Below, one piece after another: positions 1 through 64,000 of a stretch of DNA of 64,000 nucleotides. Numbering within the stretch: the stretch's first letter is position 1; the number at the start of each line of letters is the position of its first letter. Source of the DNA: Malacoraja senta. Its lineage: Eukaryota. Where the stretch lies: the NCBI GenBank assembly GCA_038087875.1, contig CM075989.1, positions 9,858,001 through 9,922,000 of the forward strand. Reading direction: 5' to 3'. The notes under the pieces were generated by a model. That model saw only the letters and a program-made list of their open reading frames with translations, searched no databases and had not been told where the DNA came from. The position numbers and the translations under genes were made by a program.

Positions 1-1938
1 TTTATTGGGCATAGTATAAAGTCTGTACAGTTAAACGCTAAACAGTTCTGAGAGTGAAAATATACTTTTTCAAATATGTCAAGATTTTTTTAACATTAGG
101 AACCTGAGTGGAGCCAGTTATTGCCATTGTCGGTTGTTTGGATATGTCTGCCATTTGTTAACAAGAGCTTCTGGTGTAACATGATAATACTATTAGGGCA
201 CTAGTCAGGACAATGTCATCAACCCTTTTGATTTTTTTTAAAGTATGCCTCTTTTAATGCAGATTAACTAATGAATACATTTAGTGGTAATAAAAGAAGA
301 CATAAAACTAAATGATAATATTGCTCATGGTCTCCACAGAATGTTCCAGTTCTTTTAGTGTCCTTGAGGGAGTGGCTCTTGTGGGCCTTACAGATAGATT
401 ACGTGATCTAAGGGGAAAGTCTAATAATTACTACAATAATGAAAAGGTGGGGGATAGCCTGCCAGGAAGAAGAAATTAGTCCCAAAAAAAGTTGAAATTG
501 GAAATTAGTGTTCTGTATAAGATACATAAGCATTTTATATTGTTGTCATGGTCCTTTAGACTTGAAATATTGGTGGCCATGGCAGGGTTGTGGATTTCCA
601 TGTTCAACAATAACACCAAGGTCACGTTGTCAAACTGCACAATTGGAGATACTACACAACGGTCCAAACAGGATCAGCTGTGCTTCTCTCCTGTTATAAT
701 TACATGAATAATACCATGATACAGAAGAAGGGAGTTATTGTGCAATATGGTAATTGGCTGACTAGTTCTAAGGTTTGGAAAAGGTTGTGATCATGGATAT
801 TGTAATCAGGTGAATAATTAATATGGTGAAAGACATCTATTGTAAAATATGTTAATAAGATAGATGGAATATATTCAGGCCAAGTGATTGTCTTGTATTT
901 GGTGAAATGAGTATTGTATCTTCTCTCAAGTTATGTTAATTCTCTAATATGGTTTTCCTAAGAACAGAATCTCAGCGAGATCAGCAGAGGTGCGGTCAAT
1001 TAACCCCTGCAGAAAAGGAGTGGAGATTCATACACCAAGATCAAATAATTGGCAGGGAACTATGACTCCTCTCCACTAAGCTATGTTGCCTTTCCAAAAC
1101 AGTAGATTTCAATAGTAGATATTCAACAATAGATGAGTGTATTTAAGGAGGGAACTTTGGATGGGTTGTGATATGGGAAGATTCTGCTGAAATAGTGTGA
1201 TTTTTAGCACAAAGGCTCTTTCTGGTTGTTTAACTTTTGCCAACAATTATCTCAGGTGTGGTATTAAAGCCCTACAATTAATTTTAGTGCCTGAAATGTT
1301 AACTATTTCCAAGCCATGACTATCGAGTGAAGACCAGATTTGGACTGATCTGTGATATTGAATAAATTTGACAGCACAAATTACTCTGAACAGGCTGGTT
1401 TGGTCCTGACTGCAGGCACAGTGGAAGACATAGCGTGGAATATTTTCTCCTGTCTTTATATCGCACTAAAGCAGCACAGAAACAATAGTGGTAATGCTCA
1501 TTAAAATTTGTCAATGAACTTTGGACAGAATGCTACAGGATTCAACCACTTGAATAATGTTCCAGATATTCAATTATTTTTGACTGGATTTAAGCATCTC
1601 TTACTGGATGGTTTTATCCTGGGATGTGGGGAGGAATGGGAAAACAAAGAAAGGAGAAGCATCTGAGTTTACAATGGTTCTTATGTACAGCAGAATACAT
1701 TATGTTTATCTCATCTATAACATTTTAGTTGCCATTCTTGAATACGTTTTAATCGGTTCCAACAATATCCTGATTGGAAAACAGATTCCACAGGACATTT
1801 CTTTTGCTTGCATGGACAAAGCTGAAACATTGAAACTTTTTTTTAAATTGCTTACAATAACACAGGATTCCAGCGAGATAGAATTGGAGCTCAAGTAGTT
1901 CACTGTTAAATATCTGTAGCTGCTCAGAATTAGGTTCT

Positions 1939-2034
1939 TCATATCATAAGCTCTAATGGAAAGATGGAATTGCCTTCTTGGGACATGTTCGCTATTGTAA
2001 CTCCAAGGATTATTTCAATATCTTGAATCGCTGC
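1939..2034 (-). CDS. IQCH: IQCH last coding exon (AAIQDIEIILGVTIANMSQEGNSIFPLELMI*)
   Basis: ttattttacAG|GCA acceptor; 31 codons then TGA at 1941-1939. Resembles recalled human TTIADIETILRVTKEN. Confidence 0.85.
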   Translation of the reverse strand, partial: AAIQDIEIILGVTIANMSQEGNSIFPLELMI

Positions 2035-2057
2035 CTGTAAAATAAGCATGTTAAGTT

Positions 2058-3415
2058 AGACACAAAATGCTGCCTGGATTACATGGATAAGTGACCCTTT
2101 TGGGTCAGGATCCTTCTTCAGACTGATTGCAGGGTTGGGAGGAAAGAAAGCTGGAAGAGGGGGGGGGGCAGGACTGAGCATGGCCAGTAATAGGTGAACA
2201 TAAGGGGTGGTGCAGCAGTAGAGTTGCTGCCTTATAGTGCTTACAGTGCGGAGACTCGGGTTCGATCCCGACTACGGGTGCTGTCTGTACAGAGTTTATA
2301 CGTTCTGCCCGTGACCTCGTGGGTTTTCTCAGAGATCTTCGGTTTCCTCCCACACTCCAGGTATGTAGGTTAATTGGATTGGTCTAATTGTAAATTGTCC
2401 CTAGTGTGTGTAGGATAGTGTTAATGTGCGGGGATCTCTCGGGCTCGGTGGGCCGAAGGGCCTGTTTCCGCGCTGTATCTCTAAACTAAACAAGCAATGT
2501 TTTATTTTGATAGGCAGATTGTTGAACAAAGACAAGAAAGACAAGAAAAAAAGACAGGTGTGAGCCCAAAAGGATAAAGAGTTGTGAATTGTCAAACTTG
2601 AGGATAGAAAAGTTGTGAATTGTGATGATGGTGGAGGGAAAGGGGACGAACTTTGCGAGGTCAGCAAGGGTTCAAATTTGGGGAGTGGTGGGAAAAAGTA
2701 ACGGGGAGGGGGAGTCTTGGGGGAGAGGGAAGGGGGCTGTTTGTGGGTTAGTTACATAAAATTGGACAATTCAATGTTTGTACCGTTGGATTGTATGCTA
2801 TGCAAGAAGAATATGACGTGATGTTCCTCCAGTTTGCGTATGGTCTCACTCTGGCAATGGAGAATGCCCAGGAGAGAAAGGTCAGTATGGGGATGGGAAG
2901 GGGAGTTAAAATGGTCAGCAACATGGAGATTTTGTAGGATTGGCGGACCAAGAGCAAGTGTTTGACAAAGCAGTCGCTGAATCCAGTCGTGGTCTCACTG
3001 ATGTACAGGAGGTCACTTCTGCAACACTGGATGCAGATGAGGTTACTGGAGGTGCACACGAACTTCTGCCTCACCGGGATGGACAGCTGGGGTCCCTGGA
3101 TGGAGATGAGGGAGGAGGTATAGGGACAAATGTTACATCTCCTGCAGTTGCAGGGGAAAGTACCTGGGGAGAGGGAATGGATGAGTTGCGGAGGGAGCAG
3201 TCTCTGTGGAAGTCGAAAAGGGGTCAGGATGGATAGATGTGACTGGTGGTGAGATCACGTTGGAGGTGACAACAAATGTCGGAAGATGATGTGGAGGCTG
3301 GTTGGGTGAAAGGTGAGGACCAGGGGAGCTCTATCTTTTTCCGTCTGGGGAAGGGGGGGTGAGCAAGAGCAAAACTATGGGACAAAGAGAATACGCAGAG
3401 CTGCATTCTGTTCAT
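2058..3415 (-). mobile_element. Penelope-like retroelement 3' fragment (degenerate GIY-YIG plus terminal hammerhead-like motif), interrupted by a SINE at 2205-2491
   Basis: ORF 2748..3074 RQKFVCTSSNLICIQCCRSDLLYISET resembles the GIY-YIG of the better-preserved copies. Terminal motif at about 2058-2125 is shared with other copies. Confidence 0.75.
2205..2491 (+). mobile_element. tRNA-derived V-type SINE (HE1-like)
   Basis: A-box-like GGTGCAGCAGTAG, B-box GGTTCGATCCC, V-domain-like GGTTTCCTCCCACACTCC, CR1/HER1-like tail GGGCCGAAGGGCCTGTTTCC...CTAAACTAAAC. Confidence 0.85.
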
Positions 3416-3775
3416 GAGACACAAGGAACTGTAGATTCTTGCAAATGTTTGTCACCTACTCACTTACTGTAACATTTTGTTACAGGTGTATTATTTGCTG
3501 CAATCAAGCAGAGACAGCACAAGGAGGATAGAAACAAAGAATGGCAGTTTACAAGAAAGCGCTTTCCCGTGCAAACAGTAATCACTTGGATATCCATTTG
3601 CCCTAAAGAATCTACAGTACCAGATACCAAAAGTTATCATTTCTTATGCTTCAACATCTGCAGATCAACACCCTGAGAAATGGTCATAGAGAACAACAAA
3701 TTGGTTCTGTAAAATAGCCACCTTGGATGGTATATCCTATGTATGGATATCAGGTGACAATACCTGATAGTGTAA

Positions 3776-4141
3776 TGGGCCTGTCCCATTTAGACGACTT
3801 TTTAGGCGACTGCAGGAGACTATGCAGCCGCCACATGTTTGCGGGTAGTTGCCGGGGAGTCCCCTTCATGGTCGTGAGGAGTTCCTGCATTCTGGGAACT
3901 AGTCGTGGCCTCATTATGGTCGCCGCGAATTTTTCAACACGATGAAATATTAGCGGCGACTAGAATGAAGCCGCCATAGAGAGTAGAGGAGGTGTGGGGT
4001 GTGTGTGGGTGGGTGGGGGGGGGGGGGGTTGTGCGTGCACGTGTTTCACTCAGACAGTCACCGTTCCGGCGTCAGGCGAATGCTGGCAACTTGACAGTCG
4101 CCGGCAGTCGCCTGAAAAATCGCCTAAGTGGCACAGGCCTA
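3776..4141. mobile_element. PIF/Harbinger-type MITE
   Basis: Imperfect TIRs of about 38 bp (tgggcctgtcccatttagacgactttttaggcgactgc / gcagtcgcctgaaaaatcgcctaagtggcacaggccta) flanked by TAA TSD (3773-3775, 4142-4144). No coding capacity. Confidence 0.85.
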
Positions 4142-4689
4142 TAAGGGTGCTGTCCATATTGCTATAACCCCCATGTTTGTGCCTTGTTAAATGGATAGGG
4201 ATTTTAAAGGAATTGGGATTAATTGAAAGTGAAAGTATTATACAGGTACCTAATACATTCATATAACACCTATTTAATACAAATATTGCTCCTGCAAGGA
4301 ACAGGGAAAGAAATTTTAATAATAGTGTAGGAACAAATAAAAAAACTCTCTTATTGCTGATCTGGTAAATTGGATTGCAGGAACTAAGTGGCGAATTATT
4401 ATTCTTCCTAGACAGTCCTTCAGATTAGAGGATGACTGACTAACTCCACACCATGTTCATGCTTTCTGAGATGGCTGATGAAGTCAATGTGAAAGCCACT
4501 AATTCTGCCGTGGGTGGGGCAGGTGTGTCTGGCAGGCTAGGTGGTGGTTTGGTGGGCAGTGCATGTTCTCTGCTATACCATATGCTTGTGATAAATGGAC
4601 AAGTTCTCTATGCCTTCCCACTTGTTCGCAATTTTGGTAGGCATGTTACACATTTCAATGGGGCTTTGAGAATGTCTGTCAGATAGCCT

Positions 4690-5420
4690 CTTGCTTATCA
4701 TCATGGGCAATAAACATAACATGGAGAAGATATGATGCTTTACATCAATTATTAGCGTGGCCATAGCTGGAGTACCCTGTGTAGTTCTGGTTGCCATTTT
4801 GTAGGAAGGATGTAATTGGAGAGGGTACAGAGGAGATTCACCAGGATGGTGCCTGGGATACTGCATTTCAGCCACGATGAAAGATTAAATTGGTTGGGGA
4901 AAAAAGTGAACTGTAGATGCTGATTTATACCGAAGATAGACACAAAATGCTGGTGTAACTCAGCAGGTCAGTTAGAATCTCTGGAGAAAATGGATTAGTG
5001 ACGTTTTGGGTCAGGACGCTTCTTCAGACTGGTCTGAAGTATGGCCGCAGCACGAAACGTCACCTTTCCATTTTCTCCAGATATGCTGCCTGACCCACTG
5101 AGTTACTCCAGCAGTTTTTGTCTATCTTTTTAAATAGGTTGGGTTTGGTTCCTTTGTTATGGAAGAAGCCGAGGGAGAATCTGATTGAGATGCACAAAAT
5201 TATGAGCAGCTGGATAGGATAATTAATGGCATTTTTCTCCTTAATGGGGGTGTCAATAACCAGAGAGCACAGGTTAAGGCAAGGGCAAGAAGATTTGGAG
5301 AACATCGAGGAAGACTTTTTTCCCTCTAATATGGTGGACACCTAAAATGCACCGCTGAGAGGGTGGTGGAAAGATAGACTCTCACAACATTTAAGTGTTT
5401 AAATGGTTACCTGAATGTAG
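4690..5420 (+). mobile_element. Old CR1 LINE 3' fragment, interrupted by a Penelope-terminus palindrome (about 4905-5130)
   Basis: CR1 ORF2 C-terminal motifs (CTGGAGTACC..TGTAGTTCTGG, GAGAGGGTACAGAGGAGATTCACCAGGATG) resume after 5130. Confidence 0.7.
4933..5128. repeat. Fold-back inverted repeat of two Penelope 3' termini joined head-to-head
   Basis: Arms 4933-5029 and 5032-5128 are imperfect reverse complements; the centre is CTTCAGAC-TG-GTCTGAAG. Confidence 0.85.
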
Positions 5421-6452
5421 CTGCTCCCAGTCCACATTTGCCTAGTCGCCTTATTGTACTGAAATCAGACTTTGCCCTAATTTTTAAGGATTTCTTCGTA
5501 ACCTTAAGTTTTAAGGTTATGATTATGACAGCTGGAATGTTCTCCCACTAACACTTCCTTAAGTTTAGTTTTAATTTAGTTTAGAAATACAGCGAGGGGT
5601 CAAATTAATCAACCCCACTGTTTTTATATCTAAGCTCCACCCATATGTCCTCGTTTGGAGAACTGCCTCAGACGCCCCTCCTTAACAGTAATTGACGCCT
5701 TAATTAATATTGTAATGTCACCTCTTTTTATTTGCAACCATCCTGTACTGCCTGAAGAATTTTTATGCTAGAATGTTAATTTGCCAGACCTGCCCTGCAT
5801 TCAACTACATCTCCATTAAAGCATCAACATTATATGCCCAAACATTAAATACTGCCCCCAGTTCATCAGCTTTACCTGTAAGATGCCTTGCATTAAATTA
5901 TATAAAATGTAGCCTTGCATTCCTCCTACGTGTCCAGAGACTCGATTTTCCTTCTTCATTTGCCTAATATTTGTTATGATCATCTTTAAGAATAGATACA
6001 AATTCAACTGGGGTAACTGGAGAGGTCTCACTGACGTATGTTACGAGGAAAATCATCATCAGGGTCCTCCTCTCCTGCCTCTTCCAAGGGCAGAAGACCT
6101 GATCACTATATTGTGTCCAGAGCTACAATGGACATGATCTTCACTACATGATAACTCCAAGAGTTATGCACGGAGCAGCATCAACCATTATGCACTGCCT
6201 TTCTTGACCTTGCCAATCAAGACGGACCATTGACTATCATTCTGAAATCTAACTGTCTGCTGAAATTTATCTCCATCTTAGGTTCGGTTCATAATAGCAT
6301 GTAATCTGCAATTTTAACTAAGGTGTAGAGTTATGACTGTCGACTAAATCTTGAGTGACAACTTGTTTCCAATCACTGTGCAATCTTAAAACATTTCTAT
6401 GTTAATAAACTGTATAAAAATTAAGAGGAAAACATGTTAATTAATGCCTCAC

Positions 6453-6561
6453 CTGAAAATTGTTCTCCCAATGCACATTAGGTGCTGTTATTTCCTGATG
6501 AATGACAGAGAGATTACGAGCAAAGGTCAGTAGAGCCCCCTGGAGATCTTCCCCGATTGTT
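6453..6561 (-). CDS. IQCH: IQCH penultimate coding exon ([36 protein letters not shown])
   Basis: cattaacAG|A acceptor and CAG|GTgagg donor; 109 bp, phase 2 to 0. Matches recalled [40 protein letters not shown]. Confidence 0.94.
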
Positions 6562-6991
6562 CTGTTAATGATATACAAACAAATGAGTTTACTAATGATT
6601 CCCTTTACATGCTTAAAAACAATCACAGTCTCATTTCGGGGAAATGCTGATGGAATTTAATGAGCATTTTCATTCTCGCGGGGCACAAATCTTCTGGGAA
6701 ATATGAAAGATGAGGTACTATTTTTACATGTCAACTGAAGGATTTGTGCAATAAATATACTTTATTAATCATACACCATTGAAAAGCAATAGGTTAAATC
6801 AACTAGATACCAAAATGGAACCAAAACTCCCATGCAGTTAGGAAAAGTCTCTAATGTTCTTCCAAAACAAGCACTGAATCCCCAACATGCAAACGACTTA
6901 AGTGAATTGAATTATTGCTGAGTAAAGCTTGATACTTGAATGGAAATGTGTATGGATGTGGGGTGAGGGGGTGTTCAAATGGTAAACTTAC

Positions 6992-7053
6992 ACCATCCCT
7001 AGGCGATCCCTCTGGTTTCCTTCATGTAGTATAAAAACTGTTCCTTGTCTTTC
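6992..7053 (-). CDS. IQCH: IQCH short coding exon ([20 protein letters not shown]/V)
   Basis: ttaatAG|GAA acceptor and GT|GTaagt donor; 62 bp, phase 0 to 2. Matches recalled IQCH [21 protein letters not shown]. Confidence 0.92.
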
Positions 7054-7719
7054 CTATTAAAACAGAGTAAGTACCACATATTAGATCTCATTGGGATGAT
7101 GCATGCTATGAAAATCCCTTGAGGTTATTCCCTCCTCCTGAGAATATTCTTTAAATGTTTTTACTTGATAACTATTAAAAAGCAGAAGATTTGCTGCAAA
7201 GTAATTCCCTTAGCAGCAAAGTAGCTTTGAAAATAAGTTTCTGCATGCTATTCTACCATGGAGGGCCTTACCATCTCCCAACAGCTTGTGAAGGGACATT
7301 CTCTGCCAGCTTTAGCCACTGTAGAAAATGTCCCCAACCTTCGGGTACTGGTTGAACAAGGACTAATGAAGGTTAATCACTAAACTCTGGACTGGAGGAC
7401 ATGATGTATTGCGTTATACTCTTTATTTATGTATGGACAAGTATTGGAGAAGTCCAAGGAAGGCTTTTTCTTATTGCCTCAGGGAGCTCCTAGTAGCAAT
7501 AATGTTAACTTTAGAAGGTAACCCTTCAGTGTAGGTAGTTTAGCACATCAATGGTGCAGAATGTAAACAGGTATAGTAAAAACTGACCATTACATTTAAA
7601 AATATATTATCTAGAAAAACTGAGATTCTTCTCATAAAGCAGAACACATTAAAACATTTCAAAGAAAAATTCAAAATAGTTTTGGCAACCTTAAATGCAA
7701 GTATATATTAAGCTTAGTT

Positions 7720-9310
7720 ACAAAAAGCTGGAGTAAGTCAGGGGGACAGGAAGCATCTCTGGAGAGAAGCAATGGGTGACGTTTCAGGTCGAGACTTCTT
7801 CAGACTAGTTAGGGATAAGGGAATCGAGAGATATAGACGATGATGTGGAGAGAGGAAGAACAATGAATGAAAGATATGCAAAAAGGTAATGATGATAAAG
7901 GAAACAGGCCATTGCTAGCTGTTTGTTGGGTGAAAACGAGAAGCTGGTGAGACTTGGTTGGGGGAGGGATAGAGAGAGGGAATGCCGGGGTTATTTGAAG
8001 TGAGATAAATCAATATTCATACACTGGGCAGTAAGCTGCCCAAGCAAAATATAAGATGCTCTTCCTCCAATTTGCTTTTAGCCTCACTCTGACAATGGAG
8101 GAGACCTAGGACAGAAAGGTCTGTGTGGGAATGTGAAGGAGAATTAAAGTGTTTAGCAACCGGGATATCAGGTAGGTTCAGGCAAGCTGAGCGAAGGTGT
8201 TCAGCTAAACAATCGGCCAGTCTACATTTGGTCTTGCCGATGTTTAAGAGTCCACATTTTGAACAACAGATACAGTAGATGAGGTTGGAAGAGGTGCAAA
8301 TGAATCTCTGCCTAACCCGAAAGGACTTTCGGGGTCCCTGGACAGAATTGAGGGAGGATGGAACACCCCTCCCTATACCTTTAGGGACAGGTGTTGCATC
8401 TTCTGCAGTTGCAGGGGAAGGTACCTGTGGAGGGGGGTTTTGATGGGAAAGGATGAGTTAACTAGAGAGTTGCGGAGGGAACGGTCTCTGTCAAAGTCGA
8501 TTTTATTCGTCACATGCACCTGAAGGAGCAGTGAAATGAATTTGCCAGCAGCGATACACTTAAAAAGAACACACAATACACAATAGAATTTAACACAAAC
8601 ATCCACCACAACATTCTTCACTGTGGTGGAAGGCAACAAAGTTCAGTCAGTCCTCCTCCTTTGTTCATCCGTGGTCGGGGCCATAAACCCTCCGTAGTCG
8701 CCGCTACGGACGGCCCGATGTACAGGCCCTCTCTCGGGACAGTCAAACACACTCCGCGGCTTGGAGTGCCCGAATCGGCACTTGCCTACTGGAGACCGCG
8801 GCTTCAGGATTTTATAGGCCGCAGGCCGGCGGTCGGAGCTCTTCTCCGGCGATCTCCGGCAAGGGATCCCACACTCCAGATGGTAAGTCCGGGGCAAGAA
8901 ACTCCGCAGACCACAGCCCCATGATGCCAAACTCACCAGGCCAGCGATCGGAGCACTCCTCTAGCGACCCCCGGCAAAGATTCGCCCGCTCAGCGATGGA
9001 AAAGCCCGCGAAAAGTTGCCTCTCCTGCCTTCCACCACCCCCCACACAAGACACACCAAGAGACACCTAAATTTAGACGCACCAAAAAAAAACCAAAAAG
9101 TCAAAATAACGAACACGCTGCTGGCAGGGCAGCCGACTCGCAGTGCCCCAACCGACCGGAAGGCGGAAAGGGGTGGAGATGGGAAGATGTGACTAGTGTT
9201 GGGATCCCGTTGAAGGTGGCGAACATTTCAGAGGATTACGTGTTGTATACAGCGGCTGATGGGGTGAAAGGTAAGGACTAGGGGGACTCTGTCTATGCGA
9301 TGGTTGATGG
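7720..9310 (-). mobile_element. Penelope-like 3' fragment split by a nested insertion at about 8491-9156
   Basis: Homologous to 38807-39580. The sequence ACGGTCTCTG|CGGAAGGCGGAAAG is split by the insert. Confidence 0.8.
8491..9156 (-). mobile_element. Unclassified GC-rich non-autonomous retroposon with Rex1-like 3' tail
   Basis: Interrupts a Penelope copy. Minus-strand 3' end GTGACGAATAAAATCGACTTTGA. A related 3' fragment lies at about 53874-54095. Confidence 0.6.
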
Positions 9311-11818
9311 GGTGAGAGGTTAGGTAAATGGTACCTGGTAAAAGGTAAATGGGGTGAAGAAGCTTGGTTTCTTCACTCCCATCCATCTCTTGGTAAATTA
9401 CACTTGTTGAACTCAGCAACCCCAATGGAGATTAGAATTACAGAGTCATACGGAAAGTTAATAGGTCCTTCAGCCCAAGTCATTCATGCAAACCAAGATG
9501 CCCCATCTGCTAGTCCCATTTCCCCCATGCCGAGCCCATTTTTTCCCTCTAAACCTTTCCTGTCCATATACCTGTATAAATATTTTTAAAATATTGTACC
9601 TACCTCAACTATTTCCTCTAGTGATTGAAATGGGAAACCTCTGTACAGATAAATAATGACGGTTGTGACAAAGTTAATATAATAATCGTAGGGAATTTAA
9701 TCACCTTGGCAATAAAATGAATAGTCTTGAGGTTAAATTCATGTGAGGTAGACAAGAAAAAGAGGTAACTTAACAAAAAACATTGTGGACCCCAACAGGA
9801 AACATACATTTCTAGATCTGGTGAGGCAGGATTAATTAATAATTTCTTCATAATGGATCATCGGAGGAAAGGAGATGGTAATAAAATAGTATTTCATATT
9901 CAGTCCGGGAGTGACACATTTAAAGAAAACAAATTAGGGTCCTAAGGTTAAATAAAGACAATCACATAGATACAGAGGGCTAACAAGTCAAGAGCTGGGT
10001 AAAGTAATTGAGAAATAAGACAGAAGCTATGGTAGTAGATAAGCAATGGCATATATTTAAAATAAATTTCCTAATTCTCCATGAATATATATTTCATCCA
10101 GAAACACTGAGAATCGCAATCCATTTAAATTTAACTAAAGTAATTAGCAGGCTTATGGTTTGTGAGGATTTGGGAAACCTATAAAAGATACAGCATGTTA
10201 ATTGCTTTAAAATAAGACTGAGAAAGAGGGAATGTATGTAAAGTAGCACAAAAATAGAAAACAAAAAGGTAAGAACCGCCATGTGAATGTAATGAGGAAA
10301 TGAATAGAAGTTAAACAAATATATTGCAAATTGTCTTCATTATTCGAAAACAAAACATATAACACAAATTGTAGATATCCTGGACTGAAACAAATTTGAT
10401 GGTACCAAAAGTTGTTGTTGCCGCTGTGTGAATTAAGTAGTTGTCAACGTTCAAATTTTCTGATATTCTGCAGGGGTTTCAGTGGATCGGAAAACAATAA
10501 ATGTAACAACATTATTTAAGAAAAAAAGAGAGAAAGAGGGACTTGCAAAGCCAGTTAACATAACTTCAGTTATTGGGAAAATGCTGTAATCCATTATTAA
10601 TGAATTTTAAACAAAGCATAAGAGGACCAGGCATGGTTTTATTACAGGGATATTGTTTTATAAATCTGAGAACATAACTATCGGGATAGATAAAAGGAAG
10701 CAAACGGATGTGGTGTATTAAGATTTACAAAAGGCCTGTTACTGCAGTCAAAGTTAGTGTTCGGAAACTCTACCCTGTAAGATATTGTTTTATAGAAACT
10801 GTAAATAAATCAAGTTGACTAAAACGGGTATTAGTGATAATTTAAAAAAAGCTGTATTTGTGAGATCTCCTCCAACAGTTTATTCAATGAATAAGTCATT
10901 CATATGGGAAAGTACAGTATAATCTCTGCTTCAATATGCGAGCTTTGCCTGGTCTGAGCCAGGGCAATTGCCTCCAGAGCCCCAGGTTATAGAGGTGTCT
11001 CATAGCTATAATCTGGCCCTTGTTATTGGCAATGCATGTGATATGAACTGTGGCTTAGATTAAGACTGAGTTTGGTGGGTACTAATTACTCTTCACCTCT
11101 CCAGTAAGAAACAATGCCAGCAGTCAGTGCCCACAAACTCAGGCAGGAATTACTGTGTTTTAGTGAGGAACTGGAAGATGCCCAGGCACCTGGAATCCAA
11201 GGCCATCGTATACAAGAGGGGGGGAAATTCCTTCAATAAAAGCATATACATTGTTGTTTTAAGATAATTTCATTTTGAATTTGGGGAGAAAGAAGTCAAA
11301 GACTAGAAAGAATAGTTTTAAGGTCTGAAGGGAAACGTTTTGAGGAGATGTGCAGGGCACGTTTTATTTTTACACAGATTAGCGAGTGCCAATAAAATGC
11401 TGCCATTGTTGGTAGTGGAACAGATAAAATAGTGAAATTTAAGAAGCTTTTAGATAGGTGCATGGATAGCAGAGAATGGAGACATATAAATCACGTAAAG
11501 GCCGATTAGTTTAACTTGGCATCATGTTTGGCACAGAGATTGTGGGCCGAAGGGCCTGTTCCTGTGCTATACTGTTCAATGTTGTAAGCTATTTGCTGCT
11601 TTTAGAAATTGGCATGACTAAATAGGATTTCCAAATGTATATAATATAACACATATCCTCTGAGTCTATATAAACCTGTTTATATAATTTGGAAAAAAAA
11701 CTTGCAACAAACTGATTTGTTTAATAGAATAAAACCATGGTTATAATAATGTCAGAGAAGACCACCTATAGTGCTTACTACCGTGGCAAACCTTGTGAGA
11801 CAAGAAAAACTTCAATAC

Positions 11819-11944
11819 CTTAATATCAAAACCAATCCCGTGAGCTTTAAAAATCTTGAAGAGTACACTGTAGTGGACCATGGATAAATTGCCATGTTTC
11901 AACTGTGTGCTTAACACTCCGTAACGTTTCACGAAAGGAAGTTG
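11819..11944 (-). CDS. IQCH: IQCH internal coding exon (QLPFVKRYGVLSTQLKHGNLSMVHYSVLFKIFKAHGIGFDIK)
   Basis: gcctttcAG|CAA acceptor and AAG|GTattg donor; 126 bp. Matches recalled IQCH [36 protein letters not shown]. Confidence 0.92.
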
Positions 11945-12179
11945 CTGAAAGGCAAATAATATCTAGTACAGATATGTATATATTATCATGAAACCCTACT
12001 GTGGCCTATTAAGCTTAAATGAGGAACTCAGATAAGTGCATCTGCCGATCAAATATTTTGGTTGATATGATTTCATTAAAGTATGACACAAGCCTTTTTA
12101 ATACATTTATTAAAAACAAAGCTCAGTAAAACTCATGGAAGACTAGGGCGACAACCCATTTGCTGGAGCAACTTAGCGT

Positions 12180-12850
12180 GTCAAGCAGGGATGGAAATGG
12201 ACAGTCAACGTTTTGGGCCGGGACACCTCATCAGCATTGAAAGGGTAGAGGGGAAATACTGTAGCCAGAATATAAAGAGGGGGAGGCATGCTGCAAGAGC
12301 TGGCAAGTGATAGATGGCTCTAGGTGAGGAAGGGCTGATTGGTACATGGAGTCAGGTCAGGTGGGAGTGGAAAGGGTGGAGATGGTGACAGAGGCTGGAA
12401 GAAGATAGGTGGAGATAACAAAGGGCTGCAGATGGCGGAATCTGACAGGAAAGAAACATGAAACATGCAACCAAATAAGAGAAGAAGGGCAGGTGAAGCA
12501 TTTAGATGATGAACAAGTGGGCGGGGGAAGAAGAATAAACCGCCTAATAGGGGTTGGCAGGTGGGGTTGATAATCAGGGTATATGTGAGAGAACCTGGGT
12601 AGATTAGAAGGCCAGAGAAATGGGCAAAGGAGAAGTGGATTACCTGAAATTGGAGAATTCAATGTTCACGCCATCAGGTTATAAACTGCTCTTTCTCTAA
12701 TCTGTGTTTGGCAACACCCTGGCAATGGAGGAGGCTAAGGATGGATTGTTTGATGCAGGATTGGGAAGAAGAATTATAATGTGTTGCAACCACAAGCTCC
12801 TGATGGCCATTGCGCACAAGGAGTCTGCGTTTGGTCTCACTGATGTCCAG
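12180..12850 (-). mobile_element. Old Penelope-like 3' fragment
   Basis: TTACCTGAAATTGGAGAATTCAATGTTCA...TTGGTCTCACTGATGT is homologous to other copies. Hammerhead-like motif at 12201-12240. Confidence 0.6.
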
Positions 12851-15046
12851 GGTCAGGGCAAGGAGCTCAGTGTTGGGAGCATGGCGTGAATGACCATGAT
12901 TGGTTCTTTAATGCGGAGCTGTGAGGACAGACCTACTGGTACCATATTCAGCTAACCCATCTTCTGGAAACTGATCCCAGGATACTGTCCCCCATGGCAA
13001 GTCAGTCTGGAGAGGGAACCTCAAACAGGCATTAGTTCTAGTTAAATAAACTAACCTAACTTCTGAATCATACTTGGGTAAAGGATTTGTATTGTTTGTC
13101 CAATTCCATTGTAGAAATATGTGCTGGAAGATCCCATCATACAAGTGGCAGGTGAACCAAATGACAGTATCTAACCCATTGCTCTTCCCCTTGCTTCCTG
13201 TGCCTAAGTACTGTTAATCTATTTTGTAGCCTCACAAGAGTTCAATCTCCCCAGAATTTCTGGCTCATTGGTGAATATTTAAATTTTCTTTCAGTTATGC
13301 TGCATCTGAATTGCTCTTTTTTGAAGAACCAACTTATAATTCATATCTACAAAATTTAATAATAATAAAAATTAATAATTGAACATCAAGGGAAATGACA
13401 GGGAATGTATGACACACCTGTGGGATGTTCCTTCTGGCTGATGTCATGGGGAGAAAATGGATACACCATTATTTCACATTCAAAATTTGATATTAAATTT
13501 CTTTTTAAAGTTAATTATGGATTGTGCTGGTATGATATGCAGAAGTAATTCAAGGGGAAGTGTAATAAAAGTTATTTAAAACAAATGATAATGAGAAAAA
13601 GAAAACATAAAATCATGATATTTTCAAAATTGTGGCAACATAATACATATAAAGAGAGTTGGGGTGAATTATTTAGGACCAGGATGTACATAGAGGAGAT
13701 TTGGTGTAAGAAATACCAAATTGCCAATGGTGTTTAAGGATCTTTTGTTAAATTTGATGGAATTATAAATCACGTCTACTTATGAAGAGTAACCGGGGAA
13801 TATCTGGTATGTTTAAACCGTGAACCTTCTCCATCCCATCGTGAATTAGTTTGTCCTTAGCCAGGGCCACAGAATGGGCAGTAGGATTGGCCTTAATATT
13901 CTTGGGCAGGGAAGGGTAAAGCCAGCTAGAGTTGTTAACCAGTGAATTCTTACCCAGGGGGGTTCTGTATACTAAGCACAGATATGGGCTGTGCAATAAC
14001 ATGTCCACAGTCATACTGTATTTCTGTGCTTGTACAAACAGAATGGCCACTAAAGCATGCTGGAACCTGCTCGGGTTATTGCCAATCCAGCCTAACGCCC
14101 GAGACTGAGAGAAGTCAGCAGTTTCAGAAAGTGAGAGAGAAAAATAGAGGGTAAGGAAATGGAACTTGATGTCATTCTGTTACTGACCCACCTCACTGTG
14201 ACGATCAAGATGTGAAGAACCAAAGCAGTTAATGTCAAAACATCGTTTGTAATTAAAGGTTGCTTTACTGTTTGAATATGCTTGCTCGGAGTGGCCAGCA
14301 GTCTAATACCGAGATGGTAGTGTGGAAGCTAGGAAAACGTGCTTCTCCTACTTGGTGTTAAACATCTCATTGAAAATTAATCATGTTTATAATATTCATA
14401 GATTTAATAACACTCATTGATCATATCATTAACTGTAAAAGGAGAAACTTACAAAATCTGTTGTGTGTACTATGGGACTGCAACTAAATTAATGTTTGAC
14501 AGAATAATACAAGCAGCAGTTTAACAACCGTAAACTTGAATATCATTGCAATAATGGAGTACTATTGTTTAACATTTGGCAGTTGATGAGGTGCTCATTA
14601 TAACAATGATGTATGCATACGCATGCATAATGAATTGCATCATGAATTATTTATGTGTTGATTATTTAGCTGCATTTATGTGGATGGTAATGTATTGCAA
14701 ATATAATGAATGTTTAGCTTTATAGATATTGCATGTGTAGCTTTATAGATATTGCATGTTTTTTTTCCACAGTTAGGGGTGCGTAGCTTTTTCAGTATTA
14801 ATTCTGAATGCTTTCAGGCAATTTTGTTCCTGATAAGGTATCCAATGCAGTGGTTTCTCACGCAAGCATTAATTAATTACTATATTCTGTTTTTAACCCC
14901 GCTGACATCCAAAAGTATGTAAGTGCTCTGTAATGACTTCTAATTAATTTCTGATTGTAATGAGAGGAACAGTTATGAAATTATTTTATGGTTGAGGTGC
15001 TTCAAATTTCTAATTTGATTGCTTGTTGTAAAATGTGCACACTTAC

Positions 15047-15229
15047 AGTTTGCGTTTGCACCTCTTTTCCCAATTCGTGCCTGCGAAGTCTCCTTTTTTT
15101 CTCCGTTAGCTTTGGAGGCACTTCAAAGGTGTTGTCTTCACAGGCCAGATTCCCATGAGAAATGAAGAGCATTAGTTGTGTCATGGCCAGCTGGTTACTG
15201 TAGGCCAGGTCTAAGTCTGTAGCCCAGAC
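15047..15229 (-). CDS. IQCH: IQCH internal coding exon (VWATDLDLAYSNQLAMTQL...EVQTQT)
   Basis: ttttcttccAG|GTC acceptor and ACT|GTaagt donor; 183 bp, in frame. Matches recalled IQCH VWATGLNLAYSDQLALTQL. Confidence 0.93.
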
Positions 15230-15231
15230 CT

Positions 15232-15445
15232 GGAAGAAAAATATGAAAGATTTACATTTATCAAGCACCTTCCACAACCTAATGTCACACGGCACTACAC
15301 AACTAATGAAATACCTTTGAAGAGCATTCATTGTTTTTATTCAGGAAACATGTCTACTCATCTGCATTCATTGAGCTGTGAAGTAACACCTCTATCCATG
15401 TGAAAGCTTCTCTGACAGTTATATTTCCTCTGCATGTCAATGAGC
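15232..15445 (-). mobile_element. Degenerate Deu-domain SINE (SacSINE1/AmnSINE-like) 3' part abutting the IQCH acceptor
   Basis: Plus strand AAAGATTTACATTTATCAAGCACCTTCCACAACC...CTAATGAAATACCTTTGAAG...CAGGAAACA resembles the reverse complement of the recalled Deu-SINE 3' end. Confidence 0.55.
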
Positions 15446-15454
15446 ATTGAATGA

Positions 15455-15740
15455 TTGATTGAAAGATACAGCAATAAAACAGGCCTGTCAGTTGACCGAG
15501 TCCACACTGACCACCAAACATCCGTTCACACTTGTACTATGTTATCCCACTTTTGATGCACTCACTAAACACTAAGTCCAATTTACAGAAGCCTTTTAAC
15601 CAAGAAACCTGCACGTCTTTGTGATGAGGGAGGAAACCAGAGCACCCGGAGGAAACCCATGGAGTCACAGGCAGAATGTACAAATTCCACACAGACAGCA
15701 CCCGAGGTACTGTGAGGCAGTGGATCTATCAGCTGCCCGA
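15455..15740 (-). mobile_element. HE1-like V-SINE, degenerate
   Basis: GGGAGGAAACCAGAGCACCCGGAGGAAACCCA...AATTCCACACAGACAGCACCCGAGG is the reverse complement of the V-SINE body. Confidence 0.75.
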
Positions 15741-16317
15741 GAGATTATGTTAAAGAAAACATCTGAATTTTGTGCTCTAATATCTCAAGATGGATATGAA
15801 CTCACAACAGTCTGATTCAGAGGAATGAACCACAGCTGATGCCAAGCGAATAATCACACTCCATCAGTTGTAAGTGTAATAAGTATAAATGGTTTTGAGT
15901 TAAAATATGATACTGTGCCTCAGAGCATAGAACATTGAACGTAAGCACAGGCCCTTTGCCCCACCAGGTATAACCAACATGATGCCAGTCTAACTACCAT
16001 CTACCTGCACATGGTCGATATCCCATCTATTTCCTGCCTGTTCTTATGACTATATAAATGGCTCTTAAATGTGCTTTCCAATGTCTCCTGCCACCAAATC
16101 TGGCAGTATGTTCCAGGCACTTACATTCTCTGTGTAAAAAATGAGCCTTGCACTTCTCCCTTAAACTGTAGATAGTCTCAAAATAGAGAAGTATAGGCCA
16201 GATGATCCCAGTATTGAAATAACTGGACTCTGTCAGAGCAGCAACTAGATCCAACAAAGCCAGCCCAAATGAGTGATCCACCTATCTGATTACTACCAGA
16301 ACTACCTATTGGAAAGC

Positions 16318-17229
16318 ACAAGGTGTGCCCAACACCCTCATCCTGATGGCCACCTTCATGTGTGGCTGCATCAGGCTGTGTGTAAAGCCAAAGTACTTGG
16401 GCCGCCACCTGCTGCAGTTTTACCTGTCCCTGGCATTGTGAAGGATGGACCTGCCCCAGCTGCTGCACAATATGGCAGTTAACTGGACATTGCTGCACCA
16501 TCTGTCTTTTGTGGAAGGGTTCTTCCAGACCAACATCTTTGACCGCAAGCCCATCAGGCAGTGGTCAGCACGGAACATCCTGCAGGCACTACAGAAAAAG
16601 GACTCCATGGATCCTGTGGTGTGGTTCCCTGAGCAGACTGCCCAGCTTGTCTGGCGAAATGCCTCATCGTTAGAACTCACCAACAAGCACCAAGAGCTGG
16701 CTTAGATGGCAGTGAGTGGGGCCCTCAGATCCTTCCTGCACCGTTAGAATCTTACTATCAGTGCATGCTGCGCTCAGGGTGTCTGCTACAGAGAGGAGAT
16801 GGTTGCCCATCTCTTCGCAGAGTATGGATTTGCGATGAGAGTCTGGACAATGACACAAGGGCCCTTGTCACAGTTTATCACAAACAGTTCCGTAACAGAG
16901 GATTCTCTGATTTACGGACTGTTCCTAGGGTCACATTCGGAGGTGGACATCAAGTGCTGCTGGAAGGTCATAATTCGATGAAAGACGCTTTTTGGTCTGC
17001 CTGAAATGTGTTGATCTACCAGCAGAGCGAGTTGTATGTCTGGGGCTGTTGTTGACTGGCCCATTCCAGACTGCAGGTGTATGTGCTGGGGGACGGAATG
17101 AAGCATGGTGCAGCTCTGTGGGGGAGGAGCACAGTCTAGGGTCTTTCTGCTGCTGCACAGTGGGGGTCAGGGTCTGGTGGAGACGCCCCCTCAAACAAGG
17201 GAAGAGATATCACCCCAGGGGGCCACATA
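16318..17229 (+). mobile_element. L1/Tx1-clade LINE, degenerate ORF2 C-terminal part and start of 3' UTR
   Basis: Frameshifted frames GVPNTLILMATFMCGCIRLC, SFVEGFFQTNIFD..WSARNILQAL, LVWRNASSLELTNKHQELA, and EMVAHLFAEYGFAMRVW (zinc-finger region). Confidence 0.75.
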
Positions 17230-17655
17230 AGTCTACTGACTTGTGCATCGTGACCTGTATAACCCGGTCCATCTTTGAACCCCAGATGAACTGGAAGACA
17301 ACCTGGATGATCACCGAGGCACAGGAATGAGGGACGGGCCACACCTGCGCCAAGTGCAGCAGCCCCAAGCCCACCAAACACCCGATGACCAAATTTATCC
17401 CCATTACTAAGAGGGAACACTGCTTCCACAGACTCCATTTTTTCCAACCTTGGCTAATCGCTCCAGCCTATTCTTGTCACGGGCCTCAGCCCTCCCCCCC
17501 GAACCAGATCCCCAACACCCTCAAGAAGTCAGACTTGATGGTGAAGGGGATGGAAGATTGGTCAAGCCAGTTGCCGAATAGCATAGCCTCGCTCTTTCTG
17601 CGGTTAACTCTGGCACCTGCCGTCATCTGATTAATCTGCGGACTGACCCTGGATC
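17230..17655 (-). mobile_element. L1/Tx1-clade LINE, end of RT and thumb region, opposite orientation to the adjacent piece
   Basis: GARVNRRKSEAMLFGNW...RVLGIWFGG and LAQVWPVPHSC...VFQFIWGSKMDRV frames. Confidence 0.75.
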
Positions 17656-17931
17656 TGAGCAGAAGATTGCGACATCGTCCATGTACAAGGAGGTTTTGAC
17701 CAAATGTGGTATGTACAACATTTACACAACTGTAACCAGCACACACAATTGTTCAGTACATTCAGTGCTACAACACTGTATGGCGGGAGTCCATTTCTCA
17801 GTCGTAATGTCTGCAACTCCTGTGGGCTATTAGGAACAACATCACTTTCAATTTTTGTTGCAAATCTTCCAGTCAAAACCTAATGTTCAATTATCGATTA
17901 TGAAAAGATTGAATATTCTGTTCCTGCCAAT

Positions 17932-18035
17932 CCCCTGTGCCCACCTCCTCCCCCCCCCTGTGCCCACCTCCCCCTCCCCCCTCCCCCCCTGTGCCCACCT
18001 CCCCCTCCCCCCCTGTGCCCACCCCCCCCCCCCTC
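17932..18035. repeat. C-rich minisatellite, about four copies of CCCCTGTGCCCACCTCCCCTCCCC
   Basis: Directly visible tandem units; G-rich on the minus strand (G-quadruplex potential). Confidence 0.85.
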
Positions 18036-20329
18036 TAACATCTCTCTCCAGTTTCCACGGTTTCATTGTGGGATGTGATGCTGAAGACTTTCTGTGGCCG
18101 GATAACCTTGGGTGCAAATAATGACAGCTCTCAGAATGATGCACTAAAGACAACAAGTATCTATAGAATAGTTCCCAAATACTAGCCATCCACCTCTTGA
18201 AAGGTGGAAGGGCACATGTCATTATGATCATACAGTATAGGTGCTAGTGGGATAACTTGTACTAACAATCCTTACATCATCTGTGCTACAAATGCTACAA
18301 TTAGTCACAATGTCCCTGTCTTGTGTGAGGGAAAACTGCACTGATTTCTATTAATCGACCAATGCATGTGTGGACATGTAACATTGGGCAAGGACATGAG
18401 GTGATTTTCAACATGACAGACTAGCCTCGAGACATTCATTGTCAGGAAAGGAGCAATGAGAAAGGAAATAAATAGATGGTATTTGGCAAGGGTGAGAAGT
18501 CCAGTCACTTTGTCCATTCTGAATGATCGTTTTCCCTCTGCTGTGTTCTCAAGAATTCACAGACAGTTTGACCAGCAGATTTGAAGTTAACTCACATACA
18601 GGACAATGGATCTCTCTAATTTGTAACATTCCTATCACTGCCCAATCCACAAGAGGGCCATTTCCTGTCGTACTTTCGACTGAGCAGAAACTGTACATGC
18701 ACTAGAGTAATTCCTGCTGGGCATATTTACAAAAACGTAACCAGTAAACATGCTGCTTTGAGCAATCACATTCTCCCAGCCCGGCCTTCCATAACAGACC
18801 CAGTGGTGGCTGACTTCGGTGAGCATGGAATGGTAAATGACATCATTATAAGGATATTAAGAGGTCAAAGAAACAAGACCATCTGTTAAAACGGGACTAA
18901 TTTCCAAGTAATATTTTAGTAGCAGTTCCTCCTTTCCTACACGGAGAAATAAATTATAATTGATAACATCCTGAATAAATACTGCATGTACCACTGTTGG
19001 CCACAGTGATGCCATTTTTCAACTTAAGTGCTTGGTGCCAGAAACAAAACACAAATTCATTACTAAATAGCTGCTTTTGGTTCATATTCGCAATACTTTA
19101 TCTCCTGATCTTCGCTCGCCATTGAATGCTGTGCATGTAATAAATATAAGTTCTGTGTTCATTGGAAAATACATTCACCGAGATCTAAATGCAAAAATAC
19201 TACTTTCCAGAATTCACAATTAAAATATGCGCCAAAATAATAAAACAATAACTTTCGCCTATAATCACATGGATTTTTCTTATTTCCAAAGATGCTTCTA
19301 TTGGGTTTTAAGGATCAGAGTCTTTGGAATGTGGCCCTGCTGGTTATAAGTTGAGTGACCAAAAAATATTTTCCAGATCAGTTGGCTGATCTGGCCGGTA
19401 ATCTCCAAGGTGCATGCAGCTTTTCTTAACCTTTCTTTCTGCGACAAAGAGGAAAACCAGACAAGTTCTGCACATTTGCCCGTTGTCAAATAATTAATCC
19501 TGAAAGTATGGATAGTGAATGAATTGACTGCGATGCTTCCCATGGTGCAACAGTTCAAAATCATTTGTGGTCACAAAACCTTGGGCAAAGTAGCTGATGG
19601 CATCCAGTCCCTGTGGAACAACAATGAGTGAATGAGTGCCTTCAGGAAAAGAGGAGGGGCTATGAAGCATACTGGCTTTGGAATACATCGCAAGATTGAA
19701 CTGCAGAAACACTTTAATCCTCATTATACTAATGGCATTTTCAGGATATTTACAAATAGTTTAATTTACTATTTTCTGTAAGAAGGCGAGAGCCAATGAA
19801 CCATATTTGGTTCATTTTGTCCTTATGTAGAAAAGAAAGAAACTTATTTCATAAAAATACTGTGGAATTTTAGTTGAAGGAAAAGTACTAGCAATTAGTT
19901 AGGTATAGGACTAGCCCTGAAGTGGTTGGGTATAGGACTAGTCCTGAAGTTGTGGATCTTTCACTCTGAATTCAGTCCCATTTAGCAGATTAAATCACTG
20001 TCTTAAATTCAGTTTGATTAATGTTTTCTCAGTAAAACTAGTGTGTTTCAATTTTGTGCACAAACTCCGTACAGACAGCACCACTAGTCAGAATCGAACC
20101 CGGGTCTCGCGCTGTAAGGGAGTAGAACAAAGTTATTATATGCTATACTGAAGCAATTTTGAGGAAGAATAAGGGGAGTTTTATGCTGCTCGAGACCAGG
20201 TGCATAAAATGAAAATAACTTCTCTGGCAGAAAAACATCACAGTAGATGTGTTAACATATCCTTAGTTTTTTTTTAAATTCTGTATAATGGAAGAAATAG
20301 AAACTAACATTCACAATTAAAACCTCAAA

Positions 20330-22330
20330 TCCACCTTTTCATATAATTTCCAGATGCTTAAACCCCTTTATTTTTAAGAATCTACCAACCTCCATCCTGA
20401 GTTGACTTACTTTTCACACTTTTGTCACCCTTTGAGTTCAAGGATATTACCGCATCCTATTTCTTTTTTCTAAGAATAACTGCAAATTTTTGGCACTTTA
20501 GGTAGGGGGAATATCCTCCAGGCATCTACCTTGTGAAGCCTTTTAATTGTATATGTTGCGAGAAATCACCTCTCATTCTTCTACATCTAAAGAACATGGA
20601 CCCAATCTACTCACTCTCAATACAGTAAAATTCCTTCCACCCACTCACCCTTCGCCCACCCTACCATCCTCCACTGTGACAAACACCAAATTAACCTTTG
20701 TTGTACCATTTAGAAAACCAATATATCCTTTTTTGGATGGGAACACAAAAGTCCACACAAGATTCCAGTGTGATATATTAATATCCTATCCACATAACTG
20801 AATTAAGACTACTCTCACCTGTGACTTTTAATAAAAACAAACTTCCCAATTACCTTCTTAAGTACTTGTCGTGCTTGCAGTTACTATTCCAGATAGAAAA
20901 TGGAGGTGAGAGATCAAACTCATCATATCAGTCATGGGTTTTGTTTGCTGGGAAGCTTCCATGGGCCTGAGGTTGTTTTGATCATTGACCAGCCGGTGTG
21001 TTTATCCCCTATAGCCTAACCACTCACCTCCTCTCCCTTCCATGCGAGTCATTTCTGAGATTTGTGTACATATCCCTCAATACTCACATCTATTTCTATT
21101 TTTACTAGCAGGTTAGATAACCACATTTCTCCACATTCTACTCCATCTGCTATGTTCCTGCGTCTTTATAAAATCTGCCTGTCTCTTTACCACATTTTTA
21201 TATCTTCCTCACAACTGACCTTCCCACCAATCTGAGTGACTTAGCAAACAGATTCTTTTCATTTGAGCCCCTCAAGTTATTGATATAACTGTAATCAGTG
21301 GAGGCCCATGAAATGCAATTCGCAGTTTCCCTCTAGTTATGTCAGTTACTCAATTATTACTACTCTATTTTCTGTTGTTTAACTCGATCTCAATCAATGC
21401 TAATCTATTACCCTGAAGCACAAGGCTTAATATTAAATATTGACCTCAAGCAGCATTTTTCAAAAATATTGCTCAAGATTGAAAAAATACTATGTCCATT
21501 TCAAGCCCCACCTCCCACCTCCCCGGCCCATCTCTAGTCTGCTTCCCACACGCAACACAAATGGCCATTCCCCTTTCATAAATCCACACAAACTCTTCAC
21601 GCCTTGTGATTATGACTATTAAAACATAATTCCATCATTTCTCCAACCAAGATCTGTGTCGCAGCCATTCCACTCTGGAATATTCGTGTTACATTTGCTG
21701 CCCTTTTAGTCAGAGGGACCATTCCAAAATATGGGGAATTCCATTGGATGGAAATTGACCAGCGACATCCACCATTTCTGTAACCATCTCTTTGAAAACA
21801 TAAGACGTAGAATAGTACGCCTCCGCCCATCTTGCCAATCTCCCACCCTCCGTTCCATCCATGGGCATTGTCAGCTTTATAGTCCCATTATTTTCTTCAG
21901 TGGTATTAATTAATTTTTCCGATGAGCTGATTCTCACTAGGTTCTCCGTTCCACACTATTTTCCAAATGGTATCTATATCCTCCATTGTTAAAGCTGATG
22001 CAAAAGAATTTATTTAATATCTATGTCAATTCCCAATTCCCCGTTCTAATTCCTGCAAAGGGGCATTTGATGATCATCTTTCGATACTACGTCCTTTGTC
22101 TCTTATTCTCTCAAGTTCTGTTTTCCCTTTTGTCAATTTCTGGTTCATTGTTTGATGTATTCTACAATTTGTACAATTCTCTGGTCCATTCTCTTTGGCA
22201 GCTGGTTCATCTTACCTCCTTTCCTCAAGGTGCAGCCTCTATTGCCAATTGTCCTCCTTTGCTATCATATCCGAGTGTCCGTTCTTTCTGTCATGATTGA
22301 AACAGTGAGCAGCCACAAGAGTGTCGTTAC
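20330..22330 (-). mobile_element. Very old CR1 LINE remnant
   Basis: Scattered CR1-like motifs (CACATTTCTCCACATTCTACTCCATCTGC, CTGACCTTCCCACCAATCTGAGTGAC, GTTACATTTGCT, TTCCATTGGATGGAAA). No intact ORF; boundaries approximate. Confidence 0.5.
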
Positions 22331-24547
22331 AGGCAAATCCTGAGGCTATACCTCAGCTATATCCATATAAATGCACAGGATGCAATTTACTGTGGAAACC
22401 AAAGCTGATTTTCCTCTTAATCTTGATCCCATAGTTAATTGCATCCTGTTCAAATGTAAGATTGGCACCCCATCAACCACCCTAAACATTAATTCCCTCC
22501 ATCATAGAGGTTGCAGTCTGTAACAGTATGTAACACCAGCACATCTACTCTGATAGCCCTTCACAAACCTGCAACCTCTACCACCAAGAAATACAAAGGA
22601 TGCAAGAGCATGGGAACACATCTGCCTGCGGTTCTCCTCCAATTCATATACTACTCTAATTTAGACATATATCGCTGGTCTTCATCCTCGTTTGATCCAC
22701 ATCCCAGAACATCCATCAGCATTGCGGGACTACCTTCATCAGAACGATTGCAACAGTTCGCAAAAGCAGTTTGTGTCTTCTCAAGGGCAATTATGGATGA
22801 GCAATAAACACTGGCCTCAGATCCTTAAAAATGAACAATTAAAGAAGGAGTACTGTAAAAGCAGTGAGCCTAATTGGGAATCATTTCTGCATGTGAGATA
22901 CCACTGTAAACATTATTATCCTGTTTCTATTGTCAAACTAATAATGGACTAGTTGTATATTGGCCATATTTGGGGTTAAATTAAGAAACTTATTTATCCT
23001 CGTGTTGGTACGGTTTGAGTTTATTGGATAATCTGATAGTTCCCTTGGCATTCTAGCATAATCCAAATGATAAGAAGCCTGTCATTTTTTTTAAGTTCCT
23101 CTAATATTGTCGCTATAAAAATAAAGCCAGTAAGTGTTCTTACAAAACTGGTTCTGAACACACTTTTATAACTGAATTTTTGTCCACAGAGTTCTTAGAA
23201 GCATGTAATTCTGCTCCTTACATCCCCAGCCTCACGAACCACCCCACAGCCCCTCCCCACCCATCTCTTTTTGTGCTGGGTGCAAATCCACCTGCAAATT
23301 CACAGTACAAGAAATTTTAGCTATCAGGAAAGATAAAGTAAGGATAGGCATTTCTCTGGAAAGTAAAAGGCTGATTTACACACCGACCTTGCTACACACA
23401 ATAGTTGGGGTTTTTTAAAGTGTCCACAGCACTACTACTAATGATTCAATGGAAAAAAAACAGAATTCTTCAAACTACCCACGGGCAATATATGCAACTC
23501 AATTCATCCCCCGAGTAAATACTAGAAAGTACCTTGCCTGAATTTACTTCCTCCTTCTCAACTGAATGTTCATCTGAGACCCTGCTGAACTTTTCATGAC
23601 ATAGGAGAAGAGAGTACCACAAGGAATAGTAAAGGTGAAGAGCACTGATGCCTTTAAGGAGAAGTCGGTAAACCCAAAAGGATGAAAGAAATAGGTTGTA
23701 TGAAGTACAGAAGGCTTGCATGCAGCAGAAGCACTGGCTTCAATCCATTGGGTGAAATGATGTGTTCTCTGTGGCAAATAGTAATGTAATTAAAATTCAA
23801 CAGATTTTTCATACGAGGTTCTTTATTGTCTGCACCAGTGAAAGAAATGATCATTTCTACCCAGCCTTCCACTTACCCTTTACTCATCCCCAACCTCAAC
23901 ATTTCTATAACTCTCAGGATCCACAGAGCAATTTGCCCACTCCAGCACGCAGCCTGGGCATCATTGTCAGAAGCAACAAAGGCCACTGATATATGATCCA
24001 GAATCATACCTGTTGGTATTGTCTGTGCTTTCACTGGAGCCGCAGTCTAGCAGCTGGGACTCACTATTAATTTGCCCTGTCCAACAGTATTGTGAGGGGA
24101 AGCATATGTGACACATCTCCCTCCTTTAAAAGGATACATTTAGCAACAAGTAAGAAAATATAAATAGCTATGAAGTGACAAATGTATTTGTTCAAAGAAA
24201 TAAGCCCCTTCTGTTAGCTTTATATCTTATACAGTTTATATGGATTAGTAGTAGTAATTTTAGTTGAGTTCAATAATAATTGTTCAATCATTCTGCCTCT
24301 CTTCCCTGGCATATTTAAAAATAACGGTTTAGTTATATTGTCAGCTTAGTTGATTGGCAAGATAAAGCAGACCGTAGAAGCTTGGATACATACAGTATTC
24401 TACATTCTTGTTCGATTAGTTTTAAGCAAATGGATGCATGACACCTTGTATTAATTGTATGTTTCTCAATTAATATTGCAAAAGTCTCTGATAAGCACAA
24501 ACAATAAATTAATAGAAAGGACATCACATCAACCAGAAGATGACTAA

Positions 24548-24812
24548 TACAGTGGTACAGCTGCTGCCTCTCACCACAGAGACCCAGGTTTGATCCTGAC
24601 CTCGAGTTCTGCCATTCTCCTTGTGACCACGTGGGTTTCCCTTGGGTCCTCTGGTTTTCTCCCTCATCCCAAACGTTGTAGGTTAAAGTGCGTCTATAAA
24701 TTACCCTGAGCGTGTGCAAGGTGTAGATGAGAAAAATGTGATCATGTGATCAATGGTTGGTGTAGACCGAAGAGGTCTGTTTCCATGCTGCATTTCTAAA
24801 TGTAATTAATTA
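24548..24812 (+). mobile_element. HE1-like V-SINE, degenerate
   Basis: GCTGCTGCCTCTCACC..GACCCAGGTTTGATCCTGACCTCG..GTGACCACGTGGGTTTCC.. and tail CCGAAGAGGTCTGTTTCCATGCTG. Confidence 0.75.
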
Positions 24813-25199
24813 AACTGCTTCCCATTTCAAGGTAGACTTTTCTGCAGGTGATGCGACCCACTGGCCTCTCAAGCAAACCCGGGACTTGCAATGTAATTGA
24901 AATGGAGTAGAAATTACAAAGAAAACATTTTGGCTCCTACTTACAGAGCACATTTAACAAATACATTTCCCTAATAATTCATAGGACAAATAGAGGCAAA
25001 GAAACAGTAGGAGCAGTGGTGACAGCTGGAAGCATGTTTAGAAAGGTTAGGAAAGTTTTTATTAATCTTTTGAAGGTGAAAAAGAAATAATAATATCAAA
25101 GATTTTGGGCAGAGAGCTGTAGTGAAGAGTAATGAATGGCTCTCGGCCCTCTCTTCCATTGACTTCATCTACACTTCACGATGCTGGACATTCCTTCTT

Positions 25200-25499
25200 T
25201 TAGTGTAGTTGTCATATAGAGATACAGCGCAGAAATAGGCCCTTCGGCCCATAACGACCAAGGATCCCCACACATTAACACTATCCGCCACACATTAGGG
25301 ACAATTTATACTTATACCAAACCTACATACCTGTATGTCTTTGGAGCGTGGGAGGGAACCGAAGATCTCGGAGAAAACCCACGCAGTCATGAGGAGAACG
25401 TACAAACTCCGTACCGACAGCACCCGTAGTCGGGATCGAACCCGGGTCTCCGGCGCTGCAAGCGCTGTAAGGCAGCAACTCTACCACTGCGGTACCGTG
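25200..25499 (-). mobile_element. HE1-like V-SINE, near full length, inserted in a Rex1-type 3' fragment
   Basis: Minus-strand 5' end CACGGTACCGCAGTGGTAGAGTTGCTGCC..GACCCGGGTTCGATCCCG; homologous to 2205-2491. Confidence 0.85.
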
Positions 25500-25819
25500 G
25501 CTGCCAGGGGCGTTCTTCTCCCCTCTCTCATCATAGCAAGCAATAAAAAAGCTTTTCACTGTATCTCGGTACACGTGACAATAAACTGAACTAAAACATA
25601 ATCAGTATTCAAGAGAATACAATGTTAGCCAGAGTCGAAGGCTAAGAATATAGGAAGAAATGTAGTCTGCGGAGATCACAGACAGAATGAGGCAAGAAAA
25701 AACATTACAAATTGGCAGATGGATTCCTAATCTAACGCCTTGGGCAGTTGATGAGCAGGGCAGAGATCCCATGAAAATGAGTCAGAAAAGGATTCAAAAG
25801 GAAAATGAGTCAGAAAAGT

Positions 25820-25847
25820 CTGAAGAAGGGTTTCGGCCCGAAACGTT
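25820..25847 (+). ncRNA. Minimal hammerhead ribozyme-like motif in a solo Penelope terminus (about 25817-25912)
   Basis: CUGAAGA-A-GGGU(UUCG)GCCC-GAAAC-GUU. Confidence 0.55.
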
Positions 25848-26924
25848 GCCTATTTCCTTCGCTCCGTAGATGCTGCTGCACCCGCTGAGTTTCTCCAGCA
25901 CTTTTGTCTACATCAGAAAAGGACTGCTGTCTTTATATGGCATTTTATACATGAAAGTTATGTAAGATGGAATTTGAGCTGAAAGAGGCATTGGAAGAAT
26001 AGAATCTGGATCACAATTCCATTGGGGGGGTGAATGAAGTAAAACAGAAGCGGACAATGACAGAGAATTGGAAGTAAGTAGTATTGGTGTGGATAAAGTA
26101 TAAAACATGCTCAACTACAGGCTAAACAAATCTGTGTTATTCAACATCCAGTTGATCTTAGAGAGGACAATGAAGTGAGCATTTGCAGAGGCAGGGTCAT
26201 TAGTAAATTCAATAATCAAATGCATATTCATTCAAAAGTCTTGTTATGAATAAAAACAAATATTCTAATTATCAAATAGCTACATCAATCTGAACAAACT
26301 CATTCCACGAGATTACTGGGTAAAGCCCCACTCTTCCATTATTAGGAAAATAAGCTTAAAGAAAATCAATTATAGTAATTACCCCCAAGCACAAATTTGA
26401 TAATGTCACAGGTCATGTGGATGACTATTGCAGGGTAATTATCAGTAGATTAGTCGGCAACAGAAAGCCTAAAATGGTTTTCAAAATATGATACATTTTC
26501 ACTGATATAGGAATTGGTATCAAGAAGGTCAGAGACTCTCAAACAACATTTAAAGAATGAATGGGCAACAGGCTACCTCTGGCAAACTTGGGTTGCGTTA
26601 ATAGTTGAGGTAAAGAATGCATCCCAACTTGAGTAACAGAGCAGGCTGGAGAGACTCTAAGCCTCTTCCAGCTACTATTTTTTCTATTCTTAAGGGTGCA
26701 TTTTGAAAAGATGAAAGTTTAAAAAATGAAGAGAAAAATAAGGATAAGAATGGACTGCTGTCATTGTAGAGCCAATTGTAGGACAAAGGTGATAGGCTGA
26801 ATGGCCTCTTTCTATGCTATATTTTCTCTCAAGACACAGACATCCGTCTATCATGGAATTTCCTTTGGTTACCTCCCTAGGACCATGGAGAACAGCAACA
26901 CAAGCATCATTATCACAAAATACG

Positions 26925-27240
26925 GTACAGAAGTGTGCAAACGCACACCTCCAGATTCAGGGACAGTTTCTTCCAGGTATTATCAGGCAAATGAATCATC
27001 CTACCACAATTAGAGAGCAGTCCTGAACTACTATCTACCTCATTGGTGACCCTCAGACTATCTTTGATCGGACTTTACTGGCTTTACCTTGCACTAAACA
27101 TTATTCCCTTATGTATTTGTACACCGTAAATGGGTCGATTGTATTCATGCATTGTCTTTCCACTGACTGGTTAGATCACCATAAAGGTTTTTCACTGTAC
27201 CTCGGTACACGTGGCAATAAACTAAAATGAACTAAACAAG
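26925..27240 (+). mobile_element. Rex1/Babar-type LINE 3' end
   Basis: RYRSVQTHTSRFRDSFFQ-like coding end plus 3' UTR ending CTGTACCTCGGTACACGTGGCAATAAACTAAA; homologous to 47170-47635. Confidence 0.7.
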
Positions 27241-29669
27241 GAAAGCAAGAAGCTCAACAGTCAAAGTATCACCAAGATCCCACCTCCCATTCAACCCTGA
27301 CCTCCCTATCCCCAAATGAGATGATCCTCAAAATATGTAGTACACCATGTTGCCATTCAACTGAGTGGCATGAGGCCTATTCACATAAAACTAATCACCA
27401 ATTTTCCAGTAATAGCAAAAATACATCGGAATTGGCCCTGGTTCAAATGTTTATGACACCATTCACTTGGGTATAGACTATGCTGAGTTTAAGGGCAAGC
27501 TATGATGTTAGGTATTTGAAGGAGATAAAACTTTGAATTGATGAGTCTTGGGACAGTTTTGGGCGTGATACTTCTTCAGACTGAAGGACCTGAAACATCC
27601 AGATGCTGCCTGATGTGCTGAGTTCCCCCCTCAAACTTAAGCTGGGTGTTGGTAAAATGGATGTTGAGTTGTCCAGGTGGGAGGTTCTTACTCTAGTCAG
27701 AGATTTCTCATTGCGATGAACAGTTGTCAATACTGAACATCGAAGACTCATCTATCCAAGGTTTTATCACCATTAAATAACTAACATCATAACTCACATT
27801 TGAATAACAACCGTTGAGTTTTAACATTAACATTACTACAGCAAAAAACGTTTTAAAAAAAGATTTGGAAAGTCATTTTACAAAAGCCATAGGAAAAATT
27901 TGATGGCTCACAAACTGAAATAAAACTCCCCATCAAATCCTTCCACCATCCACCTCTACATCTGCTGCTGCCTCCAGGACAACAAGCTTTCATAACTCTA
28001 CACCCTCTCAGTTCCAACTTCTTGTGCATTCCTGTCTTTAAACAGGGCACCATCAAAGGTGATGCCTTCAAATATCAGTGTTCCAAGATCTAGAATAAAA
28101 CGTTAGAAATCAAACATTTTGAGTAGCAGAAAAGAGGGAGGGATGTGCGGTGCAGCAAATTAGGAAATGTCTGTAGTAGAATGGAGACCAAGAGAAACGG
28201 TATTGGTGCTGGATGAGGACAGATGGGAAAAAAAACCACATGAATCTTAGGATATGAAACACTACAGCTGCTGGATATCAGGAATAAAAGGAAATGCTGG
28301 AAACGTTCAGCAGGTCAGGTAATGTCTATGCAGAGATGCTGCTGAGAGATCATCAACATTTCAGGTAGTAGTTTCCACAGTTTTGATCCCTTGGGAAAAA
28401 ATGAGTTGGACAGGGAAGTGGTCAGATAAGACATGCTCTCGAAAACCCAGTTAGCTGAAATTGTTAGATTCAGTATTGAGTCCTGAGATCATGTGCTTAG
28501 TTAGAAGGTAAATCTTGGTTTTGAACTTACAATGAGTGTTTTGGGGGCAGTACAAGATACTAGAAGTAGAGAGATCAGAGTTGGAGTAGGATGGACAATT
28601 CAGGTGCCAGGCAACTGGAAAGTCCAGGACCTTGCAGAGTAAACACAGGTGTTCTGCAAAGCAGTCTAATTGTCACCCAAACTGTATTTGGTTTCTCCAA
28701 TGTTGACAAGACCATATCTTGAGCACTGAGTGAAGTACACTAGATTAAATGTGTCTCTCTGCAGACATTACCTGATTACCAGAGAATTTCCAGCATTTAA
28801 TCTTTTATTTCAGATTCCCAACATCTGCAGCCTTTAGCTTTCCTAAGTAGTGGGATTCCCTCTCTATATCTCTCTGCTTCTTTACCTCACATTTCCCTTC
28901 AAGGCAATCCTTAAAATCACTCGATAGCCAAACTATTAGTCATCTGTCTCTGATTTCTATGTCTTATTGTCAAATACGATAACAATTTTGTGAATCACTG
29001 TGCATGTTTGGCTATATTAAAGACACTGTACAAATGCGCATTTGTACAGGGTGTTGTTTTAATAACTGATTGGAAAAAAAATAGCAGACCCAGGCTCAGA
29101 TTGCTTCAACTAATTTATTTTTGAAACCTTGAATCGTCAGTCAGCTGAAACAGGACTGATTACATCATTTCCTGCTCCAACTCATTCTTACCCAGGGGAT
29201 TAAAACTGTGGAATTCTTTTTCTCTGTTGGTTGGCTCTTCCTCCTTGAAGTAGCATATTTTTATAACTAACCTAACTATTTCAAATTTGGTGATGTCCCT
29301 ATACTAAAGATGTTGACCTTTCACTGCGATTTATCTTAAAATGCTTTTCCTATATCTAGACTACCAGGGATTCCAAAGAGTTAGAACTGTGGAGTACGGC
29401 AGATAATCTTTGTGGTTATCCCAAGAAAACATTTCAAAATTGTAACCTCAGAGTATATAAAATTAAATCTGGAAACTGCTGTATTTTGGGGGAGGTTTCA
29501 GTATTTGTGCCTGTGCAGGAATTAACAATATAAAGTCAAAGGGTAAATGGGGTTTATGCTCCCATTATCTTGAACAAATTTGAACATGTTCAATTAAGCT
29601 ATAGTTTGGGTTATGGCTTTCACATTGAACCTCGCATAAACTAAGCCCAATCCACAATTACACATCGAT

Positions 29670-29875
29670 GATAGACACAAAATGCTGGAGTAACTCAGCA
29701 GGTCAGGCAGCATCTCTGGAGAAAAAGGATGAGTGACATTTTGGGTCGGGACCTTTCTTCAGACTGAAAACAGAGGGGAGGGAACTGGAGGTAAGAAAAG
29801 CCCAGAACAAATATTGAGTTACTCCAGCACTTTATGTCTATCTTCGGTATAAACCAGCATCTGCAGTTCCTTTCT
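29670..29875. mobile_element. Penelope-terminus-derived short element with inverted ends
   Basis: Left arm GATAGACACAAAATGCTGGAGTAACTCA and right arm TGAGTTACTCCAGCACTTTATGTCTATC are inverted. Degenerate hammerhead motif on the minus strand at about 29732-29765. Confidence 0.7.
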
Positions 29876-31763
29876 CTGCAATTACAAATCATTGGCTGAT
29901 CAAAATGTTATGCCATTTTACGTTCCTACCTGTATTTTGTTCATAATTCATGCACGGCCCACTCAATCTGCTATATGTGTGGTCATTGCCAGCAGTAATT
30001 TTGCTGACGTACTTGGTCTTTCCTACCTCAGAGCAGTCACAAAATTTAGGTGAGACTTAAGTCCTTCTGTGCTAGAATATTTGACACCTAGGTTGTTTAA
30101 GTCCTAACCAGCACACTGTTTGTCCACCACCTCGCTGAAATGGATTAGCACTGACTGCAAATCTCTGATCGACTAGGATATGAGAAATTGTTTTGGGAGA
30201 ATCCTGAGGCAGTACATTCACATTAAACAAAAGAGAAGAAATTTGGTGTGCATTAACTTTTGATCTGGTAAATCAATCAGTGTAATCTTAAAGCTACATG
30301 GTAGTCAAAGGAGAGAGGTATTTTGAGGTTGGGCGCAATGCTGGATTGTTTTATTCAGGACCACCTGCAATGTTTTCATGGGAAATGAAGAAGAGTCCAT
30401 GTCTCCAGTGCAGGGCATCACTGAAACTGAACACATCAAAAGCAGAGAGCATGGATTTTTCCTCATCTTTTACAGTATGTCACTGATCGGTTGTGATTTC
30501 ACTGATTGACATTCAGGCTCAAGGGCTATGACAGTTCCTGTGCTGTATATCCTCATGTCTCCTAAATGCAAACATATGCAATTAAAGAATAAAACATTTA
30601 TGATTTCATGAGGGATATTAATTAGGGTAAACCTTCTAATGTGTTCTTATGATGTTAGAGCATCAGCTTCACAGACAAGGCAAGTAAGAATGTGAGGTTT
30701 TAAATGATAGCAAAGATAACCTGAGGAGCTCTACATTTCTTATTGTCTCCGCAGTAACAGGATAGGGTGAGCATTAGTTCAATTAGCTCCAACTTCAGCA
30801 ATATGAAAGCATGGGTAAATAACAGTGGACAGAGCGAGGGGGAGTCAAGAGAGGAGAAATAATCAGAATACTTCAAATAAAGCAGATGAAAAACAAGCAC
30901 AAATTAGTTGGAGATTTAATGCACAGTTTGCTTTATTTTGGAGGTTATTTCAGCTCGCCTGAAGGCAATAAATGTTAAGTTTAGTATAACATTTATGAAA
31001 AATGGGGGGAAGGATTTTATTTTAAAGATTTGTGTAGGTGTGAAAAAATCTAATTTTCTAGACCAATGCTGCAAAGACTGTCTTGTTGCAAGACCCATGG
31101 AGACTGCCACCTACTGGCAAATCAGCTGACCACATAAGAACAGAAACTTCACCACTGAATTAAACAAACACAATCCAGAACTACTTTTGCATGAATGCAT
31201 TTCGGCTATCTTGTCTCAGAATCGTTAAGACATTACTTCAGTAAAGACTATGTGAAACCACTTATGTTTTCAATTACAAATTATAGTTACAGCATAATGA
31301 TATTTAATTATGTTATTAAGCTCTATGAATCCTCTCTGTTGTTACTTACCGCTGTACTGTATCCAATGAAGATATCCAAGAGCAGGTTACACATATGACA
31401 ACGTATTAATGCATTCAAAGATCAAATACTAATTCCAAATTCTTCGTGAACTATATGTCAAAGATATCTCTTTCTGGGTCATGACTTTCCTTACGTTGTG
31501 GGAAACACTCAGTTACCTTCACACCCAAGAAAAATAAATCTTAAAAATACTTCAGTCGTCTGTTCTACAGCTGAGCGCATTCAGCTAAGATTATTTATTG
31601 AAGGGTTGTTTTCATGAATGGATGGGGGGGGATCCAAGCTGATTAAGGCACAATTATTACCAGTATTCCTGCTTCCTTATTCTGTGCAGAATCTGTACAT
31701 TTAGACACTAGTCCCACCTAGGAACAACCATCTGCACATTTTAGCAAGTCCCTCGGTTATTGG

Positions 31764-32721
31764 TTATTTCACTTGGACCATCTCTGACACTACCCTCCCC
31801 TTTCTTGATCTCCCCATCTCCATCACGGGAGAAAGACTTCCGACTGGTGTCTATTAAAAACCCACTGACTCCCACAACTATCTCGACTACACTTCTTCTC
31901 ACCCTGCTCCCTGCAAAGACTTTATTCCCTACTCCCAATTCCTCAGTCTATGCCGCATCTGCGCCCAAGATGAGGTGTTTCATTCCAGGACATCCGAGAT
32001 GTCCTCACTCCTTAGGGGACGGGGGTTCCCCTCTTCCATCATAGACGAGGCCCTCACACGTGTCTCCTCGCTACCCCACAGCTCCGCCCTTGCTCCCCCT
32101 CCCCTTAGTTGCACCAGGGACAAAGTCCCCCGAGCCCTTACCTTTCACTCCATCAGCCGTCACACATTTTTGTCACCTCCAACGGGATATCTCCACCCTT
32201 TTCCGCCTTCCATAGAGAGATGCAACCGCAGGAGATGCAACACCTGTCCCCTCTATACCTCCTCCCTCGACTCTGTCCAGGGACCCCGATAGTCCTTTCA
32301 GGTTAGGCAGAGGTTCATTTGTGCCTCCTCCAACCTCATCTACTGTATCCGTTGTTTAAGATGTGGACTCTTATACATCGGCGAGACCAAACATAGACTG
32401 GGCGATTGTTTCGCTAAACACCTTCACTCAGTCCGCCTGGACCTACCTGATCTCCCGGTTGCCAAACATTTTAATTCCCCTTCCCATTCCTACACTGACC
32501 AAGCAAACAGCTAACAATGGCCTGTTTCCTTTATCATCATTACTTTTTGGCATATCTTTCATTCATTTGTTCTACTGTATATCTCTCTACATCACTGTCT
32601 ATATCTCTCGTTTCCCTTTCCCCTGACTAGTTTTAAGAAGGTCTCAACCCAAAATATCACCCATTCCTTCTCTCCACAGATGCTGCCTGTCCTGCTGAGT
32701 TACTCCAGCATTTTGTGTCTA
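31764..32721 (+). mobile_element. Penelope-like retroelement, 5'-truncated and internally deleted (RT C-terminus plus GIY-YIG)
   Basis: 14-bp TSD CCCTCGGTTATTGG (31750-31763, 32722-32735). Frames RTSEMSSLLRGRGFPSSIIDEAL, CNRRRCNTCP and SNLIYCIRC..YIGET. Confidence 0.88.
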
Positions 32722-34882
32722 CCCTCGGTTATTGGAAGTAGAATTACCCATTGCGTGGTTTAAAATATTCCATGCAAACCGTATGAATTTTTAATTATTT
32801 TTAAGCTTCTGAATATTTGGTCATCGTGTAAGTTCGATGTAACAGTTTAAATTGTGTTTCCTTATGTTATGTGAAGAAACCAAATTGAAGAACCAAGTCT
32901 CAGAGAGTAGGACAATTTTCAACGATTACATAAATTGGAGAGAGATGGGAAATATCAACTGGTAATGATCTGGAGATGTCAAACGTGACAAAGATACTGG
33001 TTGTGAGGGGAAGGTCACCTATCCATGTTTTCCAAGGAACTGTCCGACCTGTTGTTACTTCAGCACTTTCTGTCTTTTGTTTCAACTAAAGTCCCTTTTT
33101 CTCCTTCCTTTCAGACATCTAAGATCACAGACCAACAGATCTTCAATTCTCGCACTGCTCTGGTTTTTTGCCAGTTTATTCTGTTGCAATATTTCCTCTC
33201 AGCCTTACTACTTGACTCATGTTCACCAAAGTCTTCTGCTCTTCCCCTCTCCGAATCTGAAGATTGCCCTCAGCTTGTGAGATTGAAGAAGTATGTACAG
33301 AATTCCCTCGTAAATTTATTGGTGCCTGGTTTGATGTTGAATTGTTTGGTTAAGCTTTTATTTCCAATGTTAGCTTTCAACATGTTTAAGGTATCTGTTA
33401 AACACCCAGCTGGTGGCCCATTAAGTAAAACTATCTTGGGAATTGCTGATGTTAAACCAAACAAACCAGCAAGGTTGGAGACTGAATCATGTCCCGCTCC
33501 TTTGGGATAATTCTCAACATTGCTACCAGGTTGATGGCCGCTACAGTTGATTGATCGCTTTTTATAGAGGTCGGGCAATTAATGATTCCATTTACTGGAG
33601 TTGGATGGTTAGATTACACTCCAGTTATTGAAATTTAAATTCCTCCCCCCTTATCAACCCAACTCACTTTCCCTGCACCTTGACTTAATATTGGACCCTT
33701 TATCACGGTGAAACATCCCAGTGGGCTTCTACAGGATGATTAACCCGATAGCAAATTACATAAGACATCAGAAGAAATGTTCAAAAATTTTAAGCTAAAA
33801 TTTTGAGGAACATCTTAAAAAGAGAGCGAGGTAGAGGGGTTTAGAGAGGAATTTCCAGAGACTATGGTTAAAGCAATGGCTACCAGCATGAAGTGAGTTA
33901 GAGAGTGCAGGCAGCCACATCTGATGAAGTTAGTCATGACAACATAATTGCTATCTTGGCAATCTGCATTTCACTCAGCATTGGAATCAGCACTTGGCTC
34001 ATGCTTATATATTTTTGGATCTTCATCATTGGGGATGCTTGTAATAAGTTTCAGAATGGAAAGCTTTGGATGTGAAATTGAAGTCCAACAAATTAAGTCT
34101 TGTTCATTAATGGTCTGCTGTGCTGCTGCAAGTAAGAATTTCATTGTTCCGTTTTGGGACATATGCCAATCAAACACTCTTGATTTGACTCTTGGAGTGT
34201 ATTACATTCAATATATACCCAAGACCATTTAAACAATAAGACCATCCCTTCAGATATTTTAAAATAAATGGTAATAAGGACACTGAAGAGAGTGGTATGA
34301 TTCATACATTTGTGTCTCAGATTGGAGTGGAGCTGCTGTATGGAATGCAATAGCTCAACACCAACAGATGACAAGTCTGCTCTCAGCAAGAACCAGCATC
34401 AAACCTTGGAAAAACTTTGTAATTATTCTCACTTATCCATTACTTTATATTTAATTAGAACAAGTTTTTTTGAGGGGAGCGGATGGAGGAAAATAAGTTT
34501 TATTGCATTCAGTTAAATTGTTCTTCTGGATCAAGAGACACCATAATAATTATATGCCTATTACAATGAATCTTTCAATGAGTATTGAGCTACTTTATCG
34601 AAGTCAAATATAAATTTAGGTAGAGGTACAATTTAATTAATTAAAATAATACTTAGGACATGATATGAGTGTGCATCCCCACATGGCAAAAGCTAACCTT
34701 TTCATTTTGTAATTAGTCCACTGACCTGAGAAGATGGATTAGCTCATTTAGCGAATTTTATAGCTGATATGCTCGCAAAGCTTCATGTTATTTTTTTTGT
34801 AATTTTTTTTAAATTGTCACCAAGGGAACCAGATCTTTATTAGTCAGTCTGATATATGAACCTCAATTTGTGTCCACCTCAC

Positions 34883-35169
34883 CTGCTGCTCCATTGTGTG
34901 TGGATGTATGAAGGTCACCAGGTCAATCGAGAAGAAACCTATAACTCCTCGGCATTTGCAGGCCTCAGCGATCTTTACGCACATCGAGTGCAGGTTGCTC
35001 GGATCCACAGAGCACTGTGGTACGGTGGTGCCCCAGCATTCCAGGGGACTTGTGGAATGGATCTGGTCCCCGCAAGATACCATTGATATTTCCCCTGTTG
35101 GCTCTATCAGCATGTCCACGGTGAGGTTAGTAACACTGTCTGACGGTGGATATGCCTCCACCACGCCAC
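34883..35169 (-). CDS. IQCH: IQCH internal coding exon ([26 protein letters not shown]...[16 protein letters not shown])
   Basis: Overlaps ORF 34844..35164. ctaAG|GTGGC acceptor and CAG|GTgagg donor; 287 bp, phase 1 to 0. Matches recalled [29 protein letters not shown]...[18 protein letters not shown]. Confidence 0.95.
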
Positions 35170-35484
35170 CTTAGATAAGGATAGAACAATAATTGTTCAA
35201 ACCACTTCTATGGTCTATACTGTTCCTAATTGTCAACTCAAAGGTAACAAACTAATGAAATATGCAAGGTTACTAATGCATTAATTAAAATATATATGAT
35301 TTTACAAATATACACTAGATCCTACAAAACATCCCAGTTTGTAATCAGAAATTATTTAAGACATTACTCTTTTATAAAGCCAACTACTACAAATATTAGC
35401 ATACAGTATGTTAAACATCCACTTTGAAATTGTTTGGTGGTATAATATTACCATTCTGCTTAATCACTTAAAAGAGACCAGAAA

Positions 35485-36139
35485 CTTTTCCCTGGTCAAT
35501 TCGCCCTTCCCACCCAAACCACCCCCTCCCCTGGTACTTTCCCTTGCAACCGCAGGAAATGCTACACTTGTCGCTTTACCTCCCTCCTCGACTCCATCCA
35601 AGGACCCAAGCAGTCTTTCCAGGTGAGGCAGAGGTTCACCTGCACCTCCTCCAACCTCATCTATTGCATCCGCTGTTCCAGGTGTCAACTGCTCTACATC
35701 GGTGAATCCAAGCGCAGGCTTGGTGATCGCTTCGCCCAACATCTCCGCTCAGTTCACAATAACCAACCTGATCTCCCGGTGGCTCAGCACTTCAACTCCC
35801 CCTCCCATTCCGAATCCGACCTTTCTGTCCTGGGCCTCCCCCATGGCCAGAGTGAGGCCCACCACAAATTGGAGGAGCAACACCTCATATTTAAGCTTGG
35901 GTAGTTTACACCCCAGCGGTATGAACATTGACTTCTCCAATTTCAGGTAGTCCTTGCTTTCTCCTTCCTTCCCCTCCCCTTCCCAGCTCTCCCACAGCCT
36001 ACTGTCTCTGCCTCTTCCTTTCTTTTTCCCGCTCCCCCTCCCACATCAGTCTGAAGAAGGGTCTCAACCCGAAACGTCGCCTATTCCTTTGCTCCAGAGA
36101 TGCTGCCTCACCCGCTGAGTTTCTCCAGCATTTTTGTCT
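35485..36139 (+). mobile_element. Penelope-like retroelement 3' fragment with GIY-YIG endonuclease
   Basis: ORF 35623..35904 SNLIYCIRCSRCQLLYIGESKRRLGDRFAQH...EEQHLIFKLG. Putative 8-bp TSD ACCAGAAA (35477-35484, 36140-36147). Confidence 0.9.
36051..36078 (+). ncRNA. Minimal hammerhead ribozyme-like motif
   Basis: CUGAAGA-A-GGGU(CUCA)ACCC-GAAAC-GUC at the 3' terminus of the Penelope copy. Confidence 0.55.
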
Positions 36140-38806
36140 ACCAGAAATGTAATATAGATCAGGTAACTGTAACGGTTACTAGATTTCTTCAAATGAAGTA
36201 CATCAGATCCAATCATTTCAGAATACTACTCCAACATTTAGCTGAACGGCTGCTATTTAATCCAATGCCCTGTCAACTACCTATCAACCAAGAATTTAAA
36301 AAAACAGGTAATTATCATTATCAAAACTAATAATTATGAGAGATTTTCCTATTTTAGTTTACTAATCCAACTTGTACCTTCTTTTCTACTGCAAGCACAA
36401 ATTCTTGTTGGTGTTGGCATTAATGGATCACGCAGATGACCATTCCTAGAATGCAAACATTTCCATAGCCACGTCTCACCCAGTTACCAGGTATTATGTG
36501 CACATTTTCTAGCACAGGTTCCATGATTGTGATCAGGGTTGACATTTCTGGGTGAATTTCTTTCACTTTGCTTTGGCACCGATTTTAATGGACACCCCTG
36601 CTGGTATGAGCTGTCGCAGGGTAGACCTAACAAACCTACAACCTCCAGAAAGGCTTCATACCAGAGCAAGCACACAAAGCTCACCCCCATCTATGCTGTA
36701 TGCTATTCCTGATCCAAGTGATAGAACTCATTTTACTCAAATCACAAGAGCAGAATTTTGCTTGATTACTAAGAGAATCTGAATGATATTGTGTACTTAA
36801 CTTTATATAACACTGGAGAAAACATTTAAATATTGCTGTTATTAATACAACGTATTTTCTTAAATTTTAAGCTGCCATTTTATTGCCATTTTAATAATTG
36901 TTAACAGGCTCTCAGGAGCATTATTCCGAATAGAAATTGCATGACATTAGAATTGAGTTGCTAACCGAGATCAAATTCTGATGAAATTCAATATCCATCA
37001 TAGAAAAGATGCAACAAATCTGCACTGGAGAATAGATTACCAGTTTTTAATGTGGTTTTCATCTCTGCGTGTTATCATTTACAAATAAAATGAAAAGCAG
37101 CCAAGCAAACACACCCACAATTCACGTTCCGGTATACTTGCTCCAAGCTGAATTAAAGAGTTTCTAAACATGAAAAATATTGCAGCAGCGAGAACACAAC
37201 GCAACAGACAGAAAACATTTCTAATAATGATGAGCAAACACTTTAGATTTGAATTTTTATGGTCTCTCTTCAGATCTCTTCCTCCAATTTTTCAAAATTG
37301 GACAAGGCGCCGTTTTATGCTAAAATGGAGTTGTCAAGTTACTTTCCATCATTTAAACAGAGAATAATGGATACCTGGCAATGAGATAAAGGCTGTAATC
37401 GAATCAAGGGACTCCAGATGGTCCACGTATGGAATAGTGGATACCTGGGAGCGATTACGAGGTTGTAATGTAATTGAGGGGTTCAAATGGTTTATTTATG
37501 TGGCCTTTTCCTTGGCGGTGTTCCATCAGAAGCACCTGTGTGCTACTCCTGCCACTAATGTTACTCTGTAGTGCAAGCAGAACAAATCCTGCTGCTCAGG
37601 TGCTTTTGGCCCAAACGTTTACAAGATAGTTCATCTTTACAGGATCTTAATCTTTAAAACTAGCAGCACATTTAAGAACAAAGCAGTGTTTGCAGATTGT
37701 TATATCTGTTCATGCAGACGTTTACAGCTTGCCTGAACATTTTAGATTTCATGAATATTTTGGCCATTCCTTTTAGGCCTTTCCTCTGTTGTTGGGCTTG
37801 AAGGGCTGTGTCAGTAAAAACATCTGACTCCTTGTTTCCTTTCAAAAGGAGAAGTAAATCAAAAAAAAAATTGCAGCTGCTGCAAATCTGAAACAACATC
37901 AGAAAATGCTGGAAACACTCAGCAGGTCAGGCAATATTGTGGACAGAGAAACAAGGGTAACATTTCATTCAAACTGTTCCTTGACCCAAAACATTAACTC
38001 TTTCTCTTTCCAGCAATTGCTGCCCAACACAGTGTTTTCCGCACTTTTTGCTTTTATTCTTTACACCAGGAATTGATTCGACACAAATGATTTCAAATGC
38101 AATCTGAGCTGATCAAATCATCCAAATACAAAATACACATTATTACCCTGGAACTTTCATTGTTTCTTTCTGATTAGATGCTGCCTGATTTCCATCATTT
38201 ACCATTTTCATTCCAGATGGACTATACATGACCCATTCTCTACTTGGGCAGCAAGGATGTAGGGAGTACATCCATCTGAGCAATGAACATTGTAGGCATA
38301 AAGATGCTGGATGATTTGATTATTTTTAGGAATCAAGCAGCATTTTTACAATACTTTTCCCCAGGAGGTTAAAGGTTAGTATTAGCTGCAATGCAAACAT
38401 TGTGTTCATATGTTATAATGATAGGTAATAATTTCTAGACTTCAATGCAATAACTACAATGTACAAGTAAAGAAGATTGTAGTCAGTCAATATTAACAGT
38501 GGGCAAAATGCAATTTTTCTTTTTATATGCTTTACTATGTTTTATAACTCTGTAGTGAGTTTAATTCAAGGATTTGATTGCTCGATAAATCAATCTTATA
38601 AAAATATTAGGAAAAATAAATACAGTGACCTTTCCTTCCTATATCTTACAAATGCTGCAAGAGAGACAAATCAAGTTGAAATGCAACAGCTCCTTTAAGA
38701 TTTAACAGAATTATCCCACTTATAGCTGAACCTAGCAGACCAGACAACAAAAGGTTTGGTCCACGGCCTGTTCCAAGCTTGCTCTCAGACTAGACAGATG
38801 TAGAAA

Positions 38807-39580
38807 GTTTAATAAAGAACTGCAGATGCTGGAAAAATCGAAGGTAGACAAAAATGCTGGAGAAACTCGGCGGGTGAGGCAGCATCTATGGAGCGAAGGA
38901 ATAGGTGACGTTTCGGGTCGAGACCCTTCTTCAGACTGATGTGGAGGTGTGGGGGGGGGGGCGGGAAGAAGAAAGGAAGAGGCAGAGACGGTGGGCTGTG
39001 GGAGAGCTGGGAAGGGGAGGGGAAGGAGGGAGAAAGCAAGGACTACCTGAAATTGGAGGTCAATGTTCATACCGCTGGGGTGTAAACTGCCCAAGCGAAA
39101 TATGAGGTGCTGCTCCTCCAATTTGCGCTGGGCCTCACTCTGGCCACGGAGGAGGCCCAGGACAGAAAGGTCGGATTCGGAATGGGAGGGGAGTTGAAAT
39201 GCTGGGCCACCGGAAGATCAGGTTGGTTAGTGCGAACCGAGTGGAGGTGTTGGGCGAAGCGATCGCCAAGCCTACGCTTGGTCTCACCGATGTAGAGCAG
39301 CTGACACCTAGAGCAGTGGATGCAATAGATGAGGTTGGAGGAGGTGCAGGTGAACCTCTGCCTCACCTGGAAAGACTGCTTGGGTCCTTGGATGGAGTCA
39401 AGGGGGGAGGTTAAGCGACAAGTGTAGCATTTACCGTGGTTGCAGGGGAAAGTACCAGGGGAGAGGATGGTTTGGGTGGGAAGGGACAAATTGACCAGGG
39501 AGTTACGGAGGGAGCAGTCTCTGCGAAAAGCCGAAAGGGGAGGAGATGGGAAGATGTGGCCAGTGGTGGGATAATGTGGC
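38807..39580 (-). mobile_element. Penelope-like retroelement 3' fragment with GIY-YIG endonuclease
   Basis: ORF 39067..39708 GTFPCNHGKCYTC...SNLIYCIHCSRCQLLYIGETKRRLGDRFAQH. 12-bp TSD CAGATGTAGAAA (38795-38806, 39581-39592). Confidence 0.92.
38907..38934 (-). ncRNA. Minimal hammerhead ribozyme-like motif, intact core
   Basis: CUGAAGA-A-GGGU(CUCG)ACCC-GAAAC-GUC; palindromic ACGU stem III. Confidence 0.6.
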
Positions 39581-40494
39581 CAGATGTAGAAATCAGTTTG
39601 GCTTTCCCCTACTGCCAGGAATCTTTCCAGGAGAAACAGGTGCTTGGGTCTAATGTCAAGACAGAATTGGATTAGAACCAGAGAGTATGGACACAGACCC
39701 TTTGGCACAATTCATCCATGCCGACCAAGATGCCAATCTATGCTAGCTCCACTTGCCCTCATTGACCATATCCCCTACACACTTTCCTATCCATGTATCT
39801 GCCCAAGGATTCAGTTGTGAAACTACAATGCATTAACAATTATTCTGTGGACACATCAATGATTTTTCATTGTGCTTGTACCTCACCATACTTGTGCATA
39901 ACACATGCATTGAAGATCCTCAGACTACCTCTAATCAGACTTTTTCTTGCACTAAACATTATTCCCTTTATCCTGTATCTGTACATGGCTCAATTGTAAT
40001 CATGTATACTCTTTCCACTGACTGGATAGCACACAACAAAAAGCTTTTCACTGTACCCATGACAATAAACAAAACTAAACAAACTAAATTAAACTCAACT
40101 CGAATTAACCTGATCCACAGGAACCAGTCTTCAGCAGAGTTTATGTATTCTGAAGAGGGAAGGTAGACAAGGATTGGGGAAAGAAAAAGTTTCTACTTTT
40201 GTTGAATACTGTATGATCAAATTAATGCTAACAGCCTACCAGTAATATCAGGTACTTGTAGAAATCTGTGTTTCTGATTTCTAAAGCTCCTAATCATAAC
40301 ATTGATTAGACATGTTCTTGAAATGCTTCAATCCTTCGGGTAACCATACTCCCGCTAATGTTGTGGGGAAGTGAGTTCCAAGATTTAGACCTGGTTACAA
40401 TGAAAGAAGGATAATATATTTGTAGAGGGTGGTGTTTGCATGTACTTGAAGTCCTTATTCCTTCTTGGTGGCAGGAATTACGGCGTCAAATTCC

Positions 40495-40790
40495 CATCGT
40501 CAGTGCAACATCAAAGCAACATTGATGGGGTGCTATAAAATTAGAGATAATGCCTTTTGGATGAGACATTAAACTAGACTCTGCCTATTCAGGTAGGATA
40601 TCGCAGGGCATAAATGAACAATTGCCTAACCTGCAGCACCAAAACTGATTAGCTGGGTTCACTTTAATTTGTGCAGCTCGCTGTGTGCGAACTCGCTGAC
40701 CTATTTGTGTTACCGCTGCAACCAATCTTGGAATCAAATTGATTGAAAAATAAAAACAGGATTTCCAATGTTATAAAAGTACATCGTCGA
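40495..40790 (+). mobile_element. Degenerate Deu-domain SINE
   Basis: TTTTGGATGAGACATTAAAC..., CTGATTAGCTGG..., GCTCGCTGTGTGCGAA resemble the recalled SacSINE1 body. Confidence 0.45.
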
Positions 40791-40805
40791 AATAAGAAAA
40801 TATAC

Positions 40806-40926
40806 CTTGACAGAGGAACATTATTAAGAACTTTTCCCACGTCGGGAATATTTCCTGATTAACTGGTTGTGCATGCTCTGCCAAAACTCCAGGCAATTCC
40901 TTGGCCATCTTTATCTCAGCAGGTTC
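40806..40926 (-). CDS. IQCH: IQ motif-containing protein H, internal coding exon ([41 protein letters not shown])
   Basis: Minus strand reads ...ttatgcAG|GAACCT...CAAG|GTata; 121 bp, phase 0 to 1. Translation matches recalled human IQCH [41 protein letters not shown]. Too short to appear in the ORF track. Confidence 0.92.
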
Positions 40927-42369
40927 CTGCATAACAAATCAAACATAAACATTAGCAGAGATTACATTCTGTTTTAAAATGGAAACTGGAAAATCAACAG
41001 TCACATGGGTCACACAAGTAAAGATGGCAGCTGTTTGTTTACCCGTGCTAATATAACTTGTGTTTCTAAAAAACAAAAGGAACTGCAGATGTTGGTTTAT
41101 ATTTGAAAAAACACTAAATGCTGGAGTGACTCAGCAGGTCAGGCAGCTTTTCTGGAGGACAGGGTTCGGCGATGTCTCACGTCAGGACCCTTCTTCGGAT
41201 CTAGATCTCATCCAATCAATGTGAGCTGTCCCTATCCTCTGCACCAATATCTTTAGCTCTCAAGAGCTATGTGATCTCAAGTGGTCAACCTTCGTAGGTG
41301 GGCTAGTTAACCAAAAAGGCATGAGATCCAAGCTGTTATTGACCATATATAATGATTCCCTGTCTGTGCCTCAAGCAGAAATGCTGGACATTGTTGGGAC
41401 AGAAGTCATAGTCAATGTTCCAGCTGGAGCCAAAGGTTGCACAGCCATATCTAATCCTGTCTAGTCGTTAACTAAAGTACAGATCTGGTCAGTTCCATAC
41501 TGCATGGTAGATTTAGCCACGAGTCCTCAGAAAAATTACTGCTGGCTTTTAATTGTGTCTTGTGGTTTCAAGTTTTTTTCTAATTTATTATTACAGTCAT
41601 GGCATGCTGTTTTCTATTGATTGCACCTGCTGAGTGTGTGATGACAGCAAAGGAAGTCATTTAACATTCATTCATACAAAGAATTTAAGTTCATCATGTA
41701 GCTGATGCTCCATTTCAGTGGTGACAGTTCATGGACTGTTGAATATGACACCATTTGGAGTTGATATTAAATCATCTGACACTCTAGAACAATCTGAAGA
41801 ATTGGTTTATCCCAGGAACTTGGCGAAGATGGAGAGGGAGAGAGAGGGAGGGAGAGGGAGGGCGAGGGAGGGCGAGGGGAGGAGAGAGAGAGAGTGTGAG
41901 AGAGTGTTGCTGATCATTATAGATACAGTGAAAGGTTTGTTTTGTTTTCAGGAAAATCATGCCATACATGAGTACATCAAGTCATGCAAAGGAGATAAAT
42001 TGTTGGTAATTTTTATGCTGAGGAACATGAAGCTCTTGACCAACCTCACTTTGGCACCATTGATGCCGATTGGGGCATGTACATCACCCTCTATCTCCTT
42101 CCTACACTCCATCTCATCATTACTCCAGAACTGGCCCACTACGAATATAACAATTCTACAGATATTACAATAAAATACTACATCTATGGGAAGAGTTTGC
42201 AGTTTCCACAATGGCCTCATGAGATATCTCAGAACAAGAGTGGAAATCACCTTTAATCTTGACAGAATTCCTAAGAAAATATGAGTTTTTTCCTCTGCCA
42301 CCCTTTCAAGCAGTAAGGGCCAGACCACTGCAATTCACTGATTGAAATATTCTCCCCTATCTGCCTTTT

Positions 42370-42840
42370 ACAGCCCTTGGAAGTATTGTCGAGCAGAGGG
42401 ACCTAAGAGTCCAAGTACATAGTTCCCTGAAAATTGCATCAAAAAATAGATAGGATGGTACAGATTTTTTTTTTGACACACTGGCCTTCGGCTGTTCTAT
42501 GTTTAGAGGTTGGGATGTTATGTTACAGTTGCACAGGATGTTGGCGAGGTTGCATTTGGAGTATTGTGTTCCGTTTTCGTTACCCTGCTCGAGAAAGGAT
42601 GACATTAAACTGGAAAGACTGCAGAGGAGATATACGAGAATGATGCCAGGACTGGAGGGCCTGAGCAGTTGAGCAGGCTAGGACTATGTACCTTGGAGCA
42701 CAAGAGCTGAGGGGTGATCTTATAGTGGTGTATAAAACCATGAGGGGAATACAAAGGATGAATGCACAGAATCTTTATTCCCCAGGGTAGGAGAAGTAAG
42801 AACTAATGGACATAGGCACAAGGTGAGAGAGGAAACAGGG
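42370..42840 (+). mobile_element. CR1 LINE ORF2 3' fragment
   Basis: GAGCAGAGGGACCTAAGAGTCCAAGTACATAGTTCCCTGAAA, TTGGAGTATTGTGTTC, GAGGGGTGATCTTATAG. Confidence 0.8.
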
Positions 42841-42912
42841 GCTACCTTTGTGATCCCTCTCCTAAGAGTTCCTACTGATATACACTATCTAGGCCCTGCC
42901 TAACATTATATA

Positions 42913-44478
42913 CAGTGGCTTGCAAAAGTATTCATACCCCTTGAACTTTTCCACATTTTGTCACGTTACAACCACAAACGTAAATGTATTTTATTGGGAT
43001 TTTATGTGATAGACCAACACAAAGTGGCACATAATTGTGAAGTGGAAGGAAAATGATACATGGTTTTCAAATTTTTTTACAAATAAAAAACTGAAAAGTG
43101 TCGCGTGCAAAAGTATTCAGCCCTCTTTACTCGGATACCCCTAAATAAAATCCAGTGCAACCAATTGCCTTCAGAAGTCACCTAATTAGTAAATAGAGTC
43201 CACTTGTGTGTAATCTAATCTCAGTATAAATACAGCTGTTCTGTGAAGGCCTCAGAGGTTTGTTAGAGAACATTAGTGAACAAACAGCATCATGAAGCCC
43301 AAGGAACACACCAGACAGGTCAGGGATAAAGTTGTGGAGAAGTTTAAAGCAGGGTTAGGTTATAAAAAAATATCCCAAGCTTTGTACATCTCACAGAGCA
43401 CTGTTCAATCCATCATCCGAAAATGGAAAGAGTATGGCACAAGTGCAAACCTACCAAGACATGGCCGTCCACCTAAACTGACAGGCCGGGCAAGGAGAGC
43501 ATTGATCAGAGAAGCAGCCAAGAGGCCTATGGTAACTCTGGAGGAGCTGCAGAGATCCGCAGCTCAGGTGGGAGAATCTGTCCACAGGACAACTAATAGT
43601 CGTGCACTCCACAAATCGGGCCTTTATGGAAGAGTGGCAAGAAGAAAGCCATTGTTGAAAAAAAGACATAAGAAGTCCTGTTTGCAGTTTGCCACAAGCC
43701 ATGTGGGGGACACAGCAAACATGTGGAGGAAGGTGCTCTGGTCAGATGAGACCAAAATTGAAGTTTGGCGGAAACCTAACACTGCACATCACCCTGAACA
43801 CACCATCCCCACTGTGAAATATGGTGGTGGCAGCATCATGCTGTGGGGATGCTTTTCTTCAGCAGGGACAGGGAAGCTGGTCAGAGTTGATGGGAAGATG
43901 GATGGAGCCAAATACAGGGCAATCTTGGAAGAAAACCTGTTAGAGTCTGCAAAAGACTTGAGACTGGGGCGGAGGTTCACCTTCCAGCAGGACAACGACC
44001 CTAAACATACAGCCAGAGCTACAATGGAATGGTTTAGATCAAAGCATATTCATGTGTTAGAATGGCCCAGTCAAAGTCCAGACCTAAATCCAATTGAGAA
44101 TCTCTGGCAAGACTTGAAAATTGCTGTTCACAGACGCTCTCCATCCAATCTGACTGAGTTTGAGCTATTTTGTAAAGAAGAATGGGCAAAGCTGGTAGAG
44201 ACATACCCCAAAAGACTTGCAGCTGTAATTGCAGCGAAAGGTGGTTCTACAAAGTACTGACTCAGGGGGGCTGAATACCTTTGCACGCGACACTTTTCAG
44301 TTTTTTATTTGTTCAAAAATTTGAAAACCATGTATCATTTTCCTTCCACTTCACAATTATGCACCACTTTGTGTTGGTCTATCACATAAAATCCCAATAA
44401 AATACATTTACGTTTGTGGTTGTAACGTGACAAAATGTGGAAAAGTTCAAGAGGTATGAAAACTTTTGCAAGCCACTG
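42913..44478 (+). mobile_element. Tc1-family DNA transposon, Passport-like, IR/DR type
   Basis: TA TSDs (42911-42912, 44479-44480). 211-bp TIRs (42913-43123, 44268-44478) with about 7 mismatches. Two TGCAAAAGTATTCA direct repeats in the left TIR. Confidence 0.97.
43292..44260 (+). CDS. Tc1 DD34E transposase, 322 aa, stop-free but apparently with two in-frame deletions
   Basis: Paired-like HTH, GRPPKL, NLS-region ARRKPLL, WSDE, QQDND...(34)...PIE, WPSQSPDLNPIE, GGSTKY terminus. Confidence 0.95.
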   Translation: MKPKEHTRQVRDKVVEKFKAGLGYKKISQALYISQSTVQSIIRKWKEYGTSANLPRHGRPPKLTGRARRALIREAAKRPMVTLEELQRSAAQVGESVHRTTNSRALHKSGLYGRVARRKPLLKKRHKKSCLQFATSHVGDTANMWRKVLWSDETKIEVWRKPNTAHHPEHTIPTVKYGGGSIMLWGCFSSAGTGKLVRVDGKMDGAKYRAILEENLLESAKDLRLGRRFTFQQDNDPKHTARATMEWFRSKHIHVLEWPSQSPDLNPIENLWQDLKIAVHRRSPSNLTEFELFCKEEWAKLVETYPKRLAAVIAAKGGSTKY

Positions 44479-45029
44479 TATCACAATTAAATCTCCCCTC
44501 AGCCGCCTCCACTCCAAAGAAAACAACCCAAGCTTATCTAATCTTTTGTCATGGCTACAATTTCCATGTCCTAACAATACCTTCATAAAGCTCAACACCA
44601 TCCTCTTCAGTGGAATCACATCTTTGTTGTTCTGGACACCTTTTTACTATGTTTTTTACAGCATTGTAATATTTCTCTATGAATGTCCATACAGGCATAG
44701 AATCACACAGGACCGAAACAGGCCATTCAGACTAGCATGTCCATGATGGCCATTGCACTTATTTAGACTGATCTCATTTACCCCTTTCTGGTCCATTGCC
44801 TCTGGAGTCATAAAGGCCCCGTGACCTTTTCTACATCAAAGGTATTAAATAAACTTAAATTGTTAGAGTGCCTGCATTCAATATTATAAATAAATACTGG
44901 TTATTCTTCTGCACAGCAGTGATGATCAAGTAATATATCAGTTCAAATTAATACTGCAATGCTGTCATAACTCGATGGGCAAAGGTGGGTATTGAAATAA
45001 GTCCTCAAAATCTACCATTAATGCCCAGT

Positions 45030-45313
45030 TTCAGTTTAGTTTAAATTCGGTTTAGAGATACAGAATGGAAATATGCCCTTCGGTCACTGAGTCTGCACTG
45101 CCCAGCGATCCCTGTATCCTACAGACTAGGGACAAATTACAATTTGCAGAAACCAAATGAACCTACAAACCTGGAGTCTTTGGTGTGGGAGAAAACCAGA
45201 ATACCCGGGGAAAACCCACGTGGTCACGGGGAGAACGTACAAATTCCATACAGACAGCACCAGTGGTCAGGATCGAACCCGGGTCTCTGGAGTCAAGGGA
45301 GCCACTCTACCGC
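45030..45313 (-). mobile_element. HE1-like V-SINE
   Basis: GGATCGAACCCGGGTCTC (reverse complement of B-box), CCCGGGGAAAACCCACGTGGTCACGGGGAGAACGTACAAA, and TTTAG tail. Confidence 0.8.
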
Positions 45314-45499
45314 TGTTTGGACCAGACCTCACCACAGCCTCGGTCCAAACATGAACTGAATTCAAGACGGAGATGAGAGTGATTGCCTTGAATATTTAGT
45401 ATTGACCAAGTGTGGCATTAAGGTCTGGTAAAACTGAAGTTAACAATCTACAAGGTAAAAACACTCCGGTGTTGGAATCATACAAAGAAAGACGGTTTA

Positions 45500-45733
45500 G
45501 GTCAGCTTAGTTTAGTTTAGAGATACGGCGCTTCAGCCCACTGAGTCTGCACTGACCAGCAATCACCTGTACACTAGTCCTATCCCACACACTAGTGACA
45601 ACTTAGAGAAGCCAATTAACGTACAAACCTGCATGTCTTTGGAATGTGGAGGAAACCGGAGCAAACCCACGTGATCACAGGGAGAACATACCAACTCCAT
45701 ACTGACAGCACCCATACTCAGGATCAAACCCAG
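45500..45733 (-). mobile_element. HE1-like V-SINE
   Basis: Same motifs as the neighbouring copy; (TTTAG)n tail at about 45507-45520. Confidence 0.78.
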
Positions 45734-46792
45734 CTGCTTCATTAATCATTGTCTTTCTATCATAAGGTCAGAAATTATAATGTTTGTTGATAGTTACAAA
45801 GTTCAATTCCATTCATAATTCCTCACCAAATGGACCAAACCATACCTGAATGCAGAAAGACCTGGACAACAAAGGTTGGTAGGACTTGAGTAACAACAAG
45901 ATATGACAATAGACATCGGCAACGAGAGAAAATTGAACCACCTGCCTTTGATATTCAATGGTATTACCATTTCTGAGAAACATCCCACCTCAACATTCTG
46001 GGTATCGCCATTGACCATAAAATTAACTGGATTAGCCATGTAAATATCAGGTTAATGAGAGCGTTTCTGAGGCTGGTTATACTCTGGTGACTAACTCACT
46101 TCTGAACTCCTTTCCACAATCAACAAGATACAAGTCAAGAGCATGAGGACTCTCCACATGAGGACTCGAGAAGCTCACGCCATCCAGGACCCAGCAGATG
46201 ATTTGATTGCCACCCCATCTACCATCATAAACATGTATTACCACCAAGCCTAAAATCTCTCGCTCTCTATGCAGCAGCACTGAAAGACCACCTTCACCAC
46301 AAACGGTTCAAGAGCTCGCCACCATTTTTTTCAAGTTCATTCTTTCTTTACGTCTGCCTCAATAAATTGGAAATTAAAACAGATGCAAATAATTCTAGGC
46401 ACTTTAAAGATTACTAATCGTCTTATTATATTTTAAGTTTATTCTGGAATAGTTAGGCAGCAAGCCTGAGAACTCTGCAGACTTATCGTCAGGCTTTTTG
46501 GAGCTCAGCTATGAAGCCACCTGGACTCCCATTGAACCAAATTGTTGTGGTTCATCACTCGTTCTCAAGTAGGACCACGACTTAGACCGAGGGGCTTGAA
46601 AGTTCCTTCCATAGGTGTGTCAGAAAGCTGTAGCATTCAGTGGATCTGCATTTCTCTTTTCCTGTTAAGATTCCTCCAATCAAGCTTCCTCATGTGAGCG
46701 AGCACCACCTTTTGCTCTGCCAAATAGTTTGATACAATGCTTATTATTCCAAGTTGTGTGTGTCACTCTTGAAGCTCTTCGTGGAGGTTCTT

Positions 46793-46846
46793 GGGGTGGG
46801 AGATTGCAACCTTCACGTGGTCTGCCCTGTTTCAATGAATGCAATC
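46793..46846 (+). ncRNA. Minimal HDV-like self-cleaving ribozyme fold (this copy has catalytic C->U, predicted inactive)
   Basis: P1 GGGGUGG/CUGCCCU with G1.U wobble; P2 GAUUGCA/UGCAAUC; P3 ACC/GGU; L3 UUCACGU; J4/2 UGAA. Confidence 0.8.
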
Positions 46847-46933
46847 AACCTGGTGTGCACAATGAAATAAGATCAAATAGAACAAGTTGTCCTACAACTT
46901 TGGGCTGTGCACGCCATACGCAAGGAGAAGAAG
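46793..46933 (+). mobile_element. 141-bp non-autonomous retroposon with 5' HDV-like ribozyme and Vingi/Ingi-like CATACG..GAAGAAG tail
   Basis: 10-bp TSD GGAGGTTCTT (46783-46792, 46934-46943). No pol III A/B boxes seen. Confidence 0.88.
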
Positions 46934-47169
46934 GGAGGTTCTTAGAGAGTCTTTGAATCTCTTTTTCTGTCCAACACATGAACAATTGTCCTCAGTCAGC
47001 TCACCATTAAGTAGCTGCTTTGGTATCCTGTCATAAGATATTCTTCTGATATGTCTCGCCCACCTGATCTGTGATTCTTCCTACAATGTGTAGATGCTGA
47101 GGTTTGTCTGATACAGAATCACGTATCTGAAATCTTGTCTTGCCACTTGATCACAGCATGGATTGGGAA

Positions 47170-47635
47170 CAGTTCCATCCAAGAATGCAAGAAATTGTGG
47201 ACGTAAACCAACCTCTCTTCCATTGACTCCATCTACACTTCATACTGCTTCGGCAAGGCCACCAGCATAATCAAGGATGAGTCGCATCCCAGCCACTCAC
47301 TCATCTCCCCATTCCCATCAGGCAAAAGGTACAGAAGTGTGAAAACGCAAACCTCCGGATTCACGGACAGTTTCTTCCCAGCTGTTATCAGGCAACTGAA
47401 CCATCATATCACCAACTGGAGAGCGGTACTGAACTACCATCTACCTCATTGGAGACCATCGGACTATCTTTAATCGGACTTTACCTTGCAATAAAAGTCA
47501 TTCCCTGTATCCTGTAACTGTACACGGCTTGATAGTAATCATGTATAGTCTTTTCACTGACTGGCTAGCAGGCAACAAAAAGCTTTTCACTGTACCTCGG
47601 TACACGTGACAATAATAAACTAAATTAAACAAAAC
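47170..47635 (+). mobile_element. Rex1/Babar-type LINE 3' fragment
   Basis: SIDSIYTSYCFGKATSIIKDESHPSHSLISPFPSGKRYRSVKTQTSGFTDSFFPAVIRQLN plus 3' UTR ending GTGACAATAATAAACTAAA. Confidence 0.85.
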
Positions 47636-49310
47636 AAAACGGTCATGTGAAAATGGTTAAGGTTTTTGGCATGTCTGCTGTACACTGCCCTAGCAAAGAG
47701 CAAAGAGTGAGGTGGGTATGACAATAGCACAATACACCTTCAGTTTGATCTTTAGGCTGAGTCCTCATTGTTCCCCCAAAATACAGACTAATACAAAGAC
47801 CACACTTGTAACTGGACAGGAAGGTCCAAGCTGCAGTTGTCCATCACTCGTGCTGCTTAATAATGGTGTATAAGATGCCGCAACAATTGTAGAGTTTTGT
47901 TTCCCTCTTGCACAATCTTGTCACCCAATTGTTTATGTTGGAAGTTGAAGTAATTTAGTATGCACATTTTAAGCATTTGTGCGAGAACAGTGGTGATCAT
48001 AAATTTCTACCCTGTAGTTTTAAATTACCATTTTAAGTTACCAGCAACTGGAATTATAGCATGCTGCACCAATATTGCTTGGGTTTAATACAATTTAAAT
48101 GAGATCTTTAATGCTTTATTTCTTTTAAATTCTCTGAATTAAAAAAGCAGCACACTGCATAAATGACATACATTTACCTATTTGGATCTCTGCCCAGACT
48201 GAAATCCTTTACTCTCCGTTTTATTCTCTAATTTCCTGAAGTGCTGACTGTCTTTTATGTTCCACAGAGCCAACTGACAGAAGTGTGCTGGTCGGAGTGA
48301 ATTCACATTATCTGGTCTGTTAGAACAGGACCCCAGATTATTTGCATGTGGTGTAATCTCAACACCATAATGCCTTCTGTAGAAAATCAGCTATCATCTG
48401 TCTTGGTATAGAAGTGGGCCATTCAGCCCTTTGAAACTGTTCCACCATTCAATTGAAACATGATTGATCTGTACCTTAACATCATCTATCTATCATGGTT
48501 ATCTAACCCTTAATACCTTTTCTATCAAAAAGCTATCAATCTCAGTTTTGAAATTTTAAGTTGACTCTCAGGCACAAGGAGCACATTTCGAATATCTATC
48601 ATTCTATAATTGAAGATGTACTTCCCGTCATCTGCATAACCAGCCAAGCTGAAAATATAATGTTATATTGCCAGGTTCTGAAATGCCCCATCACAGGAAA
48701 TACTTCATTTATCGATTATCCTACAGAAAATTAACTGGATCAGCCACATAATTACTAGGACTACAAAAGCAGGTCGCATAATAAATCCTGCAATGTTATA
48801 ACCTATTGCTCACTGCGTTTCACCATTAGTAAGACATGTCAGGTATATGATGAAATATCTGCTTCTTGCCAGAACAAATGCAGGGTCAACAACACTCATG
48901 AAGCTCAACACCATCCAGGACAAAGCAGCTTGCTGGATTAACATCCCATTCACCATCTTAAACATTCACTCACTTCACTAGTGATGCATTGCAGTTACCC
49001 TTCCACATCTAGAATTTCCATCACCAAGCAGGAGATTGTCACCACCTCCAGCTTTCCTTCTAAGTCACCTAAAATCCTAAACAGGAAATTCATCATAGTC
49101 CTTCATACTCATCAGGTCTAAATCCCGGTATTCCCTACGGAACAGCATTGACAAAATACCAAACCTAAGAACTGCAACTGTTCCAGGTAGTGGTTCTTCA
49201 TCGCCTCCTCAAAGATGGTTTAGGGACAGGCAAGAAATGTTGGCTGTGCCAAGGTTAATGAACAATAGTTAATTCCTACCAACGTAAACATCTCAATAAA
49301 ATTACTCATT

Positions 49311-49390
49311 TGTCTGAAGAAGGGTTCTGACCAGAAACGTCACCTATCCATGTTGACCCGCTGAGCTACTCCAGCACTGGGTGTCTTCTA
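49311..49390 (+). mobile_element. Solo Penelope terminus with hammerhead-like motif (49314-49341)
   Basis: CTGAAGAAGGGTTCTGACCAGAAACGTCACC...GCTGAGCTACTCCAGCAC. Confidence 0.7.
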
Positions 49391-52300
49391 CTCATTGGTC
49401 ATCTGTACTCAAGGGAATGGAAGCCTCGTCTGTGGAACTCATCCTCAATTTTATCCATCTCCAGATGTTGGTTACAGTTGGCAAACAGTTGTATTACTCT
49501 GTTCTCCACTATTGAGAGGCTTATAAATATTAGTTTTAATGTTCTAAATAATGTTAAACCTTGCTCGCAGTTTGGATCACATTCATTTAAAGCAAAATTA
49601 AATTCCATTGCAAACACTCAGGGATCCCTTTCCCCATGTTGGTGTTTGAGATCCCGCTACCTCAAAAGCCTGATGTTAGAACCCAGGATCAAGGCCACAT
49701 GTCTATGCAGCCCATGCTGAGAGTTTTGTGGCAGGATAATATGCCATATTTCTTCACAATTCATTGATTAATCTTCTTAATGAAAAAGTGCAATGAATTT
49801 AGAATTAATCTGATGGAAGCATTGCTTCTGTGATTAAATATATTACTCTGTTCTCTCATCTCCCCAATTCATCTGTTGCCTATTATTCTGGTTCTATGAA
49901 AATGAGATTCAGCATCCAAAATATAAATTGTATATTTTAAAAATTGAGAAAAGTTCAATTATCACTGTTTGATCTCACAGAACAGAAGTACATATGGCAC
50001 AATCTCCTTGTAAAAGGAATCACTATGTTAGCATATTACTATACAAATGCCTCATTTTTTGTCTTCCACTGTTAATGGAAAATGTTTTGTAAAATATTTG
50101 TTGCGTCTATTGAACCCATCTGAGACAATTTCCTCTTATATCTAATGACCCATCACGCTTATGTGAAATGCAATTCAATGTGGCTTCAGCATGCATTAAG
50201 TGGAATTGAGAGCAGCATACAGACTCTGTGTCCACATGGTATTATCTGCTCACTCTTCCTTGAGAGGCTGCATCGCTCATTATCCAGACCAACTCAGTTC
50301 CACAGAAAGGCTTAGGCCTGTTTAAAACTGAAGAGCCTTTTTCTTTTATAACATAATAGGGACACATATGTTATGCTGGAACAAATAAGCAGAAACTAGC
50401 TGCTTTAAATGCCTGGCACAGGACTCAGAAGCTCTTCTTCCACTCTTCTGTTCAGCTACATTTTCTTTTTCTTAAATACCACATGGGGTCCACTTTCTTC
50501 TTTTCTTTGGGATTAATTACCCTTCAAGCTGAGACCAATTACTCCCAATAATTAAACTATACACATGTAGTTTTGCAAGAGGGTAACCAAAAAAAGCACA
50601 TCTGAAAACAGTATTTTAAAATTATTTCCGTGACCCTTTCCCCCCCCATCTTCTGCGAGGCAAGGTTCCATGGTCACTTGCTGCCCTCTGGAATATGTCC
50701 CGTGGCCGTTCTCCATGGCTGATGTTGGTGAATGTCAGTAGGCAGCCGACCATGAAGGGCGTCACAATCGAGCTGGATTCTTTTCTTCAACTAACATCCG
50801 CGCATCTATACTTGTCAGCAGAGGTTAGTGACGAGTGGCATACATTGACCACTTTTTCTCCCTTTCGCACCCAAAGGTGCTTAATACAATTGTCATCGTG
50901 GCCAAACTCACCTAACTCAGTGCAGACTAGTAATCATATCCGAGACTTCCTGGCATGAACGCTTTAGTCATTATCAAGGTTTTTTTTGTATATAAAACCT
51001 AAGTGCATTTCAAACAGCACAAAATGTCATCTAAATTCGCCATATTAACAGGTTTACGAGGTGCAATTAATTAGGCATTATCATAGTCAAAAATCTTGAA
51101 TATTTCGTACATAGCACTCTAATAAAGCTGTCATTGTGATACAAGACAAAATTAAATAAAAAAATCATGTCACTTCATTTTCGAGCATACGTTACGAAAC
51201 AACTGATTTCGTTTTCTGGTCACATATTCCAATTAGTTTGTACTGTAAACTTCTACCAGCTTAAGACTGAATAAAGATTTTCCCCAACCCATCTTTCTTG
51301 ATCGACAATGTTTTGTTCCCATACTGAGAGGCTGCAAGTTACATTATATTGCTGCAACTTTAACACTTCAAGATGTTCCTGCAAACTTATTATACTTGCT
51401 ATCAGAGCATTAACTTCCAAGTGTACCTAGCCAACAACGTATTTGGTTTTTCCCCATAGTCTTCATTTTAGCCACTGTTCAGATCTTCCCAATTGATTTG
51501 AAATACCTTGACAATAAATGAAGAGTTCGAGCAGTCCTTACAAACGTGACAATTACATCCTGAAGTTTAACTAAATAGTCCTACAAGTTTCAAATTTAAC
51601 TGCTGAAAAATAGACCAATGCTTTTTGGTTCTGGTATATTCAGAATTGCATATAGGCAAAAATTGCACAAAGACAGTAATACATAAAAGAGCTGGTTTAT
51701 AAAGTAATTCACCAAGACAGATGTTTTGTTTAACCTGCAATTAAACACTGCATGGAAAGGAAAGGGCAGAGGGAAAGGTATACTAAATTTCCAGAGCTTC
51801 AGCTAATGGTCGATGAGATGAAGAATTATTTTGTGCTACGCAGTTCTTTGTATCACAGAAAGCAGTGAAATTTGTCTCATATTACAAAGAATAGCCAGAT
51901 GAAAATTATTGTCACAGAAGGCTGCATGATAACTGTGACAGGAAAATAAAGGTGAATTCTCAAACTATGTATAAACAAGAAATACACCACAAATCTTTTT
52001 CCCCAACAAGCTGCACTATTAATTTTATTCTCCCTAACATGCACACCAATTTCAATCAAAACAGCTATCGAGTGACCTGAACAGAGGCTTTTGCACCGAT
52101 ACTTTAGCCGTTGATAGGAAATGCCTCGGAACAGCCGAGGGATAAATATTCCATCTGTTTATTTTTCTTAACCATTGCAGCAAAGAACTCAGTGGATTAC
52201 AGTGAATGATAAGGAACTCATCCAAGGAGAATGGTAAGCAGATCTTTTAAACTAACTAAGGTTAAGTCAAATTAAATATTTGTAATTGTTTTTTGCATGT

Positions 52301-53873
52301 GTTTGATTATTTTTAAATATATATATATATATATAAATATATATATTTAAAAAAATACTTCTTATGTGATTTTGAAAAGGGTGGGGCCTTGCCAGCTGTT
52401 GAGGCCTTTCTGGGATCACAGCTGGCCAAGTGTTCAGAGAGGCCGTACACCAGAGGAAACAGCGTGATTCCAGATCTAACTAATAAGATGCATTATAAAC
52501 ACATGCTGATATAATGAGGAAGTTACAGTAAGGAGATGCAACAATTACTACATTGTGAAGAGCTACACTTATTGTAAATACATGCATTAAACGTGACAAA
52601 ATGCAGAAATATGCTATCATATGAAAAAGGAAAAATAAATGGTTATCTTTGGGCATGACCCTTCAATGGAACTGGCATACAGAGTTGACATAAACCAAAG
52701 GGTGAAAATACTGTCTGGCCAGGTTCTAAAAGGTTACCTTGCAAGCATCTCTTGTGCAATCAGACCTTCTTACTGGTTCAAGGCAGTCTGCAGTAACAGT
52801 GTTGTTCTTGCACAACATGGATATTTATGGGAATTGTTCCATACGGTTTTACGATATGCTTCTTTACTATGGTATTCACATTGTGCTATGAAAAAAACAG
52901 CATTTCACCAGCAAATGTTATCAGCCACCATTGTCAGCGTAGGCTTTCGAACATTTCGATATAGATGTGGAATACGAGCCATTTATTTTTTTTACTGTTC
53001 TTTTCTTAATACGGCATATTTTAGAACATTCCACCCTGCAGGGAAGGACCCCTATTGCTCCACCATATTGAAGTGTGTGCCTGATGAAATTTTATAGGAT
53101 AGGCTTACAAGATCAGACCTGATTACACATCTGAAGATGCAGATGCCTTTTAAAAAAAAAATCAAAGCACAAAATATCTTTCTGAAATAACAACAGATAA
53201 TGTAAACCTTCACAGTTGTTGAAAATAAAATGAAATCCAAAATGAAATGTATAGCAAAATTGAGAAGATACAGTCATGTCATTGTGGTAATTGGTCGAAT
53301 CGTGGCACCAATGTTAACATGCCGAAATTCTCACCGTGATAGTCACAGGAAACCGACGATGTACCTGCATGGTTTACAGGTGTGGCAAAATTTAGGAAGG
53401 AAAATGCGAGTGTTTTTTTTAATCTGATGGTGCAGCAGTTAAGATGCTCATTTCACATTATTGTAGGTTGGTGCCTGAGGGGCTTGGCTGATAATTGAAT
53501 TCACCAGGGAAACAGATGATCAATTTTATCAGCTCTCAGCTTGGCTGCTTGGTGGGGCACCCCGTGGAGTCACAGAGACCTGGGGGGATAAGTTGTGGGG
53601 ATGGGGGGTGGAGTGGTGAGGGGGTTATATCTCAAAGAATACTAATACGGGATTTCTTACAGTGCAGCAGACATGCCTCCTTCTGGCTTAATTTGGTATA
53701 TACATTGCAAAGGTCTGTGCATCCATTTGGTGCTGCATTTCTGTTAGACAGACCTGTACCTGTAGGCAGTCCTGACTCTAATGAGGGTTCTAGTGCTTAT
53801 CACTATCAATTCCCCATCATATGAAAACGTAGTCCCTTCTGCACCGAGAGGTGTGAATGCCTGGGCTACCATT

Positions 53874-54095
53874 CAAGATACAAGATACAAGATACATTTA
53901 TTTGTCACATGTGCCAGTTGGCACAGTGAAATGTGTGTTCACCATACAGCCATACAATAAAAATAAAGAACACCACACACGATAGAGTTCAACATAAAAA
54001 AACATCCCCACACAGCAGAATCAAAAGTTTCCCACTGTGAGGGAAGGCACCAAAGTCAGTCCTCTTCCTCTAATGTTCCCCAATGTTCACCCGTG
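53874..54095 (-). mobile_element. 3' fragment related to the unclassified retroposon at 8491-9156
   Basis: Shares TTTATT(T/C)GTCACATG..CAGTGAAATG..ACATCC(C/A)C..CACTGTG..GGAAGGCA..AAAGT..CAGTCCTC; (CAAGATA)n tail. Confidence 0.65.
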
Positions 54096-57000
54096 TTCAC
54101 CCATTCTCTCTCTGCCCTTCTGTAGGAACAATCCACAGTGTGCTGGGCAATATCTTCCTGTACATTTTATACCTGCTGGATTCTTAGAATGGTTTCCTTT
54201 CTGCAGTACCATTGCAAATCCTAACCATATACTGAAAGAACAAGTGTTTGTGCTTTTGCTCAGACGATGTATTTTATTCCTGAAGTGACGAAAATGCAAA
54301 TATGACTTAAAAGCAGCTTTGCAAGAGTGCGGGAGCAGCGTTTCAGTCGTGCCACTGGTGATTAGTGATGTGCACCTGCAGTGTAAGGCAGTGAGTTCCA
54401 TAATACCGGTACTATTTGTATGCTGGTATAATATCTGTTCACTTTAAAAGAGACTTAGAGAGTACAAGACAATTTTCATATATTGCGATGCCACTCTCAT
54501 AAACAGGAGAAAAAAATGTTCCATAGACCGATCAGGGAGTGCATGCATCCCAGCTTAACTCAGCCATCTTGAAATAGTGCTTATTACCGGCGTCAGATAT
54601 AGTGCTATAAGGTCAATCCTCAATTTCAGACCAAAACACCTAGGCTTTATTCTCCCCGCAGTCTTTGCAGATATCTAAATTTTTTTTTTAAACACAAAGA
54701 TCAACTACTCTCCAATAAATCTTTGATCTCAAGGTTTCCCTTCTTTATGCAAAAATGCTAAAACAAATATGCTACATATATGGTAATTATTATGGTTTCC
54801 AAATGTTCCCTGCCAGTTATTGCGTTTCAGGTATATTGCAAGACAATAATGAAAATAGCAAACAAACATTAAAATGAGATTCAGCAACTAAAGCCAACTA
54901 AATCCAAAATATAGGATTGGTATGTAAAGGCCTATTTTGTCTTGGTCTAAAATTAATCTCATCTGGAACAGACACATTTCCCCCTCAAATACAAAATCAG
55001 AAAATGCTGGAAACACTCAGCAGGTCAGACAGCATCTGTGGGAGAAGAAACGGCTAATGTTTCAGGTCTGTGGGCCAGGGGGTCCCTATCCCACGTCTAT
55101 TTGTATCAGCCCTCCGGCATCTGCAGGTTTTGATTCGTATTTCCCCCTCAATTACCCCTCACAGCAGGGGTAATTCTGCAATTATGCATTTGTCAGAAGA
55201 GGTCAAAGTCAGAGATAAGGCCACAGTATTAGCCTGAAATACGGACCAAATGTCCAGTTTTTATACTCTATTTAGCAACAATGTATTCACTGATAAAATC
55301 ACTAAGATATAGTTGCCCTCTCAGGTTTATCTTTAGTTAAGTTAAGCTATCATTCTAAAACCTATTATTTCATTCAAATTATTGATTAGAAATCAGACTT
55401 CATGTGTTGCTTTTTAGATAAGCATTAAGAGAACAGTATAAATTGCTTGGGGAGTCTCAAATTACAGAACTATGCGGTCTTAAAAATTCAAGCTCAAATG
55501 GATTTTCCCCAATTTATCTTTTACACTTTTTTTTTATTAATACCTCCATCCATATTAATCTAGCCTTTTCAATTCTTTACAGGAAAAAACCCTTCTTTGG
55601 TTATTTTCAAGGACTATGGTTGGTTGCCTGGAATTGTCTACTTATTCTTGTCTATTTGTCTTTGTTTGTAGAATTATATTGTGTGGAGTTTAATAGAGTA
55701 TATAAAGTATTTTTCATGTTGTCAATAAATGTAGTCAAGAGTTGTGATTTGAATTGGCAGAATTTTAATTGCAATGAAATGGCATCATAAAATTAAGTGC
55801 GAAAACCAAGCAAGTGTGGGCTTTTTGTTCAATCTCTATTGTTCATCAAACAGACTTTGCGTTCTATATTGCTAGGTGTTTAACCAATAAAGAATGATAG
55901 TTTTACACGAATTACATCATAAGCATGCAGGAAGCCTGCTTTACACAAAATGATTTTTATATTACAGAGATTCTATCATTTTGCTGTTCCTGGAGTTTCA
56001 TATTTTTGCTCATTGTCAGGCACATTAATCCTGGAGATTCTAATCTAAATGAGGTGAAATTGAATATCAAAAAAAATCTTGTGAGCTGTTGGATTTGGAA
56101 TTAGTGTTGCAAACATTTGGAAAATGGTCATGTCAACATGGTTCACCATGAGAGTTGGACACTGAATAAAGCGAAGGTAGAGCAGTGGCTCGAGTAGGAC
56201 ACAGAGATACTAAGCAATAGGAAGAGTGGAACATGCTCTGCCTCTGATCTGTAGGTCTCAACACTCTCCACCCAATTCTCAGAATTCACAATTTCCCTGC
56301 AGTCCAAAAACATACCCCAAATTTGTACATTCTTAATAACTCTGCGTCTGTAGCTTTCAGAGACAACTCTCAGAGGAATCAATTCCCCATCAGTACGATA
56401 TCTGACTTGTTAACTTGAGATCATGTTCCCTGGTCAAAATATCTCATCAAGGGAAATATTCTGATAGCAACCACTCAGGAAGCTCTCCAAGAATCTTAAG
56501 GATTTCCATGAGTTGACTGAGCTATTTCAAAAGTAGGAAGAGGTGCAGTGAAAGGAGAAAGAGAGTAAAGGGCATTATTGACAGATGAAAGCAAAACTAA
56601 CGCAGAAGAGAAAAAAATGAAGCATGCGAGTGGGGATGGAAGGGAGGGAGCCATGATGTGATGCATTTCTCTTTCCCCAACATTCTTTACCTGTAAAAGG
56701 CACCTGTACATATATGGGACTTCCATTCACAACATACCACCCATCAAACGAAAAAGGCAGAATTAAATAATACATAAAAGAAAGAGATGTTAATAAGAAA
56801 CAAAAAGCAGGATGGACAAAGAAAAATGTGTACAGAGCAAGTATATGATGGGAGAGGGAGTGCACTCCCCAACTTATCAGATCATATACATGTTATAGGA
56901 ACGCAACCAGTTATTTATTGAAACCTTATAATACACTATTCATTGTCTATATTTCTTGTAACATGTTAATGTCATCCTTAGTGCCGTTGTTCTACATCCT

Positions 57001-57179
57001 ACCATCTCTACCTTCAACTTGTCTGCTCTTCACTCTGTTAATCTTTGGCTTTCACCCCGGACCCTGTGTTATGTTCCTCGACACACATCCTATAGTAAAG
57101 TCAGCTTAAAAGGAATTAAAGCCGAGTTAATGGAAATATGCAGGAATATATCCCTGTCGAGAGCCATGAGCTACCAGTT

Positions 57180-57249
57180 GGACGATGACACGTTGGCCTG
57201 GCTCACCTCAACGGAGCGGTAGGTCTAAAAGACATACGACAGAAGAAGA
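57180..57249 (+). mobile_element. Severely 5'-truncated Vingi/Ingi-like LINE 3' end
   Basis: 11-bp TSD AGCTACCAGTT (57169-57179, 57250-57260). Encodes DDDTLAWLTSTER*; tail CATACGACAGAAGAAGA. Confidence 0.7.
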
Positions 57250-57347
57250 AGCTACCAGTTTCTTGCAACTATAACTACCAACATTTGGAAAATTAAATAA
57301 ACTACTAACACTGGTATCCTAGCCTGTTGCAAATCTTGCTAAGCCTT

Positions 57348-57812
57348 GATAGAGTGGATGTGGGGAGTATGGTTCCACTAGTGGAATAGTCTTTGACTGT
57401 AGTTTTTGAAGGCTGTTGTTGTACACAAATTAGCTGACAATAGACAATTGTCTATTGTCAGCTAATTTGTGTACAATTGTCTATTGCCTATTGTCAGCCA
57501 ATTTGCAGTGTTTCCTAGTTTATAAAAGTGAATAGTCTAAGAATAAAAGGATGTACCTTTAGAAAAGTGATGCGGAGGAATTTATTTCGTCAGACGGTGG
57601 TGAATCTATGGAATTCATTGACACAGACAGCTGTGAAGGCCAAGTCAATGGATATTTTTAAGGCAGAGATTGACAGATTCCTGAATAGTATGGGTGGCAG
57701 TGATTATTGGGAGAAGGCAGGAGAATGGGGTTGAGAGGGAAAGATTGATCAGCCATGATTGAATGGCGGAGTAGACTTGATGGACCAAATGCTCCTATAA
57801 CTTATGAACTTA
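57348..57812 (+). mobile_element. CR1/HER1-like LINE 3' end with an internal insertion at 57393-57529
   Basis: AGAGTGGATGTGGGGAG..., GTGGTGAATCTATGGAATTCATTG, AAGGCAGAGATTGACAGATTC, CAGCCATGATTGAATGGCGGAGTAGAC. Confidence 0.85.
57419..57476. repeat. Perfect 58-bp spacerless palindrome
   Basis: TTGTACACAAATTAGCTGACAATAGACAA followed directly by TTGTCTATTGTCAGCTAATTTGTGTACAA. Confidence 0.95.
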
Positions 57813-58199
57813 TGGAGATGGGAGGGTTCAGAGAGTGGTCATAAATGTTTTACAAATTTTATTCTGATCTCCCACCAAAAGTGTTTCTAGACCCCAATTA
57901 CTGCATCCTACCCGGCATTTAAGATTCTATGGCTGAATATCAAACTTTGAGCCCAACTGCAAACCACATTATACAAGGACCCAAATGCATTTTTGCAAAT
58001 GTTCCAGAAGATGAAAATAAACTTAAAATGGCACAGGGTTTATTACTTAAAAGGTAGAAACTACAAAGTGCTCTAGTTTTGGGGGAATTTCACCGTCGTC
58101 AGTAATTGACAAAGTTTAAATGTTAGATGATATTTTAAAGGAAGTGAGCTCCAATCATCAAAGCATATTTCCTCCCCCTATTTCGATCACATTTTGTGG

Positions 58200-58715
58200 C
58201 GGCCATAAACCCAGTGGGTGAGGATCAGGCTTTTGTGTCAGAAGGATGTGGGTTAAAGTTACTGGACTTTAAAGCACTGCACTGACTGAAGAAGGGTCTC
58301 GACCCGAAACGTTGCCTATTTCCTTCGCTCCATAGATGCGGCCTCACCCGCTGAGTTTCTCCAGCATTTTTGTCTACCTTCGATTTTCCAGCATCTGCAG
58401 TTCTTTCTTGAGTACTGACAAAGGTGCTGTCTTTTAGATGAGATGATAAACTGTGATGCTGGCTGCCAACTCAGTAGTATGTGAATGATCTTTCGGGACT
58501 ATGCAGGAGGAAAACAGGGGTGGGGTATCCTTGTCATCTGAGCCAATATATTGCTATCCACATTATTAAAACAGATTAGCTCATTACTACTGTGGTGTCG
58601 TTTTGGCTGCTGTGTTTCCTAGTTTATAAAAGTAACTGCACTTCAAATGCCACTGATTGGCTGCATAGAGGTTTAGAACATCTTGGAGATTTTGTGAAGC
58701 GCTGTTGATTATTTG
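58200..58715 (+). mobile_element. Degenerate Deu-domain SINE interrupted by a Penelope terminus (about 58286-58410)
   Basis: GGTGCTGTCTTTTAGATGAGATGATAAAC, GGCTGCTGTGTTTCCTA, CACTTCAAA..ATTGGCTG resemble the recalled SacSINE1. Confidence 0.6.
58286..58313 (+). ncRNA. Minimal hammerhead ribozyme-like motif, intact core
   Basis: CUGAAGA-A-GGGU(CUCG)ACCC-GAAAC-GUU. Confidence 0.55.
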
Positions 58716-59199
58716 GTAAAGAAACATCTGATCATCCAAACTCCCAATTTGCTTTAAATGTTTCATTAAAAATCGTGAAAAACTGGGTGCTCGAAATTCA
58801 ATAGCGTTGGACAGTTTTTTCTTTACCTGTCAATAAGTCTGCTGCAACATAATGTGGGCTTCCCTGGATGAAAATTTGGAAGTGTGTGCAAGGTGTAACT
58901 TGTTAAGATGTCTGTATCAGTAATCATGGGCATTAGTGCTGTATAGAGTGCTGTATTGTTTTTCAGTGCCAAGCTGGTGTGCAAGTGTGGCTGTGCATTT
59001 GTAGGCTTTTTGCTGTATATGCCGACTTTGACCATACCCATTATCATTAAATTCCTTGACAATCAGGTCATGCCACAGGCAGCTGCCATATGCATTGACT
59101 TTCCTGAGCACCTCGTTATTTCCAATCTGGAGCCCTTCCTGAATCTATGAACCTACAAGACTTTGTTCTTGGTGTCCAGATTTCAACCTGCTCTAACTC

Positions 59200-60598
59200 A
59201 ATTTACAAGTTTGCAAATGACACCACCACAATGGGACAGATTGCAAACGACAAAGAGCCAAAGTGCAGGGAGGAGATAACGAACCTAGTTGCATGGTGTC
59301 AAAAGAGCAAATGACAGAAGGGCTAATTGTCTTCAGGAAGCGGGGTGGAGTACACGTCTCAGTCTGTGTCAATGGTGCTGAAATGGAGTTAGCTGAGAAC
59401 TTCAGGTTTCTAGATGTAAATATCACAATCTGTTCTGATCCAACTATATTGGCTCTAAGTCCAAGAAAGCACTCCAATGTCTCTAGTTCCTAAGAAGGTT
59501 ATTTATAACGTTTGCAATGACTCTTATAGATAATAGACAATAGACAATAGGTGCAGGAGTAGGCCATTCAGCACCACCATTCAACGTGATCATGGCTGAT
59601 CATCCCCAATCAGTACCCCGTTCCTGCCTTCTCCCCATATCCCCCGACCCTGCTATCTTTAAGAGCCCTATCTAGCTCTCTCTTGAAAGTATCCAGAGAA
59701 CTGGCCTCCACCGCCCTCTGAGGCAGAGAATTCCACACTCACAACTCTCTGTGTGAAAAAGTGTTTCCTCGTCTCCGTTCTAAATGGCTCACCCCTTATT
59801 CTCAAACTGTGGCCCCAGGTTCTGGACTCCCCCAACATCGGGAACATGTTTCCTGCCTCTAGCATGTCAAAACCTTTAATAATCTTATATGTTTCAATAA
59901 GAATCTCTCTCATCCTTCTAAATTCCAGAGTATACAAGCCCAGCCGTTCCATTCTCTCTGCATATGACAGTCCCGCCATCCCGGGAATTAACCTTGTAAA
60001 CCTACGGTGCACTCCCTCAATAGTAAGAATGGCCTTCCTCAAATTAGGGGACTAAAACTGCATACAATACTCCAGAACTTGTTAAGTTCTACAGGTGCAC
60101 CATTGAAAGCATTCTATCTGGATGAATCATAACTTGCAGTAGCAACTGCACTGCCCCAAAAAATTCAGAGTTGCGAATGCAGCTCAGTCCATTGCACAAT
60201 CCAGCCTCCTCCCCATCAACTCCATCTTTACTTCGTGCTGCCTCAGGAAAACAGCCATCATAATCATGGACTACTCACACCCTGGTCATGCTCTCTTTAC
60301 CCCTCTCCAGACAGGCAAAAGATACAAGAACATGAAAATACATTCCATCAGATTCAATCACAGCTTCTTCTCTGCTGTTATCAGACTCTTGAACAGACCT
60401 CTCATATGCAGGAGATGTATTTCCCCATCTTCCAATCTACCTCGTTATAGCCCTTGCACTTTGTAAAAATGCATGTCCATGTTCCTGTAACACTATATTC
60501 TGTGTTTATTTTCTGTTTTGCACAATCTGATGTTTACATGTATGGTAGGATTTGCCTGGATAGCATGCAAAACAATGTTTTCATTGTATCTCGGTACA
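59200..60598 (+). mobile_element. Old Rex1/Babar-type LINE fragment split by a CR1 insertion
   Basis: LIVFRKRGGVHVSVCVNGAEMELAENFRFL (59263..59493). After 60076, YRCTIESILSG and HPGHALFTPLQTGKRYK..RFNHSFF. Confidence 0.75.
59527..60076 (-). mobile_element. CR1/HER1-like LINE 3' end
   Basis: ORF 59668..60042 IEGVHRRFTRLIPGMAGLSYAERMERLGLYTLEFRRMR..LIETYKI; (CTATTGT)n tail. Confidence 0.92.
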
Positions 60599-60601
60599 TT
60601 T

Positions 60602-61398
60602 AAATAAGTAAGTTTATTGGCCAAGTATTCACATACAAGGAATTTGCCTTGGTGCTCCGCCCACAAGTAACAACGCGACTTTGAGTCCTGAAAAGCGCTA
60701 TATAAATAAAATCTATTATTATTATTATTATTATTATACAGTGACAGTTACGAATGACTCAGAAAACACTAAACATTAATAATAATAAAACATTAATGAT
60801 AAAACACCATTGATCAAGCATGTGAACCAACAAAATACCAGATCAAAGGGACTACAGATTTTTGGCTGTTGAGAACTACTCATGCATAAAAACTGTTTTT
60901 ATGTCTGGCCGTGGCAGCTTTGACAATCCGGAGTCGCCTTCCAGAGGGAAGTGATTCAAAGAGTTTGTGGCCAGAGTGAGAGGGATCAGAGATGATCTTG
61001 CCCACTCGCTTCCTGGCCCTTGCAGTGTACAGTTCATCAATGGAGGGAAGGTTGCAGCCAATAACCTTCTCAGCTGATCGGACGATTTGCTGCAGCCTCC
61101 AGGTGTCATGCTTGGTGGCTGAGCCAAACCAGACCATGATGGAGAAGGTGAGAACAGACTCTATGATGGCTGTGTAGAATTGGACCATCATTGCCTGTGG
61201 CAGATTGTGCTTCCTCAGCTGCCGTAGGAAGTACATCCTCTGTTGTGCCTTTTTGACTGTGGAGTCGATGGTAGCCCCCCACTTAAGGTCCTTGGAGATG
61301 ATGGTTCCCAGTAACTTAAAAGACTCCACAGATGTGATTGTGGTGTTGTTGATGGTGAGTGGGGTGAGGGGAGGGGGAGCTCTCCTAAAGTCTACAAT
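60602..61398 (-). mobile_element. Rex1/Babar LINE, young 3' fragment (post-RT DUF1891-like region plus 3' UTR)
   Basis: ORF 60880..61542 LIVDFRR...FKLLGTIISKDLKW...KKAQQRMYFLRQLRK...IIESVLTFSIMVWFGS...LPSGRR. Tail GGCCAATAAACTTACTTA. An L2-like tail with (TAT)n is inserted at about 60680-60737. Confidence 0.9.
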
Positions 61399-61900
61399 CA
61401 GGGCCGGATTTACATATAAGCTTGACAAGCTTAAGCTTAGGGCCTCGAGATCTAGGGGAGACCTCACAGAGCCGGATTTACCACTAGGCTTCATAGGCTG
61501 AAGCCTAGGGCCTTGAAATCTAGGGGGCCTCCGACCTGCCATTCAACTCTGGGCGGGCCCCCCTCTCTACCTCTATCTCTCTCTCTCTGTCAATCTCCAT
61601 CTCCGCCCGCCATCCGTATCCGTGTCCGGGCCGCCGGGCTCCGCTCGCTCCTCATCCGCCAGCATGGCAGGCCGCCTTGCACATGCGCACTGCTACGGCC
61701 AGCACATCCTCCCCGCTGCACATGCGCACAACCACGGCCAGCACATCATCGGCCGCCTTGCACATGCGCACTGCCACGGCAACTGGTCGGCGCTGGGCAC
61801 TTTCTCCCTCGCTATGAATTGTGGGAGATCTGGCCGCCATTGCTGTCTGGTCGCCGCCTTGCTGCGACCACTGAAAACCAACGCAGAATCACTCCCTGAC
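61399..61900 (+). mobile_element. Probable hAT-type non-autonomous DNA element, left end only, CpG-rich
   Basis: Begins CAGGGCCGGATTTA, repeated as CAGAGCCGGATTTA at about 61467. No matching right TIR seen. Confidence 0.45.
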
Positions 61901-62043
61901 CCTGGATCTGGAGTAACTCCCTGGAGTAACTCATGCATCTGGTTTCCTGGTCCTCCATAAATATTCTAAATGGAATTTAAACTGGAGGTGGTGGAGGGCT
62001 GAACAATAACAGCCTATTGCATTTTATCTGTTTATTTATTTTG

Positions 62044-62088
62044 TATATATATATATATATACACATATATATATATATATATATATAT
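62044..62088. repeat. (TA)n microsatellite
   Basis: Directly visible. Confidence 0.9.
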
Positions 62089-62669
62089 GGTCTATGGTAT
62101 ATAAACACACTGAACTTTTATCTCCTGTTCTGGAGTTTACATATTCTGTTGTGCTGCAGCAAGCAAGAATTTCATTGTCCTATCTGGGACACATGACAAT
62201 AAAACTCTCTTGACTCTTGTCTTGGACTTAAGCAAAAAATGGTTCTTGGGGGAAAAGGAGCTACCTTAAATTTAGTTGCGTCTGGTTGGGTAACTATGGT
62301 AGGGTGAAGACTATTCCATGCTTTAATTATGCGGGGGAACTGCATGGAGCAGCCAGCAACTCTGGATAGAAGAAATTGGGTGTCGTTTCGGGTAGAGACC
62401 CTTCTTTAGACTCCCTCTGGTTTTAGTGTTTTTAGTGTAATTTAAAGATACAGCGTGGAAACAGGCCCTTCGGCCCACCGAGTCCACGCCGACCACCGAT
62501 CACCCATAGACTAGTTCTATCCCATACATTAGCGGAGTAAGTCAAGAGTGTTTTATTCTCTCACGTCCCAGTTAGAACAATAAAATCCTTACTTGCAGCA
62601 GCACAACAGAATATGTAAACATAGTACTCTGTAAACAATGTTATAAACGAGAAAACAAAACGGTGTATA

Positions 62670-62671
<2 letters not shown>

Positions 62672-62758
<87 letters not shown>

Positions 62759-62765
62759 GCGCGCG
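62672..62765. repeat. Compound (TG)n(CGTG)n(CG)n microsatellite
   Basis: About 90 bp of uninterrupted purine-pyrimidine alternation. Confidence 0.95.
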
Positions 62766-62811
62766 AGATATACCCACACACAATTTCCCTCCTGGGATTA
62801 ATAAAGTTCTA

Positions 62812-63522
62812 TCATAGAAACATAGAAAATAGGTACAGGAGTAGGACATTCGGCCCTTCGAGCCATTCAATATGATAATAATAATAATAATAATAATAAT
62901 AATGGATGGGATTTATATAGCGCCTTTCTAATACTCAAGGCACTTTACATCGCATTATTCATTCACTCCTCAGTCACACTCGGTGGTGGTGAGCTACTTC
63001 TGTAGCCACAGCTGCCCTGGGGCAGACTGACGGAAGCGTGGCTGCTAATCTGCGCCTACGGCCCCTCCGACCATCACCAATCACTCACACACATTCACAC
63101 GCAGGCAAAGGTGGGTGAAGTGTCTTGCCCAAGGACACAACGACAGTATGCACTCCAAGCGGGATTCGAACCGGCTACCTTCCGGTTGCCAGCTGAACAC
63201 TTAGCCCATTGCGCCATCTGTCGTCCTTGGCTGATCATCCAACTCAGTATCCTGTACCTGCCTTCTCTCCATACCCCCTTATCCCTTTAGCCACAACGGC
63301 CACATCTAACTCCCTCTTAAATATAGCCAATGAACTGGCCTCAACTACCTTCTGTGGCAGAGAATTCCACAGATTCACCACTCTCTGTGTAAAACTGATT
63401 TTCTTATCTCGGTCCTAAAAGACTTCCCCCTTATCCTTAAACTGTGACCCCTTGTCCTGGACTTCCCCAACATCGGGAATAATCTTCCTGCATCTAGCCT
63501 GTCCAATCCCTTAAGAATTTTG
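62812..63522 (-). mobile_element. CR1/HER1-like LINE 3' end interrupted by a CORE-SINE
   Basis: CATAGAAA tail. CCATTCAATATGAT|CTTGGCTGATCATCC is split by the insert; homologous to 59527-60076. Confidence 0.85.
62877..63225 (-). mobile_element. Full-length tRNA-derived CORE-SINE with L2-type tail and (ATT)n end
   Basis: A box TGGCGCAATGG (63216-63206), B box GGTTCGAATCCC (63172-63161), CORE GTGTCCTTGGGCAAGACACTTCACCC, tail AGGCGCTATATAAAT..(ATT)n. Confidence 0.88.
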
Positions 63523-63533
63523 TTAAAGAAGGA

Positions 63534-64000
63534 ACCGGGAGTTCAGGTTGGTTATTGCGGACCGACCGGAGGTGTTCGGCGAAACGATCGCCAAGCCTCC
63601 GCTTGGTCTCACCGATGTAGATCAGCTGGCATCTAGAGCAGCGAATGCAATAGATGAGGTTGGAGGAGAACACCTCCGGTCGGTCCGCAATAACCAACCT
63701 GAACTCCCGGTGGCTCAGCACTTCAACTCCCCCTCCCATTCCGTATCTGACCTCTCTGTCCTGGGTCTCCTCCATGGCCACAGCGAGCAACACCGTAAAT
63801 TGGAGGAAATGCACCTCATATTCCGCTTGGGCAGTCTACATCCTGGGGGCTTGAACATTGAATTCTCCCAATTCTGCTAGCCCTTGCTGTCCCCTCCCCT
63901 TCATCAGCCATCTGGTTGTCCCCTCCCCTCCCCCAGCCCTCGGGCTCCTCCTCCGCATTTTTCCTTTTTTCCTTTCTTCTCCCCACCCCCTATCAGTCTG
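63534..64000 (+). mobile_element. Penelope-like 3' fragment with inverted 5' segment (63534-63667), runs off the window
   Basis: GIY-YIG SNLIYCIRCSRCQLIYIGETKRRLGDRFAEH on the minus strand, continuing EHLRSV...HLIFRLGSLHPGGLNIEFSQF* on the plus strand. Confidence 0.9.

What the first reader, a model, noticed from the sequence alone, without database searches (positions are those of the whole stretch)
46793..46933. 141-bp retroposon whose first nucleotide is G1 of a minimal HDV-like ribozyme
Seen: a 10-bp TSD (GGAGGTTCTT) delimits a 141-bp insertion. Its first 54 nt fit the HDV nested double pseudoknot in the right order. P1 5' GGGGUGG (46793-99); J1/2 GA; P2 5' GAUUGCA (46802-08); P3 ACC (46809-11); L3 UUCACGU (fits UYCHCGY); P3' GGU (46819-21); P1' CUGCCCU (46822-28, G1.U wobble at the cleavage site); single-bp P1.1 G46829; vestigial P4 UUUCAA; J4/2 UGAA (46836-39); P2' UGCAAUC (46840-46, perfect 7 bp). 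The rest forms a nested stem-loop (GGUGUGCACA 46852-61 / UGUGCACGCC 46906-15; AAGUUGU-CCU-ACAACUU 46884-900) before a CATACG..GAAGAAG tail. Known: HDV-like ribozymes process the 5' ends of R2, L1Tc/ingi and some RTE elements, and C75U inactivates them. Inference: all four departures from an ideal fold (T46797, T46823, A46834, catalytic T46836) are CpG transitions, so the family consensus should be an active ribozyme. This would be a promoter-less SINE-like family that cuts itself out of host transcripts and uses a Vingi/Ingi RT. I do not know of it being described in cartilaginous fishes.
Basis: partly seen in the sequence, partly recalled or inferred. Interest (0 to 1): 0.92.

Follow-up and report, generated by a model that had tools for sequence, protein, structure and literature searches.

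The report
Decayed copy of ribozyme-headed mini-retroposon
This 141-base insertion is one worn-out copy of a very abundant short jumping element of skates whose first 54 bases have the design of a stripped-down hepatitis-delta-type self-cutting RNA, which probably trims the element's RNA to its exact start; actual cutting has not been shown.

Summary
A perfect 10-bp target-site duplication (46783-92 and 46934-43) brackets a 141-bp insertion in a decayed LINE reading frame. Public reads from seven related organisms show a family of very roughly 10^5 copies. Its edges lie at 46791-93 and 46930-33.

The first 54 nt fit a P4-less HDV-like double pseudoknot. The region lengths match phage "theta" ribozymes. 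The core letters (L3 UUCACGU, GU, J4/2 CGAA) match the CPEB3 ribozyme consensus.

Three proved right: C at 46823, G at 46834, and C at the catalytic position 46836 (85-95% of depth in eight runs). The fourth failed: 46797 stays T.

Chance is not a credible explanation. The expected number of matches is about 4e-5 per window and 3e-10 at a fixed start. Two covariance models built from phage theta ribozymes both rank 46793 first in the window, though only marginally (E 0.034 and 0.24).

There is no Pol III promoter, tRNA, 5S or 7SL signal. This copy has U at the catalytic site, so it would be inactive. It is old, because two other species share the same insertion.

The scan has already noted this family many times elsewhere in this genome. 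I rate it a new variant of a known kind.

The parts
46783..46792 (.). Left copy of the 10-bp target-site duplication GGAGGTTCTT
46793..46799 (+). P1 5' strand GGGGUGG; G46793 is G1, the predicted cleavage site and the family's 5' edge
   Evidence: loose ends at 46791-93 in seven DNA runs; model position 1 of R1 and R2 aligns here
46800..46801 (+). J1/2 (GA), 2 nt as in most phage theta ribozymes
46802..46808 (+). P2 5' strand GAUUGCA
   Evidence: 7 of 7 Watson-Crick pairs with 46840-46
46809..46821 (+). P3-L3-P3' core ACC UUCACGU GGU. C46814 is the P1.1 partner of G46829. 12 of 13 letters match theta ribozyme no. 1, and L3 is identical to the CPEB3 consensus
46822..46828 (+). P1 3' strand CUGCCCU. 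The family majority is CCGCCCU; T46823 is a decayed CpG
   Evidence: 46823 T>C is 77-95% of depth
46829..46830 (+). P1.1 3' side (GU): one G-C pair plus U opposite U, the same letters as the CPEB3 consensus
46831..46835 (+). 5-nt linker UUCAA (family UUCGA) in place of helix P4
   Evidence: 46834 A>G is 62-84%; theta ribozymes have a 5-8-nt linker here
46836..46839 (+). J4/2: UGAA in this copy and CGAA in the family. T46836 sits at the catalytic-C position, so this copy would be dead
   Evidence: 46836 T>C is 85-95% in eight runs; 46837 G>T (giving CUAA, the theta state) is 4-14%
46840..46846 (+). P2 3' strand UGCAAUC, the end of the 54-nt head
   Evidence: R2 match ends at 46846
46851..46916 (+). 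3' stem-loop domain: outer stem about 46851-60 with 46907-16, inner hairpin 46884-46900. Presumed recognition module for the partner reverse transcriptase (inferred)
   Evidence: z = -2.61. The family C at 46854 turns a U.G into a C-G pair. Variation is concentrated in the inner loop at 46893
46917..46933 (+). Tail ...ACGCAAGGAGAAGAAG ending in AAG repeats. Family copies end at 46930, 46931 or 46933
   Evidence: loose ends, often continuing with AAG
46934..46943 (.). Right copy of the target-site duplication
46400..47500 (-). Host sequence: decayed LINE ORF2 C-terminal region, interrupted by the insertion
   Evidence: the frame continues across the reconstructed empty site; the right flank is a repeat of a few tens of copies

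Best explanation
46793-46933 is an old, inactivated copy of a roughly 141-bp non-autonomous non-LTR retroposon that is very abundant in skates. The element has two modules.

The 5' module is a 54-nt head with the design of a P4-less (minimal) HDV-like self-cleaving ribozyme. The 3' module is a stem-loop plus an (AAG)n tail.

Proposed cycle, inferred rather than shown. A copy lying inside a host transcript is transcribed by read-through. The head folds as it is made and cuts immediately 5' of G1, which gives the RNA its exact 5' end. A partner LINE's reverse transcriptase recognises the 3' stem-loop and tail and inserts a cDNA by target-primed reverse transcription, leaving a duplication of about 10 bp.

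This copy carries U at the catalytic C position and two other CpG transitions, so it could no longer cut.

Shown here: the insertion, the family with its sharp edges, the fold match, and the family's catalytic C. Inferred: cleavage, read-through transcription, and the partner.
For: Insertion. There is a TSD and a host reading frame that continues across the empty site.

Family. Depth over the element is 1-9 million against 8-50 in the single-copy left flank, and 10,000-17,000 contigs per run were laid on it. Edges are at 46791-93 and 46930-33, and the sequence beyond them is random (agreement about 0.34).

Age. Contigs of two other organisms bridge both junctions, with 8-11 differences on the left and 5-7 on the right.

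Fold. A strict descriptor hits only here, with a chance expectation of 4e-5 per window and 3e-10 per fixed start. The pseudoknot-free minimum-energy fold of the family-majority head is exactly P1 plus P3.

Match to tested ribozymes. Region lengths are 7-2-7-3-7-3-7-2-5-4-7, against 7-2-7-3-7-3-7-2-6-4-7 in published theta ribozyme no. 1. Of 71 metagenome sites with the same 19 core letters, the only one that also forms P1 and P2 lies directly after a phage tRNA-Thr. That makes it a theta ribozyme by position.

Covariance models. Models built from 32 phage theta ribozymes, chosen with a core pattern that excludes the skate letters, both rank 46793 first in the window (17.2 bits, E 0.034; 16.3 bits, E 0.24).

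Family letters. C at the catalytic site is 85-95% of depth in eight runs. The commonest non-CpG change in the head, 46837 G>U, gives CUAA, which is the theta state.

No Pol III head. A and B boxes match no better than in random 141-mers. ARAGORN finds no tRNA. Rfam finds no tRNA, 5S or 7SL.
Against: There are no cleavage data. No run was held as raw reads, so RNA 5' ends could not be seen.

No Rfam HDV-like family reaches its threshold. CPEB3 scores 9.8 bits against a gathering score of 35.

The E-values of the theta models are marginal and roughly calibrated.

The family is too uniform to show compensatory changes. The fold therefore rests on its match to a known design, and sameness among copies reflects common descent.

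P1.1 has only one standard pair. The 5-nt linker differs from the conserved GUAAYG of theta ribozymes, and this exact variant has never been assayed.

Depth shares come from collapsed assembly contigs and under-count rare variants, especially near the element's ends.

The partner LINE is unknown.
Confidence: 0.75

Rival explanations
1. The fold is real, but in this family it works mainly as a structured 5' module and self-cleavage is weak or absent. Possible roles are a binding site for the partner's protein, 5'-end protection, or a translation or template-switch signal.
For: P1.1 is reduced to one pair, and the linker differs from the conserved theta linker. No cleavage evidence exists. From general knowledge, R2 protein binds the 5' pseudoknotted RNA of its element.
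Against: The family keeps the catalytic C, the G1.U wobble and the L3 letters, and these are the positions needed for chemistry. The element's edge coincides with the cleavage site within two bases in seven organisms.
Confidence: 0.12
2. It is an ordinary SINE transcribed from its own internal promoter (Pol III or other). On this reading the HDV-like fit is a coincidence, and the sharp 5' edge is a transcription start.
For: Sharp 5' edges are typical of any SINE. TTCGA at 46831-35 in the family majority recalls the core of a B box.
Against: The best A-box and B-box matches have 3 mismatches each, which is the commonest value for random 141-mers of the window. ARAGORN and Rfam find no tRNA, 5S, 7SL or snRNA. 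The fold match has a chance expectation of about 3e-10 at a fixed start. The fold also correctly predicted three family letters.
Confidence: 0.07
3. It is a retro-copy of a conserved cellular small RNA gene, not a transposable-element family.
For: 31-letter words of the element are shared almost unchanged by at least seven organisms, and it is abundant in RNA-library contigs.
Against: There are about 10^4-10^5 copies, each with different flanks. The tail is a simple repeat, there is a TSD, and no Rfam family matches.
Confidence: 0.03

Closest known systems
[quoted passage not shown]
   Same: Short elements that keep a LINE-type 5' end and a 3' end for reverse-transcriptase recognition and have no ORF. 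In R2 SIDEs and NARTc the 5' end is an HDV-like ribozyme that frees the RNA from a co-transcript. Kojima suggests that such a ribozyme explains why these elements keep the LINE 5' end.
   Different: This element is much smaller (141 bp). It comes from a vertebrate and inserts genome-wide at very high copy number. Its ribozyme lacks P4. No parent LINE with the same ends was found here, so derivation by internal deletion is not shown.
Minimal (P4-less) HDV-like ribozymes and theta ribozymes of gut phages (Riccitelli 2014; Kienbeck 2024, PMC10879173)
   Same: Same order and length of every region. P3 is identical (ACC/GGU). L3 differs by one letter. A short linker replaces P4. One phage example, L067, has exactly the skate core letters.
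   Different: Theta ribozymes sit at tRNA 3' ends in phages, have two G-C pairs in P1.1, mostly CUAA in J4/2, and a conserved GUAAYG linker. That paper reported nearly 99% of theta and minimal examples in Caudoviricetes. Its eukaryote search covered only RefSeq 'complete genome' eukaryotes (described there as protists) plus human and mouse.
Mammalian CPEB3 ribozyme (Rfam RF00622)
   Same: L3 UUCACGU, the CCCUGU after P3', J4/2 CGAA (family majority), G1.U, and a P1 that starts GGGG. These are the same letters as the Rfam consensus.
   Different: CPEB3 has a P4 helix and different P2 and P3 sequences, and it is a single conserved intronic copy. The Rfam score is 9.8 bits against a gathering score of 35. 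Shared letters at constrained positions could be convergence.

Membership tests
HDV-like (delta-type) self-cleaving ribozymes | Nested double pseudoknot in the order P1-J1/2-P2-P3-L3-P3'-P1'-P1.1-(P4)-J4/2-P2' | tested here: met
   The strict descriptor hits 46793-46846 only. The minimum-energy fold of the family-majority head gives P1 plus P3. P2 pairs 7 of 7.
HDV-like (delta-type) self-cleaving ribozymes | G at +1 closing a 7-bp P1, usually as a G.U wobble | tested here: met
   G46793 pairs with U46828. 21 of the 32 phage reference ribozymes also have G.U at this pair.
HDV-like (delta-type) self-cleaving ribozymes | Catalytic cytosine as the first base of J4/2 | tested here: met
   Family majority is C at 46836, 85-95% of depth in eight runs. 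This copy has U, so it does not meet the feature itself.
HDV-like (delta-type) self-cleaving ribozymes | Helix P4 | tested here: not met
   A 5-nt linker (46831-35) stands in its place, as in the minimal and theta forms.
HDV-like (delta-type) self-cleaving ribozymes | Mg2+-dependent self-cleavage 5' of G1, abolished by changing the catalytic C to U | not testable with these tools
   No assay is available, and no run was held as raw reads to show RNA ends.
HDV-like (delta-type) self-cleaving ribozymes | Match to a curated Rfam model at its gathering score | tested here: not met
   Only CPEB3_ribozyme appears, at 9.8 bits (E = 6, gathering score 35). No other HDV-like family appears. The Rfam models include P4 and cannot score pseudoknots.
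Theta / minimal HDV-like ribozymes | Region lengths and conserved core of the published motif | tested here: met
   7-2-7-3-7-3-7-2-5-4-7 against 7-2-7-3-7-3-7-2-6-4-7. The P3-L3-P3' core matches 12 of 13 letters.
Theta / minimal HDV-like ribozymes | Significant score against covariance models built from phage theta ribozymes | tested here: inconclusive
   It is the top hit in the window for both half-structure models and starts at 46793, but E is 0.034 and 0.24 with rough calibration. The control L067 scores E = 5e-5 and 7e-5.
Theta / minimal HDV-like ribozymes | Two-pair P1.1 (CC with GG) | tested here: not met
   UC faces GU, which gives one G-C pair plus U opposite U. All 32 phage examples have two C-G pairs.
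Theta / minimal HDV-like ribozymes | Cleavage site within 5 nt of a tRNA 3' end, in a phage | tested here: not met
   No tRNA is present, and the context is a vertebrate LINE.
Bipartite non-autonomous LINE | TSD, simple-repeat or LINE-type 3' tail, no ORF | tested here: met
   10-bp TSD, an (AAG)n tail whose length varies among copies, 141 bp in total.
Bipartite non-autonomous LINE | 5' and 3' ends shared with an autonomous parent LINE | not tested
   The window contains no sequence similar to the element, and no further skate DNA could be fetched.
Pol III SINE (tRNA, 5S or 7SL head) | Internal A and B boxes, or similarity to a small-RNA gene | tested here: not met
   Three mismatches in each box, equal to random 141-mers of the window. 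ARAGORN and Rfam are negative.

The most novel reading that the evidence does not exclude
The mammalian CPEB3 ribozyme would be a domesticated descendant of this lineage of ribozyme-headed vertebrate retroposons, related by descent and not by convergence. On this reading, P4-less theta-type HDV ribozymes are a general 5'-processing module of vertebrate mobile elements and are not largely confined to phages.
Probability: 0.12. Interest if true: 0.85.

Novelty: new variant of a known kind. Interest (0 to 1): 0.64.

Why it matters
If the family-majority RNA cleaves, this would be by far the most numerous HDV-like ribozyme known in a vertebrate genome, and a natural eukaryotic example of the P4-less minimal form. 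That form has been reported almost only from gut phages (PMC10879173).

It would also show that a promoter-less 141-nt element can reach roughly 10^5 copies with only a 54-nt self-trimming head and a tail that a reverse transcriptase recognises.

Its core letters equal those of the CPEB3 ribozyme. This makes the old question of where that mammalian ribozyme came from testable by tracing such elements through vertebrate genomes.

In practice, such heads can be used as markers to annotate this class of repeat.

Tried and rejected
1. Second copy or partner LINE tail in the window: blastn with word size 7 found nothing longer than 18 nt.

2. Rfam: nothing at the element in a 6-kb scan. A scan of 156 bases gave only a sub-threshold CPEB3 match.

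3. tRNA-derived head: ARAGORN was negative on both the copy and the family majority.

4. Compensatory changes inside the family: the complete list of variants at 3% or more contains only CpG decay and a few single changes, so no covariation test was possible.

5. More skate DNA through the neighbouring Tc1 transposase:
- The exact product is not on record.
- Homologues are mostly teleost, frog or short contigs.
- One 19.7-kb ENA contig with the same Tc1 (94% identity) holds no copy of the element.
- A second contig had no DNA available.

6. Proteins translated across element copies: no candidates.

7. The CPEB3-type core in viral contigs: one hit, in a GC-rich region with no tRNA nearby that does not look like a ribozyme.

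8. The theta descriptor file itself is an image and could not be read, so exact membership in that motif was not tested.

9. The minimum free energy of the whole 141 nt is no better than shuffles (z = -0.16). This says little, because the head is a pseudoknot.

10. The 100% pairing in the phage reference alignment is there by construction, since I selected those sequences for pairing. It is not evidence.

Full report
**What is in the sequence.**

GGAGGTTCTT stands at 46783-46792 and again at 46934-46943, with exactly 141 bp between the two copies. The window has the composition of a vertebrate genome (41% G+C, CpG observed/expected 0.36, no N).

If the insertion and one repeat copy are removed, a LINE ORF2 C-terminal reading frame on the minus strand continues across the junction (...RWARHIRRISYDRIPKQLLNGELTEDNCSCVGQKKRFKDSL|RTSTKSFKSDTHNLE...). 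The 141 bp is therefore a true insertion into an older, decayed LINE. The window contains no second copy and nothing similar to the element's tail.

**It is one copy of a very large family.**

I laid public contigs on the region at 80% likeness. The runs came from seven coded organisms, A to E, G and H, plus one RNA library of B.

- Summed depth over 46793-46933 is 1 to 9 million.
- Depth in the single-copy left flank is 8-50.
- Each run laid 10,000-17,000 contigs.

Summed depth is a poor copy counter. I read it as between several thousand copies (from the distinct contigs) and about 10^5 copies (from the depth ratio).

In every DNA run the similarity stops at 46791-46793 on the left and at 46930, 46931 or 46933 on the right. 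Beyond these points the sequence is random (agreement about 0.34). The right ends differ by AAG units.

Organism A matches the left junction without a single difference, so it is probably the window's own species. Organisms B and C have contigs that bridge both junctions, with 8-11 differences on the left and 5-7 on the right. The insertion therefore predates the split of these species.

**The fold.**

The first 54 nt divide as follows:

| Region | Letters in this copy | Family majority, where different |
|---|---|---|
| P1 | GGGGUGG | |
| J1/2 | GA | |
| P2 | GAUUGCA | |
| P3 | ACC | |
| L3 | UUCACGU | |
| P3' | GGU | |
| P1' | CUGCCCU | CCGCCCU |
| P1.1 | GU | |
| linker | UUCAA | UUCGA |
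| J4/2 | UGAA | CGAA |
| P2' | UGCAAUC | |

A strict descriptor required all of the following:
- G1 and a 7/7 P1
- P2 of at least 6/7
- a 3-bp P3
- L3 matching UYCNCGN
- G followed by G or U after P1'
- J4/2 matching YNRA

It finds this site and no other on either strand of the window. From component frequencies measured in the window, the chance expectation is about 4e-5 per window. That is 1-2 per 3-Gb genome and about 3e-10 at one fixed start. A chance match that also begins at the first base after a target-site duplication is not credible.

The pseudoknot-free minimum-energy fold of the family-majority head is exactly P1 stacked on P3. P2 cannot appear in such a fold.

| Position | Prediction | Result |
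|---|---|---|
| 46823 | C | C, 77-95% of depth |
| 46834 | G | G, 62-84% |
| 46836 (catalytic) | C | C, 85-95% in all eight runs |
| 46797 | C | stays T, any other letter under 3% |

Because 46797 stays T, the U.G wobble in P1 is the family state.

Among the 28 TpG/CpA sites of the element, only four differ from the family majority. Getting three of four picks right has P = 0.005 by chance.

One search gives the complete list of variants at 3% or more. In the head it contains CpG decay at 46816/17, 46823/24, 46833/34 and 46836/37, two rare single changes (46821, 46825), and 46837 G>U at 4-14%. The last change gives J4/2 CUAA, the state of phage theta ribozymes.

G46834>A (26-38%) is far commoner than C46833>T (about 3%). 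It therefore looks like a subfamily letter in the linker and not plain decay.

The family is too uniform for a covariation test. Sameness among copies reflects descent and not selection on each copy. The shares are weighted by assembler depth and under-count private variants.

**Comparison with ribozymes that have been tested at the bench.**

The supplement of Kienbeck et al. [quoted passage not shown] Every region has the length of the skate head, except the linker (6 against 5). P3 is identical, and L3 differs by one letter.

I scanned metagenomes for the skate core letters (ACCTTCACGTGGT, then 7 free bases, GT, 3-8 free bases, CGAA). This gave 71 sites. Most lie in what looks like a conserved bacterial gene.

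Only one, L067, also forms P1 (7/7, with G1.U) and P2 (6/7). Its G1 is the base right after a tRNA-Thr. By position it is a theta ribozyme with exactly the skate core.

I then took 32 phage theta ribozymes, retrieved with the canonical theta core, a pattern that excludes the skate letters. From them I built two covariance models, one holding P1 plus P3 and the other P2 plus P3.

With filters off, both models rank the skate head first in the window. R1 starts at 46793 and scores 17.2 bits, E 0.034. R2 spans 46793-46846 and scores 16.3 bits, E 0.24. This is marginal, and the copy scored is a decayed one. The control L067 scores E = 5e-5 and 7e-5.

Rfam gives only a sub-threshold CPEB3_ribozyme match (9.8 bits, gathering score 35). 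Its printed consensus does share L3 UUCACGU, CCCUGU and CGAA with the skate family.

**What it is not.**

The best A-box and B-box matches have three mismatches each, the commonest value for random 141-mers of the window. ARAGORN finds no tRNA in the copy or in the family majority. Rfam finds no tRNA, 5S, 7SL or snRNA.

**The 3' half.**

46847-46933 folds into a long stem with an inner hairpin (-22.7 kcal/mol, z = -2.61). The family's C at 46854 turns a U.G into a C-G pair. The most variable position, 46893, lies in the inner loop. This region, together with the (AAG)n tail, is the likely recognition module for a partner reverse transcriptase. That is an inference.

**Mechanism and standing.**

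The best reading (0.75) is a two-module non-autonomous retroposon. A host transcript reads through a copy, the head cuts 5' of G1, and a partner LINE copies the RNA into a new site. This copy has U at the catalytic position and is dead.

The kind is known. R2 SIDEs, NARTc, and Kojima's "bipartite non-autonomous LINEs" of the RTE, Ingi, Vingi and R2 clades all belong to it. Kojima suggests that a 5' ribozyme is the reason these elements keep the LINE 5' end (PMC5786205).

Three things are new here: the vertebrate host, the very small size with very high copy number, and the P4-less ribozyme. The theta paper reported nearly 99% of theta and minimal examples in phages. Its eukaryote search covered only RefSeq 'complete genome' eukaryotes, described there as protists, plus human and mouse.

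Eight full-text searches found no description in skates, sharks or any SINE. Repbase and Dfam could not be searched.

Earlier notes of this scan describe the same family at many other places in this genome and reach the same reading. I treated them as leads only. Their claim of an RTE-type tail and their claim of compensating changes were not tested here.

Noticed in passing
window 43292-44260 (+): An uninterrupted 322-aa Tc1/mariner transposase ORF, 84-86% identical to Tc1-like transposases of teleosts and Xenopus. The whole 1.6-kb element is 94% identical in DNA to three copies on an unrelated ENA contig (L184). The wide host spread suggests horizontal transfer.
   Followed up: partly
L067 1116-1243: A metagenome phage contig carries tRNA-Met and tRNA-Thr, followed at once by a 55-nt minimal HDV-like ribozyme. 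Its core letters (UUCACGU, GU, CGAA) are the CPEB3/skate states and not the usual theta states. A GIY-YIG-like ORF follows. This core is rare in phages: no ribozyme with it was found in IMG/VR.
   Followed up: partly
window 46837-46868: A subfamily seen in all seven DNA runs replaces this stretch by ...TAATGCAATCAACYCGACGTGCACAAACRG and rejoins at 46869. It has CUAA in J4/2, a changed 5' strand of the 3' stem and about 2 nt fewer. Whether the opposite strand of the stem compensates could not be seen.
   Followed up: no
window 46791-46793: Family alignments start at 46793, 46792 and 46791 in a ratio of about 2:2:1, against about 10:3:1 expected if upstream bases were random. Insertion sites therefore seem enriched for T or TT just before G1. 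This could be a target preference or extra T at the 5' junction.
   Followed up: no
window 46793-46933, RNA run X15: In contigs of an RNA library of organism B, the intact letters are somewhat commoner than in DNA of the same organism: 46836 C 95% against 89%, and 46834 G 84% against 72%. This could mean younger copies are better expressed, or it could be an assembly-threshold effect.
   Followed up: no
window 44335-44619 (-): An ORF fragment with the LINE ORF2 C-terminal motif ...LGLFSLEWRRLRGDLI..., read by eye as CR1/L2-like. It is a second decayed LINE tail, next to the Tc1 element.
   Followed up: no
window 46871-46906, organism H (run X30): In this organism the 3' part of the element has about three to ten times the depth of the first 30 nt, whereas the two are similar in organisms D and E. 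There may be many 5'-truncated copies there, or other families or a LINE that share the tail.
   Followed up: no
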